Shown here: in pieces, positions 1-64,000 of the stretch | How the letters are laid out: every line of letters begins with the position of its first letter | Numbering within the stretch: the stretch's first letter is position 1 | IMG/VR virus record: IMGVR_UViG_3300021598_001257 | Reading direction: 5' to 3' (one strand) | Source of the DNA: an uncultured virus (IMG/VR IMGVR_UViG_3300021598_001257) | Lineage: Duplodnaviria > Heunggongvirae > Uroviricota > Caudoviricetes | Length of the DNA stretch: 64,000 nucleotides | Position numbers and translations under genes: made by a program | Notes under the pieces: model-generated | What the model was told of the DNA's origin: nothing | Seen by the model: only the letters and a program-made list of their open reading frames with translations | The model's database searches: none

Positions 1-2
1 GT

Positions 3-413
3 TGTCAGGGTTCAACATTTTCATTTGCACCTTTTGTAATTGGTAATGGAAATGGAAGCCAAGATCCCGAACAATTTCCTTCATACTCTGGTAATGCTGG
101 AGTATCAATGGGATTTAATATTCCTTTGGATGGATCATTACAAGAATTATGTAAAGCAAGAGCTAGAGTTGAAATTTCAAGACAACAAGCAGAAGCAGAC
201 AAAGCACGACTTGATTTTGAACTTGTGAGATTATTAAAGTGTGGTGAGGCAAAGAAATCTGGTATTGATTTCTTTCCAGCAAGTCCTTACTATAAAGTTT
301 GTGCAGATATTAACGTAGTAGTTCCCGAACAAACTCCTACCTATAACGATGATTTAATTGATATGTACAAACAAATGTCCAAGAAGATAGATGGAACCAA
401 TCAACCCAATTGA
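3..413 (+). CDS. hypothetical protein, 5'-truncated by window edge
   Basis: Frame is open from position 3 (CQGSTFSFAPF...) through the listed ORF 108..413. Confidence 0.7.
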   Translation, partial: CQGSTFSFAPFVIGNGNGSQDPEQFPSYSGNAGVSMGFNIPLDGSLQELCKARARVEISRQQAEADKARLDFELVRLLKCGEAKKSGIDFFPASPYYKVCADINVVVPEQTPTYNDDLIDMYKQMSKKIDGTNQPN

Positions 414-1281
414 TACTAATCAAGTAAGGATAATCGGAAATAATCCGATTAATGTACCCAATTCAAACATTAATCGGATTTCTGGTCCTTCTGTAATTCC
501 AACAGTAGATAAACCAATTCTTCAACAAATAAATGCGCCAGTTGTTCGTGGTCTTGAAGTTCCTGTTATAAATGCACCAAATACAACTATCCAATATCCA
601 GTTGTAAGAGTTCCTACTCAAGCAGAATTTGATGCTGCTGTAAAAAACAATCAAAAACAACAGGAACAACAACCTGCAGAAAAATCAAGAGGACTACCAG
701 ATCCTACCCCTGCCCCTCAACTGCCTCCATCTGTTCAAACCCCTGCTATTCAAACTCCTGTTATTGAAACTCCCAAACAGATTGCGGAAGTTCCTGCAGA
801 TTTACCCAAACCTACCTTTACAGTCCTTGGAGCCGATATTAATTTACCTGATCCTTCTCTTGTTGCTACGGCTGGTGCTGTCGCAGTAGTCACAACTGCT
901 GCGACAATGGCATCATCAGCGGTTCTCAATATATTAAAGAACGCTGCAGAACCATTTATAAAAGAAGCAACAAAGAATAAGTTCAAAATTAAAATCAAAC
1001 AGGTCAAACCTGTTCTACATTATGTAATGGCAGAAGCAGGTCACATTGATATCTTCGAATACTCTGCGGAGGGAACAAGACTAGTTGCACAAACAGATAA
1101 TGTGGAACAGTATATTCGTGATGAAATTGAAAAGAATACTTTATATGAAATAGAAAATAAAGTTATTATCGACGAACCAGTAAAAGATAAATTCACAAAA
1201 GAGGGGCAAGAAAGATTTAAATCTCTCTATGCCGCTCCTAAGAAAATTGCTAAAAAATTATCTGCTCGCTTGTCTTTTTGA
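391..1281 (+). CDS. hypothetical Pro-rich protein with a central hydrophobic segment
   Basis: 296-aa ORF, P/Q-rich linker, hydrophobic LVATAGAVAVVTTAAT. Confidence 0.75.
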   Translation: MEPINPIDTNQVRIIGNNPINVPNSNINRISGPSVIPTVDKPILQQINAPVVRGLEVPVINAPNTTIQYPVVRVPTQAEFDAAVKNNQKQQEQQPAEKSRGLPDPTPAPQLPPSVQTPAIQTPVIETPKQIAEVPADLPKPTFTVLGADINLPDPSLVATAGAVAVVTTAATMASSAVLNILKNAAEPFIKEATKNKFKIKIKQVKPVLHYVMAEAGHIDIFEYSAEGTRLVAQTDNVEQYIRDEIEKNTLYEIENKVIIDEPVKDKFTKEGQERFKSLYAAPKKIAKKLSARLSF

Positions 1282-1698
1282 TTCCAGTAAAGCAAAATCT
1301 TTTTTCTTTGTGCCACCAGAATATTCCCAAGCAAATCCCTCATCAATCATCATTTGATTGACTGATTTCTTTTTATTGACTGCGGATACTTCCTTATCAC
1401 CAATAAACAAATGTCCCAGAATTCTTCCGTACTTTTCGGTAGAATCTGGGAGTTCTGTTTTAACAATAATATCTTCCTGACCTTCTAACTTTTTCTTGAG
1501 CCATTCTTTAACTTCAAGACCAAGTGTTTTCTCTTTGAGATCAGTTGTTCTGCTCTCTGGGGTATCGACACCAGCAAGACGAATTCGCTTAGTAAGGGAG
1601 ATATCAAAACCAAGATCAATAGCAGCGTCAATAGTATCACCATCTACGACTTTAAGAACTGACTTGATTCTATAAATGTACGGATCTTTGTCTGCCAT
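1258..1698 (-). CDS. thermonuclease (SNase-like)
   Basis: VVDGDTID, IRLAGVDTPE and KYGRILG motifs. Confidence 0.9.
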   Translation of the reverse strand: MADKDPYIYRIKSVLKVVDGDTIDAAIDLGFDISLTKRIRLAGVDTPESRTTDLKEKTLGLEVKEWLKKKLEGQEDIIVKTELPDSTEKYGRILGHLFIGDKEVSAVNKKKSVNQMMIDEGFAWEYSGGTKKKDFALLESKRQASR

Positions 1699-1910
1699 TA
1701 GAAAGGAAACTTAATACTCCCTGTATTTAGTTTAGGAATAGGTAGTTTCTCAAATGCTTTATTGACTTGATTTTCAACAACCTTACCAACAAACTGTTCT
1801 GGATTGTTGAGGATTGCTTCTGCTTTCTTATAAGTCACATAAGCACCATAACAAAGTGCTCCACTAATGAGAAGACTTGTCGTTGATAGAATGATTGCTA
1901 AATTTTTCAT
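1698..1910 (-). CDS. hypothetical membrane-anchored protein
   Basis: 70-aa ORF, N-terminal hydrophobic helix, stop/start coupled to the next gene. Confidence 0.7.
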   Translation of the reverse strand: MKNLAIILSTTSLLISGALCYGAYVTYKKAEAILNNPEQFVGKVVENQVNKAFEKLPIPKLNTGSIKFPF

Positions 1911-2013
1911 CTTTCATTTCCTCGTGTGCTAATCGTAATATGTAGTAAATCACATATAAAGTAAAAATAAGACCACAACCTAATATTGTAATCACTCCCC
2001 AAGGCAATTCCAT
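1864..2013 (-). CDS. small membrane protein (49 aa)
   Basis: Hand translation MELPWGVITILGCGLIFTLYVIYY...; ATG overlaps the upstream stop. Confidence 0.55.
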   Translation of the reverse strand: MELPWGVITILGCGLIFTLYVIYYILRLAHEEMKDEKFSNHSINDKSSH

Positions 2014-2759
2014 CAATATTTACCTTCAGTGCAATACTCCACTTTCTTGTTTGGGTAATAAGGATATTTACCTTCTTGTGGTTTCATCCATCCACACCCA
2101 ATCAACCAATCCATAGTCATTGGTGTTGGACGAATTTGATCCCACAGAGGACCTTTGGAACACATCTCTAACTTTTCAGCAGTTACATTTGATTGTTCTT
2201 CTGCCCAGTTAGCATCTGCTTCCCAAGGGACTGCACGACTTTGCATCATAGACTCATAAGTTAGTCTTGTAGTCTTCATAATCCAAGCAGGAATTTCACT
2301 ATCCTGATGCACTTGTGCCATAAATGAAGTTTGCAATCCACCACCCATACAATCTTGAACTACGTGCCATCCCTCATGTCTCATTGTTCCAAGAAACTCT
2401 CTTGGATCTTTGAGAAGAGTTTCATTCACAAAGAAACGATTGTAGTTTGGTTTATATAATCCTACTGTTCTTGGAGTAAAGTATCTTTCTGGTGCAACAT
2501 ACACAGGAACATTTACACCATCAAGAGCAGTAATAATTTTTTTTAGTTCTTCTCTAAATGGATCAAAGTCTGGATCTTTTAATAACTCAGAATCTACTGT
2601 GAGTTTTTCTACACCCTCAGTACATTCTAGAAGTATCATACAACCCATTGCAGCAGCACTGTATGGTTTTACTGTTGGTTGTGTTGGTGCTAAAGAACTA
2701 GCAATAGCCGGAAATGTTAAGGTTAACGATAAACCAATTGTTGTTAGGATTTTCTTCAT
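2013..2759 (-). CDS. putative secreted zinc metallopeptidase-like protein
   Basis: Signal-peptide-like N-terminus, HEGWH (HExxH), downstream WEADA glutamate. Confidence 0.7.
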   Translation of the reverse strand: MKKILTTIGLSLTLTFPAIASSLAPTQPTVKPYSAAAMGCMILLECTEGVEKLTVDSELLKDPDFDPFREELKKIITALDGVNVPVYVAPERYFTPRTVGLYKPNYNRFFVNETLLKDPREFLGTMRHEGWHVVQDCMGGGLQTSFMAQVHQDSEIPAWIMKTTRLTYESMMQSRAVPWEADANWAEEQSNVTAEKLEMCSKGPLWDQIRPTPMTMDWLIGCGWMKPQEGKYPYYPNKKVEYCTEGKY

Positions 2760-2956
2760 TCATCCCACCATCCTTCTTGTTTATGTATCCAGACTTTCAA
2801 ATCTTTTACATACTTTCTCAAAATCTGGGCTTGTTCTTCATGCCAAAAATCACCCGTCTCCATAAAAAGACGGGTGTGATTATCTATAGCTTTGAGTATT
2901 TGGTGGATGGGAGCATTCCAACACTCTCGTTTAGGAGTGTTCCATTCTCTTGGCAT
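2756..2956 (-). CDS. hypothetical protein
   Basis: 66-aa ORF with ATGA overlap to the next gene. Confidence 0.7.
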   Translation of the reverse strand: MPREWNTPKRECWNAPIHQILKAIDNHTRLFMETGDFWHEEQAQILRKYVKDLKVWIHKQEGWWDE

Positions 2957-3059
2957 TGGTATGTAAATGTGTAAATTTGTTTATTATCTAAAAAATCAGT
3001 TTGGCATAAATCAGGACCAACTATCATATGTCCCACAACAGTCAAAGTCACAAATTCAA

Positions 3060-3176
3060 TCATTTTTTCTTGCCACCATTTTTTGCCTTTTTAGCATTGG
3101 CATTCCCAGAGTTCTGCTTTTTATTATTAGCAGAACCTGCGCTACCTTTTTTACCTTTGTTTGCTGACTTTGACAT
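3060..3176 (-). CDS. small basic K/N/G-rich protein (38 aa)
   Basis: Hand translation MSKSANKGKKGSAGSANNKK...; start overlaps the upstream stop. Confidence 0.5.
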   Translation of the reverse strand: MSKSANKGKKGSAGSANNKKQNSGNANAKKAKNGGKKK

Positions 3177-3523
3177 TATGCTCCTGTGCGAGGTGTGACT
3201 TGACCCTCTTCAAGTGCCTCAACTCTCTCTTCAAGGGTTGGTTCTGGTGCAGCAACTTCGGGTGCTGGTGGTTCTGGTGGTGCTTCTGCAACCACTTCTC
3301 TACGTGGTTCTTCTTTTTTTTCATCTTCATCATCACCCTTATTCTTCAATGTATTAATACCAAAGGTAGCAGCAGATGCGGTGAAAACAGTAGCAATAAA
3401 AGTGGGGTCCATCTTAGCGAGGGCCCCAGCATAACTAGCAGTAAGAAGAGCGGCAGACCAACCCAAAATCGCAATACGAATAACAGTACTCATACATTTT
3501 TCCTTTTTGTTTGGTGTTTCCAT
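3176..3523 (-). CDS. two-TM membrane protein, possible holin
   Basis: Two hydrophobic helices and a charged tail; directly downstream of the lysozyme. Confidence 0.6.
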   Translation of the reverse strand: METPNKKEKCMSTVIRIAILGWSAALLTASYAGALAKMDPTFIATVFTASAATFGINTLKNKGDDEDEKKEEPRREVVAEAPPEPPAPEVAAPEPTLEERVEALEEGQVTPRTGA

Positions 3524-3540
3524 TTGTTCCTAGTGTGAGG

Positions 3541-4123
3541 TTAACCTTTTTTCCAAGCTTCACCTTCTGCTTTTCTTCTACGTGCTAGTCCTGCTTCTAC
3601 GTTAGAACCAGGGTTGCGGTAGAGATAAAGCGCATCGGGAACTAAATCCCATTCTTTATTCTTCAGGCGTTTAGTAATAGTATTAAAGTTATCGCCACCG
3701 TAAAAACCGGCACCAAGATTATAAGCAAAGCTGAGCAGAGCGCCTCTTTTTCTGTTGAGTTAGAGTATCTCCAAGTTTAAAGTGTGAACCATCCTTCTTG
3801 CGAGTTGATCCCCAACCAATTGTGATTGGGAGTCCACCTGTGAGAGGATCGGGGTATGCTTTGAGATGACATCCCTCAAACTCTTTGATGAGTTTTAATC
3901 CCATCATTGGCACATCATCACCACCTGTTACAGGAGCTGCAGCAGCGGGAGCGGATGCCGGTGCAGCACTATTCTTTTTTCCCCTATAGATCTCCGCCCA
4001 ATCAATATTATCTTCTAGATATTTGACTGGGAGGTTATCTTCTAACCACTGAACTGCTTTAACGTGGTTTGGATTCTTCTCATCATAGAATTTGAAGAAG
4101 TTATGTAGATCTATTCTTGCCAT
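3541..4123 (-). pseudogene. GH24 phage lysozyme, broken by a frameshifting deletion near 3750 (possible assembly artefact)
   Basis: IKEFEG..AYPD...TIGWG in one frame; the C-terminal KRGALLSFAYNLG...GLARRRKAE is in another frame ending at 3541. Confidence 0.85.
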
Positions 4124-4221
4124 TGTTGTCTCCGAAATAACGTTGATAAAGTTCGTTTGCTTCTATATGCTTACCATGATTTGTAAGTTCTCTAATCACT
4201 TTAAGCATTTTTGCTTTAAAT

Positions 4222-4893
4222 CTAGTCGAAGATTCTTCCCCACCCATCGTTTCCTCCTGGACACCAGCGGTGCTTAAGAACTGCTTTGGTATAGATCGTT
4301 TTCTTACCGTTAGTCACAGGACCAGTATAGTTATCGTTCAGAGAACCATATGGATCGTTGACATAGTATCCTTTACCATCTGGAGTCTTACCAATCACAA
4401 CACACATGTGTCCACCAGTGGGCGAAGTTAAAGAACCTCTGTGGAGAATGCCAATAACAACTGGTTTACCTCTATCAAGGCTTTTATCAATATCACTAAA
4501 ACTAAGATTATAACTAAAGTGAGATTTAATACCATAACCAGACAGAACTTTTGTCTGTACCGCATGGTCGGTTGTATCACCGATGGCAAATACTTTCTTA
4601 ACATATTCATCATCACCTTTAATGCTACCTGGCTTGAGGAAAGCAAGACACATAGCACATGATGAACTGTTACAAGTTCTTTGTGCGTCTCTATAGTTGT
4701 CTACTTGATTGAAATATGGAACATCAAGTACTGCAGGAGTTGGTGGTTTGGTTCTGAACATACCAATCCAATCTGTTTCTGCATCATCTAAAAATTGAGC
4801 GGGAAGATTATCTTCTAACCACTGAACCGCAGATACATGGTTCGTATTACTATCATCATAAAATTTAAAAAAGTTATGAAGATCTAGGGTCAT
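4222..4893 (-). CDS. C39-like cysteine peptidase
   Basis: VPYFNQ..TCNSSSCAM (Cys), GGHMCVVIG (His), VNDPYG (Asp). Confidence 0.85.
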   Translation of the reverse strand: MTLDLHNFFKFYDDSNTNHVSAVQWLEDNLPAQFLDDAETDWIGMFRTKPPTPAVLDVPYFNQVDNYRDAQRTCNSSSCAMCLAFLKPGSIKGDDEYVKKVFAIGDTTDHAVQTKVLSGYGIKSHFSYNLSFSDIDKSLDRGKPVVIGILHRGSLTSPTGGHMCVVIGKTPDGKGYYVNDPYGSLNDNYTGPVTNGKKTIYTKAVLKHRWCPGGNDGWGRIFD

Positions 4894-4917
4894 GGATTAT
4901 CTCTATAAACACTAACG

Positions 4918-4925
4918 TATTTATA
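4918..4925 (-). promoter_or_regulatory. T4-type late promoter TATAAATA
   Basis: Exact TATAAATA upstream of the C39 peptidase; also seen at 26328, 29114, 29898, 35960, 42551, 48092 and 57871. Confidence 0.7.
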
Positions 4926-4950
4926 AAAAAAGCGCCCTTTTGGGCGCTTT
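4925..4950 (-). terminator. intrinsic terminator
   Basis: AAAGCGCCC-AAAA-GGGCGCTTT followed by a T tract. Confidence 0.75.
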
Positions 4951-4958
4951 GATTATTT

Positions 4959-5486
4959 TCAAGCAGTAACAGTTTCTCGCACTGTAGATTTTACATAATC
5001 GAGAACCATTTCTGGAGTAGTCGCTTCATAAGGGTCGGTGTCTGCGTTGTCCCGTTGCCCCACCTCAACGAATAGTTTTTCGATGATTCCGTTATCCACG
5101 ACCGCAGCATAACGCCAAGAGCGATCACCGAAACCAAGGTTAGACTTGCTGACGAGCATACCCATAGAACGTGTGAAATATGCATTTCCGTCTGGAATGA
5201 GTTTTACATTCTTGATGTTCTGATCCTGGGCCCAGGCATTCATCACAAACCCATCATTAACAGAGATGCAGTAAATAGCGTCGATGCCACTACCAATAAA
5301 GTCATCGTATTTCTCTTCGAATCCAGGAAGCTGATAGGCACTGCAAGTAGGAGTGAAAGCACCAGGCAGACTAAACAAGACCACACGCTTTCCATTGAAT
5401 AGTTCTGAAGTGGTACGAGTTACAAATTCCCCATTCTCACGAAATACAAATTGTACTTGTGGGACTTCGTATTGTTCTTTACGCAT
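4959..5486 (-). CDS. peroxiredoxin (Prx5/Redoxin family)
   Basis: SLPGAFTPTCS and SVNDGFVMNAW; GGAGG RBS before MRKEQ. Confidence 0.92.
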   Translation of the reverse strand: MRKEQYEVPQVQFVFRENGEFVTRTTSELFNGKRVVLFSLPGAFTPTCSAYQLPGFEEKYDDFIGSGIDAIYCISVNDGFVMNAWAQDQNIKNVKLIPDGNAYFTRSMGMLVSKSNLGFGDRSWRYAAVVDNGIIEKLFVEVGQRDNADTDPYEATTPEMVLDYVKSTVRETVTA

Positions 5487-5497
5487 TTTAACCTCCA

Positions 5498-5605
5498 TCA
5501 CCAAATACCAGGAATAATTTGACCAGTAAGGGCATAAGAACCCATTGCGGCAACAATACCAATCATTGCTGCCCAACCATTAATACGTTCTGCGCGTTCG
5601 TTCAT
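5498..5605 (-). CDS. hli: high light-inducible protein
   Basis: Hand translation MNERAERINGWAAMIGIVAAMGSYALTGQIIPGIW (ExxNGxxAMxG). Confidence 0.92.
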   Translation of the reverse strand: MNERAERINGWAAMIGIVAAMGSYALTGQIIPGIW

Positions 5606-5617
5606 TGTTTTTCTCCT

Positions 5618-5800
5618 TTATTTTACTTTAGAATAGATAGATGTTTCACCATAGTCACGGTGAATTTTGTAACCAACAACTGCACCCTTAGTATTCATCA
5701 GGGCAGGCATAAAAACAATTGTAAAGAATACTGCTGGTGCTCCAATAAAGAGAGCAGCAACAATTACATAATAAGTCAGCAGTTCAATCAAGTCAGGCAT
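5618..5800 (-). CDS. small single-TM hypothetical protein
   Basis: MPDLIELLTYYVIVAALFIGAPAVFF... Confidence 0.7.
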   Translation of the reverse strand: MPDLIELLTYYVIVAALFIGAPAVFFTIVFMPALMNTKGAVVGYKIHRDYGETSIYSKVK

Positions 5801-5903
5801 TGTAAGGATGTTGTTGTTTAAGTTCAGGATTTGGTTGTGAAGGAACAACTGGGTTCCTTGACTTGTTTTTGATTACGATGAAAGCATCGTTTTCCAGGAG
5901 TGC

Positions 5904-6197
5904 TCACAGGTTTTCTTCCTGCTCAGTAAGAATTACACAATCACTGGTTGGATATGCTACACAAGTAAGAACCCAACCATCAGCAATCTGGTCATCATCA
6001 AGAAACGATTGTTCTTCATTGTCTACAGTTCCCGAAATAAGTTTACCTGCACAGGCACTACAAGCACCTGCTTTACAAGATGAGGGAAGATCTACCCCTG
6101 CTTCTTCTGCTGCTTCAAGAATGTATTGGTCATCTTGACATTCAATTGTAGTTTCAGTGCCATCAGGGGATTGGAGAGTGACATTAAAAACGGTCAT
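5904..6197 (-). CDS. petF: plant-type 2Fe-2S ferredoxin
   Basis: [13 protein letters not shown]...VLTCVAYP. Confidence 0.95.
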
Positions 6198-6283
6198 TAG
6201 TAAGTCTCACAAAGTTTTTCTACGGATGCTGCCAACAGAACGAAGAAGGCAACTGAAGTCATTGTAAAGATAATTGAAGTCAT
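6197..6283 (-). CDS. small hydrophobic peptide (28 aa)
   Basis: [28 protein letters not shown]; stop overlaps the petF start. Confidence 0.5.
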
Positions 6284-6292
6284 TGTCAACCC

Positions 6293-6502
6293 TCAGAGGA
6301 TCCCGAAGAAAAGTTTTCCTGTCAATGCATATGAAATAATTGCCGACAAAAATCCAATCATCGCAGTGCGTCCATTTAAACGCTCAGCTTTCTCAGCATA
6401 AGGTTCGATACCATAACGCTCAAGGTCTTCCTTGGTCATATACATTGCAGGTTCTTTAGCAAACATATTCATTTGCCCGAACTCATTTTTGGTTACAGTC
6501 AT
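6293..6502 (-). CDS. hli: high light-inducible protein with HliA/B-type N-terminal extension
   Basis: AERLNGRTAMIG motif; N-terminal NEFGQMNMFAKEP. Confidence 0.9.
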   Translation of the reverse strand: MTVTKNEFGQMNMFAKEPAMYMTKEDLERYGIEPYAEKAERLNGRTAMIGFLSAIISYALTGKLFFGIL

Positions 6503-6626
6503 TTTTCGTTTTATTACGAATTATTACACAATTATATAGGAAATCTTAAGAGGTGTCAAGTCACTGTGTCAGGAAGTCAAAAAAAGACCACCCTAAGGTG
6601 GTCTGATTTAATTTATGAGTGAATTA

Positions 6627-8093
6627 TCAGAACTTGAAGGTAGTCTGGACTACACCACCCCAGTTAGAGGAGTTATCAGCAAGGCGCTGATTATCGCTAG
6701 CATAGAAGATAGCAGGGGTGACGCTGATGTTATCAGACACTTGATACTTATAGAAAATCTCAAGCATCGTGGACTTCTCAAGGTTTTCGCCAGTAGGTGC
6801 CTGACCGACAGCAACGCCAGCGGTGTTACCCTTAGCAAATACATCTGCCCACTGGAGACCAGCGAACCAGGACTGACTATCAGTAGCATCGCTAGCAGTT
6901 CCACTCACGGTGTTCCAACCATAACCAGCAGAGATAGCAGGGATAATACCAGACTTCTCAGGCTCCCAATATGCGTTCAGAGCATAACCGTTGGAGGTTT
7001 GACCAGGGACCAGAGTACCCGAAGCACCATCAATACCGTTGTAGGTGCGAACACGAGTGCCTTCAGTACCATAACGATAACCGAATGCAACACCGTAGTT
7101 CTTACCACGATAACCGATTTGTGTAAGAGTATTCAGAGCACCAGTCTCATCAAATACACCAGTCTCACTATCGCTACCATTTTGAGCAACGTAGTTTACA
7201 CCAGCAACAAGACCTTTCTTACCATACTGAACACCGAAACCAGCACCAGTTGCCTTGTTATAGACACCAGGAGTACCAGCAACAGCAAAGAAATCAAGAA
7301 TACCAGACTTATAAGCAGAAGGAACCCAGGCAATCTCAGTGTTACGAACTGCAGCACCAGCAGTCAGAGTTGCTTTGTTATTGAAAGCAGGGAACTGATA
7401 GAACAGACGGTCGATAACTACATTGTTACCAACTTCACTGGTGGTGTTATCTGCCTTATCCAGTTTGAACAGGGAAGAGCTGGAACCAAAAGGATTGCTA
7501 CTAAAGTTAGAAGAACGCAGACGAGTGCGAAGTAGATCTTGACCAGTAAACGAAGTATCTAGGTTCAGGCGCAGATCATAATTAAATGCTGCGTGGGTTA
7601 CAGTACCGTCTTTGGCTTGATAACCATCGACATTACCGAGTACAAAGTTTGTTTCACCACGCAGTTTAGTAGTGGTGGAGAATTGAGTTGCTCCAAGAGA
7701 ACCAACAACGCTCTCCAGTCCATCTACACGACCTTGAAGAGTAGTGAGCTCATTGCGGAATTCATCAGCAAGACGCTTGAGTTCATCAGTATTTTCAGTT
7801 ACACGGTCAAGACAAGCATTCAGAAGTGCTGCTGCCTCATAACGGGTCATTGCACGACTACCACCAAAGGTGCCGTTTGCATAACCAGCAACGCAACCAT
7901 AACGCTCTACAAGGTTGCTGAGTGCCTGATATGCCCAATCAGTGGGTTGCACATCAGAAAGTTGATTGACGCTTGTAACTTGCTCAGAGGAATATTGGTT
8001 GACTGCTGCCATGTTAAGGTCTGCCGCATTCGCAGCAACAGGAGCAACCATTCCCAGAGCAACAGGTGCAAGCATCAGTTGTTTGAGTTTCAT
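6627..8093 (-). CDS. som: cyanobacterial outer-membrane porin (SomA/SomB type, SLH plus beta-barrel)
   Basis: Signal peptide, SLH motif DVQPTDWAYQAL..LVERYGC, MTRYEAAA, QFSTTTKL, C-terminal TTFKF. Confidence 0.93.
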   Translation of the reverse strand: MKLKQLMLAPVALGMVAPVAANAADLNMAAVNQYSSEQVTSVNQLSDVQPTDWAYQALSNLVERYGCVAGYANGTFGGSRAMTRYEAAALLNACLDRVTENTDELKRLADEFRNELTTLQGRVDGLESVVGSLGATQFSTTTKLRGETNFVLGNVDGYQAKDGTVTHAAFNYDLRLNLDTSFTGQDLLRTRLRSSNFSSNPFGSSSSLFKLDKADNTTSEVGNNVVIDRLFYQFPAFNNKATLTAGAAVRNTEIAWVPSAYKSGILDFFAVAGTPGVYNKATGAGFGVQYGKKGLVAGVNYVAQNGSDSETGVFDETGALNTLTQIGYRGKNYGVAFGYRYGTEGTRVRTYNGIDGASGTLVPGQTSNGYALNAYWEPEKSGIIPAISAGYGWNTVSGTASDATDSQSWFAGLQWADVFAKGNTAGVAVGQAPTGENLEKSTMLEIFYKYQVSDNISVTPAIFYASDNQRLADNSSNWGGVVQTTFKF

Positions 8094-8183
8094 AAAAATT
8101 GTTTATGTACTATAGGACGAATGTTAAGAATTACAACTGAATTCTTAAGTACTTATTTAGTGTACTGATTTTTTTTAGATTTG

Positions 8184-8981
8184 TCAAGTATTTTGTTGAG
8201 ATGAAGAATTTTCAACTACTCGACCTAAGTAAGGATTATAATCCATAAGTTCATCGATTGTTATATCAGAACCTTTTTGGCTCCAATGATTATATTGGCC
8301 TTCATAATTCCCCCTATGGAAAGCATCAATATGATCTGGATGAATAGAAGATCCCAGTTCAATTCTATAAAGAAGAAGTGGTAGAGAATACGTATTACCC
8401 GAATTATAAATCAAATCATCGGCAACAGGGCGAGGTTTAACTCCATTATCAAGTTTATACTTGTTATCTCTTACATGGAACTTAAGTAGTTTTTCTGCAT
8501 GATGACGAGTTATAAGATAACAAGCTGTAGAAAATTCATTTACAAATCTTTTATGTACTTTTATGTGAACGTCACCCGTACATATAATAGCTATTTGCAT
8601 CACATCCCAATCATATGGAATTCTGCAGTAAAAATCATTCCAAGTAAAATTCCAAAACTTGACAAGATCTAAATTACAATCATCTTCCATAATGACTGCA
8701 TATGGACTATTTGATGTTTCATACCAATGTTTAATGGCTTTTAGATGAGAAGTTACGCACCCAATTTCACCAGAAGACATCATCTCAGGGTATCTTCCTT
8801 TAATAATGCCACTCAAATCATCTTCTCTACCATCATAGGCAGAAATGCGAGTATAGTTTTCGATTTCCCAATATTTAAATTGGTCTTCCATATACTGACG
8901 CCTTTCTGGTTGACCATCGAGATTCAAGTAATAAATCGGACCAATTCCATTTAATTTATATGCTGATTTGTTTTTATCCAT
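8184..8981 (-). CDS. glycosyltransferase family 25
   Basis: YYLNLD..ERR, GEIGCVTSH, IMEDD. Confidence 0.88.
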   Translation of the reverse strand: MDKNKSAYKLNGIGPIYYLNLDGQPERRQYMEDQFKYWEIENYTRISAYDGREDDLSGIIKGRYPEMMSSGEIGCVTSHLKAIKHWYETSNSPYAVIMEDDCNLDLVKFWNFTWNDFYCRIPYDWDVMQIAIICTGDVHIKVHKRFVNEFSTACYLITRHHAEKLLKFHVRDNKYKLDNGVKPRPVADDLIYNSGNTYSLPLLLYRIELGSSIHPDHIDAFHRGNYEGQYNHWSQKGSDITIDELMDYNPYLGRVVENSSSQQNT

Positions 8982-9769
8982 TATACCGTATAAACTGCGC
9001 CATGTTGATATGTAAAACCTTTCACAGGAATAATATGTTTCTGTTCCATAAGAAGATTTATACCAAGATATTTAATTGGAGCGTCACCCCATCTCTTAGT
9101 ATAGAAACCACCAGTTTTATCCAATTCATTATAAAATCTCATATATTCACTTGTCAAGAACCACGATACTTTTCCAAGTTCAAAGTTGGTATAAAACATC
9201 ATACCGTCTTCAATAAAGTTTTCGGGGATTAATTCATTTACCTTTTCCCATAAACCTTCAATCACTTTTGGATTATCTTTCTGGATGGCTGGGGCAATAA
9301 ATCCATAATAACATTCATTATCTTCCGCCCACTTAAAGATATCGTAATTAAGTGGAGTATGAATAAAGGAATCAGTATCAAGTCTCAAGTAATAATCATA
9401 CTCTTTTATAACATCATTGTTATAAAGTTCTCCTGAGAAAAATCTACACATATGACGATATCCTATTGAAAATCCAGGATCACCCCATGCTATTGGACCA
9501 TTTCCATGAGTTGGGTGAGGAAAAAACTCAGGAATTTTATCTAATATTTCTTGAGGGTAATTGGGAATATTAAATTCAATAGTTTCATATCTAAGGTTCA
9601 AGTTTGTTTGAACCTTAGATTTATATTCATCAAACGATTTTTCACAAAATACCAAGACATCAGTATTGAAAGTATATGGTATGAGATTTTCTTCTATCAA
9701 TTTTAATGACTTATTAAAATCATCTACATCTTGATCGGAAGATCTAACTAGATAAAGAATACAATTCAT
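8981..9769 (-). CDS. glycosyltransferase family 15 (KRE2-like alpha-1,2-mannosyltransferase)
   Basis: YRHMCRFFSG, YYLRLDTD, YTNFE, RWGDAPI. Confidence 0.85.
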   Translation of the reverse strand: MNCILYLVRSSDQDVDDFNKSLKLIEENLIPYTFNTDVLVFCEKSFDEYKSKVQTNLNLRYETIEFNIPNYPQEILDKIPEFFPHPTHGNGPIAWGDPGFSIGYRHMCRFFSGELYNNDVIKEYDYYLRLDTDSFIHTPLNYDIFKWAEDNECYYGFIAPAIQKDNPKVIEGLWEKVNELIPENFIEDGMMFYTNFELGKVSWFLTSEYMRFYNELDKTGGFYTKRWGDAPIKYLGINLLMEQKHIIPVKGFTYQHGAVYTV

Positions 9770-9813
9770 AAAATTTTCCCCTACAAATTTATAGTATTAC
9801 TATATTTTTTCAT

Positions 9814-10446
9814 TTATAAAACCCACACTATTTGATATCCCTCATAAACAAGAGTTGCTCCAATATCATCCATGAAGTCTTTTACATAATTTCCTTTACC
9901 AATTTTAAATTCAGTAAAGAAAGCATCATGATCGTCAACGGCAACTATAGAACCACTCTTGAGTTTATCTATAGAGGCGCATAATTCTTTCACATGATGA
10001 AGTTGCGATGGATGAGGATTGTCTTTTTCAATATCGTAAGAATCCAGATATAAGAAATCAATTTTTCTATCTTTAGGGAGATTCCACAAAAACTTCACGG
10101 AATCAGAGCAGAAAACTTTTGTTTTTTCGGAAACAAGGTTGCGACAATAAGAGACATTATTGATATTAATATCAACAGAATTAACTTCCCCATCATAATG
10201 ATTAATGAACTGATCGAAAATGTATGTCGATGCGCCATCATCACCAAATGCAAGATGTCCGTGGTCTGATCTTGTTGTACCAGTTTCTACAAGATAAAAA
10301 GTCTTATCATCTTTTTGTTCTAACAATTCAAATATTTTTAGAAAACTATCTGCTCGGTTACGTACAGGATTATTGCCTGCGGGAGATAGCATTTTTTGGT
10401 AGAATTCGTTTTTAAAAATTTCAGAGAACTTCATATTATTATCCAT
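9814..10446 (-). CDS. class I SAM-dependent methyltransferase
   Basis: LVETGT, SDSVKFL, IDFLYLDS, VAVDD. Confidence 0.8.
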   Translation of the reverse strand: MDNNMKFSEIFKNEFYQKMLSPAGNNPVRNRADSFLKIFELLEQKDDKTFYLVETGTTRSDHGHLAFGDDGASTYIFDQFINHYDGEVNSVDININNVSYCRNLVSEKTKVFCSDSVKFLWNLPKDRKIDFLYLDSYDIEKDNPHPSQLHHVKELCASIDKLKSGSIVAVDDHDAFFTEFKIGKGNYVKDFMDDIGATLVYEGYQIVWVL

Positions 10447-11240
10447 TTGTCTGGGTATAAATCTTTTGTATTTTTGTCGGCATTATTTGGACCAAACCAC
10501 TTAGAAGGAGCAATAACTTGTTCACTATTAGATAACCAAGCGCCCCACCAACTGAAGGTGCTATTTGCAATTATATGATATTTACAAAGAGACATCAAGC
10601 ACATATCAATATAACTACTATTCTTTTCAGAAATCAAAAAACGTTCGCCAACAAATAGTTCTTGAGAACTACACCATTCTGGGTCATCCGAAAATACAAT
10701 AACATCCAGATTACTATCAAAATGATCTAGGGCTTTCTTATAATAATCCATGCCAAGATTATAGTGATTCCCAGAATTTATAAGAAAATCACCTCTCCGA
10801 ATATGAAGGGATATGGGAGTTTTCATATTTTCCATAATTTCTTTACATGGTTTGAGAATATTTTGTTTGAATGTAAAATCCTCTCTTATCTGCTCTCCTA
10901 TTGCAGAAAACCACTTCTCGGACTGAAAAAATCCATACAAAGAAACCTCATTAGAACAATGATTATATAAATCGGCATCAAAATGAAATTGCTTTTCGAT
11001 TACTAAAGGTGCGTGTCCTTGGTCTAATATAAAAATATTTTTTGCATTCAAACCACAAAGTTCAAAGCAATCAAACAATTCAATTCTTAATTTATTTCCC
11101 AAAGAATCCACAACTACTTCATTATGGTTTGGTATGCACCACTCATAATTTTTATTTGCTGCTATACCACGCAAAGCTGCATATTGAAACATTTGATTTC
11201 CAAGTTGCCCCAATTTACCCAAATGATTAAATGCTAACAT
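10431..11240 (-). CDS. glycosyltransferase family 11 (alpha-1,2-fucosyltransferase-like)
   Basis: GQLGNQMFQYA, HIRRGD, FSDD, NSTFSWWGAWL. Confidence 0.92.
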   Translation of the reverse strand: MLAFNHLGKLGQLGNQMFQYAALRGIAANKNYEWCIPNHNEVVVDSLGNKLRIELFDCFELCGLNAKNIFILDQGHAPLVIEKQFHFDADLYNHCSNEVSLYGFFQSEKWFSAIGEQIREDFTFKQNILKPCKEIMENMKTPISLHIRRGDFLINSGNHYNLGMDYYKKALDHFDSNLDVIVFSDDPEWCSSQELFVGERFLISEKNSSYIDMCLMSLCKYHIIANSTFSWWGAWLSNSEQVIAPSKWFGPNNADKNTKDLYPDKWIII

Positions 11241-11241
11241 T

Positions 11242-12036
11242 TTACATTCTTTCCCTCAAATAATTTTGACTTAAATAATAATTTTTCAAAGTATCTTTAT
11301 CCTGTCTTCGAATCCACTGCCAAAGATCGTGATTATCATGATACTTTGGATTGTGATAATGGGAATTGTGAGTTCTTTCATGTTCAAAGTGATAGATATA
11401 ATCTAAAACTCTCTGTATTCTATACCCAAATAAACTAAAACGAAAATAAAATTCAGAATCTTCTTCGCCCCAAGATAAAAAATTTTCATTCCATAATCCA
11501 CCGGATATTACTGCTTTTTTAGAATAAAACTGAGTCCACCCAATGCTAGATGCTTGCAATTTGCGATTGTTAGTCAATTTAGAAATATCAAAAGATTTAG
11601 TAAAATCTTCATATAATTCTTGAGAATAATCAACCTGATATTGAAAAGCACCGCAACCATATGGATATACAATATCTGCTTCATCATTACTAATTAAGTC
11701 ATATGCAGCTTGATGACTCTCTTTAGAATAAACAACATCAATATCATGACTACAAATTACATCAGTATCTGCATTAATAATTGAATCATTTAAAATTTTT
11801 GTTTTATGGAAAATTGGATCATCATTCTTTTCAAAAATATGAGTAAGATTATTGATAGAAACAAGTTCCCTAATCTTGGGCAATGCTTGTTGAGAAAAGA
11901 CAGACTCAGAATCTACTTCATTTACCAAGACAGTTGCATCTGGAAAATTGTGAAGTAAATACGAGACTGATGTAATTATATTTTTAAGCCTATCATTAGA
12001 CTCAATTCTGGTAGGTAAAATATATGTTAGATTCAT
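11242..12036 (-). CDS. GT-A glycosyltransferase (GT2/GT7C-like)
   Basis: HDID DxD motif, GGLWNENFLSWGEEDSEF. Confidence 0.8.
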   Translation of the reverse strand: MNLTYILPTRIESNDRLKNIITSVSYLLHNFPDATVLVNEVDSESVFSQQALPKIRELVSINNLTHIFEKNDDPIFHKTKILNDSIINADTDVICSHDIDVVYSKESHQAAYDLISNDEADIVYPYGCGAFQYQVDYSQELYEDFTKSFDISKLTNNRKLQASSIGWTQFYSKKAVISGGLWNENFLSWGEEDSEFYFRFSLFGYRIQRVLDYIYHFEHERTHNSHYHNPKYHDNHDLWQWIRRQDKDTLKNYYLSQNYLRERM

Positions 12037-12863
12037 TTTAATACTCTATTTTGGTTATGATTTTCTCCAAGAAGAATATCTTGATGCCTTTCAAAAACGA
12101 TTCTAGTATTCTTATGATGTGCTTTCAATAACCAAGATGCGGGATTTCTTCCATCTGGGCGAGTGCTTCCCCATGTATTATCAGACTCATAATCAATCCA
12201 ATAAGCACCTACAACTTTACCAAGTTGTTTAAACGCTCTATAACATAAGTCTGCATCATCTTGGTCTTGAGGAGCAAACACTTCATCAAAATAATTTAAT
12301 TTTATTAAATCTGCATGGTCCAACATTAAAGGACCACGACAGACATTATTTCTTACAGCAAAAATATTTCTACTTAAACCTTCATCTCTGTTTGTATGAG
12401 ATTCATATCCAAATATATCACTCCAACAATTATCAATTTGCAAATCATCTTCTTTATTCATTCTAATATGAATACTATTTTGGTTTATCCTATAATTAAA
12501 TGCAGAACGAGAAGTGACACCAAAAACATCAATAAATTCTTCAAATGGTTTTTCAAGTCTCTTGTTCCATCCAGATTCTTTAACAATCATATCATCTTGA
12601 ACGATGATTACTTTATCACCTTCACATTCTTTTAGTCCTGCATTATTAGCCTTGGTTTCAAAAACATCAGGAGTGCATACTGTTTTTGTTTTTATATTAG
12701 GATTTGAATCAACAAAATTTTGCCATATAGATTCAGACTCATCCGAGCATCCATCAAGAACTACAACCAGTTCATAATTTTCTACAGTATTTTCTTTTAT
12801 ACCATTAAGAACATTTGGTAACAACCACCCTTTATTATGAACTGTCAATACTATACTATGCAT
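12033..12863 (-). CDS. glycosyltransferase family 2
   Basis: SIVLTVHN, VVLDGCSD, IVQDD, DDADLC. Confidence 0.85.
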   Translation of the reverse strand: MHSIVLTVHNKGWLLPNVLNGIKENTVENYELVVVLDGCSDESESIWQNFVDSNPNIKTKTVCTPDVFETKANNAGLKECEGDKVIIVQDDMIVKESGWNKRLEKPFEEFIDVFGVTSRSAFNYRINQNSIHIRMNKEDDLQIDNCWSDIFGYESHTNRDEGLSRNIFAVRNNVCRGPLMLDHADLIKLNYFDEVFAPQDQDDADLCYRAFKQLGKVVGAYWIDYESDNTWGSTRPDGRNPASWLLKAHHKNTRIVFERHQDILLGENHNQNRVLK

Positions 12864-14419
12864 CCACTTTCTCCCCAATTGTAAACGCCATTAGAATACT
12901 CTACGCCATCTTTATGCTCTAAAACATTCCATTGAATGTAGTGTCTAACACCAGTATGACCCATAACACATGGAAGATTATATTTGAGTTGCAAATTTGT
13001 CACAATACTTTGGTCGTGTCTGTGGTCTACAAACCCATCGAAATTTTCCAATCCACACTGATTTGGAATATCAGTAACAACTCTTTCATCACGACAATAC
13101 TCTAACCATTCATTTAGAAAATCAATATTTTTTTGCGTTTTTCTAAATGCTAAAAACCCATCCTCAAGTTGAATAGAATTCCAATACTTTTCTTCATCAC
13201 AACCCATATAGTAAAAGCAGTCTCTTTTAGTAAACCACTTATTGACTCCAGTGTGATTTTGAGAGACAAAATATTGGTCATAGTCTTTCATATATTCGAT
13301 TATACATTCTTTGATTCCTTTTAGAGGAATATCTCCACAATCCATGTAAGCGACAATATCACCATATTCAACATCATCTAAAGCCTTTAGAAGGATAAAA
13401 GGTTTCCAAAGAGCGTATCCAGATAATCTATCTTTATTCAATATAGATTTATTTTGAGTATAGAAGTCAGTAGTTTCCAACCACTCTCTAGTAAAGGTTC
13501 GAGTAAAATCAAAGATTTCGTTATCAGTGACGTGCTTAATCAAAAACTCCCTATGCTCTTGATAATTGGCATCAGAGTAATTAATATAGGTAATTTTTGA
13601 TTGAGAATTCATTCTTTTAATATAGTAAGTCTGATTTTTATAATACTCAACTATATCATCTCTTGACATAGTTTTAATTTTTTCCCATTCTGCATTATTG
13701 TTTTGCATATAGGGATTGGTAAAGTAAGAGTTTGAAGTTCTCTTATGCTCCAAATGATATACTTTATCATTTATCCTGGAAACTTTATAACCTAGGGTAT
13801 TAAACCGATAAAACCTTTCTACATCTTCTGGAGCATATGAAACAAAGTTTTCATTTTCCAATCCACCTTCAATATATACTTTTCTATTGAAAAATTGACA
13901 AAAACCATACTTAGCATCATAGTTCCTAGATTTTGATTCTAGGATACTAAATTTAAAATCGTCATTCAAGAAATCAGAAACTAATTCATCGTCAGCAAAT
14001 ACTTGCTTCTGATACATTCCATCACCATAAGGATAAACTACATCAGAACTTCCATCAAGAATCAAATTATAAGCACTCGCATAAGATTGAATTGGAAGAA
14101 GAATATCGCAATCATAGTTAACTACAATTTCTGTAGTTGATTCCATTATCATGTCATTTAAAATTCTTTGACGATGAAATTCTGGAGACTGTGATTGTTC
14201 GAAGATGTGTTTTAAATCAGAGATATCTTCACAAAACTCTTCAATTTGGGGAAGAACTTGATCTAAAAATACCGAAGAAGAATCAACTTCCTTTACTACA
14301 ATGTTCGTTTTAAAATTTGACAACAAAAAACAGAGTGAGGTGATTGCGTTCCTCACTCTATCATCAGTTTCAAGTCTGATTGGAATTATGAATGTAGATT
14401 TGGATAAATCAATTTTCAT
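12851..14419 (-). CDS. two-domain glycosyltransferase (GT7C-like plus second GT-like domain)
   Basis: N-half paralogous to 11242..12036 (NYDCD, GGLENENF..EDVE); C-half has WKPFI, YMDCG, HRHDQSI. Confidence 0.8.
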   Translation of the reverse strand: MKIDLSKSTFIIPIRLETDDRVRNAITSLCFLLSNFKTNIVVKEVDSSSVFLDQVLPQIEEFCEDISDLKHIFEQSQSPEFHRQRILNDMIMESTTEIVVNYDCDILLPIQSYASAYNLILDGSSDVVYPYGDGMYQKQVFADDELVSDFLNDDFKFSILESKSRNYDAKYGFCQFFNRKVYIEGGLENENFVSYAPEDVERFYRFNTLGYKVSRINDKVYHLEHKRTSNSYFTNPYMQNNNAEWEKIKTMSRDDIVEYYKNQTYYIKRMNSQSKITYINYSDANYQEHREFLIKHVTDNEIFDFTRTFTREWLETTDFYTQNKSILNKDRLSGYALWKPFILLKALDDVEYGDIVAYMDCGDIPLKGIKECIIEYMKDYDQYFVSQNHTGVNKWFTKRDCFYYMGCDEEKYWNSIQLEDGFLAFRKTQKNIDFLNEWLEYCRDERVVTDIPNQCGLENFDGFVDHRHDQSIVTNLQLKYNLPCVMGHTGVRHYIQWNVLEHKDGVEYSNGVYNWGESGCIV

Positions 14420-15320
14420 CTATGCGAACCCATTTTTCAGGAATAATATCTGAAGTATCATTGAAAGATAACTTAGGACCAAACCAATTAGTCGGTGCTA
14501 CAACTGTTTTATCTTTGGACTTTTGAAGCCAAGCGCCCCACCAACCAAGACTACTTGGAGATAGAATTGCGCCGTTACAGAGTGACATTAAACATAGGTC
14601 CGTGTATGGAACTAAAGAATTTCTATACTGTCCATCACCCTCCTGACATTTATGAGAATATTTTTCTACACCATCGTTCATCAAGAATCTATCATCAGAG
14701 AAAAATTCTTGTTGACGACACCACTCAATGTCATCAGAGCAAACAAGAACATTAACATTCGAATCAAAGTTCTCTAGTGCTCTATTATAATAATCAAAAC
14801 TCAAAATAGGGTGATAGTCTTCTCTACCAACATTATCACCTCTTCGTACATGTAGAAAAATAACATCCCCTACAGATGAAATAAATTCTTGGCATGGATT
14901 TAAAATGTCATCAATAAATTCAAAATCTTCTCTAATTTCATCTTCAATATGAAGAAAATACTTTTCAGTTTGTAGGAATCCATCAACGTTTGTATTGTCT
15001 GCAATGTTATTGAAAAGGTCTTCATCAAATGCAAAAGTGCTTTCTGTTACATTTTTAGTATCAGGATTATTTTTACACAGACTCTCGAAACTATAACAAT
15101 CATTGACTGTTACTCTTTCATTAATAAATCCAATATTATTTTCTCTCAAATTTTTGAGTTTAAATGGATGATGGATTCCATAATTAGCAAGAGTCTGCTG
15201 TTCGTCTGGAGGAATACACCAATCAAATCCACGGTTAGCAGCTATTCCCCTAAGAGATGCATACTGAAAAAGTTGATTTCCAAATCGACCATTTGTTCCT
15301 AGTCTATCGTATCCAATCAT
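14409..15320 (-). CDS. glycosyltransferase family 11
   Basis: GRFGNQLFQYA, HVRRGD, SDD, WWGAWL. Confidence 0.9.
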   Translation of the reverse strand: MIGYDRLGTNGRFGNQLFQYASLRGIAANRGFDWCIPPDEQQTLANYGIHHPFKLKNLRENNIGFINERVTVNDCYSFESLCKNNPDTKNVTESTFAFDEDLFNNIADNTNVDGFLQTEKYFLHIEDEIREDFEFIDDILNPCQEFISSVGDVIFLHVRRGDNVGREDYHPILSFDYYNRALENFDSNVNVLVCSDDIEWCRQQEFFSDDRFLMNDGVEKYSHKCQEGDGQYRNSLVPYTDLCLMSLCNGAILSPSSLGWWGAWLQKSKDKTVVAPTNWFGPKLSFNDTSDIIPEKWVRIDEN

Positions 15321-16480
15321 AAATTTACAATAAAAATTGGTTCTGTAATGTTATCGCTATTATCTACAAACTTAACTCTATCATCATATTTTTCATTTAA
15401 GTAATCATATACTTCATTAAAAATACGAGTATCATTGTGAATATAAACTCTATGTCCTCTATCTAGTAAATCAATACAAAGTCTATATTGTTGACTTTCT
15501 GTTAGAATATCTGTTCCTTTTTTATACGTAATATAATCAAAGTAAAATGGGTTTTTATTCTTGTTTATTTTGTCATAAAAATCACAGACAAATTTAGCAT
15601 GTTGGTTATTAATCTCATCCGTGACTGTTCCCAAATTATACTCTAATCCAACATTTTTTGCAAACGTAGCAAATGCTCTGTTGTCCCTAGGAAGACAAGG
15701 ACCACCATACCCTAAACCATAATTTAAGTATTTTCTACCAATTCGCGAGTCAGTTCCAACTGCAGAAAGAACTCCAATTACTTCATCACCACATCCTGAC
15801 AGGTGAAGAACATCACCTAGCATGTTTGCATAACTGATTTTTGTAGTCAAATAACAATTAATTGCTATCTTTGTTATTTCTGCTGCTGTTGTAGACATGG
15901 TGCAAATGATTGCTCTTGAAGTTTGAATCTTTTGATACAAACTTCTAATATCTGAGATGATTTTTTCATCAGTATTATCCCAAGAATCAACTCCCAAAAG
16001 AACCATATCAGCATTGCGAAGGTCATTTACAATGGACCCCTGTGCTATGAATTCTGGATTGTAAAAAACTTTAATGTTATTTGGAAGTTGTTTTCTAAAA
16101 TTATCACAATCACCAGGATTTACAGTACATCCAACTACAAAATATTTTCGACTGGTTATACTTTCTTCTTTGAAGTTTTCTACGATATTCCAAACAGATG
16201 AAATATCATAAGAACCATCCTCAAGAGAGGGTGTTGCAACTAAAGTATAAATTAGATCACACTCACGGATGACTTCTTTATTATCCGTGGTTGCTCTAAA
16301 ATTTTTAGAAGACTTTAAAAGACTTTGAACCTCAGGTTCATTTGTTACTATTTCTCTATTGTTAAGATTCTGAACATAATCTTCTCTAATGTCAGAGACA
16401 ATAACATCGTATCCAGCTTGTTCGCAAAGAAGAGCAAAGCAAATTCCAAGTCTTCCCGCACCGATTACTCCAATTTTCAT
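15317..16480 (-). CDS. ugd: UDP-glucose/GDP-mannose dehydrogenase family protein
   Basis: IGAGRLG, YNPEFIAQG, AEITK, GYGGPCLPRD. Confidence 0.88.
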   Translation of the reverse strand: MKIGVIGAGRLGICFALLCEQAGYDVIVSDIREDYVQNLNNREIVTNEPEVQSLLKSSKNFRATTDNKEVIRECDLIYTLVATPSLEDGSYDISSVWNIVENFKEESITSRKYFVVGCTVNPGDCDNFRKQLPNNIKVFYNPEFIAQGSIVNDLRNADMVLLGVDSWDNTDEKIISDIRSLYQKIQTSRAIICTMSTTAAEITKIAINCYLTTKISYANMLGDVLHLSGCGDEVIGVLSAVGTDSRIGRKYLNYGLGYGGPCLPRDNRAFATFAKNVGLEYNLGTVTDEINNQHAKFVCDFYDKINKNKNPFYFDYITYKKGTDILTESQQYRLCIDLLDRGHRVYIHNDTRIFNEVYDYLNEKYDDRVKFVDNSDNITEPIFIVNL

Positions 16481-17232
16481 AGTTTAAATGTAGGTATTGG
16501 TTCCATTTTATGTTTATTTTGGGCGTTGAATTTCTTAAGAATTTCTAGAGCAGGTCCAGTACCATACTCCATAGCTTCTTCTAGTTCTGCATAAGAAGCG
16601 CCAATTTGGTCTTCATCAGATCTACTATCCTCCCAAAGCCCGTCGGTTGGAGGAGCATCAATAATACGTTGGTCTACGCCAAGATATTTTCCCAGTTCCC
16701 ATACTTCAGTCTTATAAAGATCTGCAATAGGGGCGATATCAACTCCACCGTCACCATATTTAGTATAAAATCCTACACCATAATCTTCAACTTTGTTTCC
16801 AGTACCAACAACAATACCACTTACAGAACCCGCAACTTGATATAGTGTAACCATGCGAATACGAGACTTTGTATTCGCATTTGCCAATTGATTTGAAACA
16901 AACTGAGAATTAATTGATTCGAAAGAATTTACGAGTTGGTCATATGTACTCGTTAAATCAATTCTAATCTTAGTAACATTATCATACTTATCTTCCAGTA
17001 AAGAACTATACTCATCAGACAAAGTATCATTCTTAGCACTAGAATGGAGTGGCATAGAAAGAACATAAGTTGGAAGACCGGTTTCTGCACAAAGAGTTGC
17101 TACAACAGCAGAATCAATTCCACCAGAAACTCCAACAACAAAAGACTTAATAGTTGGATATTCTATGGCATAATCACCCAACCACTTAACAATATCAGTC
17201 TTTACCTTATTATAATCAGTAATTCTATTCAT
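16477..17232 (-). CDS. nadE: NH3-dependent NAD+ synthetase
   Basis: VSGGIDS, NTKSRIRM, GTGNKVE, FYTKYGDG, PPTDGLW. Confidence 0.92.
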   Translation of the reverse strand: MNRITDYNKVKTDIVKWLGDYAIEYPTIKSFVVGVSGGIDSAVVATLCAETGLPTYVLSMPLHSSAKNDTLSDEYSSLLEDKYDNVTKIRIDLTSTYDQLVNSFESINSQFVSNQLANANTKSRIRMVTLYQVAGSVSGIVVGTGNKVEDYGVGFYTKYGDGGVDIAPIADLYKTEVWELGKYLGVDQRIIDAPPTDGLWEDSRSDEDQIGASYAELEEAMEYGTGPALEILKKFNAQNKHKMEPIPTFKL

Positions 17233-18155
17233 GACTCATTGTAAATTTTATTGATCGTTTTTAAGAAGTTTTCAATAACACTATAATATGTTCCTTTAGA
17301 TTTTGCAAACAACTTTCCTTGTTTTTGTTTTTCTAAACGTGCTTCTTCATTGTTTAGATAATACTCCACTTTTTTTTCCAAGTCAGTATAATCCGAAACA
17401 TAAACTGCAACACCATCAGTTGCATCTACAGCCATTTCACAATCAGTTAAAACTACACAACCGTAAGCAATGCCCTCAAATACTCTTTCTGTAGGTAGAC
17501 CATTTTTAATATTATCGTCGGAGTTAAACCCTAGACAAATTTTAGAACCTAGAAAAGCGTTTCGGATACGTTCAGATTCATCAAGAAATGGAGGCCAATA
17601 ATGAATAAAGCAATTATATTTTTGTTCTAACTTACGAGACCATTCCTCCTTATAGTTGCATCCCGAAAATCCACAATCATACTCATCAGTTCTTTGGGAT
17701 AGAATATAATCAATATCATTTGGATTAATACTGGCAGCAAAAGGAAGAGAAACATAATTTGGATGATTTACATATTCCCTGAAGTGCTCTCCAAAATATG
17801 AAAAATCAGGATCTCTATAATACTCTCCAGTAAAAATATACTTTTTGAATGGAAAGTCTTTTTCTTTATAGTGATTATTCAATACATTATGGAAAGTCCA
17901 AAAAATCCAAGTAGTTTTTTGAAACTTATTTGCCAAATAATCAAAGTAGTCCATCCAATTAGAACTTCTTTGATCATAAAAGTTATCACACATCAAGAAT
18001 ATTTGATCTTCAGAATCTTCGATTTCTTCAAAGTTTTTTAAATCATATGCTTCAAGACCATATAAAGAAAAACCATTCACAAATTTCATACTCATCAAAT
18101 AGTGAGTACCCTTTGTCGGATACTCACTTGTATTAACAAGGTATATTTTTTTCAT
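17229..18155 (-). CDS. glycosyltransferase (GT-B, CgeB/Glyco_trans_1_2-like)
   Basis: SKICLGFN..ERVFEGIAYGCVVLTD C-terminal signature. Confidence 0.75.
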   Translation of the reverse strand: MKKIYLVNTSEYPTKGTHYLMSMKFVNGFSLYGLEAYDLKNFEEIEDSEDQIFLMCDNFYDQRSSNWMDYFDYLANKFQKTTWIFWTFHNVLNNHYKEKDFPFKKYIFTGEYYRDPDFSYFGEHFREYVNHPNYVSLPFAASINPNDIDYILSQRTDEYDCGFSGCNYKEEWSRKLEQKYNCFIHYWPPFLDESERIRNAFLGSKICLGFNSDDNIKNGLPTERVFEGIAYGCVVLTDCEMAVDATDGVAVYVSDYTDLEKKVEYYLNNEEARLEKQKQGKLFAKSKGTYYSVIENFLKTINKIYNES

Positions 18156-18157
18156 TA

Positions 18158-19225
18158 TCAAGAAGAAGTTTTGGAGTCTTTTTTCAGAATTTGATTTTTA
18201 ATCCAAGAATAAGTTTTAGCAATTCCATCTTCAAGTGCCTGAGAATAATCCCATCCCAGTTTTTCACGAATCAAATCATTATTTGAATTACGTCCACGAA
18301 CTCCAAGAGGGGCATCTAAAATATGTTCTTTACCTACCACTTTATCAGCAACTTTGGCAGCAGTATCAACAAGTTGATTGATAGTTACCATTTCTTCAGA
18401 ACCAATATTAACTGGTCCCATAAAATCACTATCCATCAATCTGCGGGTTGCTTCAATGCATTCATCAATATACAAGAAGGAACGAGTTTGTAGGCCATCT
18501 CCCCACACTTCGATGGTTCCACCTTCCTCAGGAAGATAGGCAACTTTACGGCAGATTGCTGCTGGCGCTTTTTCTCTACCTCCTTCCCAAGTTCCCTCTG
18601 GTCCAAAGATATTATGATACCTAGCAACCCGAACAGGGATCCTATAATTACGATTATAAGCGAAAAACAACCGCTCTGAGAACAACTTCTCCCAACCATA
18701 TTCAGAATCTGGATTTGCGGGGTATGCTGAATCTTCACGGCAATCTGGATTATCTGGGTCTAATTGATTGTGTTCTGGATACATACAAGCAGAACTAGAG
18801 TAAAAAATCTTAGTTTTGTTTACTCCCTTAAAGTCATTCAACTGTCTCTGAGACTCAAGGACATTCAAATTAATACTTGCAGAATTATGCATAATGTCAG
18901 CATCATTCTCACCAGAAAAAACAAATCCTGCACCACCCATATCAGCAGCAAACTGATAGATTTCATCAAAAGTATCAATATATTGAGATGCTACAAAGTG
19001 ATAGAAATTGCCGAGATATCCTTTAAACTGAAGCACTCTTTCCACAAAATTAGCGTCTCTCAAATCCCCCTGAACAAACTCATTTGCCTCAGAAATTGAA
19101 AATTCAGGATATTTAAGATCTACACCACGGACCCAATACCCTTCTGCCCGCAGTCTTTTTACCATGTGGCTTCCAATAAAACCACCAGCACCAAGAACAA
19201 GTGCTGTTTTCTTATAGTCACTCAT
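18158..19225 (-). CDS. NAD-dependent epimerase, GDP-mannose 3,5-epimerase-like (wcaG family)
   Basis: GAGGFIGSH, AADMGG, SSSACMYP, YGWEK, GGREKAPAA, GVRGRNS. Confidence 0.9.
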   Translation of the reverse strand: MSDYKKTALVLGAGGFIGSHMVKRLRAEGYWVRGVDLKYPEFSISEANEFVQGDLRDANFVERVLQFKGYLGNFYHFVASQYIDTFDEIYQFAADMGGAGFVFSGENDADIMHNSASINLNVLESQRQLNDFKGVNKTKIFYSSSACMYPEHNQLDPDNPDCREDSAYPANPDSEYGWEKLFSERLFFAYNRNYRIPVRVARYHNIFGPEGTWEGGREKAPAAICRKVAYLPEEGGTIEVWGDGLQTRSFLYIDECIEATRRLMDSDFMGPVNIGSEEMVTINQLVDTAAKVADKVVGKEHILDAPLGVRGRNSNNDLIREKLGWDYSQALEDGIAKTYSWIKNQILKKDSKTSS

Positions 19226-19258
19226 AGATGAATAAATTACTCTTAGTATATATTATAT

Positions 19259-19288
19259 AAAAAAAGGTGGGTTTATGCAACCCACCTT
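19259..19288 (-). terminator. intrinsic terminator after the structured RNA
   Basis: AAGGTGGGTT-GCATA-AACCCACCTT followed by a T tract. Confidence 0.75.
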
Positions 19289-19294
19289 CGCAAT

Positions 19295-19436
19295 TCAGGC
19301 TCGCCACCAATTCTTTGACTGGAAATTGGAAACCAGGCGGGAGAGAGTCCCATCCGCACCACTTGCTCTTGAGAGAAGCAAGAAACTCATAGGGGTCATT
19401 TTGACTCCACCACTTAGTTTTGTGAAACTAAGAAAA
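19295..19436 (-). ncRNA. wcaG/manA-type cyanophage structured RNA
   Basis: Repeated TTT-stem-TGGYG modules and a GCGGATGGGA..TCCCGC hairpin, upstream of a wcaG-family epimerase; family assignment recalled, not searched. Confidence 0.7.
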
Positions 19437-19647
19437 TTTGGGTTAACTTTGATATCTCGGTAATACCAAAGAATGCACATAAGAATAGTACATCCCAAAG
19501 TTTAAGTTTAATAGCAAAGGGTACTGTGAGTAATCCTCCAACAACCTTTATCATTAAACCATATTTAAATTCTCCCCATAACATAGTTTGATAACCAATG
19601 ATGAGGAGAATATTCCCAATCCACCGAAGCAAATCAGATTTAGACAT
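19414..19647 (-). CDS. small multi-TM hypothetical protein
   Basis: 77-aa ORF with three hydrophobic segments. Confidence 0.7.
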   Translation of the reverse strand: MSKSDLLRWIGNILLIIGYQTMLWGEFKYGLMIKVVGGLLTVPFAIKLKLWDVLFLCAFFGITEISKLTQIFLVSQN

Positions 19648-19695
19648 AAGGGGTTTTGCTCCCGACCAGTGCTGTTAAAGTCCATCCGTGACTAT

Positions 19696-19944
19696 TTACT
19701 CATCATCGTCTCTCACATAACAAGGGACCCTATCAGGGTCTAACCATTTCGCATATTCAATGTCTTCCATAGCAGTAGAACATTGTAGAACATTATCAAA
19801 AAGATAAATGTCATTCCAGCGTTTGGTGTATTCGTTTTGCTTTTGCATACGATAATCAGGTTTACCGTTGATTTCAAGAATACCAACTTCTACAAATCGA
19901 TATCCTTCACGTTCTAAAAGGACTTTAGGAAGTCGTGTTGTCAT
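19696..19944 (-). CDS. hypothetical protein
   Basis: 82-aa ORF with ATGA overlap. Confidence 0.7.
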   Translation of the reverse strand: MTTRLPKVLLEREGYRFVEVGILEINGKPDYRMQKQNEYTKRWNDIYLFDNVLQCSTAMEDIEYAKWLDPDRVPCYVRDDDE

Positions 19945-20156
19945 GCAACCTCAACGGATTCAAGATCTGCAAGAACATATTCCATAAGCATTTCATAGTC
20001 ATCAAGGGGATCACCAGAGAATACTACACCTTCATTCTCATAAAAACGACGAACCTTTTTGTAGAGTTTCGGATTCTTTACATCAAGATAGAAATCGCCG
20101 TTTGCTGCACCACGAAGGGTTTGAACGTCTTTCTTGAATTTTGCTGTGAGAGTCAT
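19941..20156 (-). CDS. hypothetical protein
   Basis: Start at MTLTAKF, downstream of a sigma70-like promoter. Confidence 0.7.
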   Translation of the reverse strand: MTLTAKFKKDVQTLRGAANGDFYLDVKNPKLYKKVRRFYENEGVVFSGDPLDDYEMLMEYVLADLESVEVA

Positions 20157-20178
20157 TGTTTTGAATGTTGACCTTAGT

Positions 20179-20207
20179 ATTATAAGGGTTTGACTTGGAG
20201 AAGTCAA
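20179..20207 (-). promoter_or_regulatory. sigma70-like early promoter
   Basis: TTGACT-N17-TATAAT. Confidence 0.8.
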
Positions 20208-20232
20208 GGTGGACAGATTTGTTTCTGTCCTA

Positions 20233-20305
20233 TGCTCCTTGCGTGGATCGAACACGCCTCGGGCGAATTATGAGTTCGCTGCATTCACCAGATTGCTAAA
20301 GGAGC
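20233..20305 (-). tRNA. tRNA with CAT anticodon (Met or Ile2)
   Basis: Cloverleaf; GCGAA-CTCATAA-TTCGC. Confidence 0.9.
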
Positions 20306-20307
20306 GA

Positions 20308-20379
20308 TGGGAATACTGGGAGTTGAACCCAGACTAAGCCCTTATAAGGAGCCCGCTCTAACCATTAAGCTATACTCCC
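20308..20379 (-). tRNA. tRNA-Ile(TAT)
   Basis: GGCTC-CTTATAA-GGGCT; T loop TTCAACT. Confidence 0.88.
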
Positions 20380-20380
20380 G

Positions 20381-20455
20381 TGGTAGGACTGCTGAGACTT
20401 GAACTCAGTTCACACCGTTATAAGCAGTGGGCCTTAACCCATAGGCGACAGTCCC
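20381..20455 (-). tRNA. tRNA-Ile(TAT) with encoded CCA
   Basis: CACTG-CTTATAA-CGGTG. Confidence 0.88.
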
Positions 20456-20494
20456 ATAAGACCAGATCTATTGTAGAGGACCTGGAACTCTTCG

Positions 20495-20725
20495 TCAAGA
20501 ACCTTCTTCGTGGTCGGTATGTATTCGTATTACATCAGCATCCACTTTAGATTCTACTGCAAACTTTATGGTTTCGTTATATGGAACTATCACTGCGTTT
20601 CTTTCTCCATCAGTAATAATAAATGATTCGCCATTTTCTACTCTTTCTATTAGATTATCAAAATCTTCTTGAAACTCTTCGACTGTAAACTTTTGGAGAT
20701 CTGAAAGTTCTGGATACATTTTCAT
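20495..20725 (-). CDS. Phd/YefM antitoxin-like protein
   Basis: FTVEEFQEDFDNLIERVENGESFIIT...AVIVP resembles the Phd/YefM DNA-binding fold. Confidence 0.55.
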   Translation of the reverse strand: MKMYPELSDLQKFTVEEFQEDFDNLIERVENGESFIITDGERNAVIVPYNETIKFAVESKVDADVIRIHTDHEEGS

Positions 20726-20743
20726 AAAGTGAAGTTTTATGAG

Positions 20744-20817
20744 TCGGAATGACAGGATTCGAACCTGCGACATCTCGCTCCCAAAGCGAGTGCTCTACCA
20801 AACTGAGCTACATTCCG
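20744..20817 (-). tRNA. tRNA-Pro(TGG)
   Basis: CTCGC-TTTGGGA-GCGAG. Confidence 0.95.
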
Positions 20818-20934
20818 TTACTTGTTTTTGTGTATAAACATAATACCAGCAAATGGTATGATTGTCAACCCACATCCACATAAGAAAAGAAAGAAAGGAC
20901 TTGCTGCTAGTGTCTCAACTAAGTGGAAAATCAT
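20818..20934 (-). CDS. small membrane protein (38 aa)
   Basis: Hand translation MIFHLVETLAASPFFLFLCGCG... Confidence 0.5.
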   Translation of the reverse strand: MIFHLVETLAASPFFLFLCGCGLTIIPFAGIMFIHKNK

Positions 20935-21131
20935 CTTCCTCTCCAGTTCTTGTATTCATAGTACATGTATTGGTCCACTTCGTCAAGTCCTTGTAATGGT
21001 GCATTATCTGTTCTAGTAGACCATTCTTTGCAAAACTGTTTAATATCTATATTGTTTGCAATACCGTGTCCATACATTCTCACAAAAGCAGACATTGCAA
21101 AATTATACTTTTGCTTATTGGGGATATGCAT
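20931..21131 (-). CDS. hypothetical protein
   Basis: ORF starting MHIPNKQKY with ATGA overlap to the next gene. Confidence 0.6.
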   Translation of the reverse strand: MHIPNKQKYNFAMSAFVRMYGHGIANNIDIKQFCKEWSTRTDNAPLQGLDEVDQYMYYEYKNWRGR

Positions 21132-21309
21132 TATTGAGTCCCCATACAATAAACAATCCAACAATACCAATGATAGTCATTGCTGTAAAAATTGTATTAC
21201 TCATCTTCTTCGTCCTCGTAAGTTGATGGTTCTTCGAAGAGTTCATCCATTTTTTGTTGAAAAACTCTTTGATTTAATTTTTGCAAATCTTCTTCTGTAA
21301 TTGATACCA

Positions 21310-21513
21310 TTAGTTTAAAGTAATTTTAAGAAATGGAAGTAAAGGTGGAATAACCCCAACCAATCTCAAAAGTCCCTCAGCAAATAAAGCAAGAACCACC
21401 CAACCGACGCACATACTAATGATAGAAGCATTACGGTTGTGTCTTCGTATAGCAGCATCGATCATCTCCTGAACTTCAGAACGTGTGATAAATTCTTCTT
21501 GTTCGTGCATCAT
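21310..21513 (-). CDS. hypothetical membrane protein
   Basis: 67-aa ORF with C-terminal hydrophobic helix. Confidence 0.65.
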   Translation of the reverse strand: MMHEQEEFITRSEVQEMIDAAIRRHNRNASIISMCVGWVVLALFAEGLLRLVGVIPPLLPFLKITLN

Positions 21514-21659
21514 TTCTCATCTCCAAGAAACTTTGCAAGAGGATCTTTTTTAGTCTTCACGATTTCACATGACCTATAATAAAACATATTATTGGTGTTA
21601 CCAGAGGCTTCAAAAGTTGCCTTGATCTTCACCCAATTATCATAGGTGTGTTGATCCAT
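21510..21659 (-). CDS. hypothetical protein (49 aa)
   Basis: Hand translation MDQHTYDNWVKIKATFEASGNT...; ATGA overlap. Confidence 0.6.
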   Translation of the reverse strand: MDQHTYDNWVKIKATFEASGNTNNMFYYRSCEIVKTKKDPLAKFLGDEK

Positions 21660-21774
21660 AGGTTTGTTCCTGTGATACTACTATATAATAATCACAGACA
21701 TTTTAAAGTCAACTCTTTGTGTTCATATCGTAACACTGTTGAAGAAATTGTTAAATTTGTAACTATTCTTAAAA

Positions 21775-21860
21775 CGGAAGCGGTAGGATTTGAACCCACG
21801 AACGCTATTAACGTTGGTTGTTTTCAAGACAACTGCCATAAACCACTCGGCCACGCTTCC
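21775..21860 (-). tRNA. tRNA-Ser(TGA)
   Basis: GTTGT-CTTGAAA-ACAAC, long variable arm. Confidence 0.95.
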
Positions 21861-21872
21861 AATATTAGAGGT

Positions 21873-22124
21873 TCAACGAACCTCAAAATCCAAACGCTTT
21901 ACTTTACGTTGGCGTCTTGCTTCCTGAAAAGCAAGATCTTGTGAAGAGAGAAAATTTGATTTTTGTTCTCTCTGAATAGAGTTTAACATAACAATGCGAG
22001 ATAAGTCAACAGCTGAAACTTTATCTCCACGAATTGTTGCCATATTTGGACAACCACAAGTAACTGTTTTAGTTTGGTGTCCTATTAATTCTTTATTACA
22101 ATCTTTACATCTTATTGAAATCAT
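21873..22124 (-). CDS. hypothetical Zn-ribbon protein
   Basis: CKDC...CGC. Confidence 0.7.
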   Translation of the reverse strand: MISIRCKDCNKELIGHQTKTVTCGCPNMATIRGDKVSAVDLSRIVMLNSIQREQKSNFLSSQDLAFQEARRQRKVKRLDFEVR

Positions 22125-22139
22125 TGTTCTTCATCCTAT

Positions 22140-22574
22140 TCATTGTAAGTGCGATCTTAACATCCAAACAAATTTGCCATGAGACTCCATTAAATCTTGA
22201 ACTAGATTGGCAGTAGCATATGACTTTTGATTTTCAGACTCTTCCGAAATCTCTTGCATCAGTTCACAAAACTTGGTATTGTTATCAAGAAGTTCTTGAA
22301 GCATTTCTTTTGCTCCTGTTGAACTTGCTGCTTCTTTGATTTGAGTTACCTCAAGCATTCTCGAAAGAGAACTGAGAGGTTTTACGTTCAAATAACGCAT
22401 ATGCTCTGAGAGACGATCAATCTCTTCAAACATAGTTTCATATTGACCACCGAAGAGTTGGTGGAGTTGGGTGAAATCTTCGCCAACAACATTCCAATGA
22501 AAAGCCCAGGTTTTATGGAATAAAACAAAAAGTGATGACTGAGCATCACTTAAGAGTTTATAAAGTTTTTCCAT
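22140..22574 (-). CDS. dps: Dps/ferritin-like protein
   Basis: FHWNVVG..F..LH..F..QY...IDRLSE. Confidence 0.92.
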   Translation of the reverse strand: MEKLYKLLSDAQSSLFVLFHKTWAFHWNVVGEDFTQLHQLFGGQYETMFEEIDRLSEHMRYLNVKPLSSLSRMLEVTQIKEAASSTGAKEMLQELLDNNTKFCELMQEISEESENQKSYATANLVQDLMESHGKFVWMLRSHLQ

Positions 22575-22601
22575 TATACTCTTTTTGAAATATTTATGCA
22601 A

Positions 22602-22931
22602 CTATCTTCCATAGTCATCTTGCAATCTTACTATATCATCTTCATCACACTTACCAACCTGAACTTCAATAAAGGTCAGACCATCACTGTCGGCAGATGC
22701 TCTATGAACGGATTGTTTTTGTATATAATATGAAGTCTTTGAAGAAGTTGAGTATTCAGTTCCATCAATAATTACTTTTCCAGATCCATCAACAATAGTC
22801 CAGTACTCATCTCTATGATTGTGATACTGTAGAGAGAACTGCTGATAAGGATTAACTACGATTCTTTTAACTTTATAATTTTCCTCTTCTAGAAGAATTT
22901 CATAAGTTCCCCAAGGTCTTTTGTATATCAT
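22602..22931 (-). CDS. mannose-6-phosphate isomerase type II C-terminal cupin
   Basis: RPWG, SLQYHNHRDEYW, IEVQVG, EDDIVRLQDDYGR. Confidence 0.9.
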   Translation of the reverse strand: MIYKRPWGTYEILLEEENYKVKRIVVNPYQQFSLQYHNHRDEYWTIVDGSGKVIIDGTEYSTSSKTSYYIQKQSVHRASADSDGLTFIEVQVGKCDEDDIVRLQDDYGR

Positions 22932-22948
22932 ATTTTTTACTTTATATA

Positions 22949-23020
22949 TGGGCGATGACGGATTCGAACCGCCGACCTACTCCGTGTAAAGGAGGCACTC
23001 TACCGCTGAGTTAATCGCCC
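22949..23020 (-). tRNA. tRNA-Val(TAC)
   Basis: CTCC-TTTACAC-GGAG. Confidence 0.95.
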
Positions 23021-23120
23021 TCTAACGGGGGTGATCAAGTCCCCGACCTAAGCAAACTTAGGATTTAGTGAATCGGATATGATAGTCCCGATTCTTATGA
23101 AAGAACCTAAGTCCTTTCAA

Positions 23121-23193
23121 CTGGGGCGGCAGGGATCGAACCTGCGACCTAGATGTTAACAGCATCCCGCTACTACCGCTGAGCTACACCCCA
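23121..23193 (-). tRNA. tRNA-Asn(GTT)
   Basis: GATG-CTGTTAA-CATC. Confidence 0.95.
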
Positions 23194-23198
23194 TTATA

Positions 23199-23268
23199 AG
23201 GAAGTTACTGGACTTACACCAGTTCAAAGGGCATTGTCTGCTTGTCTCGTTTCTTTGACTTAACTTCC
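23199..23268 (-). ncRNA. tRNA-like element with degenerate anticodon arm
   Basis: Acceptor GGAAGTT/AACTTCC, D-like GTC..GAC, T arm ACTGG-TGTAAGT-CCAGT. Confidence 0.65.
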
Positions 23269-23306
23269 TTTGGCGTCTACCTAGTTAATCGCTAGGGACT
23301 ACCAAG

Positions 23307-23378
23307 AGCGGAGTATCGGAATCGAACCGACGACATCTAACTTGGAAGGATAGCGTTCTACCGCTGAACTAACTCCGC
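23307..23378 (-). tRNA. tRNA-Gly(TCC)
   Basis: CTATC-CTTCCAA-GTTAG. Confidence 0.93.
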
Positions 23379-23382
23379 AGGA

Positions 23383-23534
23383 GGAAAACACAAAACGTGG
23401 CGGTGTTTTGTGTTTTCCAAGTTATAGCAACTTCAGAATGGCGGTTCTTTAGTTGCTAGGTTTGGCATCTACAGAATGGCCGTTCCATAGATACCGATTT
23501 GGCAATTATAAAGTGGCGGTTCTATAATTGCCAA
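23383..23534 (-). ncRNA. array of four hairpins with conserved C(C/G)GCCA loops
   Basis: Inverted repeats at 23383-23418, 23425-23458, 23462-23497 and 23499-23534; stems unrelated in sequence, loops conserved. Confidence 0.8.
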
Positions 23535-23592
23535 TTCCCAAAGTAGGATTCGAACCTACAAGTTATAAACTTCTACCTTTTAGATTTTAGGA
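23535..23592 (-). ncRNA. 58-nt mini tRNA-like element
   Basis: Acceptor TCCTAAA/TTTGGGA, canonical T arm GTAGG-TTCGAAT-CCTAC, shrunken D and anticodon arms. Confidence 0.7.
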
Positions 23593-23604
23593 TTTGTTTT
23601 TTAT

Positions 23605-23633
23605 ATAGTAACAAACTTTTGATAGTTTGTCAA
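23605..23633 (-). promoter_or_regulatory. sigma70-like promoter
   Basis: TTGACA-N17-TACTAT. Confidence 0.75.
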
Positions 23634-23634
23634 G

Positions 23635-23716
23635 TGTCGATGAGAGGACTTGAACCTCCACAGATTAATCTACTGGAACCTAAACCCAGCGCGTCTACCA
23701 ATTCCGCCACATCGAC
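23635..23716 (-). tRNA. tRNA-Leu(TAG)
   Basis: CTGGG-TTTAGGT-TCCAG, long variable arm. Confidence 0.93.
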
Positions 23717-23761
23717 TTGATGGAGTAAGTGTGATATATCTCATAAGGATATAACAGTGAC

Positions 23762-23812
23762 TTACCCTCTATCACTTTTATATAGTAACAGACTCTAAAG
23801 AATCAGTCAAGC
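23762..23812. repeat. 51-bp direct repeat, copy 1 (contains TTGACW-N17-TACTAT promoter on minus strand)
   Basis: Two mismatches versus 25143-25193. Confidence 0.9.
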
Positions 23813-24059
23813 ATCTAAAGGAAAGAAGCATTCTGAAGAAACTAAAAGAAAAATGCGAGAAGCAGCACAATCTTATAGAACTCCAGAATATAGGAAAAAA
23901 ATATCAGATAGAATGACTGGAAGAAAAATATCAGATGAAACTAGAGAAAGACAAAAAATTGCTGCTAAAAAAAGATGCGAAATGCAAAAACTTGATAGAA
24001 TGGTAAAGCAATCAAATCAAGTAAATTTTTTAATTTGTTTATGGGAATCTGATTTTTAA
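23799..24059 (+). pseudogene. C-terminal fragment of a homing endonuclease (NUMOD3-like repeats)
   Basis: KGKKHSEETKRKM and TGRKISDETRER; no nuclease domain; frame closed by TAA at 23796. Confidence 0.7.
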
Positions 24060-24641
24060 TCACCACGCCCAACTTACGGCTGAAAATCGACGACCACGAG
24101 TTGCTTCAGTTACGCCGTGTGGGTAGAGAAAAAGGCTGGGAAACATTATGATGTCGCCTTTACCAAGAGGCACAATGTAGTCGTCCCAAAAATATAAATC
24201 TGCTCCTTCATAGTCATCATTCAAATTTAGAATGAATGAAAGCACTGGAATTCCAGCGTCTTGTGTATTCCAGAGACTGTGAATGTGGTCGTGATGTTGT
24301 CTCATAATCTGACCAGGACTATAACGATTGAAACGAATCGCAGAGAACTTGTTCATAATCTGCATCGTTCGTTCACATTCAAAGTGATACTTGGCATTAT
24401 ATGCAGCACCTGCCTGAATCATAAAAGGCGTCAAGAGCGATTGATGTTCCGCAGTAATATTCTGAACATCAAGTTCCATTGTTTCTTCTGAACCAAATGT
24501 TCCCTGCACGGCATTATACCAACTATGAGGTCTCCATTCTTTCTTTTCAATCTCATCTACGAGATAATCACATAGATTTGGCGGAATAATACCACGCTCT
24601 ACGTGAATAAGGTCTTTCAGTTGTGTATTAGGATTGTTCAT
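24060..24641 (-). CDS. 2OG-Fe(II) oxygenase (prolyl-hydroxylase-like)
   Basis: RY..GQIMRQHHD, LNDDYEG, HGVT...RFS. Confidence 0.88.
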   Translation of the reverse strand: MNNPNTQLKDLIHVERGIIPPNLCDYLVDEIEKKEWRPHSWYNAVQGTFGSEETMELDVQNITAEHQSLLTPFMIQAGAAYNAKYHFECERTMQIMNKFSAIRFNRYSPGQIMRQHHDHIHSLWNTQDAGIPVLSFILNLNDDYEGADLYFWDDYIVPLGKGDIIMFPSLFLYPHGVTEATRGRRFSAVSWAW

Positions 24642-25156
24642 ACGCACCTCTCAAGTGGAAGATAAGTTAAAGAATTTATATCACCAAGACTACCCTTTGC
24701 CCAAGTATTAAAGGACAAACTGATTCGTTCTGTTTCTGATTGATTAGCAGGAACACTATGAGTCAGATTACTAGGGAAGATAATCAGTTCTCCTGCTTTC
24801 ATTGGCAACAGAAATGTAGCACTATTAAAGTTATTGAACTTCTCACATTGAAGACTCACATCTCTTTGTGATTTACTACGAAACTGAATGGGTGGTAGTT
24901 GTTCATTAATCACAGGATACCATACTCCACTCACCAAACTATTTGGGTGAACGTGTTCGTGATGAGATTCTCCTTTACCAGACTTGTTAATCCACGATTG
25001 AGTAATTACAAGTTCATCAGTAGAGTTCATAATCTCTTTGACGAACTTATAAATCTTGGATTGAATAAATGCTCTGATATTATTCAACTCTGGTTTATCA
25101 AGTACAAAAGTATCTTCTGACTGGCGATTGTAGTGAATCACATTACCCACTATCAC
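24638..25156 (-). pseudogene. 2OG-Fe(II) oxygenase (TIGR02466-like), apparently 5'-truncated
   Basis: SWIN, HEHVHPNS..SGVWY, IIFPS.L.HSV, RISLSFN; reading frame runs into the repeat and tRNA. Confidence 0.75.
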
Positions 25157-25193
25157 TTTTATATAGTAACAGACTCTAAAGAATCTGTCAAGC
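25143..25193. repeat. 51-bp direct repeat, copy 2
   Basis: Matches 23762-23812. Confidence 0.9.
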
Positions 25194-25266
25194 GTCCTTT
25201 GAGAGATTCGAACTCCCGACACATAGGTTCGTAGCCTACTGCTCTGTTCCACTGAGCTAAAAGGAC
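25193..25266 (-). tRNA. tRNA-Arg(ACG)
   Basis: GTAGG-CTACGAA-CCTAT. Confidence 0.93.
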
Positions 25267-25269
25267 AAG

Positions 25270-25341
25270 TTCTGAGAGTAGGATTCGAACCCACGAATGG
25301 CGGGACCAAAACCCGCTGCCTTACCACTTGGCGACCTCAGA
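25270..25341 (-). tRNA. tRNA-Gln(TTG)
   Basis: GCGGG-TTTTGGT-CCCGC. Confidence 0.93.
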
Positions 25342-25413
25342 AGCCCTCAGTCGGATTTGAACCAACGACCTACTCATTACTAGTGAGTTGCTCTACCACT
25401 GAGCTATAAGGGC
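25342..25413 (-). tRNA. tRNA-Thr(AGT)
   Basis: ACTCA-CTAGTAA-TGAGT. Confidence 0.9.
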
Positions 25414-25415
25414 GG

Positions 25416-25486
25416 GGTGCCGTGAGGGAATCGAACCCTCATATAGAGAACCACAATCTCCTGTCTTACCATTAGACTAACGACAC
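25416..25486 (-). tRNA. tRNA-His(GTG)
   Basis: GGAGA-TTGTGGT-TCTCT, C discriminator. Confidence 0.92.
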
Positions 25487-25487
25487 A

Positions 25488-25561
25488 AGGCAGTAGATAG
25501 ATTTGAACTATCGACCATAGGCATATGAGACCCGTGCTCTGCCAGACTGAGCTATACTGCC
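25488..25561 (-). tRNA. tRNA-Met(CAT)
   Basis: GGGT-CTCATAT-GCCT. Confidence 0.85.
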
Positions 25562-25564
25562 AAA

Positions 25565-25653
25565 CGGAAGTGGTTGGATTCGAACCAACGGATGCCTATA
25601 AAGACATCGGCGGATTAGCAATCCACTGCATTAGACCTCTCTGCCACACTTCC
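25565..25653 (-). tRNA. tRNA-Ser(GCT)
   Basis: GTGGA-TTGCTAA-TCCGC, long variable arm. Confidence 0.95.
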
Positions 25654-25707
25654 TTAATGTTGCCTTCAATTAACCTAAGTGCGATTTAGGTTGCCTCAAG
25701 ACAACAA

Positions 25708-25780
25708 TGGAAACAACTGGACTCGAACCAGTGGTCTTTCGATTATCAGTCGAATGCTTTACCAACTAAGCTATGTTTCC
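25708..25780 (-). tRNA. tRNA-Ile(GAT)
   Basis: TTCGA-CTGATAA-TCGAA. Confidence 0.95.
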
Positions 25781-25781
25781 T

Positions 25782-25825
25782 TGGTATTCCTAACGGGATT
25801 CGAACCCGTGCTGCCCGATAGGAAC
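25782..25825 (-). pseudogene. tRNA (Glu-like) lacking D and anticodon arms (minihelix)
   Basis: GTTCCTA-TCGGGCAGC-ACGGG TTCGAAT CCCGT-TAGGAAT-ACCA. Confidence 0.75.
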
Positions 25826-25873
25826 TTAATGCTGACGGCATTCTGGATTATCAGCTCCAGCGCAAATCAGCAA

Positions 25874-25947
25874 CGACCCATACGGGATTTGAACCCGTGT
25901 TCTCCACCGTGACAGGGTGGCGTGATAGACCGCTACACTAATGGGTC
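25874..25947 (-). tRNA. tRNA-Asp(GTC)
   Basis: CCACC-CTGTCAC-GGTGG. Confidence 0.95.
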
Positions 25948-25951
25948 AAGG

Positions 25952-26023
25952 TGGGACATCTCGGATTCGAACCGAGGACTAATCGGTTAAAAGCCGAATA
26001 CTCTACCGCTGAGTTAATGTCCC
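25952..26023 (-). tRNA. tRNA-Lys(TTT)
   Basis: TCGG-CTTTTAA-CCGA. Confidence 0.95.
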
Positions 26024-26204
26024 AATAATGTGATAGATATTCAGTTGTCGATGTGCTGGTGGTCTCTCAACCACCCTTTAAGAATACCACCTTTTGGGCT
26101 CTGGGGGGAGATTGGTGGACGCTTAGGAAACTGGTCCAAGCAACAAAAAAGGGGAGGAAACTTTTGGTTTCTCTCCCCTGTCTTTTGCTTTTATGGATTA
26201 CATC

Positions 26205-26306
26205 TTACATATGTCTTTCCATTTCAGCAAACAGGGGAGTACCCTCAATATGCCATTCGCGGCAATCGAGATTACTAATCTGTTTGATGGTGATTTGGAA
26301 AGACAT
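26205..26306 (-). CDS. small late-expressed peptide (33 aa)
   Basis: MSFQITIKQISNLDCREWHIEGTPLFAEMERHM; TATAAATA upstream, terminator downstream. Confidence 0.5.
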   Translation of the reverse strand: MSFQITIKQISNLDCREWHIEGTPLFAEMERHM

Positions 26307-26358
26307 TGTTTTCGACCTAAGTGTGTTTATTTATAAGACTTTTATTTAAAAAAGTCAA

Positions 26359-26430
26359 CAGGCTCACCTGGAATCGAACCAGGGACGACCGCTTAGAAGG
26401 CGGTAGTTATATCCGCTTAACTATGAGCCC
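26359..26430 (-). tRNA. tRNA-Arg(TCT)
   Basis: ACCGC-CTTCTAA-GCGGT. Confidence 0.95.
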
Positions 26431-26455
26431 TTAATTTGTTTACCTGTTTATTCTA

Positions 26456-26866
26456 CTACTCCTTTTTACAGGTGTCAAGCCATGGAGCACATATCCTCAT
26501 TTCTCCTCCAAGTTTCTTGCACTCTTCAGTATAACACTTAGAAGTATCTAAAGGCCTCTCTATCAACCTCGACAAAGGTACTCTAGGTGGATCAGAGTCT
26601 CTTGTCAAGCGTTCATACTCTACGATTGCTCTGTCCACATCTCTCCAGACTCTCCTATCCACCACACCAGGGTCCTGAAGCAGCACATCGTTGATTACGG
26701 TGCCTGGGAACAGAACCCTCTGAACCTCGTCTAGGAGGTCCCAGAGGCGCTCCTGGGGCGCTCCTGTGCATTGGGAGAGGGTTGCTACGATACCGCTGAG
26801 TATGACGCCTATAAGGATTATCTGCTTCTTATCTGGTTTCTTCTTTCCGAAGTTAAAATTAAACAT
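26456..26866 (-). CDS. hypothetical membrane-anchored protein
   Basis: 136-aa ORF, N-terminal TM, Cys-rich C-terminus. Confidence 0.75.
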   Translation of the reverse strand: MFNFNFGKKKPDKKQIILIGVILSGIVATLSQCTGAPQERLWDLLDEVQRVLFPGTVINDVLLQDPGVVDRRVWRDVDRAIVEYERLTRDSDPPRVPLSRLIERPLDTSKCYTEECKKLGGEMRICAPWLDTCKKE

Positions 26867-26927
26867 AAAAAAAGAGGAGTAGCAACCGCTCTCCTCTATT
26901 TATTATTCAGTTTTATATTCTATTGTA

Positions 26928-27581
26928 TCAAACTTCTACCGTGATCAGTTTGGAAGCATACTCATGAGCATACGAAGTGCGGGCACCATGAATGCCCCAA
27001 CCAATCCAACTATACGCATAGTCCATGTAACGATTGATAGGTTTCCCAGGAGTTTTCATCCTGTTCTCAATACGTTGCCATTGAACTTCAGTCGTCAGAT
27101 AACGAAGCTGCGTGTGAAGTTCTGATGGAGAACCACCATACTTCTTAGCAAAATCACCCAATCCATAATATCTGTTGGCAGATGTCCATTGAATCAGTCC
27201 GTAACCGCCTCCGCAGTTACTCCAACTGGTTCTGCTACCACCTTCGCAGATATTAGGCACGAATGTGGATTCCTGTCTAATATTGCCCATGATGGTAGCA
27301 AGGGCGTTTCTGTCTCTAATACCACGATCCTGGAAAAATGCCAGGGTGACATTCTCTTGTTCATTACACCCTTTACAAATTAACCTTTTCTCTTTTGGCT
27401 TTGGTGGTGCAACCTCTAGGATTGCTGTCTTCTCAGGTTCAAACTCTTTAATAATAGAATAAGGTTTTGCATCCACTGGTGGAGGCGGACCTTGCAGTTT
27501 ATAACTAGAGAATGGCAGTGTTGCCGTATTGGTTGTAACCATCGCTACTAGAGGAACGGCTACAGTAAAGAAGTTAAGCAT
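26928..27581 (-). CDS. phage tail-type lysozyme (Phage_lysozyme2-like)
   Basis: ALATIMGNIRQES, GYGLIQWT, QLRYL. Confidence 0.85.
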   Translation of the reverse strand: MLNFFTVAVPLVAMVTTNTATLPFSSYKLQGPPPPVDAKPYSIIKEFEPEKTAILEVAPPKPKEKRLICKGCNEQENVTLAFFQDRGIRDRNALATIMGNIRQESTFVPNICEGGSRTSWSNCGGGYGLIQWTSANRYYGLGDFAKKYGGSPSELHTQLRYLTTEVQWQRIENRMKTPGKPINRYMDYAYSWIGWGIHGARTSYAHEYASKLITVEV

Positions 27582-27734
27582 TAAAATTAATTGAACTCTA
27601 CATCCGTATAGAAAGGGGGTACACCCTTTTCTCAAAGGGCACTTTCCACGGCTCTAATTTTCATTCAAAGTCTCATTACGAAGAAACCCACCTTAGGTGG
27701 GTTATAAGCATTATAAGTTTTTATTTAGATTTTG

Positions 27735-27908
27735 TCAATCTTCTGGTTCTAGGGAAACAATTTCCAATTCATCAGTTTCTGGTTCAATCCACTCATAGAA
27801 CTCAGCAAGAATAGCACGAGCATCCTCTTTATCTACATCCATATTCGCAGCACGATCAAGGGACCAAGACCTTACATGAGCGACAATATCTTCAGTCGTT
27901 GCGTTCAT
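27735..27908 (-). CDS. hypothetical acidic protein
   Basis: MNATTEDIVAHVRSW... Confidence 0.6.
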   Translation of the reverse strand: MNATTEDIVAHVRSWSLDRAANMDVDKEDARAILAEFYEWIEPETDELEIVSLEPED

Positions 27909-28335
27909 AATAGTCCTTTCGGAAGTACCTGTTGAGGATGTTGCTATTGTAGTACCTTGGGATTCCACTGTCAAGGGATTCTGTAAGGACATTGTTGAAG
28001 AAGAGTTGTCTTGTTTCTTCGAAGTTAGTTTTGCCCTTTGTTTTATGTAATGATAAAATAGTGCGCGTAAAATTCTCCCTACCATATTTGTCTACATCTT
28101 CTTTGAGTTCTGGGCATGATCCGTAATATTTTTTCCAATCAGACTCTGATTTAACTTTTCTAGATTTTCCCTTCGGTGTGCGGAAACTCCAGAAATATTT
28201 TCTACCAATATAGTCCCTATTAGTTTTGTTGCAATGAATATGGTATACAAAACCAAAATAATCTTGAATATCACTTGAACCAAACACCTTTCCATTGTAG
28301 GTCCAAGGATTTTCATAGTCAATATCTGTACTCAT
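27892..28335 (-). CDS. GIY-YIG nuclease (T4 endonuclease II-like)
   Basis: GFVYHI...DYIGRK, YYGS, YYNSNI. Confidence 0.85.
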   Translation of the reverse strand: MSTDIDYENPWTYNGKVFGSSDIQDYFGFVYHIHCNKTNRDYIGRKYFWSFRTPKGKSRKVKSESDWKKYYGSCPELKEDVDKYGRENFTRTILSLHKTKGKTNFEETRQLFFNNVLTESLDSGIPRYYNSNILNRYFRKDYYERND

Positions 28336-28480
28336 CAATAATATCAAGAACTTCGTTCAGATATTTATTGGCAAGACCCTTCATATCCATTTCGGGTCTA
28401 ATATGATCTTTGTGAAGATTATTTTTTAACTTTAAGACTCTAACTTTAATTTCTTCTTTAGTCAGTTGATTTTTGGGCAT
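28319..28480 (-). CDS. hypothetical protein (53 aa)
   Basis: Hand translation MPKNQLTKEEIKVRVLKLK... Confidence 0.6.
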   Translation of the reverse strand: MPKNQLTKEEIKVRVLKLKNNLHKDHIRPEMDMKGLANKYLNEVLDIIDEYRY

Positions 28481-28519
28481 AAAAAAAGAGGAGTGTGATC
28501 TCCCCCTATCTATATGAGA

Positions 28520-28669
28520 TTAGTTATTTGTGCCTAACCATTCTTTACAATAGTCATAGTCACCAAACATAAACTCATCACATTCTGCTGCTTGTTTATA
28601 TGCGTTCAGGATTTCCTGTTCGCACCATTCATCATAGTTTGAATCCTGAGAAAGTATTTTTGGTAACAT
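28520..28669 (-). CDS. hypothetical protein (49 aa)
   Basis: Hand translation MLPKILSQDSNYDEWCEQE... Confidence 0.55.
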   Translation of the reverse strand: MLPKILSQDSNYDEWCEQEILNAYKQAAECDEFMFGDYDYCKEWLGTNN

Positions 28670-28688
28670 AACAAATCAAAAAAACAAA

Positions 28689-29093
28689 TTAACCGATAAT
28701 GGAGTCTCTCCACTCTTCACTCATATTCACCATAATTGCTTCTGCTGCTTCTGGGGTTTCAGCATATCCTTCATCAAGTAAATGTGAAAGGATGATGTCG
28801 TAGTAATCATAATTTTCATTTTTTTGTGCTGACTTCAGTGCTCCCATCATTTTTCTTACTTCTCCAGTTTTCTTGGCAGCACTTTGTTTTAATTTATCTC
28901 GGATACCTTTTGGCATAAATCCTGATCCAGAAGCACTAATCTCCGTTGATATACTATGAGCTCTTTTTCCAATTTGTCTGCCAATTCTAGTTCTTCTTTC
29001 TTTATCTAATGGCATTTTACCCTCATCAAGTTGCTGATTTTCAACAACTTCCATATATGCTTCTTGAAGACTACGAAAATCTTGTGCGTCCAT
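28689..29093 (-). CDS. late hypothetical protein of the EGYA paralogue family
   Basis: LLDEGYAETPEAAEAIMVNMSEEW; TATAAATA upstream. Confidence 0.8.
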   Translation of the reverse strand: MDAQDFRSLQEAYMEVVENQQLDEGKMPLDKERRTRIGRQIGKRAHSISTEISASGSGFMPKGIRDKLKQSAAKKTGEVRKMMGALKSAQKNENYDYYDIILSHLLDEGYAETPEAAEAIMVNMSEEWRDSIIG

Positions 29094-29131
29094 TTTTACG
29101 AATACTTTTTAGGTATTTATATTGTTTTGAT

Positions 29132-29338
29132 TTAAAAAGGTAAGTCTCTTCTTTTTACTTTATCTCTCATTGCTCTATATCTTTCATCGTGCCTAACTTC
29201 TGCTTCAATATCACCACTTTGAGATGCTTTCTTTGCCGACTTTTTAGCAGCAGTCATTTGTTTTTTAATTCTATTTTCCTTTTCTCTACTCATTCCTTGG
29301 TAGGACATTTCAAAAATAAACTCCCTAAAAGTTTTCAT
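29132..29338 (-). CDS. putative internal head protein
   Basis: N-terminal MKTFREFIFE resembles the T4 capsid-targeting sequence. Confidence 0.65.
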   Translation of the reverse strand: MKTFREFIFEMSYQGMSREKENRIKKQMTAAKKSAKKASQSGDIEAEVRHDERYRAMRDKVKRRDLPF

Positions 29339-29353
29339 TTGTATTGATTATTT

Positions 29354-29872
29354 TTAGGTATTTATGATAGTCCAACCTTTTGTATTCTTACTTTTCTTTC
29401 CCAAAACCGCATCATAAGTTATTCCTATTTCCTTACAGAACTTCTTAACACCACCTTCTATAATATGTTTTTTACCCTCTGGAGAAATAAAGATATATTT
29501 TTTTGCTTTTGGATTATTTTTACCAGAAACTTTTAATGAGGTTTTCTTTTTACTTTCTTCACTATGTTTTCTACCACTAAATCCCTTCGTTTTTTGTCCT
29601 CCTGGTTTTCCTTCTCCACCAAGATTTTGATTTAATAAAACTCCTCCATCACATTCTCTTTTCCAGAGTGCTATGTGTTTTATTTCAAGTTCTATTGCTT
29701 CTTCTTTAGTTAATCCAGATTTTACAATCCACCTTCTTTCTCTTGATGGTAATAAATTTGCTCCATTACTCCTCAAATGTTTTGCGTGTATTCTTCTTGG
29801 TTTTCCATAACCAACATAAAAGGGAGAACTAAAGTCCTCCCTTAAGTAATAGTAAAGAATATAGTTATTCAT
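29354..29872 (-). mobile_element. free-standing GIY-YIG-type homing endonuclease with NUMOD3 motif
   Basis: ILYYY...FYVGYG, LLN, GRKHSEESKKK; lies immediately after nrdB. Confidence 0.8.
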
Positions 29873-29928
29873 TTTAAGACTGAAGTTGAGTTATATTTAT
29901 TTATACAACATTCAACTTCAGTCTTAAA
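29873..29928 (-). promoter_or_regulatory. translation-blocking hairpin with late promoter in its loop
   Basis: 17-bp perfect inverted repeat abutting the ATG; TATAAATA at 29898-29905. Confidence 0.85.
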
Positions 29929-31116
29929 TCATAGTTTAAATCCACTAAATGTGTCTTTTTTCATATCTTGCTTCAAACCACCTACAATATATGTTTCCTG
30001 CTCCGTTTCCTGGGGTGCCACCTGAAGACCTTTAGAGGAGATCCAGTGCTGAGTCCAAGGTAGTGGATTATTGTTTGCTGAAATATCGTATTGGGGCTTT
30101 AACCCAATTGCTTTAAGTCTTCTATTTGCAATCCATTCTACGTACTGTTGAAGAAGTTTGTCGTTTAGTCCAATCATGCTGCCATCTTTGAACAGATAAT
30201 CTGCCCATTTCTTTTCTTCGTTTACAGCACGATCAAACATTTTATACGTCCACTCTTCTTCCTCTTTCATAATCTTTTGCATTTCAGGATCATCACCTTC
30301 CCTCCACTTATTCAGAATATTCTGAGTAAGTGCTAGGTGTTGATTTTCGTCTCTTGCAATAAGAGAGATAATCTTAGCGGATCCTTCCATGAGTTTAAGT
30401 TCGCCAAAGGCGAAACTGCAAGCAAAACTAACGTAGAAGCGAATACCTTCAAGAATATTAACGTTTGCGACTGCTCGATAGAGTTTTCGTTTAACGTCAT
30501 TGAGTGTTTCCTTTGCGTTTGTGACACCTTCAAGTCTATACATCCAATCATTAGATGTACCATAATTTTGTGCTGATTGAATAAAGTCATCATATGACTC
30601 TGTGACGGTTTTAGCACGTTCCAGAATACGCTCATCTCCAATGATAGTATCAAAGACCTCAGAAGGGTCAGAATAGATATTTTTGATGATGTAAGTATAT
30701 GAGCGACTATGAATCATCTCCATAAATCCCCATACTTCCATACATGCCTCAAGTTCAGGAAGTGAGCAATAAGGAATGAATGCCATACCAGGACCACGAC
30801 CTTGAACAGAGTCAAGCATAATCTGATACTTCAAATTAGAAGTATAGATATGCTTCTGTTCGGGACGCAGCGTTTGATAATCTCCACGATCCTTCTGAAG
30901 AGAGACCTCTTCGGGTCTCCAGAAGTATCCAAGTTGTTGAGTGGTAAGTTTATCAAAGATTGGGTATTTGTATGAATCATATCTTTGAACCCCAAGGGGT
31001 TTTCCAAAAAACATTGGTTGTTTTTTAGTATCTACTTTTTCAGTATTAAAAACAGTCATTCCTTTAATATTTGTAGTCTCTTCTGTTGAAGAAATTTTAA
31101 ACTGCACAGGATTCAC
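29929..31116 (-). CDS. nrdB: ribonucleotide reductase class Ia beta subunit
   Basis: FWRPEEV, EMIHSRSY, EGIRFYVSF, RDENQH. Confidence 0.97.
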   Translation of the reverse strand: MNPVQFKISSTEETTNIKGMTVFNTEKVDTKKQPMFFGKPLGVQRYDSYKYPIFDKLTTQQLGYFWRPEEVSLQKDRGDYQTLRPEQKHIYTSNLKYQIMLDSVQGRGPGMAFIPYCSLPELEACMEVWGFMEMIHSRSYTYIIKNIYSDPSEVFDTIIGDERILERAKTVTESYDDFIQSAQNYGTSNDWMYRLEGVTNAKETLNDVKRKLYRAVANVNILEGIRFYVSFACSFAFGELKLMEGSAKIISLIARDENQHLALTQNILNKWREGDDPEMQKIMKEEEEWTYKMFDRAVNEEKKWADYLFKDGSMIGLNDKLLQQYVEWIANRRLKAIGLKPQYDISANNNPLPWTQHWISSKGLQVAPQETEQETYIVGGLKQDMKKDTFSGFKL

Positions 31117-33325
31117 ACTCTCCCTCCTCTACTGAACTTAACTCACTTAGCAAATCTTGAAGATTGGGTTTTTCTTCTACTACCTCATCAGTCTTAATAT
31201 CATAAGTATTTTGATAGTAAGAAGTTTTCCACCCGTACTTGTATGTAGTCAAAAAGTCATTTGCCATAACTGAAACTGGAACTTCATTATCGTCATAATT
31301 TTCTGGATTATAACTCCAGTTACCAGAAATTGCTTGGTCAAAGAACTTTTGCATTACAGCAACAACATTAATATAACCACGATTAGACTTCATATCCCAA
31401 AGAAGCGTGTAATTATTCTTAAGAGATTGATATTGTGGAACAATTTGCTTAAGTGGTCCCTTTTTACTTTTCTTAATGGACAAGAATCCGCGAGGAGGTT
31501 CGATTCCATTTGTTGCATTTGACACAACGGAACTGCTCTCCGATGGCATCTGTGCGGACAGTGTTGAGTGCCTGAGGCCATGTTCCAAGATAGATGCTCT
31601 AAGAGTTTCCCAATCATGCTGAAGGTCAATAGATGAAATTTCGTCTACATCTTTTTTATAAGTATCGATTGGAAGAATTCCATCAGCATACTTAGTACGT
31701 CCAAAATATTCACAATATCCCTTTTCTTTAGCAAGTTGATTAGATGCCTTTAGAAGATAATATTGGAATGATTCAGAAAGTCCATGAACAGCGTCCCATG
31801 CTTCCTGAGAATCATAATTGAATCCAAGTTTAGCTAAATAATGAGCAAGACCAATAAACCCTACACCAAGAGAACGACGTGCCTTAGTGGCGATTTCTGC
31901 CGCCTCTACGGGGTATTTCTGATAGTCAATCAACTCATCAAGTCCACGGACAGAAAGATCACAAAGTTCCTCAAGTTCTTCATCAGACTTTACCTTTCCA
32001 ACATTAATAGCAGAAAGAATGCAAAGTGCAATCTCTCCCATATTATCATCAATGTGCTGAATAGGATCTGTAGGTAGAGTAATCTCTTGACAGAGATTAC
32101 TCATGTTTACCTTATCCTTAAATGATGAGTGAGAATTGCAATGGTCAATGTTCATAATGTAGACACGACCCGTTTCTGCACGTTCCTTAAGAAGACTAAG
32201 GATGAGTTCTTGTGCTTTAATAGTTTTTTTCTTAATGGACGGATCGTTTTCATATTGTAGGTAGAGATTCTCAAACTCAGGGAGTCCAAAGCTATCATAA
32301 AGTCCAGGGACATCATGTGGAGAGAAAAGCGTGATCTCACCGTCTTGAATAAATCTTTCATAGAACAACTTGCTAATTTGGATGGAATAATCAAGTTTAC
32401 GAACACGATTATCTTCCGTTCCCTTATTATTCTTGAGGACTAGAATATCTTCTATTTCTTGGTGCCAGATTGGGAAGTGGACTGTCGCGGATCCACCTCG
32501 TATGCCATTTTGCGTGCAACATCTGACAGTTGCTNNNNNNNNNNNNNNNNNNNNNNNNNNNNNNNNNNNNNNNNNNNNNNNNNNNNNNNNNNNNNNNNNN
32601 NNNNTGCTAAAGATAGAATCGAGGGTGTCATCAACATCAACAAGAACACAACTAGCAAATTGTCTAAGTGGCGTTCTAACTCCTGCCATGATGGGGGTTG
32701 GAATGTTGATTTTGTGTTTTGAGATTGCGTCATAATACTTCTTTACATAGGAAAGACGTGTTTCTTTAGGATACTCTGCAAAGATAGTCAGAGCAATCAT
32801 CATGTACATAAATTGTGGAGTTTCATATACTCCACCACCGCTTCTATCCTGCACGAGGTACTTGTCAACGACTTGACGTAGACCTGCATAAGTGAAAAGA
32901 TAGTCACGGTCATGATCAATAAAACTATTAACTTTTGCAATCTCTTCCTGAGAATACTTGTTAAAGACATCATTATCATAAACTTCATGATTAACACACT
33001 GATAAATGTGTTGTTCTAAGGTGGGAAGTTCTTTCATCTTCCCATATAGTTGCTTACGAACAGCAAAGAGAAGTAACCTTGCGGCAACATATTGGTAGTT
33101 TGGGTGGTCCAGATCAATCAAATCTGAAGCAGAACGAATCAGAATCTCTTGAATTTCTGCAGTGGTAATTCCGTCATAAAATTGAATACCAGAGGTCATT
33201 TCAACTTGACTTGCAGAAACTCCTGCAAGACCATTACATGCCTCTTCAACCATCAAATGCATTTTGTCTAGGTCAAGAGATTCAATTCGACCATCGCGCT
33301 TTTTAACCTTTGTACCATTGCTCAT
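31097..33325 (-). CDS. nrdA: ribonucleotide reductase alpha subunit (spans N gap 32535-32604)
   Basis: ATP cone VKKRDG, QFASCVL, SNLCQEI, MPSESSS, C-terminal CESC. Confidence 0.96.
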   Translation of the reverse strand: MSNGTKVKKRDGRIESLDLDKMHLMVEEACNGLAGVSASQVEMTSGIQFYDGITTAEIQEILIRSASDLIDLDHPNYQYVAARLLLFAVRKQLYGKMKELPTLEQHIYQCVNHEVYDNDVFNKYSQEEIAKVNSFIDHDRDYLFTYAGLRQVVDKYLVQDRSGGGVYETPQFMYMMIALTIFAEYPKETRLSYVKKYYDAISKHKINIPTPIMAGVRTPLRQFASCVLVDVDDTLDSIFSXXXXXXXXXXXXXXXXXXXXXXXXATVRCCTQNGIRGGSATVHFPIWHQEIEDILVLKNNKGTEDNRVRKLDYSIQISKLFYERFIQDGEITLFSPHDVPGLYDSFGLPEFENLYLQYENDPSIKKKTIKAQELILSLLKERAETGRVYIMNIDHCNSHSSFKDKVNMSNLCQEITLPTDPIQHIDDNMGEIALCILSAINVGKVKSDEELEELCDLSVRGLDELIDYQKYPVEAAEIATKARRSLGVGFIGLAHYLAKLGFNYDSQEAWDAVHGLSESFQYYLLKASNQLAKEKGYCEYFGRTKYADGILPIDTYKKDVDEISSIDLQHDWETLRASILEHGLRHSTLSAQMPSESSSVVSNATNGIEPPRGFLSIKKSKKGPLKQIVPQYQSLKNNYTLLWDMKSNRGYINVVAVMQKFFDQAISGNWSYNPENYDDNEVPVSVMANDFLTTYKYGWKTSYYQNTYDIKTDEVVEEKPNLQDLLSELSSVEEGECESCAV

Positions 33326-34290
33326 ATTTTCTTCCAGGTAGTAAATTTAAGTTTTGCTTCTAAACCAGAGTAAGTATTAGATTCTATCACAGATTGAACA
33401 TCAAGTCCAGATAATGTCATTTCATTAATGTCCTTTTCTTTTATTGTTGAAGGCCAGATAACAACTTTTTGTCCGTCTCCGATAACACGGGAAATTCTTG
33501 ATAGGATTTCTGGATTACGTGGTTCGTTATCGTATATCCAAACACAATCGCAAATACCCCACTTAGTAACATCACCATCAGCTCCACAAAGAGCAATCGC
33601 GTTGCGAATGAAGGAAGAATCAAATGGACCTTCTGTAATGTAGACAGTTTCACTTTTTTGGACTTCATCGAGACCATAAATTTTTGGTGCATCATCGTTG
33701 AGCATTACTGTAATGTATTTTACCTTACTGGGACCAAGTGCTCTACCCTGAAATCCGACTAAAGTATTTTGATAAAACAAGGGTATTATAATCCTTGGTT
33801 CATCTTTATCTGTATTGTCGAATGTTAGTTGAAGAGAATTAGTCCACTCCTTGAATTTTTCGGCGTAATAATAGTTATCTGGGTTTAATTTTCTACTTTC
33901 CAAATAACTTTTTGCATTGGGATTTGTTGACGCTTTAGGCAAATCCAATTTTTGTTTGAATTTTGGCGTCTCAAATTGAAATACTGGTTCTTCTACTGAA
34001 AAATTTTTTCCAGTATGACCTTCTTTAAATTTTTCAAAAGTATACTGCTTATGAATTGTAGTATCAATTTGTTTTAAAAAATTATTAAAGGATACATTAA
34101 CACCACAATTATGGCACTTAAAATTTGTATTATTTTTTACTTGATAAAGATATCCCCTTGCCTTATTCTTATTCTTTTGGGAATCTCCACAAATCGGACA
34201 ACGAAAATTATACAGATTATTTTTTACCTTTTTAAACTTTTGAAATCTGGAAGAAATCAAATTGATGTATTTAACATCAACAAAATCCAT
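33322..34290 (-). CDS. gp61: DNA primase (T4 gp61)
   Basis: RCPICGDS, CHNC, EGPFDS, YDNEPRN, KDIN. Confidence 0.95.
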   Translation of the reverse strand: MDFVDVKYINLISSRFQKFKKVKNNLYNFRCPICGDSQKNKNKARGYLYQVKNNTNFKCHNCGVNVSFNNFLKQIDTTIHKQYTFEKFKEGHTGKNFSVEEPVFQFETPKFKQKLDLPKASTNPNAKSYLESRKLNPDNYYYAEKFKEWTNSLQLTFDNTDKDEPRIIIPLFYQNTLVGFQGRALGPSKVKYITVMLNDDAPKIYGLDEVQKSETVYITEGPFDSSFIRNAIALCGADGDVTKWGICDCVWIYDNEPRNPEILSRISRVIGDGQKVVIWPSTIKEKDINEMTLSGLDVQSVIESNTYSGLEAKLKFTTWKKI

Positions 34291-34456
34291 GACAATACAT
34301 TGAGGAGTCTACTTATTCTACCAGACTACTGGGTTTTGTCAATACACAAAACCGTCATAATTGCAGTCCACTTTATAACTGAATTTGTAATTTTTTGCAG
34401 TGAATAAATCGTTGTCTTATTTTTAGTTTTCACTGGCATCTTGTGCCAACACTCAA

Positions 34457-34804
34457 TTATTTATTTCTTACTTGTTCTGATAATGAATTTACAGAAGAAG
34501 TTATAAAATCTGTTACAACTGGGACAAATAATAAAGCAATTGCAACTACGCCCGCTACCATCCATTTAAATTTTGATATTTCATCAACTTTAACTTCCAA
34601 CTTACCAATTTTCTCATTAATATCTTCATCACTTCTGGCACAGTTAAAAATTCTTTCGTCGTGAACCGCAAGCATCTTACAAATGTTCTGATTAGTCTCA
34701 CTTAAGGTTTGAATGGCAGCATCTACACGCTCTACCATTTCTTCATGAATTTTCACTCTTTCTTCAAGAACAGCAACCTTAATTTTTGAGTCTTGACCGA
34801 ACAT
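34457..34804 (-). CDS. coiled-coil protein with C-terminal TM
   Basis: 115-aa ORF. Confidence 0.75.
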   Translation of the reverse strand: MFGQDSKIKVAVLEERVKIHEEMVERVDAAIQTLSETNQNICKMLAVHDERIFNCARSDEDINEKIGKLEVKVDEISKFKWMVAGVVAIALLFVPVVTDFITSSVNSLSEQVRNK

Positions 34805-34808
34805 TTGT

Positions 34809-35024
34809 TTACTGCGATGGTTTATTTTTCATCCAGCGTTTGCGGGATCCCGTTCCTAAAGACGCATATTTCTTTCTTCTTGATAATCCCATAACAGGGT
34901 CAAATCCAGCGACTGGACCTTTTGAATCTGCAGAACCAGAAAAACCACCTTGAGCTCCTGGAGCATTGGCAACCATTTGCTCTCTTATTATTGAAATGAT
35001 TCTATCAATCTTCTTCTTTTCCAT
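34809..35024 (-). CDS. hypothetical protein
   Basis: 71-aa ORF within the operon. Confidence 0.7.
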   Translation of the reverse strand: MEKKKIDRIISIIREQMVANAPGAQGGFSGSADSKGPVAGFDPVMGLSRRKKYASLGTGSRKRWMKNKPSQ

Positions 35025-35397
35025 TATAGATTTTATAGAGTTCTCCTAGACAGTAAAGATCGACTTGAATGTTATGAATACCGGATTTTGGATATTCCGG
35101 TAACCTATTCAAAAATATTATAAAAGATTTTAAACAAGGCCAAAGTTCTTTTTCTATTTTAAAAAACAGCATTGGTGTTGCTGCCTCAGAAAAAATATTA
35201 TATAGAATAATAAAATGGTTTAAAATCAGGTGAGTTTTAAGTTCACCTGATTTTTTATACCTTTTCAAAAGTCTTTTGATATATTTAAAATGATTTAAAT
35301 CTTTTTCAAAATCTTCTTTAGTTACAGCTTGAGGGTTTTCATAATTTTTTATAGCAAATAAAATAAAATTATCCTCATTCAAATCATTAAAAATCAT
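35005..35397 (-). CDS. conserved T4-like hypothetical protein
   Basis: FAIKNYENP..F..DL..FKYIKRL, HLILNHFI. Confidence 0.8.
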   Translation of the reverse strand: MIFNDLNEDNFILFAIKNYENPQAVTKEDFEKDLNHFKYIKRLLKRYKKSGELKTHLILNHFIILYNIFSEAATPMLFFKIEKELWPCLKSFIIFLNRLPEYPKSGIHNIQVDLYCLGELYKIYNGKEED

Positions 35398-35403
35398 ATT
35401 TTA

Positions 35404-35928
35404 TCAAACAGGCGTTGGATAAAGAATTCCGTCAGCGCCAGTTGTGATTCCAGACATTGCAACTAATACTTCACTCTTAACTCTGAAGTTTCCATCACAA
35501 TCAATATAAGTTGTTACACCAACCCAACCCTGATGTGTAAATCCACCATACGTTGAAGGAGCACCATCCGTAGAAATACCATAAACTTGCTTATCAATTA
35601 CGCCGTAAGATGCTTCACTATAAGTACTATCAAGAACGGTATATTTTGGAAGCTCGCTAATGTAGAAACTTGTTGCTGCAATAGCGGATCCACTTAGACC
35701 AGCAGTTGAAGCAATTGAAAGGGAAGTTGTGCTAGCAATACCAACGATTACAGCATCTCCAAAGTAAGTACCACCACTACCACGAATACCAAATCTGATA
35801 ACATCGCCAGTTGCGGCTGCGCCAACCTGACCGAATGTAGTTGCGGTTCCGATTACTTCAAGCGTAGTATAATTTAATGATACTGTGCCTCCAGAACCTT
35901 TGTTGTCATTATTTCCCCAGAGTGCCAT
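35404..35928 (-). CDS. putative virion structural protein
   Basis: MALWG, HQGWVG, VKSEVLVAMS; late promoter upstream. Confidence 0.75.
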   Translation of the reverse strand: MALWGNNDNKGSGGTVSLNYTTLEVIGTATTFGQVGAAATGDVIRFGIRGSGGTYFGDAVIVGIASTTSLSIASTAGLSGSAIAATSFYISELPKYTVLDSTYSEASYGVIDKQVYGISTDGAPSTYGGFTHQGWVGVTTYIDCDGNFRVKSEVLVAMSGITTGADGILYPTPV

Positions 35929-36141
35929 GTTCTTTTCCGTAAAGTTATTTGCTAAAAATTATTTATAAAAAAAAGAGACCTTACTTTTGGTCTCCTTTAC
36001 GTAAAACAACTCTCAAAAAACTAGTTGTTAAATCAAGTAACCCATTCTCTTCAAATCTTTTTGTTTTTGCTAACCACTCGGAAGCGGTTAGTAATAGACC
36101 AAGAACAATGGTTACTCCCCAGTTAGTTACAAAGCAAGTAA

Positions 36142-36315
36142 TCATGCTTGTGGTGTAAAGAGTTTATCCTTAACCAAAGCAACAACTACATCATCAATGG
36201 TATTATCAGTTGTCTTTACATATTTCTCAAGAAGCTCAACAACAAGTTTTTTCACTGCTGGATGAGTTGCAATTGAAATTACAAGTGGTTTTACCACTGC
36301 GACTACTGCTCCCAT
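36142..36315 (-). CDS. hypothetical protein (57 aa)
   Basis: Hand translation MGAVVAVVKPL...TDNTIDD; AGGAGG RBS. Confidence 0.7.
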   Translation of the reverse strand: MGAVVAVVKPLVISIATHPAVKKLVVELLEKYVKTTDNTIDDVVVALVKDKLFTPQA

Positions 36316-36355
36316 GATGTCCTCCTATACAGGGTATCCATAGATATTTAGGATT

Positions 36356-38884
36356 TTACTTTGCAATTTTTTTGGCAAGTTTTGTAGCAGTAGCATACAT
36401 TACTTCCTTACCACGACCAGGATATCTCTTTTCAAAATCAGATGCTTTATCTTTCATAGACTTTACAATTCTTTCTTTTTCTTTAGTCTCTTTAGAAGAT
36501 AAAGTTTTTTCGTCAATTTGGTTTCCTTCTAGTTCGTAAGAATTTTGAAGACCCATCATCCTTCTTAATTCAGGTGGTTGATTTCTATAATTACTTCTTT
36601 CATCATATTTGTTTGCAATATTTGCTACACCACTTAAAGGAGTTCCCTTAAATGCTTTAGCCATAGCTGCAGATGCAGTTTGGGGTTTGGGTGCAACTGG
36701 TTTTGCTGGAGTTGTAGATGCAACAGTTGGTTTTGATTTTGGAATGCTAATATGCCTATTTGCTAATGGACCAGAACCCATTTTTTCCAAAGTACTTGGC
36801 GCACTTGCGCTGCGATTATATCTATCTACAGAAGATTGGGAATAAGTCTTACTTAGTGGAAGTTCCTGTCTTGGACCAACATTCATTCCTAAAAATTTGT
36901 TCTGAAAACCAAGGGACATTCCTTTGGGTGCCATCACTCTACCAGTTCCTGGTAATGAGAGTTCTTCAAGATTTTCACCATCTACCTCATAAGATTGCTT
37001 GAGAAGTCCACCAATAGTTCCTTTTGCCTTATCATACATTTGTCCTCCTTTTTGTCTACCAAGAAGTCCACCAACAGTTCCTCCACCAGGAATACCAGTT
37101 TTTTGTCCTTGGTTTCTACCAATAGTACCACCAACAGTCTGTGCTGTGCCTCTCGCTAATTTGTCAAGTGAAGTAAGAGGATTTTCGCTCAGTTCTTTAC
37201 CTCTTGGTTCATAAGAATTTGCAAGTGGGAGACTAATTCCAGAACCACCAAGTCTCTTTACAGCAGAACTTGCAGCACTTGATTCTGCACCTTTAGTTGC
37301 CTGTTGCAATTTAGTTGCTTTTTCAATTCTTTGCTGCTGTCTATGCCCTGCAGGACTAATATCAAAACTTTGTTCGCCAAAATGAATATTCTCACTGCGG
37401 ACTGATGCAAGAAGGTCATCTAATTTAGACTTTCTTTTTCTCTTTGGAGTTGCTGCAGGAGTTTTTGCTTTAGGTGCTGCTGCTTTTTTAGTTTTTGCTT
37501 TTGGTTTTGCTGGAGTTGTTGCACTTCCTTCCCAAGGATCGGCGGGTTTTTCTGCTTTCTTTTTAGTTGCACTTGGTGCTTGATAAGAACCGCTACTTAC
37601 TCTTTCTTTTTGACCTGCTCCAGCACCACGATATGTAGATGCGCTTCTTGTTTTAGTGTGTGCTGCACTTGGTTTTGCATCTCCACCCTCTGCTTTTCTG
37701 GCAACACTCAATGCACCTTTAGCAACCTTTCTTGCACCTCTAGCAACTGCTGCACCTGCTGCTTTTTTAGCACTACGAACTTTGCTAGAAAGTTTTTGTC
37801 TTGCAAGTCTACCGACCGCTGCAACTAAATTACCTCTTTTCTTTTGGCTGCTGGGAGTATCATGGCCGAAAGTTACTTTTGCTTCAGTAAGTGCAAATTC
37901 GATTGCCTCTTCAATCTCATCTTCATCATAACCTTCATCTAAAAGTTCGTCATATACACTTTCAACAACATAATCAACTTCATCAACTTCTACCATCTCA
38001 AGTAGAGTGCCACCAAGATTTTCAACCGCTTCTTTAATATCAGGATTAATCTTAATAGTATTGTTTACTTTTTTTTCTGATATTTTATCTTCTTTTTTAT
38101 CTTTAGCAACTTCACCAATTACTTCAGAAAGGTCTTGTCTCCAATTTGAATACTCTTCCTTGGTTACTTTTTTCTTTTTACCACCTAGTTGGTCTTTTCC
38201 TAGAGCACCTGCAATAACATCACCTCTAGTTACTTTGTCGTATGGGGGATAATTATTTGCCAAGTTTCCATCATTCGCTTCTTCTACTTTATTTTTTGCT
38301 TTATCTTTTAAAGCTTTTTTCATAGATTCTTTTTCATTCCCATCTTTATCAAAATCCAAATAATCTGGTTTTGCTGCTTCTTTAATCCCCTTTTTTTCTC
38401 GCATTGCTTTTGCTTTTGCAAGTAACCTCTCTCTTGCAGCATCTCTCTCTTTCTTTGGAATGGTAGTTACTGCACCAAGTCTTTCTGCAGGTTTTCCTGG
38501 AACTGCAGACTCTCCCATTGCTTTTTGCTTACGGAGTTTCTTAGGATTCTTTGTCTTGTCTGCAGAGTAGTTATTATCATTATCATCATCGGGGTCTACA
38601 GCACTACGATGTCTTGTGCGTCTTTCTTCATCATCCATATTTGCACGACTTCTCTTTGCTTCATCTGGAGAATATGTTCTTCCACTGTTATACCATTCTT
38701 TACCTTCGTGCCCTCTTGCTCTTGCCTCAGCACTTTTTTCTTTTCCAGCAAGACTTCTTCTACGCTTTTTGAATGTTGCTTTATCAAGAGGAGTTTCAAC
38801 ATTTCCAGGACGTACACCTTCTTCAACAGTAGCGACCTGCTCCAAATAAACCTTGGAAATATCATTCAGAGGATTAGTAGACAT
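36356..38884 (-). CDS. large low-complexity K/A-rich modular protein, probable internal virion protein
   Basis: 842 aa; repeated SYE..G..L.E linkers; LLDEGY motif. Confidence 0.8.
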   Translation of the reverse strand: MSTNPLNDISKVYLEQVATVEEGVRPGNVETPLDKATFKKRRRSLAGKEKSAEARARGHEGKEWYNSGRTYSPDEAKRSRANMDDEERRTRHRSAVDPDDDNDNNYSADKTKNPKKLRKQKAMGESAVPGKPAERLGAVTTIPKKERDAARERLLAKAKAMREKKGIKEAAKPDYLDFDKDGNEKESMKKALKDKAKNKVEEANDGNLANNYPPYDKVTRGDVIAGALGKDQLGGKKKKVTKEEYSNWRQDLSEVIGEVAKDKKEDKISEKKVNNTIKINPDIKEAVENLGGTLLEMVEVDEVDYVVESVYDELLDEGYDEDEIEEAIEFALTEAKVTFGHDTPSSQKKRGNLVAAVGRLARQKLSSKVRSAKKAAGAAVARGARKVAKGALSVARKAEGGDAKPSAAHTKTRSASTYRGAGAGQKERVSSGSYQAPSATKKKAEKPADPWEGSATTPAKPKAKTKKAAAPKAKTPAATPKRKRKSKLDDLLASVRSENIHFGEQSFDISPAGHRQQQRIEKATKLQQATKGAESSAASSAVKRLGGSGISLPLANSYEPRGKELSENPLTSLDKLARGTAQTVGGTIGRNQGQKTGIPGGGTVGGLLGRQKGGQMYDKAKGTIGGLLKQSYEVDGENLEELSLPGTGRVMAPKGMSLGFQNKFLGMNVGPRQELPLSKTYSQSSVDRYNRSASAPSTLEKMGSGPLANRHISIPKSKPTVASTTPAKPVAPKPQTASAAMAKAFKGTPLSGVANIANKYDERSNYRNQPPELRRMMGLQNSYELEGNQIDEKTLSSKETKEKERIVKSMKDKASDFEKRYPGRGKEVMYATATKLAKKIAK

Positions 38885-38889
38885 CTTTA

Positions 38890-40179
38890 TCAAGCACGTA
38901 CTTTTTGTTTCTTATACTTATTTATGAAATTCAAGAATGCTTTACCGCCTGGTTGGATATTTTCTTTCCCAAATTTAGAACCAGGTGTTTGTTCGAATGC
39001 ATATTTAAGATATCCAGCAGTTCCAACAAGCGTATTTGGTTTTCCTGGAGTTCTATACATACGATCCATCTTAACTTCAGTATATTCCATTAAATCTTTG
39101 ATCCAAGACTTAAACATATAACCTTCTTCGGTTACACAAATTAAATGATTAGTTCCTCTACGCATCACTTCACCAATCAAACCAGTATTTAAATTCTGAA
39201 CTTTATCGCCAAGATTGAATATTTTTCCTCTTATATAATTTTCTCGAAGATTTTTCATATCATACTTTGGAGCAATCTGCCATAAAGCAAAACTTTCTTT
39301 CTTGACTTTTGATTTCTTTGCTCCCATTCCTTGGCGAACGGCATTAAAAAGTGATTGAGTTTCTGCATCATCAAGTGTCTTTGGAGTTCCTCTACGAAAT
39401 GATTTAAAATCATCATCTACTACAGCCTTTCTCATCTTAGATGCAGACATTCCTTCAACACCCTCAGCATCTGCATCTCTTACACCAGCGGAAACTACAC
39501 GAATTAAGTCAAAGTTATAAAGGTCCCCATTATACTTTTGAGCAAGGTTTTCAAACTCAGCTTGACGGTCAGAACCAACAACAATATTGACATTAGTATA
39601 TCCATCTTCATTTGCAGTCACTAGAACATTAAAAATGGTTTTCATTTCTTCATCATTAATAATGTTCTCTTCAAATTCGGGGAACATTTTTTTCATATAA
39701 GAAACCTTAGTATTAGGATCTAAAGGATTCTTTTTAGGGTCTTGAGACCTTGAAGGGTAAATCTTAATATCTCCACCAGTAGCAATTCTCTTTGCCGACT
39801 TGAGAAGTTTTTCGTGTCCTACTGTTGGTGGATTGAAGCGACCAAACACAACGGTAAGTGGTGGCAGTTCTTCTGCAGGTTGCTCTTCTGGTGCTTGTCC
39901 TGGTGCTGCTTGAGGTTGTGGCGCAGGTGCTTGTCCTGCTTGAGTTGGTTGTGCAGTTGGAGCAGCACCAGCGGGTTGTCTTCCTGCTGCTGGTTGTTCT
40001 GCACCTTTTGGTTTTCTTCCATCAGTAAATTTTAACTTTCCCTTTTCAGTTCTTGCAACAAGTTTACCGGAGCGGTCAATCCATCCACCATGGCCGTCCC
40101 CAGAGTATCCAAGTTTCTTCGCTTGCATTGCTGCTTGCGATTCTTTTGCTTCAGTTAGAAAATTGAGAAAACTTTTCAT
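38890..40179 (-). CDS. cytidylyltransferase-family nucleotidyltransferase
   Basis: FGRFNPPTVGH, VVGSDR, MSASKMR. Confidence 0.88.
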   Translation of the reverse strand: MKSFLNFLTEAKESQAAMQAKKLGYSGDGHGGWIDRSGKLVARTEKGKLKFTDGRKPKGAEQPAAGRQPAGAAPTAQPTQAGQAPAPQPQAAPGQAPEEQPAEELPPLTVVFGRFNPPTVGHEKLLKSAKRIATGGDIKIYPSRSQDPKKNPLDPNTKVSYMKKMFPEFEENIINDEEMKTIFNVLVTANEDGYTNVNIVVGSDRQAEFENLAQKYNGDLYNFDLIRVVSAGVRDADAEGVEGMSASKMRKAVVDDDFKSFRRGTPKTLDDAETQSLFNAVRQGMGAKKSKVKKESFALWQIAPKYDMKNLRENYIRGKIFNLGDKVQNLNTGLIGEVMRRGTNHLICVTEEGYMFKSWIKDLMEYTEVKMDRMYRTPGKPNTLVGTAGYLKYAFEQTPGSKFGKENIQPGGKAFLNFINKYKKQKVRA

Positions 40180-40202
40180 ATTTCGTGTTGATATACTTAT
40201 AT

Positions 40203-41339
40203 TTAGATTAAGAACATTCCTGCCTGTGCTTCCAGATAGTTTCTTGGATAAAATCTATAGACTTTACTTCCGCCAGAAGTTCCGCTGGCAACTTCTAATT
40301 TATACCTTATCTGCATAACAAAATAATCTTTACCGCTTCTTTTCTTGCCATTCTCGTCGGCAAGATATATTTCTATTTTAGGGTCTCCAGTTTTTTTAAT
40401 TTCAACGGAATATCTATTTGAAACTAAAACATTTCTGAACTGCCTATCAGCAACTCTGGTTTTTACTTTTCCACTACCAGCAAACTTAACAAGTTCAGTT
40501 CTAACTCCCCTAGACAAACCATAGATGATATAATCGGCAAATTTTATTTTTACAGAATTTTGTCCTTCTGCATTCAAACCTTCCTGCAGAACTTTTGCTG
40601 CGTATTCATAAACTACTCTGGCACTTTTCTTTAGATTATCTCCACCACCAGTAGATTGTGCCTGCTCTCTACTTGAATATTTTTTAGTATAAACTTCAAC
40701 ATCAAAAAAGTCACTTAAACTCTTCTCATATGCACCTGAAACTGGAGATACATTTATTCCCATCTGACCGAATATATCTAAAAACTTGTCAAATCCCAAT
40801 CCAGAAACTTGGTGGAACTGTTCTCCTCCAGTAACTTTTAGAGAGTAATCAACATTTCTAAATTTTTTGTCTGGATTGGTTGGAGAGTTTACTTCAACCT
40901 TAACATCCGCCTTTGTTCCCTTCTGGTCTTCTGTTCCAGCAGCAGTTACTTTAATAATATCTTGCCTTTCATTTATAGATAGTCCTCTCGCTTGTGCGTT
41001 AAGTCTTGAATGAGAGTTTGCAAAGTTTACTGCACCAGTTCTCAAGTCAGAAACTTTAGCCCAATTAGACCTATCCTGTAAGAAAGACAATGCTTTTTTG
41101 GGAATTGATACATTTACACTTACAGTATCAATTACCGCACTACCAACATCGTTTACATTTTTAGTATATCCTTTTTTCATCATCTCAGTTAAAACACCAT
41201 CCACATCATTGGATGATATCTTGGGGAGTACTTTTGCACTTTTTGTTTTTGCTCTTTTAACAAATCTTGCAGCAACAGCTGCAGCAAAAAATGCTTCAAA
41301 CAAATCCCCTCTATTGGCGTCTATTTTTTCTGCTGCCAT
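40203..41339 (-). CDS. hypothetical protein, possibly PD-(D/E)xK nuclease-like
   Basis: 378-aa ORF; NRGDLFE, KADV...YSLK. Confidence 0.65.
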   Translation of the reverse strand: MAAEKIDANRGDLFEAFFAAAVAARFVKRAKTKSAKVLPKISSNDVDGVLTEMMKKGYTKNVNDVGSAVIDTVSVNVSIPKKALSFLQDRSNWAKVSDLRTGAVNFANSHSRLNAQARGLSINERQDIIKVTAAGTEDQKGTKADVKVEVNSPTNPDKKFRNVDYSLKVTGGEQFHQVSGLGFDKFLDIFGQMGINVSPVSGAYEKSLSDFFDVEVYTKKYSSREQAQSTGGGDNLKKSARVVYEYAAKVLQEGLNAEGQNSVKIKFADYIIYGLSRGVRTELVKFAGSGKVKTRVADRQFRNVLVSNRYSVEIKKTGDPKIEIYLADENGKKRSGKDYFVMQIRYKLEVASGTSGGSKVYRFYPRNYLEAQAGMFLI

Positions 41340-41366
41340 TATAATACTTTTTACAAGTATTTAGAA

Positions 41367-41439
41367 TGGAGATAAGGAGACTCGAACTCCTGACATCAGC
41401 CTTGCAAAGACCGCGCTCTACCAACTGAGCTATATCCCC
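41367..41439 (-). tRNA. tRNA-Ala(TGC)
   Basis: GGGGATA acceptor with G3.U70; CGGTC-TTTGCAA-GGCTG. Confidence 0.95.
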
Positions 41440-41509
41440 GAATATAAAGATTATAAAACCCACTCAACTAAAAGTCAAGTGGGTTAGAGCAACCTTCCGT
41501 GGTTATTTA

Positions 41510-42529
41510 TCAGTCGTGCTCACCCATTGCTTTTTGCTTACGCAGTTTCTTAGGATTCTTAGTTACAGTACCAGAACCAGGTTTGTGTCCACCAGAAGTA
41601 TACTCAACAGCACTATCTCTTGCATAATCTCTACTATCTTGGTCAAGTTTACCCCTACCAGATTTACCTAACATCCCAGAGTATCTTGGTTTAGTAGATT
41701 TCTTACCACGATTTCCTACATCAGGACCATTATCAATCCTACGAGTGTGCTTTTCAATTTCTTTTACTTTCTTAGTCTTTTCACCTTTCTGTGAATACTC
41801 ACTTGCTGGTTTCTCACGTCTTGCGATAGCAAGTTTACCCATTGCTTGTCTTGCTTTAGGTGTCTGTCCGTATGAACCTTCTGCTTCAAGGATTGCATCG
41901 ATGTCTTCAGCATCCAATTCATTTGCCATAATCCACTCTGCTTCTTCCAGAGTTTCTGCGTATCCTTCTACTTGGAGGAACTCAAGGACAATATCAAAGA
42001 TATCAAAATCTTCTTCGAGTTGATTTCCTTGTGGTTCGTATGACATAGTTAATCCGCCCTTTAGAGTTGCTTTAAGGGGAGTTCCAGAACCACCATGAGA
42101 AAATTCTCTACTTCTAGGTTGTGGTTTTATTGCAGCAGAACCTGCTGATGATTTTGCTGCTGGTTTAGCTCCATGGGTCAATTCAGAACCTCTCATGCCA
42201 GCAGCATTTTGCGCTGACCTCTGCGATGCCATTGCCGATTTAATTCTACCGAGAGTTGGTTCTTCGTCAATCTTCCCAACCTCTTCATGCGTCATACCAA
42301 CAACTGAAGGTCTTGTTTTTTTAGTAACCTTATCGTAGAACTTAATATCTCTTTCCATTTTATCAGCATTTGCTTTTCCTGCTGATGGAGAAAGACGCTT
42401 ATCTCCACGCTTTCTTTCGCGAGACGCTTCTCTTCTTTCTCCAGTATCTTGTCCCTTTACTGCTTCATCAACAGATACATGAACCTGCTGATAAGCTTCA
42501 AATAAACCTCTAAGTTCTCTGGTATCCAT
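41510..42529 (-). CDS. late hypothetical protein of the EGYA family
   Basis: LQVEGYAETLEEAEWIMAN; TATAAATA upstream. Confidence 0.8.
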   Translation of the reverse strand: MDTRELRGLFEAYQQVHVSVDEAVKGQDTGERREASRERKRGDKRLSPSAGKANADKMERDIKFYDKVTKKTRPSVVGMTHEEVGKIDEEPTLGRIKSAMASQRSAQNAAGMRGSELTHGAKPAAKSSAGSAAIKPQPRSREFSHGGSGTPLKATLKGGLTMSYEPQGNQLEEDFDIFDIVLEFLQVEGYAETLEEAEWIMANELDAEDIDAILEAEGSYGQTPKARQAMGKLAIARREKPASEYSQKGEKTKKVKEIEKHTRRIDNGPDVGNRGKKSTKPRYSGMLGKSGRGKLDQDSRDYARDSAVEYTSGGHKPGSGTVTKNPKKLRKQKAMGEHD

Positions 42530-42576
42530 CTTTACAAATAGTTTTTTATTTATTTATAAAAAAAGACCCCGAAGGG

Positions 42577-42762
42577 TCAAACACCAAGAACAGCGCCAAT
42601 ATTATCATCAAGGTCTCGAATGACTCCACGAATATCAGAAACCCGAGGAGGAACACTCATTTCATCATAAGTGTATCCTTTTTGTGCGTCAAACAGAACT
42701 TGACGAACTGCTGCTGCTGTACGAGCATCCATTTTAACTGTTACTTGTTTTTCTTTAGTCAC
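42577..42762 (-). CDS. hypothetical protein
   Basis: 61-aa ORF overlapping the mazG stop. Confidence 0.7.
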   Translation of the reverse strand: MTKEKQVTVKMDARTAAAVRQVLFDAQKGYTYDEMSVPPRVSDIRGVIRDLDDNIGAVLGV

Positions 42763-43163
42763 AGGTCTCCCTCCACACGATTTTCAGAACGTTCAATAGT
42801 AAAAGCACCTTCAGGATAACGAGCATTCAGTTTCTCAAAGTTCATCTGAATAATTTCTTCAAGTGAAACATCAAGTCCAAGACACGCTTGAGCAACATAC
42901 CACATAATGTCTCCAAGTTCACGCTTCAAATGGAAAAGATTTTCTTGATTTACTGGTTTACCTTGAAAGATAATCTTCTTTACAATCTCAGTGAACTCAC
43001 CAGCTTCAGCAGACATTCCTACAGCAGCAGTAAGAATTCGTTCAGTAGGAAACTCTTCTTGGCGAAGTTCCATTAGACGATCAATAAATGGTGTATGCTC
43101 TTTACTTTGTTTTGAGGTTGTTGTATTAACAAACTCAATATACTTATTAAGATCAATAGTCAT
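42759..43163 (-). CDS. mazG: MazG nucleoside triphosphate pyrophosphohydrolase
   Basis: AEAGEFTEIVKK, ELGDIMWY, KLNARYP. Confidence 0.92.
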   Translation of the reverse strand: MTIDLNKYIEFVNTTTSKQSKEHTPFIDRLMELRQEEFPTERILTAAVGMSAEAGEFTEIVKKIIFQGKPVNQENLFHLKRELGDIMWYVAQACLGLDVSLEEIIQMNFEKLNARYPEGAFTIERSENRVEGDL

Positions 43164-43164
43164 A

Positions 43165-44391
43165 TCAGAATTTAAATCCTTCGAATGATTTTTTAGGTTT
43201 CTTTTCTTCATAATCATACTCTTCATCCTTTCCATTGTCAAGGATATCTTGTTGAGCAGATTGTTCGCAATCATAAAGACGCATCTTAGCACGGTCAATA
43301 CCAACAACAAAACGTTTATGAATGGTAGGATCATTATAACGATTCTTAAGTTGCTTGACTAGAATCTGACCAAGACCTTCCAAATCTTCTGTAGAAATCA
43401 ATGCAAACATCAAGTCAGCAGTTGCAGGAAGACCGAAAGACTCTGAAGTATCAGTTAGTTCAACATCAGAAGAACCATAACCACTACGAGTAGTTTGAGT
43501 AGCACTGACGATTGGAACATTAAACTCCACAGCAAGACCACGAAGTTCTTCTGCAATTGCTTTTACAAAGGTATAAGAGTTAATGTTACTATTCCCTTTA
43601 TATCGGGAGGAAGCACAGATATTTAAGTAATCTACAAAAATAATATCGGGTTTAAATGATTTTTTAAGAGAAAGTTCATTTAATAAAGACTTAAAATGCC
43701 CAGAATGAGCAGATGCAGTCGGATACTCCTTAATAATTAAGGTCCCTTGTGTTTTCTTTGAAAGGTTGGTTACCTTGTTTTCAAACATCTGCTTTGACAA
43801 ATTAGTGATGTCCTGAATAGGAACATTCAGGAGGTTTGCATCAATTCTTTCAGCAATGCGTTCTTCTGCCATTTCCAACGTAATGTACAGAACGTTCCGC
43901 CCTTGGAGCAAGACGGAGCTAGCCACATGGCACATGAATAGAGATTTGCCGACGCCCGTACCAGCAAGAGCGATGTTAAGAGTTTTGTTAGGGAGACCAC
44001 CTTTCGTGATTTTGTTAAAGTATTCAAGATCAAATTCAACAATATGAATCGATTCCATCAGAGCAATATAAATTGCCCTATCCCTACACCATTTTTCAGT
44101 GGTATTGACTAACCATTGAAATTCAGTAGGTACACTTTCCAAACAAGAAATTAAATGAACAATCTCCTTAAAAGATTGCTCATTAATGTCTGTTCTTTTC
44201 TCCACCTCAATACAAAGAACTTCTTTGGTTGCTGGTTGATTGTATTCTTGAACGAAAGATAGTATTTCATCAAATACTATTCTTTGATTTTGATCTTCAA
44301 AATATTCAGATTTAATAAAGGGTATTACTTTTCTAATATATTCTTCATTATGTAACAGGTTTCTAAGAATTAGAAACTCAACCTTCTCCAT
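43165..44391 (-). CDS. gp41: replicative helicase (T4 gp41), apparently with an in-frame internal deletion near 44040
   Basis: [32 protein letters not shown]. Confidence 0.93.
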
Positions 44392-45239
44392 AACTAAATT
44401 CCTTACGTGCGATTTCGTCCAATTGTTGCATTACTTCTTCTGTGAAATATACCTCAGGTTCTTTTAGAATCTGCTTAGCATAAATCTTTTTACCATCAAT
44501 TTCATAACGACCTGCTACATTCTTCCAAAGTCCACCAATCTCACCGAGTTCAAGAAGACCATAGTAACGATCAAGACCACGTTCATCGTAATAAAGACGA
44601 ATTTCAACATCTTTATTCTCTTTACTCAAACGCGATTTAGCAGTCTTAGCCTTGATAATATTTCCAACCACTTCCGTTCCATCCTTTTCTTTCTTTTTGC
44701 TGAGATAAATGATCGTACTTGCTGCGTATTTGAGTCCAGAACCTCCTCCCATTTCTTGCGTCAGTGATTTCTTTCTCAGTGGAAAGCATACCAAGAGAGT
44801 CTAGCACAAACATGCAGGGTTTGCGCTCTCCTTCAGGTTTTTTTAAGTATAAGTCTACTGCCTTTAGTGCTTTACTACGAAACTCTTCGATAGTAACAAC
44901 ATTAACAACAACCAAACGAGAAGTATCAATTCCACGGGATTCTACAAGCGATTTAGTAATAGCAGCCTCAGTATCAAAGTAGAGACAATAACCATCGGGG
45001 TTAGAATCAAGAAAATTCTTAACCACAGCGAGAGAAAAGAAAGTTTTTCCAGTAGAAGACTCTCCAGCAATAGCAGTAATCTTGTTCCCAGATACGCCGC
45101 CAAATATGCTACCTGAAACCAGTGCATTAAAAATGTACGAACCTGTGTCAACATACTTTTCAGTTTCATCAATATCTGAGGCAAGTTGGGTGTACTCACC
45201 ACCAATTTCTTTTACAATATCTTTAAGGAAGTCCATCAA
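44378..45239 (-). pseudogene. uvsX: RecA-like recombinase UvsX, split by a deletion/frameshift near 44757
   Basis: AGESSTGKT, FDTE and LDSLG in one frame; [13 protein letters not shown]...KSRL in another. Confidence 0.9.
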
Positions 45240-47737
45240 GAGAAAAATGATTCAAGGTTTACTTTTTTTTCCACACTCCACCCAATAGCATCAAGGATAA
45301 TTTTGAGTGGTTCTAGAAATGCTTTCTCAAATTGTAGGTCATAGTCTATGTATCTGTCAAGGTTAAGTTCCTTAGGAAACTCTTGGATGAAAGAGATAAT
45401 ATTCTCATGAATACTATTTGGTTTTTTCAAATAGATAAACTTTATCTTTTCGCCATTCTGAATGAGGGAGTATTTGTTTGTTAGTTTATTCTGTTTAATA
45501 TAATGATTGAAGAGAAGTGCTCCACGAATATGAATAGGAGTCCCCTTGATATAGATATTCGAAGATGATTGGTACTTAACTACATCAGAAGCTGACCTTG
45601 GGAAAGAGATAGTTTCTGGAGCAAGTGTCTTAAATTCAAGGCGACATTTCTCAATAAAATCGATTACCTCATCTTCAGTCCCACTCATCATTAATTTAAG
45701 AGCATCTTTAATCATCTTGCGACAAGGAGCAGGAGTTGAAGATTTAACTGCTTCAATGCCCATCATCTTCAGTTTAGGTTCTTTATATCGAACCCCTTCA
45801 CTATCCCAAACATTAAGAATATATCGTTTCTTGGCAGTCCAGATTCCACGGTCGGCAATATTCTCCCGTTTCATCTGCATCTTTTGGTCATATGCATTCA
45901 CATATGTCGCCAGTTCTTGATAAGAACTTTCAATATACTTTTCAAGTTCCATCGAAGCGACCTTATCAAGGAACGAAACAACGCTTTCAGTAGTTTTCTC
46001 TCTTCCTTTGTATACACTTTCAACCAAAGGGCCCATATTAAGATAAATGGAATCAGTGTCAGAAGCAATGACATAATCAACATCCTGGGTCTTAAGAATC
46101 TTATTGAGGTATGTATTCATTTTACCTTCAATCCATCGGATAGAAACTTGACCACTCAAAGTGATTGCTTCAGCATTCTCAAGTTTGTAATAACGAAAAT
46201 ACTGATTACCAATAGCACCATAAGCAGAGTTTAGAGAAATTTTCTTAGCCATCTGAATGTTATTACATCGAGCAATCTCTTTCACAAGTTCCTTGTTCTT
46301 GGTCTTCTCATATTCTTTTTTTGCTTCAATCATCTTCTTTTTGAAGATGACACGATCCTGATACATTTTTTCCATCAGTTCTGGAAGAAATCCACGAACA
46401 TCTTTGCGGAACATTGCGCCATTAGCACATACAGCATAATCACTATACATTTCAAAACTAATGTCTTGATTTAGAATCTTATCTACAGTAACAGTTGGGT
46501 GCCTCTCTTCCATAAGAGTTTCTGGTGAAATATTATATTGCATAATCAAATGTGGATATAGACTATTCAAGTCAAAGTTTACAACCCAGTCATACTTTCC
46601 TGGTTTTGGCTCTTTTACATACGCACCAGCATACTTTTCATTCTTCTGAGACTTATTTCTTGGAGGAATAACAATGTTACGTTTCTTGAGATAATTGTAG
46701 ATGATATTATCCCACATCCGAACTTGGTAAAACACATCAGCATAATTTACTTTAGCATCATATGCCATCGTAAGTGCAAGTTCAATCAACTTCATCTTGT
46801 CTTCCAGACGGTCAACAAGTTCTACGTCAACGATGTTATACTCAATAAACTTCTGCCACCCCTTCGTATAAAAGTCCTTAAATGTATCAAACTCAGAGTG
46901 GTCCAGTTTTTTCTGACCGAGTTCTACTTCAGCAATGTAATCGAGACGATAAGATTCCTGGGCTTTATAAGTAAACTTTTTATAAAGATCGAGATAATCA
47001 AGTTGAGTTAATCCACCAACGTCAAATGTAGTGTGCTTACGTCCATTAATAAACACTTCACCTTCAGTCACTAGTCCCCAGTTTGAAAATCTCTTCATGA
47101 GTTTCTCGCCAAGAACACGATTTAGTCTCTTACAAATATATGGAATATCATACATTTGAATATTCCATCCAGTCACAACATCTGGAACGTCAATCATCCA
47201 ATAGTTGATGAAATGATTAAGAAGTTCATGCTCACTGGGACAGTAGTGATACGTCACATTACTCTGTTTGTTATTGAATGGTTTAACTCCCCAAGTAACA
47301 ATTTCTTTAGTCGTATAGTCCTGAATTGTAATTGCAAGGATTTCTTCCGAACAAGATTCCACATCAGGGAATCCTTGTTCAGATGCAACCTCAATATCCA
47401 AAGTTACAAGTTTGATTTTACTAATATCAAACTTGATTTCATCTTCTGGATATTTTTCCGAGATGTATTGATAGATATATCTATCATTTCCGTAAATTTC
47501 GAATCCATCAATTTCATCATACTTTTTGTAGAACTCACGACAATCCTTTACTGTTCCAGGATTGATTGGTTCTACTGCTTCTCCGCTTAGTGTTCTATAC
47601 TTAGAATCTTTTTTAGTTTTTACAAAGAGAGTTGGGAAAAACTCATCCCTAGTTTCAAATCTTTTGCCATTATCTACTCCACGAACCAAAAATTGATTCC
47701 CAATCAACTGAATATTAGTATAGAACTTTTGTGTCAT
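45236..47737 (-). CDS. gp43: DNA polymerase family B (T4 gp43)
   Basis: DIEV exonuclease motif, FDLNSLYP, KISLNSAYG, SDTDS, KKRY. Confidence 0.97.
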   Translation of the reverse strand: MTQKFYTNIQLIGNQFLVRGVDNGKRFETRDEFFPTLFVKTKKDSKYRTLSGEAVEPINPGTVKDCREFYKKYDEIDGFEIYGNDRYIYQYISEKYPEDEIKFDISKIKLVTLDIEVASEQGFPDVESCSEEILAITIQDYTTKEIVTWGVKPFNNKQSNVTYHYCPSEHELLNHFINYWMIDVPDVVTGWNIQMYDIPYICKRLNRVLGEKLMKRFSNWGLVTEGEVFINGRKHTTFDVGGLTQLDYLDLYKKFTYKAQESYRLDYIAEVELGQKKLDHSEFDTFKDFYTKGWQKFIEYNIVDVELVDRLEDKMKLIELALTMAYDAKVNYADVFYQVRMWDNIIYNYLKKRNIVIPPRNKSQKNEKYAGAYVKEPKPGKYDWVVNFDLNSLYPHLIMQYNISPETLMEERHPTVTVDKILNQDISFEMYSDYAVCANGAMFRKDVRGFLPELMEKMYQDRVIFKKKMIEAKKEYEKTKNKELVKEIARCNNIQMAKKISLNSAYGAIGNQYFRYYKLENAEAITLSGQVSIRWIEGKMNTYLNKILKTQDVDYVIASDTDSIYLNMGPLVESVYKGREKTTESVVSFLDKVASMELEKYIESSYQELATYVNAYDQKMQMKRENIADRGIWTAKKRYILNVWDSEGVRYKEPKLKMMGIEAVKSSTPAPCRKMIKDALKLMMSGTEDEVIDFIEKCRLEFKTLAPETISFPRSASDVVKYQSSSNIYIKGTPIHIRGALLFNHYIKQNKLTNKYSLIQNGEKIKFIYLKKPNSIHENIISFIQEFPKELNLDRYIDYDLQFEKAFLEPLKIILDAIGWSVEKKVNLESFFS

Positions 47738-47997
47738 TCTTTAATCAAATCCTCGTATTTTTCAAGTAGAGTTGGAGTTGGGTCAGCAAGTGTAATAATT
47801 TTATCCGAACTAATCATAAAATTCTTTTCCTTTGTGTACCCACAAAGAAAAGGTTCCATAGTATAATCACTCCTAATAACAAATGGACTGACTAATTTAC
47901 AATCAGGTTCTCCAATATCGGCACCAACTTCTTTAATTTCACTTATTAAAATTAAGTTGTTCAATAATGCAATAATTTTTACTAGGGGTTTTTCCAT
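47734..47997 (-). CDS. hypothetical protein
   Basis: 87-aa ORF, GEPDCKL. Confidence 0.75.
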   Translation of the reverse strand: MEKPLVKIIALLNNLILISEIKEVGADIGEPDCKLVSPFVIRSDYTMEPFLCGYTKEKNFMISSDKIITLADPTPTLLEKYEDLIKE

Positions 47998-48094
47998 CTT
48001 ACATCACAAGTTTCCCTTATTCTACCAACAAAAAAAGGAGGAGTCAACCTGGATTTTGCCAGGTGCTCCTCGCGCCGACGATATTCAGTTGTAT

Positions 48095-48535
48095 TTATAG
48101 ATAATCTTTACGAGTATGGTGTTCTGGAACGATCTTGCCAAGTTTTACTGTAAGTAGTCCATCCTCAAATAAGACTTCTCGTACTTCCGTATCGTCTGAT
48201 AGTGTCCATGCTCTCTTGAAACTTCTTTGAGCCAGTCCCTTATGGACGTAATTGGTATCAGACTCTTTATCTTCTTTTTGTCCTTCGATAAAAAGTTTTC
48301 CATACTCTGTGTATACATGTACTTCCTCATTTTTAAATCCAGCGAGTGCAAGTTCAAGTCGAGATTCTACATTACTAATATGAATCAAATTATATGGTGG
48401 GTAATTAGAAGTAGTTTCATGAATGTTAAAAATTCGGTCAAAGTATTCATCCATTCCAATACTATTGCGAGCAATCCTATCCATCAGACCAGGAAGATCC
48501 GCAGAGGTAAACCTAGAAGTTGCAAGGTTAGTCAT
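48095..48535 (-). CDS. small heat shock protein Hsp20
   Basis: YPPYN, LALAGF, HKGLAQRSFKR, DGLL; AGGAG RBS. Confidence 0.93.
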   Translation of the reverse strand: MTNLATSRFTSADLPGLMDRIARNSIGMDEYFDRIFNIHETTSNYPPYNLIHISNVESRLELALAGFKNEEVHVYTEYGKLFIEGQKEDKESDTNYVHKGLAQRSFKRAWTLSDDTEVREVLFEDGLLTVKLGKIVPEHHTRKDYL

Positions 48536-48694
48536 TATGGTAGCTCCTTTAAAAGCGAGTTTGTGTTGTGTGGACCCTTTTGGCATCCATTATTAATTAT
48601 ACAAGATACGAAAAAAAGAGGAACGGTAATAACCGAACCTCTTTTTAGGGTGTTCCGACTTTTGTAGAGTGCCGCACGAATGGCACACCACTAT

Positions 48695-49132
48695 TTATTC
48701 GGTTTCTACTGCTTTTCCTTTCTTACCAATGTTATACTTTTGCTCCAGAATCCAATCTCCTTTGTCCTTATATGCAAGAACTTTAATTTGATTTAGTGGT
48801 GCAATATCAAGTACAGAGTCTGGATTAACAACAGTAATTAGACCCCAATCAGTTAAAAGACGAACAATACGATTGCGTCTCTGAACGTCATTTACTGTAA
48901 GATTTGCATGTTTACCATCAAGAGCAAACAATTCTTTAAAGTGAACGATGAAATATCTACCTTGCTTATGTAGAATATGGCAAGATTGATAGAGTTTTTT
49001 CTCCTTACGTGAAGCAACTCCGATACGGGTCAGGGTTTCACGAACTTTAAGGAAGTCGTCAGGTTCATTAAGAATTACTTCTACCATTTGGTCTTGAGAC
49101 CATTCAACAGTAGGTTCTACCGTAGTAGTCAT
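48695..49132 (-). CDS. regA: translational repressor RegA
   Basis: DDFLKVRETLTRIG, LYQSCHILHKQG. Confidence 0.96.
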   Translation of the reverse strand: MTTTVEPTVEWSQDQMVEVILNEPDDFLKVRETLTRIGVASRKEKKLYQSCHILHKQGRYFIVHFKELFALDGKHANLTVNDVQRRNRIVRLLTDWGLITVVNPDSVLDIAPLNQIKVLAYKDKGDWILEQKYNIGKKGKAVETE

Positions 49133-49515
49133 TTTTTTCCTCCAATATCAAGTCGTTTTTTGATGAAAGTTAGTTGTTCTTTTGTCAGGATTTTCAGTGC
49201 TTGGGATGCTTTTTCATTACTATAACCATAGTATTGTTTTATACATTCTAAGTCTGTAACCTTATCCTTTCGGAGCCAGGGAGAAAATCTCTTCTTTTTC
49301 CTCAAACTATTTAGATAAAATGAATATTGCATACGTTTATCGAGATGGTGATTCATATTCATTTCATTAGCAAAAAGAATCGTGTCAATCTGACCCGATA
49401 AACATTTATTGATAATGTAAGGTGCATATTCTTTTATGCTTGTCTCATCATCTTTCATCAAATCTTCTTTTGTGAAGTTGATAGAATTCAACCAATCTTT
49501 AAGTTCGTAAGTCAT
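49129..49515 (-). CDS. gp62: clamp loader small subunit (gp62)
   Basis: YIINKCLS, ANEMN, YYGYS.EKA; position next to regA. Confidence 0.9.
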   Translation of the reverse strand: MTYELKDWLNSINFTKEDLMKDDETSIKEYAPYIINKCLSGQIDTILFANEMNMNHHLDKRMQYSFYLNSLRKKKRFSPWLRKDKVTDLECIKQYYGYSNEKASQALKILTKEQLTFIKKRLDIGGKK

Positions 49516-50627
49516 CGTATAATCTGAATATCGTCATCATCGGTCCAAAGTTCAACTTTTGTTCGGAACCTATTTTCTTCTTTTAGTTTTTCATATCTCT
49601 TCGACGCTTTTTTCTTCCACCAAGAAATAATGTTTTCTAGATAAAATTTATCCCAGTTTGAACCACGAAGAAGTTGGGTATGTTCGCCAAGTATCACTTC
49701 ACGAACATTTGAATATCCATAATCAGAAATATAAAATCTCTTCTTTTGAGTGAGATTAAATGCAACATCAATTACACGATTAAACTCATCAAGTTTTTTC
49801 TTATCTTGAAGAGAATTTTTTATGATCGAAATCATTTTTGTCTGACGCTTCATCTTTTTAGATGATGCCTTATTATCAGTCAAAGGTGTATTGTTATTGA
49901 GATAGGTAAATCTATCGTGAAGTTTATGAAACACATCATCATGAAGAAGAGGTAAGAACTTACTCTCAGTCAAACCTTTATATCGCATGAATGGTTTTAG
50001 ACCATCATACTGAGATGCATCTGTAGTTGAACCATACAGAGAAGTTGTTTCAAAGAGAGCAATATCTTTTTCAAACACTTTGTTTAGTGTTTCTCTTGCG
50101 TAGTGAGAGCAGCAAAGTAGAGCAAGGAGTTTTCCACCAAGGTAATTGTATCCAAAAGGTTGAGAAGGAACAATTACAAATCCCATAGCAGCATGACGAT
50201 TGAAAATAGAAAGGTCTGGAGTTTTTCCCAACCATTCATTTCTTGGTTTAGAATTAATAGTTGGAGAACCAAAACGAATAAATCCAACTACCTTTCCAGT
50301 ATTCTTTTCATACACCATCCACCGCAATTCTCTACCAGGAATATTCGATTCATTATTGTGGGAGGATACAACCTTCAAAAGAGTGTTGTAGTGTTCTTGT
50401 GGTAATGATTGCTGAAAACGGTCGCCAATAAACTTAATATCAAACTCCATATCTTCCGGATGAATATCTTCATTCAGAAATTCATCATGAAGTGGCGCAA
50501 GTGTATTAGAACTCTTAATAACTTCTTTCTTCACAAAACGCAAATAATCCTCAATATTTCCCATTTGAGAGAAATAATTGATAAATTCACCAGCAGCCCA
50601 TTGAGCGTCTTGTTCGGAAATAATCAT
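49512..50627 (-). CDS. DUF4338/DruA-like protein
   Basis: PGRELR, PFGYNYLGGKLLALL, TTSLYG..SQYDGL. Confidence 0.7.
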   Translation of the reverse strand: MIISEQDAQWAAGEFINYFSQMGNIEDYLRFVKKEVIKSSNTLAPLHDEFLNEDIHPEDMEFDIKFIGDRFQQSLPQEHYNTLLKVVSSHNNESNIPGRELRWMVYEKNTGKVVGFIRFGSPTINSKPRNEWLGKTPDLSIFNRHAAMGFVIVPSQPFGYNYLGGKLLALLCCSHYARETLNKVFEKDIALFETTSLYGSTTDASQYDGLKPFMRYKGLTESKFLPLLHDDVFHKLHDRFTYLNNNTPLTDNKASSKKMKRQTKMISIIKNSLQDKKKLDEFNRVIDVAFNLTQKKRFYISDYGYSNVREVILGEHTQLLRGSNWDKFYLENIISWWKKKASKRYEKLKEENRFRTKVELWTDDDDIQIIR

Positions 50628-51568
50628 TTAAATTCACACTCACACATAATTTCAGTAAGAGCAGCAAGAAGATTTACTTCCTGGTCAGCCACAAACGCAC
50701 ATTGGTATTGGTACTTAGCAACAACAAGAACGGCAGCAGGGATAGATGAGGGTGAAAGACAATCAAAAGCGGCGTCATAAACCCTGCGAAGTAGACTAGA
50801 AGCATCGTTATCCAAGTTGGAGACCACCCACTTTCGGACTTCAGTAAAGTTTTTATCTTTGAGGTTTTTGATGAGTTCATTTACAGAAACGTCTGAGAAA
50901 GATGCAAGAATGCCCGAGTCGATTTTTCCTCCTGTAGAATACCTCTGGCATTCGTTGAGGACCCTACGAAAATCTGGGAAGTGTTTTGATACAAGTTCCG
51001 CAACGACTTTTTGATCGTACTCAATCTTTTCCGCATCCAAGATTGATTGAAGTCGTTGAAAGAAACTACCTGCGAGTTGTACACGCTGTTTCCCTTTGAT
51101 GGTGAAGTCGATGACAGCACATCGGGAGTGAAGAGGTTCAATAATCTTGTTCTTGTAGTTGCAGGTGAAGATGAATCGGCAGTTGTTATAAAATGCCTCA
51201 ATATTCGCCCGTAGTAGGAGTTGAACATCATTTCCCGTGTTGTCAGCTTCGTCAATAATGATGACCTTGTGTTTAGAAGATCCCGTAAGTGAGACGGTCG
51301 AAGCGAAGTTCTTTGCTTGGTTCCGCACAGTATCCAAGAAACGTCCTTCGTCGGATCCATTGATGACATAATAATCTGCCCCCAACTCATTGCATAATGC
51401 TTTTGCGATTGTAGTTTTACCGATACCAGGAGGTCCAGCAAGAAGGAGATTAGGAATCTCCCCCTTCGCTACAAACTCCTTAAAGGTTTTTTTAGTATCA
51501 TCAGGAAGAATACAGTCATCAATTACTTGAGGACGATATCGTTCCACGAAGAGGAAATCACTGCTCAT
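50624..51568 (-). CDS. gp44: clamp loader large subunit (gp44)
   Basis: ERYRP, GPPGIGKTT, IIDEAD, LHSRC. Confidence 0.95.
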   Translation of the reverse strand: MSSDFLFVERYRPQVIDDCILPDDTKKTFKEFVAKGEIPNLLLAGPPGIGKTTIAKALCNELGADYYVINGSDEGRFLDTVRNQAKNFASTVSLTGSSKHKVIIIDEADNTGNDVQLLLRANIEAFYNNCRFIFTCNYKNKIIEPLHSRCAVIDFTIKGKQRVQLAGSFFQRLQSILDAEKIEYDQKVVAELVSKHFPDFRRVLNECQRYSTGGKIDSGILASFSDVSVNELIKNLKDKNFTEVRKWVVSNLDNDASSLLRRVYDAAFDCLSPSSIPAAVLVVAKYQYQCAFVADQEVNLLAALTEIMCECEFK

Positions 51569-51570
51569 AA

Positions 51571-52083
51571 TTAAATCCATTCAGGTTTTCGTTGAGGCAT
51601 ACGAAGATAATTATCAGCAACCCAAGGTTTGGATGCGATGTATTTTTTGTATGCTTCAAATGTATCAATAGTGTCGTCAAACTTCCATTCCTCGGGCATA
51701 GCACGAGCAAATGGACTTACTTCTGTAATCTTACCCTTGGGGAACAAGTAGTATGCATCTACAAGGGTTTTATAGCAGGAGTGAGTTTTATTATACCTCA
51801 GGCAGTATTCATCAGACAAGTTCAATCCCCACTTAATTAACCAGTAGGCATTATGGATACTCTCCATTGCCCACTTGGTGCAGGGATGATTGCGGAATGC
51901 TCCTTTCTCGGTCTTGTAGGGGGTCCCATCTGCCTTAGGGAGAGTGCCATATCCATGCCCCCACTTGTCAGAAGCAACGATAGAGAGCATCTGACAGCAC
52001 TCTAGGGGCATTTTGACAATATGTTTGTCGGGGAGGCAAATGGCACTCTCAGCAGGCCAAGGAGAAGTAACAAAGATGTTCAT
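51571..52083 (-). CDS. pyrimidine-dimer DNA glycosylase-like protein
   Basis: MNIF...DKHIVKMPLECCQML, NHPCTKW. Confidence 0.78.
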   Translation of the reverse strand: MNIFVTSPWPAESAICLPDKHIVKMPLECCQMLSIVASDKWGHGYGTLPKADGTPYKTEKGAFRNHPCTKWAMESIHNAYWLIKWGLNLSDEYCLRYNKTHSCYKTLVDAYYLFPKGKITEVSPFARAMPEEWKFDDTIDTFEAYKKYIASKPWVADNYLRMPQRKPEWI

Positions 52084-52748
52084 CAACCAAATGTAGAATC
52101 AGGCTCCAGAGCAATATGATAAGTCACATCAAACCCAGTATTCTTGAATCGTGACAAAAGTTTACTGGAGATTACGACCTCATAGTTTCCAGGAATAATC
52201 TTGATGTTCTCTACCTTGAAGTTAAAAGTGAATACTTCATCGGTTTCACCGACAACCACAGAGAAATCGTTAGAGGTATCGTTCTTCTTATCACGAACTA
52301 CCAGTTTCACCACACCTGCTTCACCAACCACAGACAGGTCAGGAAGTTGATACACAGCAGCAGCCTTAAGGAGTTTGTCAAGTTCTTTGGTATCAAGAAG
52401 GAAACAAACATCTTCACTAGGCAAAACAATATCTTTGTCTGGAGGAGTGATGATTACATTGGGATCAGCAAAGAAATACTTAGAGCGAGACTTACCTTCT
52501 TTGATTACAACATAACCATCATTCTGAAAATCTAGTTCAGCATTTTGGTGAAGATTGAGTCCATTAAGAAACTGGTTTAGATCATAGATACCAAAATCCT
52601 TAGGCAGTTCTTCTTCAATTGTTGCCTCTGCAAGAATGTTCTTCATTACAGAAATAGTGCGAAGACTGCTCCCTTCCTTAAACAGAATGGATTGATTAAT
52701 GGAAGAAAAGTTCTTCAGCAGAGTCAGAGTTTTATCAGAGAGTTTCAT
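52083..52748 (-). CDS. gp45: sliding clamp (gp45)
   Basis: LKNFSSINQSI, FGIYDLNQFL, IALE. Confidence 0.95.
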   Translation of the reverse strand: MKLSDKTLTLLKNFSSINQSILFKEGSSLRTISVMKNILAEATIEEELPKDFGIYDLNQFLNGLNLHQNAELDFQNDGYVVIKEGKSRSKYFFADPNVIITPPDKDIVLPSEDVCFLLDTKELDKLLKAAAVYQLPDLSVVGEAGVVKLVVRDKKNDTSNDFSVVVGETDEVFTFNFKVENIKIIPGNYEVVISSKLLSRFKNTGFDVTYHIALEPDSTFG

Positions 52749-53236
52749 CACTTATTTTCAACAAGGTTAAGGTGGTTAATCAAAAGAATAGTATAGTGCA
52801 GAACCTTGAATAGATCAGCACGAGGAGTACCTTTAGTATCATAACGATCTGTGTACTTGGTAATATTACCAGCACAGAAACCTTCACGACGATTGTGCTT
52901 AATCTTGTCTAGTGTTTGCTCAGTTCCACCACCAGTCCTATCTACATAATGCTGACTATAAGTGCCAGCAATATACTCCTCAAGTTGCTTTAGGATTTTG
53001 TCTTCATTGTATTTCCAAAATCCATTTTTGTTTGTATCTTCAGTCATAGGCGAATTAAAAGTAATCGTATCAGAGGCAGCATAAGGATTTCCAGTTAAAC
53101 TAATTCCATCCTCATACAAATAATCTTGAGATGGTTGAATAGTACCAAAATTAATGATGTCAGTTCCACATCCACCAGAAATCATATTATCTCCAAGAAT
53201 AAAATCTTTATAAGTGCTCTCAAAGTTTTCAGACAT
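52748..53236 (-). CDS. hypothetical protein (DUF3310-like C-terminus)
   Basis: TYSQHY, FCAGNITKY..RY..KG..DL.K..HY. Confidence 0.7.
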   Translation of the reverse strand: MSENFESTYKDFILGDNMISGGCGTDIINFGTIQPSQDYLYEDGISLTGNPYAASDTITFNSPMTEDTNKNGFWKYNEDKILKQLEEYIAGTYSQHYVDRTGGGTEQTLDKIKHNRREGFCAGNITKYTDRYDTKGTPRADLFKVLHYTILLINHLNLVENK

Positions 53237-53291
53237 TGTGTTTCATAGTAAAGGATAAAAAGAGGAGGCACATTGACCTCCAAATATTCTA

Positions 53292-54383
53292 TCAGTTTGC
53301 TTGTTGTTCGTCAACAGGCATCTGAAAGTCAGCATCCACTTTATCATACAGTTCCAGGAAAGCCTGTTTGGTTTCGTCATCAAAGCGATTCACACACACT
53401 TGGATTGCCTTTGCCTTATCTTGGAAGATGCTGTAAGCACGGATGATGTGGACTAGACGACGGGTGCTGATGATTTCCTCAATACCACCGTCATAGAAGG
53501 TCTTGCGGATGATATCCGCCCAATCCACCATGCGCTTGCAGAAGTCACGGTCTTCCACACCAAGGTCCAGAGCGATGCCTTCCAGAATCTTTTGCTCAGT
53601 AGCAGGAGCAGGATATGACTGCTCAAAGGTAACGGGGAAACGCTCAAGGAATGCCTCGTTGAGAACGTTGGTGCCAATGAAACGGCCGTCATCAGAACCC
53701 TTACCCTTGGTATTGGCAGTAGCAATCACATTGAAACCAGTAGCAGGTTTTACCCAGCGACCAATCTTTTTCAGGAAGACACCTTTTCCTTCAAGAATGG
53801 ATTGGAGGCACAGAATTTTGTTGCTAGCGAGGTCGATTTCGTCAAGAAGTAGGATTGCTCCTCGCTCCAGTGCCTCAATGACGGGACCGTTGTGCCAAGC
53901 AGTATTCCCATCAACAAGGCGGAAACCACCAATCAAGTCGTCTTCATCAGTCTCAATCGTAATGTTTACACGAATCAGTTCACGCTTCAGTTGAGCACAA
54001 GCTTGCTCCACACTGAACGTTTTACCATTACCCGAAAGACCCGTAATGAACGTTGGATAAAAAAGACGGGACTGAATAATTTTTTTAATATCGTTAAAGT
54101 TACCAAACTTGACGAAGGTATCATCTTTATCAGGAATGAGGTTTTGTTCGATAGGAGGAACCACAGAGGGTGCTTGGAAAGTACGTTCGATTTCTTCTAC
54201 TTTTTGTTGAGTCACTTCAAGATTCCATTTGCCACGACCAACTTTGAATTGATCAAGTTTCTTAGTTACGGTTTGATAGTTAGCATCGTTCAGATTACAC
54301 CAGGCACGAATATCAGCACCAGTTACGGTGTTTCCATAGAGGTTTTGAAGAGAAGTGCGGATGTAGTCGGAGGAGAGTGCCAT
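53292..54383 (-). CDS. cobS: CobS-like/MoxR AAA+ ATPase
   Basis: GLSGNGKT, LLDEID, ATANTKG, NEAFLERF. Confidence 0.88.
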   Translation of the reverse strand: MALSSDYIRTSLQNLYGNTVTGADIRAWCNLNDANYQTVTKKLDQFKVGRGKWNLEVTQQKVEEIERTFQAPSVVPPIEQNLIPDKDDTFVKFGNFNDIKKIIQSRLFYPTFITGLSGNGKTFSVEQACAQLKRELIRVNITIETDEDDLIGGFRLVDGNTAWHNGPVIEALERGAILLLDEIDLASNKILCLQSILEGKGVFLKKIGRWVKPATGFNVIATANTKGKGSDDGRFIGTNVLNEAFLERFPVTFEQSYPAPATEQKILEGIALDLGVEDRDFCKRMVDWADIIRKTFYDGGIEEIISTRRLVHIIRAYSIFQDKAKAIQVCVNRFDDETKQAFLELYDKVDADFQMPVDEQQAN

Positions 54384-54447
54384 TCGTTTGCTTTGTTTCA
54401 ACCTAGTCATTATAAACCAAAAAAGGGTCCGCTTGGGACCCCGGTGG

Positions 54448-54633
54448 TCAGTTTGCCAACTGGTTCTTGAGTTCTTTTAGGTACTCCTCACTGGCAATAT
54501 GTCCGGTATAACCTGGGTAATATTTTTTTACAAGTGCAGGAATGCCCATAGCAGTTGTACTACTATTACACTTAATCCATATTTCTTTAGTGTCGTATTT
54601 TACTACGTGTTCAAATGGAAATTTAGTCTTCAT
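54448..54633 (-). CDS. hypothetical protein
   Basis: MKTKFPFEHVV... Confidence 0.65.
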   Translation of the reverse strand: MKTKFPFEHVVKYDTKEIWIKCNSSTTAMGIPALVKKYYPGYTGHIASEEYLKELKNQLAN

Positions 54634-55132
54634 AAGTAAATGTTTTGTTTTTAACTTTTGTATCGAATTCACCAGTTCTACCTGGTTTCATTTTACCAAC
54701 TTTAACACGCTTACCTTCTCCAGGCCAAGACTTATTAGTTCCAACAAGTTGAGCACCACCTTTTGGTTTCTTTTGAATTAAAACAGAATCTTGATTATAT
54801 TTCTTACCAAGTTTAGTGATTGCTTTCTTAAAAGTTCTTTTACCCTTTTTACCAGAAGAAATTACGTGTGATTTCTCACCAACTTTCTTCTCTTGAGGAG
54901 TTCCTGGGTTTTCGGTATATCTTCCAGAAACTTTAGTAGGTCCCGGAAGACCAGCACCTCTAATGTCTTTCTCTAGTTGCTTAGAACGAGACTTATTTTC
55001 CGTCTTTGACTTATCACCTCTTTGGGCAGACATAATTGCCATGCCACCTTTTTGTGATTTTGAGCGAACTCTATTCAAAGAGGTTTCTTGAATAGAGCAG
55101 CACTCTACCATAAATTCTTGGAATGTCTTCAT
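54623..55132 (-). CDS. putative internal head protein
   Basis: MKTFQEFMVE N-terminus; KYNQDSVL. Confidence 0.75.
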   Translation of the reverse strand: MKTFQEFMVECCSIQETSLNRVRSKSQKGGMAIMSAQRGDKSKTENKSRSKQLEKDIRGAGLPGPTKVSGRYTENPGTPQEKKVGEKSHVISSGKKGKRTFKKAITKLGKKYNQDSVLIQKKPKGGAQLVGTNKSWPGEGKRVKVGKMKPGRTGEFDTKVKNKTFTYED

Positions 55133-57318
55133 GCTACCAAAGAAATAAATTCTCCTAATACTTTTTTATTTAGTTTTTTAGTCTTCAAAGACTTTACAAA
55201 AGCGGACTTGATTTGAGACTTTGTTGCATCTTCAGCAACTTCAAACTCAGATTCCTGAGAAAGTGCGGTTGCAGACAACCCAAAATATGCATCATAACCA
55301 GACTTAGTAATAGTGAAGCTTTTCACTTTCTTCCAATCATTCTGGATTTTTTCATACTGATTATCATTATGAGAATGGTAGAGTTGAATAAATCGGTTTG
55401 CATTGCGAGGTTCAAGAACACGAATACCAATAAAGTTTGTAGAAGAGAACTTGTCCTTCAGATTCCTTAGAAGAGTATCGGTAAAATCATGATACCCATA
55501 ACCAATCTTATATGTAGTTCCAAGTTTACGATCGCGAATAAAAGTATTATGTGGATTAATATATCCAGTTCCAAGAAAGGGGGTTTTTTCCCAATGCCTT
55601 TTAACTTCTCGATGATAAACTAATTGACTTGCTTCACCATCAGTCAGAACAATACACTGAACTTTTTGCAGTTTGTTCTCTTTCTGAAACCTAGGAAGAA
55701 TTTGATGAAGGGTAATCAGTGCTTCATTTAGAGGAGTTCCCGAAAGACTAAGACGATTAGAGTATGTATAAGGAGAACTATAAGTCCTACCAAAACAATA
55801 AGCAAGACGCCAAATGTTAAGAATCTGATGTTCTAACTCTTTACCAGAAACTTTGCTAGTAAGCATATTCATCATGGAGAAAGTTTCATCCACAACCAAA
55901 AGACCATCTTTCTTCTCATAATGAGGAGTACGGTCTGCAGCAAAATAACGGTCATTCTCATAATCATACTCACCACGACGCCACTCATTGGTGAAAGCAT
56001 AAACCTCAAAAGGAATGGAAATTTTCTTGCAGAACCAAACAAGATTAAAGAGTTGCTTGCAAGTATCAAGCATCACTTCAGCCATAGAACCACTCCAGTC
56101 CAGAACAAATACCAGACCATGATTCTTACCATCAGGAATCACAGAAACTTTCTTGAACAGGTCTTCATTGTACTTGTAGGTATGAAGACGAGTAGTATCA
56201 AGAACACCAGTTCGAGCAGTTGAAGAACGAGCGTACTGGTCTGCTGCTTTGCGACATTCAAACTCTTTCACCAGATAGTTGACCTCTTTTTGAGCAGAAG
56301 ACTTAAACTTCTTAAACTCAATATCAACTTCTTTATAAAGATTTACTGGAGCATATCCTCTATCTTTTGCATGTTCATTATGAAGTTTCTGTTGATGAGA
56401 AAAAGAGTCATCAATATCCTTATGAACATCATAGTTCTTACCAATAATAGTTTCAAGATTTACTTTAGGAATCTCAATGTACGTATTCTCATAGTCATCG
56501 TTTCCAACAAGATCACGAATCTTATCTTCCAGAGATTCTGCAGTGCGAACTTCAGGTTCTTCTTCAGTATCAGAAGATTTTACAGGAGTTTCATTTCCTT
56601 GAGCCGTTCCACCATAAGAATCAGATTCGCCAGGTTGTTCCTGAGACTTATCACTCTCACCTTCTTGTTCAGAAGAGGAATCATTAGTCTCCACAAAATC
56701 ACTTGCAGGAGATTGTGAATTTCCTTGAGTCTCGTGAGAATCGAAATCAGAAACCTTCTGTTGTTGCTCTTTTTCTTTCTTACAATACTTATAAAGTTCT
56801 TCTGCAGCAATCAGAGTATCTGCAAAACTTTCACAAGCATCAATCAAATTAATGATTTCTTTCTCTTCGGGTTTAAAATTGAGAGTCCGAAAGTTACCAA
56901 TCTTAAAATAAAGATTAGCACGGTCAGCAAGATTAAAAGTAGAAATATCTTCATCTCCAAGTTGGAAGAAATCTTCCTCGTTCAGTTCTTTATAACCGTT
57001 GAAGAAAGTCTTGGCAAGTCCAGCATACTTACGCTTCATTAGTTTTTCAATACGTGCATCCTCAACAACATTTACAAACTGCTGAGGAACTTTCACAGTT
57101 TCCAACCAGTCTTCATCGGGAGTGAAGAGTGCATGACCGACCTCATGACCCACCAGAAGGTCATACACAAGTCCACTTGCCTTCTCCCACAAAGGCAAAG
57201 TTAAGACACGAGTATGAACGTTGAAGCAAGCGGTCTCTACTTTCTTGTGCTCAACTACAAGGTCTTCAGTAGCAAGGAGTTTTGCAAGTTGAGATTTGAT
57301 TTCGTGACGGACGGACAT
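55129..57318 (-). CDS. metallopeptidase-like plus vWA domain protein (CobT-like partner)
   Basis: HEVGH, NVVEDARIE, DWSGSM MIDAS, GTPL, LTDGE. Confidence 0.85.
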   Translation of the reverse strand: MSVRHEIKSQLAKLLATEDLVVEHKKVETACFNVHTRVLTLPLWEKASGLVYDLLVGHEVGHALFTPDEDWLETVKVPQQFVNVVEDARIEKLMKRKYAGLAKTFFNGYKELNEEDFFQLGDEDISTFNLADRANLYFKIGNFRTLNFKPEEKEIINLIDACESFADTLIAAEELYKYCKKEKEQQQKVSDFDSHETQGNSQSPASDFVETNDSSSEQEGESDKSQEQPGESDSYGGTAQGNETPVKSSDTEEEPEVRTAESLEDKIRDLVGNDDYENTYIEIPKVNLETIIGKNYDVHKDIDDSFSHQQKLHNEHAKDRGYAPVNLYKEVDIEFKKFKSSAQKEVNYLVKEFECRKAADQYARSSTARTGVLDTTRLHTYKYNEDLFKKVSVIPDGKNHGLVFVLDWSGSMAEVMLDTCKQLFNLVWFCKKISIPFEVYAFTNEWRRGEYDYENDRYFAADRTPHYEKKDGLLVVDETFSMMNMLTSKVSGKELEHQILNIWRLAYCFGRTYSSPYTYSNRLSLSGTPLNEALITLHQILPRFQKENKLQKVQCIVLTDGEASQLVYHREVKRHWEKTPFLGTGYINPHNTFIRDRKLGTTYKIGYGYHDFTDTLLRNLKDKFSSTNFIGIRVLEPRNANRFIQLYHSHNDNQYEKIQNDWKKVKSFTITKSGYDAYFGLSATALSQESEFEVAEDATKSQIKSAFVKSLKTKKLNKKVLGEFISLVA

Positions 57319-57397
57319 TCGACTTGTTTTCGTATGAGACTATTATACAAAAAAAGAGGGTCGTGAAACCCTCTTGTGTGCCAGTTTTGGAAGTGTC

Positions 57398-57850
57398 TTA
57401 TGCAGGTGGAAGTTTTACTGGATTTGGACCCGTCATTTTGTTATAAATTTTTTGTGCTCTAGGGTCTTTTAATGTTTGTCCCTTATTCCAAGTTTTGTTA
57501 TCAGATGGACTATCTGTTGGACCACCAGTCATTTGCTCAACAATACTCTGTCTCCACTCTTCACTCATATTTGCCATAATAGCAAGAGCTGCCTTGTTGG
57601 TATCAGCATATCCTTCGGCAACTAGGTATTCTAACAGATAATCAAAGAGATCAACCTCTTCTTCCACAGGAGATGATGGTTTATTAACTCTTAGTCCAGG
57701 AACTTGTTTTGCTTTCTTTTCAGTTTCAAAATTTGGAATTCTATCATTTTGTGTAGTAGTAGCAACTTTAACTTCATCAAGTTTTTCTTTAACTTGTGAG
57801 TACATAGAAGCATATGCTTCCATTATCTCTCTAACTTCTTTTGCTTTCAT
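57398..57850 (-). CDS. late hypothetical protein of the EGYA family
   Basis: YLVAEGYADTNKAALAIMANMSEEW; TATAAATA upstream. Confidence 0.8.
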   Translation of the reverse strand: MKAKEVREIMEAYASMYSQVKEKLDEVKVATTTQNDRIPNFETEKKAKQVPGLRVNKPSSPVEEEVDLFDYLLEYLVAEGYADTNKAALAIMANMSEEWRQSIVEQMTGGPTDSPSDNKTWNKGQTLKDPRAQKIYNKMTGPNPVKLPPA

Positions 57851-57873
57851 TTTTACAAAGACTTTTTAGATAT

Positions 57874-58011
57874 TTATAAAAAAGAAGAACCGCCCCGTGA
57901 GAGGCGGTTCTTGAGTGCTTGGCGTCGTGCTTTTGCTTGTCGGAGTGCTTGCGGTTTCAGTTTCCGCTTCTGCTCCTTCTTAGAGTGGTGTTGCCAGTTT
58001 GGGACTTGCAT
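57874..58011 (-). CDS. small basic protein (45 aa)
   Basis: Hand translation MQVPNWQHHSKKEQKRKLKPQALRQAKARR... Confidence 0.6.
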   Translation of the reverse strand: MQVPNWQHHSKKEQKRKLKPQALRQAKARRQALKNRLSRGGSSFL

Positions 58012-58025
58012 GATTCTTAAGTGAG

Positions 58026-59738
58026 TTAAACCACCATACGCGAAAAACCTTTGACCTTTTCGAATCGGATGACACTTTCAAATCTGTCCTCAAGACCTGT
58101 CTTATGAGAAATAACAAAGATGTTTGCATCCTTAATCACATAACGAATAATCTTAAGGAACTCTTCGGTTCCAAATCCATCAAGTGAACTATCAAACACC
58201 TCATCCATAATCAGAAGATTTGTATTGACTGAGTTTTTCATTCTTGCAACTTCTCTCCAAGTAAAGAGTAGTGCAAGGTCAATTCTCATTTTTTCTCCTT
58301 CACTAAAAGAAGCATAGGAAAAATCTTCATGAATAGGTGACTGGACGGTTTCGTTAAATTCCTCATCAAGAGTAAAGTTAATATAGAAATCCATCATCTG
58401 CAAGTAACGATTAACTTGTTGATTGATGAGCGGCAAATACTTTTTAATGATTTTGGATTTTACTCCACCGTCTTTAAGCAAACTATACGAAAAATCGTAA
58501 TAGTTGATTGTGTCTTTTTTAGAAGCGAGTTCGTCGTATGTAGTTTTTAAGTTGTCTTTGAAGGATTCTAACTTCTCATGTTCAGAATTTCTGTTTGCAA
58601 GGTTCTCGGTAAGAACTTGAATTTCGTGTTCAAGATTTCGGATTTGTCTCCGTAATCCGTTAATCTTAATATTGTTTTGAGAAATGCCATTTGTTAGTTT
58701 TGAGATCTCCTTCGATAGAGAAGTGAATTGACGCTCTCGCTCTTCTTCCTCTTTAATTGCCTCCTCCAGTTCTTTATAACCAGATTGCAACTCCTTTGCT
58801 TTAGATTGAGCGTCGTTAATTCTATTTATTCTGAAGACCTCCTCAATAGACTGGGTACAAGTAGGGCATACCGTATTCTCTGTGAAGAATTTATGCTCTT
58901 TAGTAATTGTAGATACTTTTTGAGAAATCTTACCTTTTAGGTTTCCAAGTTTACGTAGTTTATCAGCATATCCAACTAACTTATCTTGCTCTCTGATATA
59001 CTCATAAAGAGGTTCCTCTAAAGAGCTATTTTCATCCATATGTTGTTGGATTTCTTTATCTAAATCGGAAATTTTCCTATTATTATTATCAATACTTTCC
59101 TTTCCGCGATTTTCAAGTTCTTCAATAAACTCCTGCTGCATCTTGACTTTATCAAGAAGAGATTCTTTCTTCAATTCAAGAACTTTGATTTCTTCTTTTG
59201 ATTGACGAATCTTTTCTTTTATTACAATATTCATCGAAGAGAAGATTTTAATATCAAGCAAATCTTCAATTACTTCTCGACGATGAGCAGCAGAAAGTTG
59301 CATGAAGGGAACAAAAGTACTCGAACCCAAAATTACAATTTGAGTAAAAGACTTGTAGTTCATCTTAAGAACAGTCTGTTCAAACCACTTTTGTTGGTCC
59401 AGAGCAGCTGAAGACTGGTCTAAAGGAGTATCATTTCTCCAAATCTCAAACAGTGCTGGTTTAATTCCTCTTACAATTTTCCAATCAGTGTTTCCAATTG
59501 AAAACTCAACTTCAACTCTACAATCCTTCTCATTTACAGAGTTGATTAGTTGTGGTTTATTAATCTTACGAAATGGTTTTCCAAATAAAGAAAATGTAAG
59601 TGCATCCAGAACAGTGCTTTTTCCAGCTCCGTTTGTACCGACGATTAGATTAGTTTTATTTTCAGTAAAATCAACTTCCGTATATTGATTTCCAGTACTT
59701 AAGAAGTTTTTCCATCTAATAGTTTTAAATAAAATCAT
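58026..59738 (-). CDS. gp46: recombination endonuclease subunit, Rad50-like (gp46)
   Basis: GTNGAGKST, CPTC hook, FSEGEK, MDEVFD. Confidence 0.96.
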   Translation of the reverse strand: MILFKTIRWKNFLSTGNQYTEVDFTENKTNLIVGTNGAGKSTVLDALTFSLFGKPFRKINKPQLINSVNEKDCRVEVEFSIGNTDWKIVRGIKPALFEIWRNDTPLDQSSAALDQQKWFEQTVLKMNYKSFTQIVILGSSTFVPFMQLSAAHRREVIEDLLDIKIFSSMNIVIKEKIRQSKEEIKVLELKKESLLDKVKMQQEFIEELENRGKESIDNNNRKISDLDKEIQQHMDENSSLEEPLYEYIREQDKLVGYADKLRKLGNLKGKISQKVSTITKEHKFFTENTVCPTCTQSIEEVFRINRINDAQSKAKELQSGYKELEEAIKEEEERERQFTSLSKEISKLTNGISQNNIKINGLRRQIRNLEHEIQVLTENLANRNSEHEKLESFKDNLKTTYDELASKKDTINYYDFSYSLLKDGGVKSKIIKKYLPLINQQVNRYLQMMDFYINFTLDEEFNETVQSPIHEDFSYASFSEGEKMRIDLALLFTWREVARMKNSVNTNLLIMDEVFDSSLDGFGTEEFLKIIRYVIKDANIFVISHKTGLEDRFESVIRFEKVKGFSRMVV

Positions 59739-59997
59739 GTTCAGTGTTTGGAGGAATTACAATATCATCGGGAGTAATAACAGTATACTGGTATCCATGC
59801 ATTTCGCAAGTTTTTACCATCACTTCATCTTCAATTTCAATTATATGCATTTCAGGATATCCATCTTCTTCTAACATCATAGCATATCGAACAGCATCAT
59901 CTTCCTCCTCAAAGAGATATAAGATATGCTCTCCCTCATCGTCTAATACAGAATATGCTCCTTCAGTCTCTCTGCCATTAATAGTTAGAATGAACAT
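59725..59997 (-). CDS. hypothetical acidic protein
   Basis: LFEEEDDAVRYAMML. Confidence 0.75.
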   Translation of the reverse strand: MFILTINGRETEGAYSVLDDEGEHILYLFEEEDDAVRYAMMLEEDGYPEMHIIEIEDEVMVKTCEMHGYQYTVITPDDIVIPPNTEHDFI

Positions 59998-61038
59998 TTA
60001 AACTAATTCACATGCCTCTTGATAGATTTCTTGCATCATTTTTTGAATGATCGATTTATCAAGACTGATTTCTGCCTCCTCAATATATCTATTCAAGATA
60101 GAAATAGTATCTTCGCTTTCAAATGCTTCAAACTCTTGAGGTTCTTGAATATCAAAGTTCTCAATAATCTTGAGTTCTGCAATATTTGAGGCATAAAGTT
60201 TATCAATGAACTTTTCAAATTTTTTAGTATCTGACTTTTTGCGTACAACAACTTTTACAATTTTGTTCTCATACTCACGAGTATCAAATGTTTGATAATT
60301 AGTATCCTCATAGTAAATGTTGTAAAACATCTTATAAGGATTATCGACTGGAGTATGTTCTAGTGTTTCAGTATCGAAGATAGTAAAACCACGAGTATCA
60401 TTTACATCAGTCCAGTAAATCTCATATGGATTTCCTAAGTAAAAGACTGTTCCGTTAGTCGATCGAGTGTGATAGTGTCCCGAGAAGACACGCTTGAACT
60501 TCTCAAATAACTTGCTTTCCAAACCATGCTCCATGATGATTTGTCGATTAACTCTAAATCCTTGGAGTTCAAGGTGCCCCATCGCACATGGGCAAGTTGT
60601 CTTTTGAATAAGTTTGAGAGTACTTTCCTCATTTTCTTGATTAATCCAGGGTATAAAAAGTGTTAGGAGTTTATCCAACATCACTTCAGTTGGTTCAGAA
60701 TATACAGTCACGTTATCATACTCACGCAGAAGTAAATCAACTGCGTTTACATTATTAGTATTCTTATAATAAGCAGTATGATTTCCTACAATAGTATGGA
60801 CTTTTACACCCATTTCTTGAAGACAGTCATAGTAATTATTCTTAGCCCATGACAAAGCAGAGAAATCAATTCCTTTACGACTATCAAAAGTATCTCCCAT
60901 ATCTACAACAGTAGTAATCCCTTGCTCTTCGAGTGTAGGGAAAAATACGTCGTTGTAGAACTTTAAGAAATAATCATGAAAGAGTTTAGAATTCTTTCTT
61001 GCTCCAAAGTGCTGGTCAGTAATAATTGCTACTTTCAT
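59998..61038 (-). CDS. gp47: recombination endonuclease subunit, Mre11-like (gp47)
   Basis: TDQHFG, GDTFD, GNH, SGHYH. Confidence 0.95.
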   Translation of the reverse strand: MKVAIITDQHFGARKNSKLFHDYFLKFYNDVFFPTLEEQGITTVVDMGDTFDSRKGIDFSALSWAKNNYYDCLQEMGVKVHTIVGNHTAYYKNTNNVNAVDLLLREYDNVTVYSEPTEVMLDKLLTLFIPWINQENEESTLKLIQKTTCPCAMGHLELQGFRVNRQIIMEHGLESKLFEKFKRVFSGHYHTRSTNGTVFYLGNPYEIYWTDVNDTRGFTIFDTETLEHTPVDNPYKMFYNIYYEDTNYQTFDTREYENKIVKVVVRKKSDTKKFEKFIDKLYASNIAELKIIENFDIQEPQEFEAFESEDTISILNRYIEEAEISLDKSIIQKMMQEIYQEACELV

Positions 61039-61536
61039 TCAATACCGCAGTTTGCTGTGAACTCCGTCCTTAATGGAATTATAGTCTGAATAGTTCCCAC
61101 CGTCAATGGTGTTGTCGTCTGCAAATACTTCAGAAAATCCAGAACGCTCAAGGATTTTGTTCTTGATTTCTAGTTGACGCTTTTCTCTCTGAATACGGCG
61201 AAGAAATGCGTAGTGAATGATTTGAGTAAAATAAGCAAAAGGATTTTGAGATTTCTCCGGATTAAAGTTATGAATGTACTGAACACAGTTTTCAATGCCA
61301 TCAGAAATCATATCTTCCTTAAACATATAGTTCACGAAGTTTGGTTTGAAGGAAAGGTGATTTGCAATCTTCAGGAAACACTCTCCAATGTAGCGAGGAA
61401 TGGGAGGTTTTGGCTTTCCTTGGATTTCTGCAATTTCTTTATCCTCACGATACTTAATGAGTGCAGCAAGAAACTCTTTATTGTTAACATAATGCTCTGA
61501 CCTCTTTCTTTTGGTCATAACTGCTGTGGTAATCAT
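61039..61536 (-). CDS. gp55: late-transcription sigma factor (gp55)
   Basis: HYVNNKEF, DMISDGIENC, NPFAYFTQI. Confidence 0.95.
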   Translation of the reverse strand: MITTAVMTKRKRSEHYVNNKEFLAALIKYREDKEIAEIQGKPKPPIPRYIGECFLKIANHLSFKPNFVNYMFKEDMISDGIENCVQYIHNFNPEKSQNPFAYFTQIIHYAFLRRIQREKRQLEIKNKILERSGFSEVFADDNTIDGGNYSDYNSIKDGVHSKLRY

Positions 61537-61641
61537 AAGTTTTTATCATTATTATGTATAGATTATACCACTTGTGCAAATAGTTGACAAGGTTCCTTAA
61601 AACATGTACAATAACCCTTGTCCGGGTTGATAAGATAATAC

Positions 61642-62037
61642 TTAGCTATTTTTATAAAGCTTTTCTAAGATTTCTTTAGCATCATTAACGTTAGCAATAT
61701 ACCCCATTCTTCGATTAATTTTTGATTGGTTCAAAGATTCTTTATTTGTCTGGCGAACATAGGATTGGTACATCATAATCATTTCAACATCAGAAGATTC
61801 TGAAAGAGTAAGTACATCTTCTAAATTAATTATAAACATATCTTCTTTAGTGGTTTTTAACCAAGGTTCTAGTTTATAACCAACAATATTTGTTCTGCTT
61901 TTTATTTCTGAAATAGTAATTGGATTGGAAATAATTAATAAAGTTCTATCTTCTTCCTCAGAAGCTGCAACTTTAGCAAATATTTCCTCTCCAGTTTTTA
62001 GTTTGATAGTAGCATAAAAATCTTCTTCAATTCCCAT
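61642..62037 (-). CDS. conserved cyanophage hypothetical protein
   Basis: IKLKTGEEIFA; lies between uvsW and gp55. Confidence 0.75.
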   Translation of the reverse strand: MGIEEDFYATIKLKTGEEIFAKVAASEEEDRTLLIISNPITISEIKSRTNIVGYKLEPWLKTTKEDMFIINLEDVLTLSESSDVEMIMMYQSYVRQTNKESLNQSKINRRMGYIANVNDAKEILEKLYKNS

Positions 62038-63499
62038 TTTTCTTAAGTTGTACGGTGATTATTTCATAGTTAAAATTTTCTTCATTATAAATTTTAATTC
62101 TTTCAATGAGATGATTTAAAGTATAATTTTTCTTTGAATTTGAAGTGCAATCATCAGCAATGTCATAAAGGGTTGCTTTTACTTTATTTTTTCCCTTTCT
62201 AAGAACTCTTCCAATGCTTTGAAGATTTCTGATTCTTGATTTACTGGGTGAAGCGAAGATAACGTTATGGAGATTTTTAATATTGATGCCAGTAGAAAAA
62301 GTTCCATAAGAAGCAACAATAATTGCGTTGTTTTCTCTCTCTGTAATTTCTCTAACTAATTCTCTTTCTTCAGTATCAACTCCACCGTGAATGAAAAATA
62401 CTTTTCTATCATCTCGCTTATTGCTATTTATCTTCTCATAAAGAATAGCTCCATGAGTTTCTACTCTTGAAAATAAAACAAGAGTATTCCCTTTCATATC
62501 TAAAGAAAGATTGGTTATGAATTTATTTCTTTGTTCGTGGGAAATCAGATATTGTATCTCATCCTCATAAGTTTCAAACTTTTGTGGAGTGTGCTTAAGA
62601 ACAATACATTGGATATCAAGTTGAGAAAGATGTCCCTGCTTCATCAATTCATCGGTTCTGGTTACTTTGTATGATGGACCAAACAATCCTTCCAAAACCC
62701 ATTTGTGAGTTTGAGTTCCATCAAGAGTTCCTGTAAAACCAAATCTATACTTTGCATGATGAAGTTTAGTCATAATTTCAATGAGCGATTTGCTCTTGAA
62801 AAGATGTGCTTCATCCCCTATAATTACTTCATACTCCTCAAAAAATGAACGTTCAAGTTTATAAACTGATTGCCATGTAGTAATCGTTACTGAGTATTCA
62901 TTTGTTTTTTCCCTACCAGAATAGATACGGTGACAATATGACTCAGCATCCCAACCATAGTCTTGGAAATCCTTGTACATCTGCTCTACAAGGGATGTCG
63001 TTGGAACAACTAGAAGAATTTTTTTCCCTTTATCTACATAATACCTTACAAGGGAATAAATCATTAAGGATTTACCTGAGGCTGTGGGTGATATCAATAA
63101 TTTTCTATTATGTCGTAGAGCACCGTATACTCCCTCTATCTGATATTCCCTCGGAGAATGGGAACAAATAGATTTCATATAGTCTTTTACGCCTTCGTAT
63201 GAGATGCCTTCATTAACTTCAAAAGGCATTCCATAAAACTTATTTTCTTTAAACTCATATTTGTACTTGTGGAGAGATAGTTTGTCAATAACTTTATCTA
63301 ACAAACCAGCGTAAATTTCTCCCGTATGAGTACTTAACAGGCGAATCTTACCGTCCCAATGCCTACTTCTATATTGGGACATGAATTTTGCAGATTCAAC
63401 TTCAAAAGTAAAGTACGGTTGCAGTTCATATAAAATATGAGGTTCGCAATTGAGTTTGATGCAAACCTCATTCTTCTTTTCAATAATTACGTCACTCAT
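62027..63499 (-). CDS. uvsW: UvsW helicase
   Basis: SPTASGKS, DEAH, TGT, QSIGRVLR. Confidence 0.95.
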   Translation of the reverse strand: MSDVIIEKKNEVCIKLNCEPHILYELQPYFTFEVESAKFMSQYRSRHWDGKIRLLSTHTGEIYAGLLDKVIDKLSLHKYKYEFKENKFYGMPFEVNEGISYEGVKDYMKSICSHSPREYQIEGVYGALRHNRKLLISPTASGKSLMIYSLVRYYVDKGKKILLVVPTTSLVEQMYKDFQDYGWDAESYCHRIYSGREKTNEYSVTITTWQSVYKLERSFFEEYEVIIGDEAHLFKSKSLIEIMTKLHHAKYRFGFTGTLDGTQTHKWVLEGLFGPSYKVTRTDELMKQGHLSQLDIQCIVLKHTPQKFETYEDEIQYLISHEQRNKFITNLSLDMKGNTLVLFSRVETHGAILYEKINSNKRDDRKVFFIHGGVDTEERELVREITERENNAIIVASYGTFSTGINIKNLHNVIFASPSKSRIRNLQSIGRVLRKGKNKVKATLYDIADDCTSNSKKNYTLNHLIERIKIYNEENFNYEIITVQLKKNGN

Positions 63500-63526
63500 A
63501 GCATCATAATTGCTATGAGTATTTAT

Positions 63527-63964
63527 TTACCCTAATCCAGACTGAAAACGCATAAACTCAATTGCATTTTTAATTTGATATGTTCTATTTTGTATCATCT
63601 TTAAAATGCTTTCAATATACGTCAACATTGTATCATAATAATCAATTTTTAAACATACTGTCGAAAGATTCTCATCCGCATCAAGATATTTTTGCATCGT
63701 ATCTTTATCGCGAATCTTTTTAGGAAATGGATTTTCCGTATAAACTTCTGGGTCTGCTTTACCAGAATAATATTCGTATCTTTCGTGTCTGATATTTCTT
63801 TTTTGCTGCTCTGCTTTTTTCCTTAGGAGAAAAATAGTATTATAAAGTTCAAAGTATTTTGCGTGAAGACCTGGGATATTTGTTGATTCTGTATGAAGAT
63901 TATCCATATCAATTTTAGAATCTTGTTCCCACATCTTTTGAATCATATCAAGATCAAAACTCAT
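63527..63964 (-). CDS. uvsY: recombination mediator UvsY
   Basis: IPGLHAKY, YYSGKA, RTYQIKNAIE. Confidence 0.9.
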   Translation of the reverse strand: MSFDLDMIQKMWEQDSKIDMDNLHTESTNIPGLHAKYFELYNTIFLLRKKAEQQKRNIRHERYEYYSGKADPEVYTENPFPKKIRDKDTMQKYLDADENLSTVCLKIDYYDTMLTYIESILKMIQNRTYQIKNAIEFMRFQSGLG

Positions 63965-64000
63965 AATAAGTTTCCTTGCAAATCTGTTATATTGTAAATA

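Follow-up and report, generated by a model that had tools for sequence, protein, structure and literature searches.

In this study, we report a tRNA cassette of a cyanophage in which four consecutive hairpins (H1 to H4), carrying one common loop motif, are located between a 58-nt anticodon-less tRNA-like element (mini-tRNA) and a tRNA-Gly gene. We document the anatomy of the cassette, the conservation and covariation of its elements and the ancestry of its modules. Comparison of the paralogous hairpins indicates that H1-H4 are kept as RNA structures of the minus strand. On balance, the cassette probably represents a hyperplastic stretch of a polycistronic tRNA operon, put together from shuffled small modules that include a trimmed tRNA and recycled promoter hairpins. 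The window referred to throughout is the whole stretch of DNA that was analysed, 64,000 nucleotides in length.

Genomic context and layout of the cassette

The window originates from a freshwater T4-like cyanomyovirus, and Pfam searches identified gp43-, gp44-, gp45-, RegA-, UvsW-, UvsX- and UvsY-type proteins in it. It carries 20 tRNAs and one wcaG RNA, all on the minus strand, as determined using ARAGORN and Rfam. The features of the cassette and its surroundings, in minus-strand order, are:

23635..23716, minus strand: tRNA-Leu(UAG), flanking the cassette on its upstream side (ARAGORN; Rfam tRNA, 54.3 bits)
23605..23633, minus strand: PeSL-like sigma-70-type promoter, TTGACA-17-TACTAT with a TG-extended -10, inside a palindrome (10/12 consensus matches)
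23535..23592, minus strand: mini-tRNA, 58 nt (fold; Rfam tRNA, sub-threshold)
23499..23534, minus strand: hairpin H1, 14 bp, loop ACCGCCAC, reading also as TTGGCA-18-TATAAT (fold; promoter-like, 11/12)
23464..23495, minus strand: hairpin H2, stem of 13 bp with loop CGGCCA, paralogous to H1 and H3 (fold, alignment)
23425..23458, minus strand: hairpin H3, stem of 8 bp, internal loop and 4 bp with loop CCGCCA, paralogous to H1 and H2 (fold, alignment)
23383..23418, minus strand: hairpin H4, 14 bp, loop ACCGCCAC, 4 nt upstream of tRNA-Gly (fold; tRNA-Gly leader-hairpin family)
23307..23378, minus strand: tRNA-Gly(UCC) (ARAGORN and Rfam tRNA, 66.5 bits)
23270..23305, minus strand: trailer hairpin UUGGUAGUC...GACGCCAA, directly after tRNA-Gly (fold)
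23200..23268, minus strand: 69-nt module GGAAGUUAAG...AACUUCC, leader module lying 4-6 nt before tRNA-Asn
23121..23193, minus strand: tRNA-Asn(GUU) (ARAGORN and Rfam tRNA, 55.3 bits)
23021..23120, minus strand: 100-nt Asn-to-Val spacer, four hairpin modules (fold z = -3.7; 0/200 shuffles)
22949..23020, minus strand: tRNA-Val(UAC) (ARAGORN and Rfam tRNA)
22602-22931: cupin / mannose-6-phosphate-isomerase-like ORF, after tRNA-Val (Pfam PF01050, E 6e-27)
19293-19390, minus strand: wcaG RNA (Rfam)

A preliminary description of this DNA had listed nine elements in this order, from promoter to tRNA-Val, and eight of them were confirmed in that form, each on the minus strand. These were the TTGACA-N17-TACTAT promoter (23633-23605, 10/12 matches, TG extension), the mini-tRNA with an intact acceptor, a perfect T arm and a 3-nt anticodon loop (23592-23535), the four-hairpin array (23534-23383), the hairpin following tRNA-Gly (23305-23270), the structured 100-nt spacer with its four hairpins, and tRNA-Gly, tRNA-Asn and tRNA-Val, each called by both ARAGORN and Rfam. 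The ninth, a supposed second tRNA mimic at 23268-23200, failed the tRNA tests: it gave no match to the tRNA model at E <= 10, and its 7-nt loop reads UGUAAGU, not UUCRANY. This 69-nt segment is an invariant leader module of tRNA-Asn. A 20-nt seed search found it identical in 11/11 loci (9 distinct contexts), upstream of several tRNA-Asn alleles, and in its fold a 4-bp hairpin lies beside the 3' strand of a long closing stem. Contigs from RNA libraries (runs X15 and X16), all of relatives, also cover this module; their coverage excludes 23379-23626 and has no bearing on expression.

Several spacer modules of the cassette recur in other cyanophages. The trailer hairpin belongs to a covarying family of post-tRNA hairpins, variants of which show compensatory changes in other cyanophage loci, and the modules of the 100-nt spacer likewise recur elsewhere with compensatory changes (for example GAAUCGG/CCGAUUC vs GAGUCGG/CCGACUC). 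Structured spacer RNAs among tRNAs are a common trait of these viruses. The manA, wcaG and abiF motifs (RF01745, RF01761, RF03085) are similar in being structured RNAs of unproven function between or beside cyanophage tRNAs, and in cyanophage S-CREM1 manA and abiF RNAs are described between the same tRNAs (PMC9964418). However, none of these models matched 22900-23800 at E <= 10, where Rfam returned nothing besides tRNAs, and the array and the mini-tRNA fall into no Rfam family. A blastn search against 50,697 phage records matched the tRNAs only, with no record covering >=80% of the query. Coding potential was considered and rejected, as none of the 16 ORFs of 20-35 aa lying over the tRNAs and hairpins was credible.

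Conservation of the four-hairpin array

The 255-nt Leu-to-Gly spacer that hosts the array folded at -83.8 kcal/mol (z = -9.1), and 0/200 shuffles folded as well. Within H1-H4, 90% of 60 cells were paired and 11/15 pairs showed compensatory changes; 0/500 shuffles equalled the observed values, and slid controls reached 37-43% paired. Invariant columns were concentrated in the loop, at 6/8 central positions vs 4/28 in the stem (Fisher p = 0.002), so that the shared motif AC(C/G)GCCA stayed fixed while the stems diverged. Between H1 and H4, 8/8 loop bases but only 7/28 stem bases are shared, and H1-H3 share 17-19/28 stem bases among themselves. The motif RAACSGCCA occurs three times in the 64-kb window, every time inside the array (expected 0.65; 2/100 shuffles reach 3).

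H4 also has counterparts outside the array. Three further variants were found in relatives (L630, L631/L633 and L632), always 4 nt before tRNA-Gly, with 4/5 variable stem pairs compensatory and with loops of the types (ACC)n and ACCACCACC.... The evidence for constraint consists of the four paralogues and these three H4 relatives. Since the loop AC(C/G)GCCA is the constrained part, it is probably the active part, and most likely serves to bind a protein or an RNA.

A role of the array as DNA (promoters, tandem or bidirectional; operators bound by a dimeric protein; or PeSL-type recombination hot spots) was judged very improbable. H1 does match the promoter consensus at 11/12 positions on both strands, the array units are derived from promoter hairpins, and PeSLs are described as recombination substrates (PMC2839356). 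Against this, H2-H4 lack promoter hexamers and their pairing is still kept by compensatory changes; the four G-U/U-G cells of H1-H4 fit the minus-strand RNA only and would be A-C mismatches in the complementary strand; the asymmetry of the conserved centre is unlike a dimer site; and the region has no plus-strand genes.

The array was carried by the window, by two near-identical records (G001 and G002) and by read-derived contigs. In pattern scans of viral contigs (at least 120 and at least 119 stretches), G001 and G002 were the sole arrays among the matches listed after hairpin filtering. A metagenome pattern scan (at least 117 stretches) gave unrelated tandem repeats and no array among the matches listed, which is not evidence of absence. 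This very narrow distribution among the matches listed would suit a neutral origin, with a dead tRNA gene beside tandem-duplicated promoter or terminator hairpins whose non-functional common loop is shared by descent or gene conversion. In the same direction point the clear paralogy of H1-H3 (17-19/28 stem bases) and their origin from a promoter hairpin, the reciprocal fresh deletions in tRNA-Glu and tRNA-Ile described below, the differences in cassettes between close relatives, G002 having a different tRNA-Asn allele and lacking the 100-nt Asn-to-Val spacer, and the documented shuffling mediated by PeSLs (PMC2839356). We nevertheless regard a purely neutral history as unlikely, because the stems diverged in a compensatory manner with the loops fixed, the identical 8-nt loops of H1 and H4 stand on unrelated stems, and the H4-type loop stays ACC-rich in four lineages with the stem covarying. 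Decay would also have left mismatches in the stems of the mini-tRNA, and none is present.

Origin and predicted processing of the cassette

Across 120 tRNA-Leu-anchored loci, other cyanophages typically had a palindromic promoter of 37-40 nt as their Leu-to-Gly spacer, and the 255-nt spacer occurred once (L391, which is G001). In the window the promoter palindrome folds as a hairpin (23632-23609), and sister copies of the promoter, each with its palindrome, are located at 25191-25163 and 23810-23782. Aligned with the promoter hairpins of relatives, H1 scored 14, against a shuffle maximum of 11 (0/300 shuffles reached the score), which indicates that H1 derives from a PeSL-like promoter hairpin.

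The PeSL (promoter-early stem-loop) cassettes known from T4-type phages (Arbiol et al. 2010; Comeau et al. 2014) likewise combine a sigma-70-type early promoter with a stem-loop. In those phages they are repeated in hyperplastic regions, where they bound the cassettes that differ between close relatives. Such a promoter joined to a stem-loop was found at 23633-23605 and in both sister copies, and H1 remains promoter-like at 11/12 positions. The cassette differences among the window, G001 and G002 adjoin PeSL-like elements. The present elements differ from PeSLs in that the promoter hexamers lie within both hairpin arms and not beside the hairpin, the cargo consists of tRNAs and small RNAs and not of ORFans, and H2-H4, although devoid of a promoter, have kept the stem and gained a new GC-rich loop.

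In the mini-tRNA the acceptor stem spans 7 bp and the D arm is reduced but retains GG (D loop AAAGG); the T arm is canonical (GUAGG/UUCGAAU/CCUAC), the discriminator is A, and neither a variable loop nor CCA is present. The arm at the anticodon position consists of 5 bp and a 3-nt loop, UAU, in place of the standard 7-nt anticodon loop. It scored 23.5 bits (E 0.027) against Rfam tRNA RF00005, below the gathering score of 29, was not called as a tRNA by ARAGORN, and folded no better than shuffles (z = -1.1; 29/200 shuffles folded as well). The preliminary description had named an assembly deletion as one finding that would overturn its model; this was ruled out, since the mini-tRNA is identical in G001, differs by 1 substitution in G002, and is identical in DNA contigs of two runs from other studies (X2 and X6).

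When compared with 352 tRNAs, the mini-tRNA scored 48.5 with tRNA-Asn, 48.0 with tRNA-Ile and 47.0 with tRNA-Gln. The margin of tRNA-Asn, the top score, is trivial and assigns the element to no particular ancestor; the T-arm pattern scan was Asn-biased by design. Sister genomes with otherwise identical DNA carry internal deletions in other tRNAs, of 31 nt in tRNA-Glu (window) and of 11 nt in tRNA-Ile (G001); because of these fresh deletions the mini-tRNA is probably a trimmed relic of a tRNA gene, a decayed gene being the simpler reading. All 20 pairs of its four stems are intact despite the shortened D arm, anticodon loop and variable loop, and perfectly paired stems after at least three shortened regions fit selection better than pure decay.

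Under the favoured modular origin, a palindromic, PeSL-like early promoter stands right behind tRNA-Leu and, in most relatives, would drive tRNA-Gly directly. In this lineage an extra cassette is found between the two; it would consist of a tRNA gene trimmed to the 58-nt non-decoding element and of a second promoter hairpin, H1, duplicated to give H2 and H3, and it abuts the conserved tRNA-Gly leader hairpin H4. The whole stretch would be transcribed as one RNA, from which the tRNAs may be excised, host RNase P cutting at their 5' ends and RNase Z or exonucleases acting on the 3' ends. RNase Z or exonucleolytic processing is proposed because CCA is encoded by none of the tRNAs; ordinary RNase P and 3'-end processing would then also cut the spacers out. 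Excision of the tRNAs would unavoidably free the spacers, among them an RNA of about 155 nt with the four hairpins (23534-23379), with predicted cuts at about 23535/23534 and 23379/23378. Co-transcription is plausible, as is release of the spacers by RNase P and RNase Z: the unit runs from promoter through tRNA-Val on one strand and has no terminator-like site between 23633 and 22949. Four hairpins in a row might instead attenuate transcription, since PeSL stem-loops are reported as transcription terminators (PMC2839356).

The preliminary description had interpreted the locus as a tRNA-punctuated small-RNA operon. The single strand, the lack of a terminator-like site and of encoded CCA, and the recurring spacer modules agree with punctuation by tRNAs; a dedicated design does not follow, the layout being the usual modularity of cyanophage tRNA clusters. 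RNase P and RNase Z read the acceptor/T domain of tRNAs. In a purpose-built operon, the mini-tRNA and tRNA-Gly would serve as RNase Z and RNase P signals, releasing a stable, functional four-hairpin sRNA with exact ends and a length of about 155 nt. Such an operon is helped by the parts that the mini-tRNA keeps for recognition by these enzymes (7-bp acceptor, canonical T arm, D-loop GG), by its 20 intact stem pairs, by the constrained hairpin loops, and by known tRNA-like signals such as the plant mitochondrial t-elements (PMC1920247) and mascRNA at the MALAT1 3' end (PMC8457004). These are non-decoding, tRNA-shaped elements, reported to be cut by RNase P and RNase Z so that the neighbouring RNA receives defined ends (PMC1920247, PMC8457004), and the mini-tRNA has the same shape, with a 7 + 5 bp acceptor/T stack, canonical T loop and D-loop GG. 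It differs in that its cleavage is only predicted and that it lies at the 5' end of the transcript, probably as a decayed tRNA gene. With the end of the -10 element at 23605, the predicted transcription start falls ~6-8 nt upstream of the mini-tRNA. Such a start could by itself provide the array with a defined 5' end, so that the mini-tRNA would not be needed for this, contrary to the earlier proposal. Furthermore, three relatives carry a lone H4-type hairpin directly after the promoter without a mini-tRNA, and tRNAs of this cluster spontaneously undergo internal deletion. A purpose-built operon therefore appears doubtful to us.

Candidate loop partners and significance

CsrB/RsmZ-type sponge RNAs and the repeat-expanded pseudo-ToxI of phage PhiTE carry several copies of one short motif per RNA. 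The array resembles them in its raised number of motif copies, with four loops here vs one in relatives. It differs in that the loop is not GGA and the units are not direct repeats: ToxI-type RNAs are marked by near-identical direct repeats of ~36 nt and by matching a family model, whereas the stems of the array are diverged (H1/H4 7/28) and no ToxI- or Csr-type match was found in Rfam.

A multivalent display of the loop AC(C/G)GCCA, with the ~155-nt RNA serving as decoy or sponge for some factor that recognises the ends or elbows of tRNAs, was considered but appears quite improbable. Every loop copy contains RCCA, the motif of tRNA 3' ends, and the copy number would have risen from one to four on unrelated hairpins. 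Candidate targets of such a decoy would be a defence enzyme of the host directed at tRNAs, an enzyme of tRNA maturation or the tRNA-Gly D loop, and the mini-tRNA could serve as a second bait on the same transcript. Among 148 distinct cyanophage inter-tRNA hairpins, RCCA was present in 7 loops vs a shuffled mean of 5.9 and is no general property of such hairpins; 6 of the 7 belong to the hairpin family described here.

Several candidate RNA partners of the loop were tried and rejected, and the searches yielded no partner. Positions 7-13 of tRNA-Leu (GUGGCGG) offer 7 nt of complementarity, but this site does not follow the change of the loop: relatives have the loop ACCACC, yet L631-L633 keep GUGGCGG and L630 has AUGGCGG. 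Antisense pairing with the T arm of tRNA-Val gave an 8-nt match in 2/4 loops only, and complementarity to the wcaG or manA RNA was just 6 nt. Loop complements of at least 9 nt in the window, besides the array's own antisense strand, comprised one 9-mer on the untranscribed strand of tRNA-Gln. The loop sequence ACCRC is complementary to GYGGU in the tRNA-Gly D loop (5 bp) in 4/4 hairpin-bearing alleles; this match counts as one or two evolutionary events, H2 does not fit, and it is a lead only.

The closest counterparts in position are RNAC and RNAD of T4 (stable RNA species 1 and 2), which arise from the T4 tRNA region and whose roles are given as unknown (PMC3014915, PMC9697503). They are described as small non-tRNA RNAs among the tRNA genes of a T4-type phage, presumably from the same precursors (PMC3014915, PMC9697503), and the present array likewise lies within a phage tRNA cluster on the same strand. 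The T4 RNAs were shown to be stable, whereas the array RNA is predicted; it consists of four hairpins in a row with one loop motif, and no relation in sequence or structure is expected.

The tRNA clusters of phages are commonly regarded as no more than supplies of tRNAs for codon usage or anti-defence. The locus described here adds a clear example of selected RNA structures in the intervals between tRNAs and shows their mode of origin, with promoter hairpins recycled, duplicated and given a common loop. Should the loop bind a host factor, the array would represent an RNA-based route by which cyanophages manipulate tRNA metabolism or defence, and may hint at the role of the long-unexplained T4 RNAC/RNAD class. 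Should the loops bind no such factor, the locus would still document that phage tRNA genes repeatedly undergo internal deletions in which the parts needed for processing are spared.

Source virus and layout of the tRNA cassette

The source of the window is a T4-like cyanomyovirus: a Pfam scan of 53 ORFs identified DNA polymerase B, clamp, clamp loader, RegA, UvsW, UvsX-like, UvsY, NrdA/B and gp41-like helicase genes, and Rfam identified wcaG RNA and 20 tRNAs. ARAGORN assigns all 20 tRNAs to the minus strand and puts 19 within 20233-26430. At least half of the window's sampled words were recovered from 14 of the 20 runs listed as holding the stretch, and these 14 are labelled as freshwater, lake-water or 'fungus' metagenomes. 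The nearest record compared, G001 (121.9 kb), shows 100% identity to the window across 22900-23800. An Sm-like domain (PF16243, E 1.8e-12) is present in an ORF (61642-62037, minus strand) that adjoins the UvsW helicase gene and could encode an RNA-binding protein. Between the clamp-loader genes, an unexpected site for a defence-related domain, lies an ORF (49512-50627, minus strand) with a match to Druantia DruA (PF14236, E 6.6e-11).

The anatomy of the cassette is real, as the promoter, mini-tRNA, four-hairpin array, tRNA-Gly, hairpin, tRNA-Asn, 100-nt spacer and tRNA-Val of the preliminary description were all found on the minus strand.

Features of the cassette, in order of transcription
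23716-23635, minus strand: tRNA-Leu(UAG)
23633-23605, minus strand: promoter TTGACA-17-TACTAT with TG extension, within a palindrome
23592-23535, minus strand: 58-nt tRNA-like element (mini-tRNA)
23534-23383, minus strand: hairpins H1-H4
23378-23307, minus strand: tRNA-Gly
23305-23270, minus strand: trailer hairpin
23268-23200, minus strand: 69-nt module
23193-23121, minus strand: tRNA-Asn
between tRNA-Asn and tRNA-Val, minus strand: 100-nt spacer with four hairpins
23020-22949, minus strand: tRNA-Val
after tRNA-Val: cupin / mannose-6-phosphate-isomerase-like ORF

The 255-nt Leu-to-Gly spacer folds with z = -9.1 (0/200 shuffles as good), and at E <= 10 tRNA was the sole Rfam family to match the region. 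Early promoters within the tRNA cluster have a palindromic form, both in the window (25191-25163, 23810-23782 and 23633-23605, minus strand) and at many other loci, with the -35 hexamer in one hairpin arm and the -10 in the other. These arms covary across phages (25 distinct variants collected), and the arrangement is a design like that of the promoter-early stem-loop (PeSL) cassettes of T4-type phages, with the promoter inside the stem.

The hairpin array and its common loop

When the four hairpins were aligned on the loop, 90% of 60 cells were paired and 11 of the 15 pairs carried compensatory changes, values reached by none of 500 shuffles, while slid controls were 37-43% paired. Four G-U/U-G cells are compatible with minus-strand RNA only. 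Invariant columns comprise 6/8 of the central positions versus 4/28 of those in the stem (Fisher p = 0.002). H1-H3 have 17-19 of 28 stem bases in common and are paralogues. H1 and H4 agree at all eight loop bases (ACCGCCAC) but at only 7/28 stem bases.

Most cyanophages that share this tRNA-Leu fill the Leu-to-Gly gap with a palindromic promoter of 37-40 nt, of the type TTGACAAT...TATRATTGTC, whose arms covary among variants. H1 resembles such a promoter significantly (score 14 against a shuffle maximum of 11, reached by 0/300) and retains TTGGCA-18-TATAAT, an 11/12 match. Relatives of H4 occur as a single hairpin, GGAAAACA...UGUUUUCC, placed 4 nt upstream of tRNA-Gly in L630, L632 and L631/L633 (record G003), with compensatory change in 4/5 variable stem pairs and the loop ACCACCACCUC or ACCACCACCACCC. 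The H4 family is distinct from the promoter-hairpin family of H1, so the lineage of the window carries one loop on hairpins of two origins; no other observation hints as strongly at selection on the loop.

The loop motif has no copy elsewhere in the 64-kb window, and a stricter motif from H1-H3 only has none elsewhere in the 121.9 kb of G001. None of the candidate loop partners tested held up. One candidate remains, in the tRNA-Gly next to the array: GYGGU of its D loop is complementary to ACCRC of the hairpin loop; the variable position agrees in 4/4 hairpin-bearing alleles (one or two events) and H2 misfits, making this pairing a weak lead. Small RNAs within a phage tRNA operon are an old idea. 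Rfam has no family for an array of this kind, in which unrelated stems carry a common loop, and no description of it was found in full-text literature searches on cyanophage non-coding RNAs, T4 RNAC/RNAD or phage tRNA clusters with tRNA-like processing signals.

Integrity and origin of the mini-tRNA

Compared with a normal tRNA, the mini-tRNA has a shortened D arm, an anticodon loop reduced from 7 to 3 nt and no variable loop; despite these shortenings, 20/20 stem pairs are intact. It scored 23.5 bits against the Rfam tRNA model (gathering score 29), and its fold by itself is unremarkable (z = -1.1). An assembly deletion, which the preliminary description had considered as its source, is ruled out by other copies: that of G001 is identical, that of G002 (a 4.4-kb contig with 98% identity to the window from tRNA-Leu through the start of tRNA-Asn) has one difference, at an unpaired base, and contigs of DNA sequencing runs X2 and X6, from other studies, cover 23350-23660 without difference.

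A scan for the T arm and 3' acceptor strand returned 105 stretches, in which the mini type was represented by the G001 and G002 copies only and no full-length tRNA had its acceptor stem. The closest of 352 distinct cyanophage tRNAs was tRNA-Asn (48.5), marginally over Ile (48.0) and Gln (47.0). Elsewhere in the cluster, comparison of the window with G001 over about 25640-25960 showed that tRNA-Glu(UUC) of the window carries a 31-nt internal deletion relative to L354 1087-1161 of G001, in otherwise identical DNA, leaving a 44-nt acceptor/T-arm piece ending ACCA (25825-25782, minus strand), and that tRNA-Ile(GAU) of G001 carries an 11-nt internal deletion, the window copy being intact at 25708-25780. 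Deletions that lose the decoding part and spare the acceptor and T arms thus recur in the cluster, making decay of a tRNA gene the simplest account of how the mini-tRNA arose.

The element had been proposed as a processing signal for the hairpin RNA. From general sigma-70 promoter geometry, transcription is predicted to start ~6-8 nt past the -10 element. The mini-tRNA would then stand right at the start of the transcript, and the hairpin RNA would not need it for a defined 5' end. A single H4-type hairpin comes directly after the promoter in three relatives.

Probable transcription and processing, and other spacer RNAs

In tRNA maturation, 5' ends are made by RNase P and 3' ends by RNase Z or exonucleases; cyanobacteria use RNase Z. 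The cassette is most likely transcribed from the promoter at 23633, and by read-through from that at 23810; no terminator-like site intervenes. None of its tRNAs encodes CCA, so maturation by RNase P and by RNase Z or exonucleases would release the spacers, including the ~155-nt hairpin RNA. A 226-nt contig of RNA-library run X15 covers 23173-23368, from tRNA-Gly across its spacer into tRNA-Asn, with 7 differences and 1 gap. Further RNA-library contigs lie over the 69-nt module, over some of the 100-nt spacer and over the element that precedes tRNA-Leu; all these contigs are relatives' sequence with possible DNA carry-over, and are silent either way on the mini-tRNA and array, which lie outside their coverage.

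The element before tRNA-Leu is a ~65-nt leader that directly adjoins this tRNA, GAUAGAGGGUAAGUCACUG...CACUUACUCCAUCA (23717-23781, minus strand; promoter 23810-23782), kept in S-SRM01, G002, G003, L630, L632 and L638, covered by X15 and X16 RNA-library contigs and without an Rfam match. The 335-nt Arg(UCU)-to-Lys spacer (26024-26358, minus strand) has a strong fold (-103.9 kcal/mol) of several long hairpins and contains no tRNA or Rfam match. Several cyanophages have abiF-motif RNAs (RF03085) immediately before tRNAs; they were scored by Rfam in S-CREM1 (L383 1002-1038; 52.2 bits) and identified by eye in S-SRM01 (L001 about 1370-1406) and in the Ile-to-Arg spacer of G003 (L511); Rfam found none in the window. 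In bacteria such RNAs are linked to abortive-infection genes, which suggests that tRNA clusters may carry anti-defence RNAs.

The 69-nt module, earlier read as a second tRNA mimic, failed every tRNA test. Found by a 20-nt seed, it is invariant in 11/11 loci (9 distinct contexts) and always precedes a tRNA-Asn by 4-6 nt; several alleles of this tRNA are represented, and the hairpin before the module varies. The trailer hairpin, like the modules that make up the 100-nt spacer, reappears at other loci with compensatory changes; G002 is without the 100-nt spacer and its tRNA-Asn differs. Between the same tRNAs, S-CREM1 has manA RNA (96.6 bits) and abiF RNA (52.2 bits) by Rfam, a placement also given in the published account (PMC9964418). 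Together, the recurring spacer modules and the manA and abiF RNAs of S-CREM1 indicate that structured non-tRNA RNAs amid the tRNAs are the rule in cyanophage tRNA clusters.

Follow-up and report, generated by a model that had tools for sequence, protein, structure and literature searches.

An array of four hairpins ahead of tRNA-Gly in a freshwater cyanophage, possibly an expanded promoter/leader stem-loop cassette

Within the tRNA cluster of a T4-like cyanophage lie four adjoining hairpins – named hp1 to hp4 in the order in which the tRNA strand is read – whose stems have been kept by selection on base pairing and whose loops have one short motif in common. Three of them, hp1 to hp3, are old and diverged tandem duplicates, while the fourth has an unrelated stem that nevertheless carries the same loop. 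Our preferred reading, held tentatively and at somewhat less than an even chance, is that the array is a promoter/leader stem-loop cassette that has undergone expansion and works in cis within the tRNA precursor.

The DNA analysed (hereafter the window) is one stretch of 64,000 nt, and its source phage is T4-like and resembles the Kyanoviridae. Over the 20 kb compared, the closest named phage is S-SRM01, a freshwater Synechococcus phage (about 77% identity, covering 28% of the query), and the IMG/VR record G001 is 100% identical to positions 23200–23800 of the window. All 20 tRNA genes of the window are on the minus strand; Rfam in gathering mode, applied to the whole window, returns 20 tRNAs and one wcaG RNA. 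The array sits inside this cluster, between tRNA-Leu and tRNA-Gly – the position in the tRNA operon that the original prediction had given it. The features relevant here, in the order in which the minus strand is read, are as follows:

23634–23716, minus strand: tRNA-Leu(UAG), the upstream neighbour of the array (tRNA gene calls and Rfam)
23605–23633, minus strand: sigma-70-like early promoter, TTGACA-17-TACTAT (promoter scan, 10/12)
23535–23592, minus strand: truncated tRNA-like element of 58 nt, adjoining hp1 (sub-threshold Rfam tRNA match)
23499–23534, minus strand: hp1, a 14-bp stem with one G–U pair and the loop ACCGCCAC (RNA fold)
23464–23495, minus strand: hp2, a 12–13-bp stem with three wobble pairs and the loop ACGGCCAT (RNA fold)
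23425–23458, minus strand: hp3, 8 + 4 bp around a 2 × 2 internal loop, with the loop ACCGCCAT (RNA fold)
23383–23418, minus strand: hp4, a perfect 14-bp stem with the loop ACCGCCAC (RNA fold)
23306–23378, minus strand: tRNA-Gly(UCC), the gene into which the array leads (tRNA gene calls and Rfam)

The array is thus flanked by the tRNA-like element on one side and tRNA-Gly on the other, each within 1–4 nt, with 4 nt separating the end of hp4 from tRNA-Gly. The tRNA-like element retains an acceptor stem, a short D region and a T arm, its anticodon arm having collapsed. It scores 23.5 bits with the Rfam tRNA model (E 0.021), below the gathering score of 29, has a cloverleaf-like predicted fold and receives no ARAGORN call. 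The promoter at 23605–23633 overlaps a short hairpin directly after tRNA-Leu and, as placed, would drive both the tRNA-like element and the array; the promoter scan gives a further promoter-like site at 23810–23782. Sites of the form TTGAC-N18-TANNAT number 21 in the window, against 1.15 expected, and since 20 of these 21 are on the minus strand, the region appears dense in early-type promoters that read the tRNA strand. The surroundings of the array are rich in promoter-like sites and in small ORFs, and the array itself is free of overlapping ORFs of 40 aa or more.

As an RNA of the tRNA strand, the array (156 nt, 23536–23381) has a predicted folding energy of −63.9 kcal/mol, against −26.3 ± 3.7 kcal/mol for shuffled sequences (z −10.27; equalled by none of 200 shuffles), and a minimum-free-energy (MFE) structure with a frequency of 0.26. 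This fold places four adjacent hairpins within 23383–23534, as had been predicted. The plus strand, by comparison, folds at −59.0 kcal/mol (z −5.92) with an MFE frequency of only 0.017, and the four-hairpin layout is lost. The near-identical loops, whose regular spacing had also been noted correctly (37, 38 and 41 nt, going from hp1 to hp4), follow the consensus ACSGCCAY, with GCCA present in all four, and they account for four of the five ACSGCCA sites in the 64-kb window.

Placed in a common register of 12 bp, the stems have 46 of their 48 cells paired, and both unpaired cells are in hp3. Four cells are G–U or U–G wobbles on the minus strand, corresponding to A–C mismatches on the plus strand, and the reverse case does not occur; the claim that G–U pairs arise on the minus strand only is accordingly borne out, as weak evidence on the strand (one-sided P of about 0.06). 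Among hp1–hp4, nine of the 12 stem pairs have changed on both sides, and none of 500 shuffles did as well. Because of these double-sided changes, together with the strand-asymmetric fold, we conclude that selection has acted on base pairing in the tRNA strand.

Several familiar types of element can be set apart from the array. No terminator-like site is present in 22900–24100, and the lack of U tracts – correctly observed at the outset – makes classical intrinsic termination by the array unlikely. That it is not a CRISPR array also holds: its units adjoin one another and are 68–70% alike, hp4 has only the 8-nt loop in common with the others, and TRF at its thresholds reports no tandem repeat. 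Kissing between loops, one of the two functions originally suggested, is impossible for the three CCGCC loops, the self-complementary GGCC being confined to the loop of hp2. Rfam 15 at gathering thresholds has no family match inside the array, in keeping with the statement that it belongs to no described family. In E-value mode, applied to 23150–23850, the sole match within the array is that of mir-290 to hp4, whose 17.2 bits (E 1.6) lie below the gathering score of 51.

It is in the history of the stems that the original prediction – stems without common sequence, and selection on RNA structure instead of a recent duplication – requires amendment. A repeat search identifies hp1–hp3 as three copies of one unit of 37 nt, with spacings of 38 and 37 nt. 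The middle copy (hp2) served as the reference, to which the other two are 68% (hp3) and 70% identical. Outside the loop, the 5′ arms of these three hairpins have 7/11, 7/11 and 5/11 bases in common in pairwise comparison (P 0.014, 0.014 and 0.13, judged by 11-mers drawn at random from the window). The corresponding values for the 5′ arm of hp4 against those of hp1–hp3 are 2/11, 2/11 and 4/11, with 2/11 for hp1. The stems are therefore unrelated in the case of hp4 and related in the case of hp1–hp3; likewise, the pairing is indeed selected and the duplication is old, yet three of the units are tandem copies all the same. Their stems have been preserved by compensatory and G–U changes. The best sign that the loop is under constraint beyond the stems is provided by hp4, because its stem is unrelated and yet its 8-nt loop is identical to that of hp1.

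The first of the tandem copies has a recognisable counterpart in other phages. hp1 is a palindromic sigma-70-like promoter (TTGGCA-18-TATAAT) with 11 of 12 matches to the consensus on both strands; its −35 and −10 hexamers lie within the two arms, and their spacing falls inside the class range of 16–18 nt. The promoter scan finds no promoter-like site in hp2, hp3 or hp4. As hp2 and hp3 have kept the stem without the promoter hexamers, the hairpin would seem to have been selected apart from the promoter. The 21 promoter sites of the window have TTGAC and a 17-nt spacer, whereas hp1 has TTGGCA and an 18-nt spacer, and because both hexamer and spacer depart in this way from the phage's own promoters, the promoter of hp1 may be inactive.

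Similar palindromes were found by taking at least 120 IMG/VR loci anchored on the window's type of tRNA-Gly, which represent 101 distinct 150-nt upstream contexts. In 62 of these 101, a promoter-like site is present within 150 nt of tRNA-Gly, and 28 of the 62 are palindromic, the −35 arm pairing at or after the −10 box. From 25 distinct promoter hairpins of other cyanophage contigs, with the window excluded, an alignment (A4) and a covariance model (R3) were derived. The aligned unit is about 33 nt long (TTGACAAT...ATTGTC) and consists of an outer stem of 7 bp, in which pair 9:28 covaries (CG in 17 cases, UA in seven), and a variable inner part that is largely self-complementary and also covaries.

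When R3 is run against the 64-kb window, hp1 is the best of the 13 matches listed and the only significant one, with 25.5 bits on the minus strand (E 5.7e-4) and 23.6 bits on the plus strand. The best match away from hp1 has 14.7 bits (E 0.3), and hp2, hp3 and hp4 are not matched at E values up to 10. hp1 is thus, to judge by this match, a member of a cyanophage class of palindromic promoter hairpins. Elsewhere the members of this class are single or occur as two copies at least 112 nt apart in one locus, and are never back to back as they are in the window. One subgroup has loops of a CCACC type that resembles the window's loop (AACCACC, CCACCCACC or CCATCCACC). The original view that the array belongs to no described family stands as far as its absence from Rfam goes; that the copied unit is a promoter hairpin of a class found in other cyanophages had gone unnoticed.

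In marine relatives, this promoter hairpin is often accompanied by another. Among 20 loci with the promoter-hairpin loop pattern, 14 have a promoter hairpin, then a second (leader) hairpin and then a tRNA-Gly, the displayed 5′ part of which matches the tRNA-Gly of the window. The leader hairpin (alignment A3, 13 distinct sequences) has 12 pairs, four of them with compensatory changes, a stem with an extra outer part, and a loop of 14–17 nt with conserved ACC repeats; it has no match in Rfam. For neither this leader nor the promoter-hairpin class did we find a published description – or, for the latter, a published name – in a literature represented mainly by titles and abstracts. Synechococcus phage Bellamy has an unannotated leader of this kind between tRNA-Arg and a different allele of tRNA-Gly(UCC), and the tRNA order that follows, Gly-Asn-Val, is the one seen in the window.

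The marine leader and hp4 are alike in being located directly 5′ of tRNA-Gly(UCC) and in having a C/A-rich loop (ACCACCACCACC and ACCGCCAC, respectively). Unlike the array, the leader is a single hairpin, with its longer loop and additional outer stem. A model built from the marine hairpins (R2) gives hp4 8.0 bits (E 6.5), the fourth of seven weak matches and not a significant one; a kinship between hp4 and the marine leader is suggested by position and loop likeness. The core common to the loops of the window and of the marine relatives is CCRCC – within ACSGCCA in the former and as CCACC in the latter – and not NCCA.

According to one reading of the loops, they are antisense to class II tRNAs: the CCGCCAY loops would pair with positions 7–13 of tRNA-Leu and the CGGCCAT loop with positions 7–13 of tRNA-Ser(UGA), and would hold or chaperone unfolded precursors or fragments. 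The adjacent tRNA-Leu does have TGGCGG at its positions 8–13, the only TGGCCG of the entire minus strand falls at those positions in tRNA-Ser(UGA), and the loops differ by a single C/G exchange just as the two tRNAs do. However, a 7-nt complement in the 20 tRNAs is also available to 11% of shuffled and 62% of random 7-mers, which puts the observation at chance level. The target bases are moreover buried in the folded D stem, and at the three marine loci checked, the tRNA strand offers no GGTGG with which the ACC-repeat loops could pair. We consider this reading highly improbable.

Outside the window, the array itself was found in near-identical freshwater DNA only, among the matches listed. 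A covariance model of hp1–hp4 (R1) has its next best match within the window at 14.6 bits and finds nothing in G001 outside the array. In whole phage records it gives no match in S-CREM1 or S-SRM01 and one in Sf-FS3 (E 0.3), and over 79 tRNA-Gly-anchored loci its best score is 15.9 bits (E 0.19). The search of relatives for such hairpins between tRNA-Leu and tRNA-Gly, which had been put forward as a check, consequently yielded nothing significant outside near-identical DNA.

Pattern searches of IMG/VR lead to the same contigs. A two-loop pattern gave 14 loci, two of which, the near-identical G001 and G002 contigs, contain the array; the remaining 12 are unrelated repeats without flanking stems. 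A three-loop pattern gave at least 120 loci, among which G001 was recognised; the match lengths checked fit a period of three, as in coding repeats. The loop-plus-tRNA-Gly pattern and a 24-nt string from the tRNA-like element each matched the G001 and G002 contigs only, and in a tRNA-Gly-anchored sample of at least 120 loci (104 distinct upstream contexts) the array was present in the G001 contig only, among the matches listed. When 222 nt were compared by blastn with 50,697 phage records, the best 20 matches had E values of 3 or more and fell mainly on the T-arm of the tRNA-like element. A metagenome scan (at least 116 loci) produced no motif site with a flanking stem of 6 bp or more among the matches listed. 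Prokaryote genomes produced at least 120 loci with at least 382 motif sites, at least 10 of them with stems of 5 bp or more; the one such match examined, from an actinomycete MAG, is a directly duplicated sequence.

In 14 sequencing runs, at least half of the words sampled were present, and the array contigs come from freshwater or lake runs. Three DNA runs from three studies each gave one contig, extending from 23350/23351 to 23660–23699. Within 23379–23600, these contigs differ at 23496, in the linker between hp1 and hp2, and at 23585, in the tRNA-like element, with no difference in the hairpins; divergence among the array contigs is too low to show covariation between lineages. One RNA run covers the tRNA parts only and leaves the array without cover. 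No published description of the array was found in titles and abstracts or in parts of PMC4122927, PMC2839356, PMC4503421 and PMC2864571.

Another way of accounting for the loops is to suppose that the array is released as an RNA of about 155 nt, a multivalent decoy or sponge whose four hairpins, through their ACSGCCA loops, would titrate some factor of the host or the phage. Candidate targets are a tRNA-directed nuclease or an enzyme that reads the CCA end or the NCC (glycine-type) anticodon loop, and release would involve cleavage by RNase Z/E after the tRNA-like element and by RNase P at the 5′ end of tRNA-Gly. With a tRNA-like element and a tRNA bracketing the array so closely, tRNA-processing enzymes could define its ends; terminal hairpins should in turn shield the RNA from exonucleases; and four copies of one loop on differing stems, identical even on hp4, are reminiscent of protein-sponge RNAs. 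The presence of GCCA in every loop and the ACC repeats of the marine counterpart can be counted on the same side.

This must be set against the fact that the array is known from one lineage only, among the matches listed, and that duplication of a promoter hairpin accounts for three of its four units. As for the NCCA mimic of a tRNA 3′ end that was first proposed, nothing tested supports it: a CCA enclosed in a loop would imitate a free 3′ end poorly, the motif held in common with the marine hairpins is CCRCC, and two marine promoter-hairpin loops, CCACCTG, go without such a CCA. A released decoy is in our view unlikely. Its fullest version – a stable, excised four-hairpin RNA whose loops mimic a glycine-type NCC anticodon or a CCA end, serving as a multivalent decoy that diverts a tRNA-directed defence nuclease of the host or some other enzyme that handles tRNAs, with the single marine ACC-repeat-loop hairpin as the simpler ancestral form – we regard as very unlikely.

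A further possibility dispenses with an RNA role altogether and makes the array a DNA-level element, composed of recombination-prone promoter palindromes or of cruciform or single-stranded DNA signals. The array would then be a by-product of unequal exchange, and its palindromes would be kept by template switching within the hairpin. Promoter-early stem-loop (PeSL) cassettes of T4-type phages are indeed proposed to mediate modular shuffling in the available text of PMC2839356. The IMG/VR contig L016 has an identical block, running from the tRNA-Leu promoter to a point past tRNA-Gly, between different flanking sequences, which is consistent with such shuffling, and hp1 is equally promoter-like on both strands, as its plus-strand score with R3 also reflects. 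However, template switching gives perfect Watson–Crick palindromes, from which the four G–U pairs depart (weakly, given the strand statistic above), the four-hairpin fold is not kept on the plus strand, and the asymmetric conserved loop is left unexplained. We therefore judge a purely DNA-level origin distinctly unlikely.

We return, then, to the expanded promoter/leader cassette acting in cis. The cassette would have expanded locally, within the variable tRNA region of this T4-like freshwater phage, from an ancestral unit that was presumably a palindromic early-promoter hairpin with the −35 box in its 5′ arm and the −10 box in its 3′ arm; a comparable hairpin is present just upstream of tRNA-Gly in many cyanomyoviruses. 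Tandem triplication of this unit would have given rise to hp1–hp3, of which hp2 and hp3 would have lost the promoter hexamers and retained the stem via compensatory and G–U changes, and hp4 would be a separate leader hairpin beside tRNA-Gly. Probably transcribed on the tRNA strand from the upstream early promoters, and perhaps also from hp1, the hairpins may serve as cis barriers in the precursor that damp read-through and block exonucleases, and they may keep the tRNA-like element and tRNA-Gly apart for RNase P/Z-type processing. A purely structural role in cis leaves the retention of the loop unexplained, above all the identical 8-nt loop on hp4; our guess is that the core common to the loops, ACSGCCA in the array and CCACC in the marine relatives, probably makes contact with some factor.

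The array is of interest as a record of how a phage regulatory cassette evolves: after triplication, two of the three copies would have lost the promoter and kept both hairpin and loop, which indicates that the role of the stem-loop is selected separately from transcription initiation. The comparison with relatives also brings to light two uncatalogued, covarying elements in cyanophage tRNA regions, namely the class of palindromic promoter hairpins and the tRNA-Gly leader with its ACC-repeat loop. The latter is present in a cultured phage, Bellamy (Synechococcus WH8109), and hence is open to experiment. If the common loop is a binding site, the four-copy array would represent its natural multivalent version.

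Several known systems resemble the array in part. The sponge RNAs CsrB and RsmZ have several hairpins with varying stems and one short loop motif, their GGA loops being the sites that bind CsrA/RsmA. The general plan of several hairpins, differing stems and a single short loop motif is thus common to both, whereas the loops of the array (ACSGCCAY) are without GGA and the array is sited inside a tRNA precursor. In the tRNA–miRNA units of murid herpesvirus 68 and in the stable RNAs C and D of the T4 tRNA cluster, tRNA-like elements and hairpins are excised by tRNA enzymes. To our knowledge, bacteria have no miRNA pathway, and the host biology differs from that of murid herpesvirus 68; what the array has in common with these RNAs is the succession of a tRNA-like element and stable hairpins within a viral tRNA cluster.

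The remaining comparison is with the PeSL cassettes that T4-type phages carry (Arbiol et al. 2010, PMC2839356; Comeau et al. 2014, PMC4122927). As described in the available text, these combine a strong sigma-70-like promoter with a stem-loop that acts as a terminator or attenuator and that is located between the −35 and −10 boxes or overlaps the −10 box (PMC2839356). They are found before small ORFs, each cassette ending with the Shine–Dalgarno site and start codon of the ORF downstream, and their stems are often polyG/polyC; cyanophages are not mentioned in the available text of either PMC2839356 or PMC4122927. With PeSLs as there described, hp1 has in common a sigma-70-like early promoter and a stable stem-loop between or over its boxes, features apparent in its sequence, and the region of the array has in common that it is hyperplastic, contains small genes and recurring cassettes, and is associated with modular shuffling. 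Downstream, the array is followed by tRNA-Gly and not by an ORF, and the scan gives no terminator-like site. Unlike those of PeSLs, its AT-rich hairpins lie ahead of a tRNA and form a row of four with a common loop, and three of the four have no promoter. On balance, the array is best filed as a variant of PeSL-like promoter/stem-loop cassettes, and not as a new RNA class.

In marine cyanomyoviruses the position immediately 5' of tRNA-Gly is taken by a conserved hairpin with a covarying stem of 8 bp, an outer stem of the GGGC/GCCC type and a loop of ACC repeats (alignment A3); it is absent from Rfam, and the copy in phage Bellamy is unannotated in MF351863.1. Another class of element in cyanophage tRNA regions comprises palindromic sigma-70-like promoters, each about 33 nt long and of the form TTGACAAT...ATTGTC, whose stems covary across 25 loci (alignment A4). 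As their 3' limit is often just 4-6 nt from tRNA-Gly, transcription from these promoters would, judging by position, begin almost at the 5' end of the mature tRNA.

L184:400-450, L279:55-105 and 11 other loci: hairpin with ACC-repeat loop (A3)
MF351863.1 155488-155536 (= L529:351-399): the same hairpin in Bellamy
L167:594-626 and L253:328-360: palindromic promoter hairpins, two of the 25 loci (A4)
Window 23535-23592, minus strand: tRNA-like element of 58 nt that has an acceptor stem and a T arm, its anticodon arm being collapsed

The tRNA-like element scores 23.5 bits, below the Rfam tRNA threshold of 29, and receives no ARAGORN call; at one of its bases, 23585, three DNA runs and L016, a contig sharing the tRNA-Leu-to-tRNA-Gly block, depart from the window. 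An early promoter is separated from the tRNA that follows by a conserved module some 60 nt long (window ~23717-23781, minus strand). The module is matched nearly base for base in S-SRM01, there upstream of tRNA-Asn, and in one other contig (loci L003, ~1503-1567, and L209); a search of 23150-23850 in E-value mode gave it no Rfam match. The 112-nt spacer 3' of tRNA-Gly (23194-23305, minus strand) begins with a hairpin-like module (around 23266-23303) that reappears in L164, flanked there by a tRNA-Leu-like 3' end on one side and tRNA-Gly on the other; the remainder of the spacer holds a long-range stem.

The L016 block is otherwise identical to that of the window, yet differs at several adjacent bases in the variable arm of tRNA-Leu (window 23634-23716), changes that look compensatory; L016 also carries an extra 99-nt insertion directly upstream of this gene. 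The cores of the array's loops complement tRNA-Leu at positions 8-13 (TGGCGG, 23709-23704, minus strand) and tRNA-Ser(UGA) at the same positions (TGGCCG, 21853-21848, minus strand, its sole occurrence on that strand of the window), a complementarity near chance by a shuffle test (11%).

Within the 5' arm of a 12-bp hairpin at 57885-57912 (minus strand) lies AGAACCGCC; these 9 nt also make up the 5' closing bases and loop start of the array's first and third hairpins, a match probably due to chance. Arrays with a 44-nt period, in which the same 11-nt motif occurs, are found on numerous contigs from two metagenome sets that are related to each other (L293-L372); they lack flanking stems and are unrelated to the hairpin array.

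Further along the minus strand, a wcaG RNA (19293-19390, 104.9 bits) lies upstream of an NAD-dependent epimerase/GDP-mannose-dehydratase-like gene (18158-19225), and a mannose-6-phosphate-isomerase-type cupin gene (22602-22931) follows tRNA-Val. This cupin gene is without a manA RNA, whereas in S-CREM1 an annotated manA RNA immediately follows tRNA-Leu.
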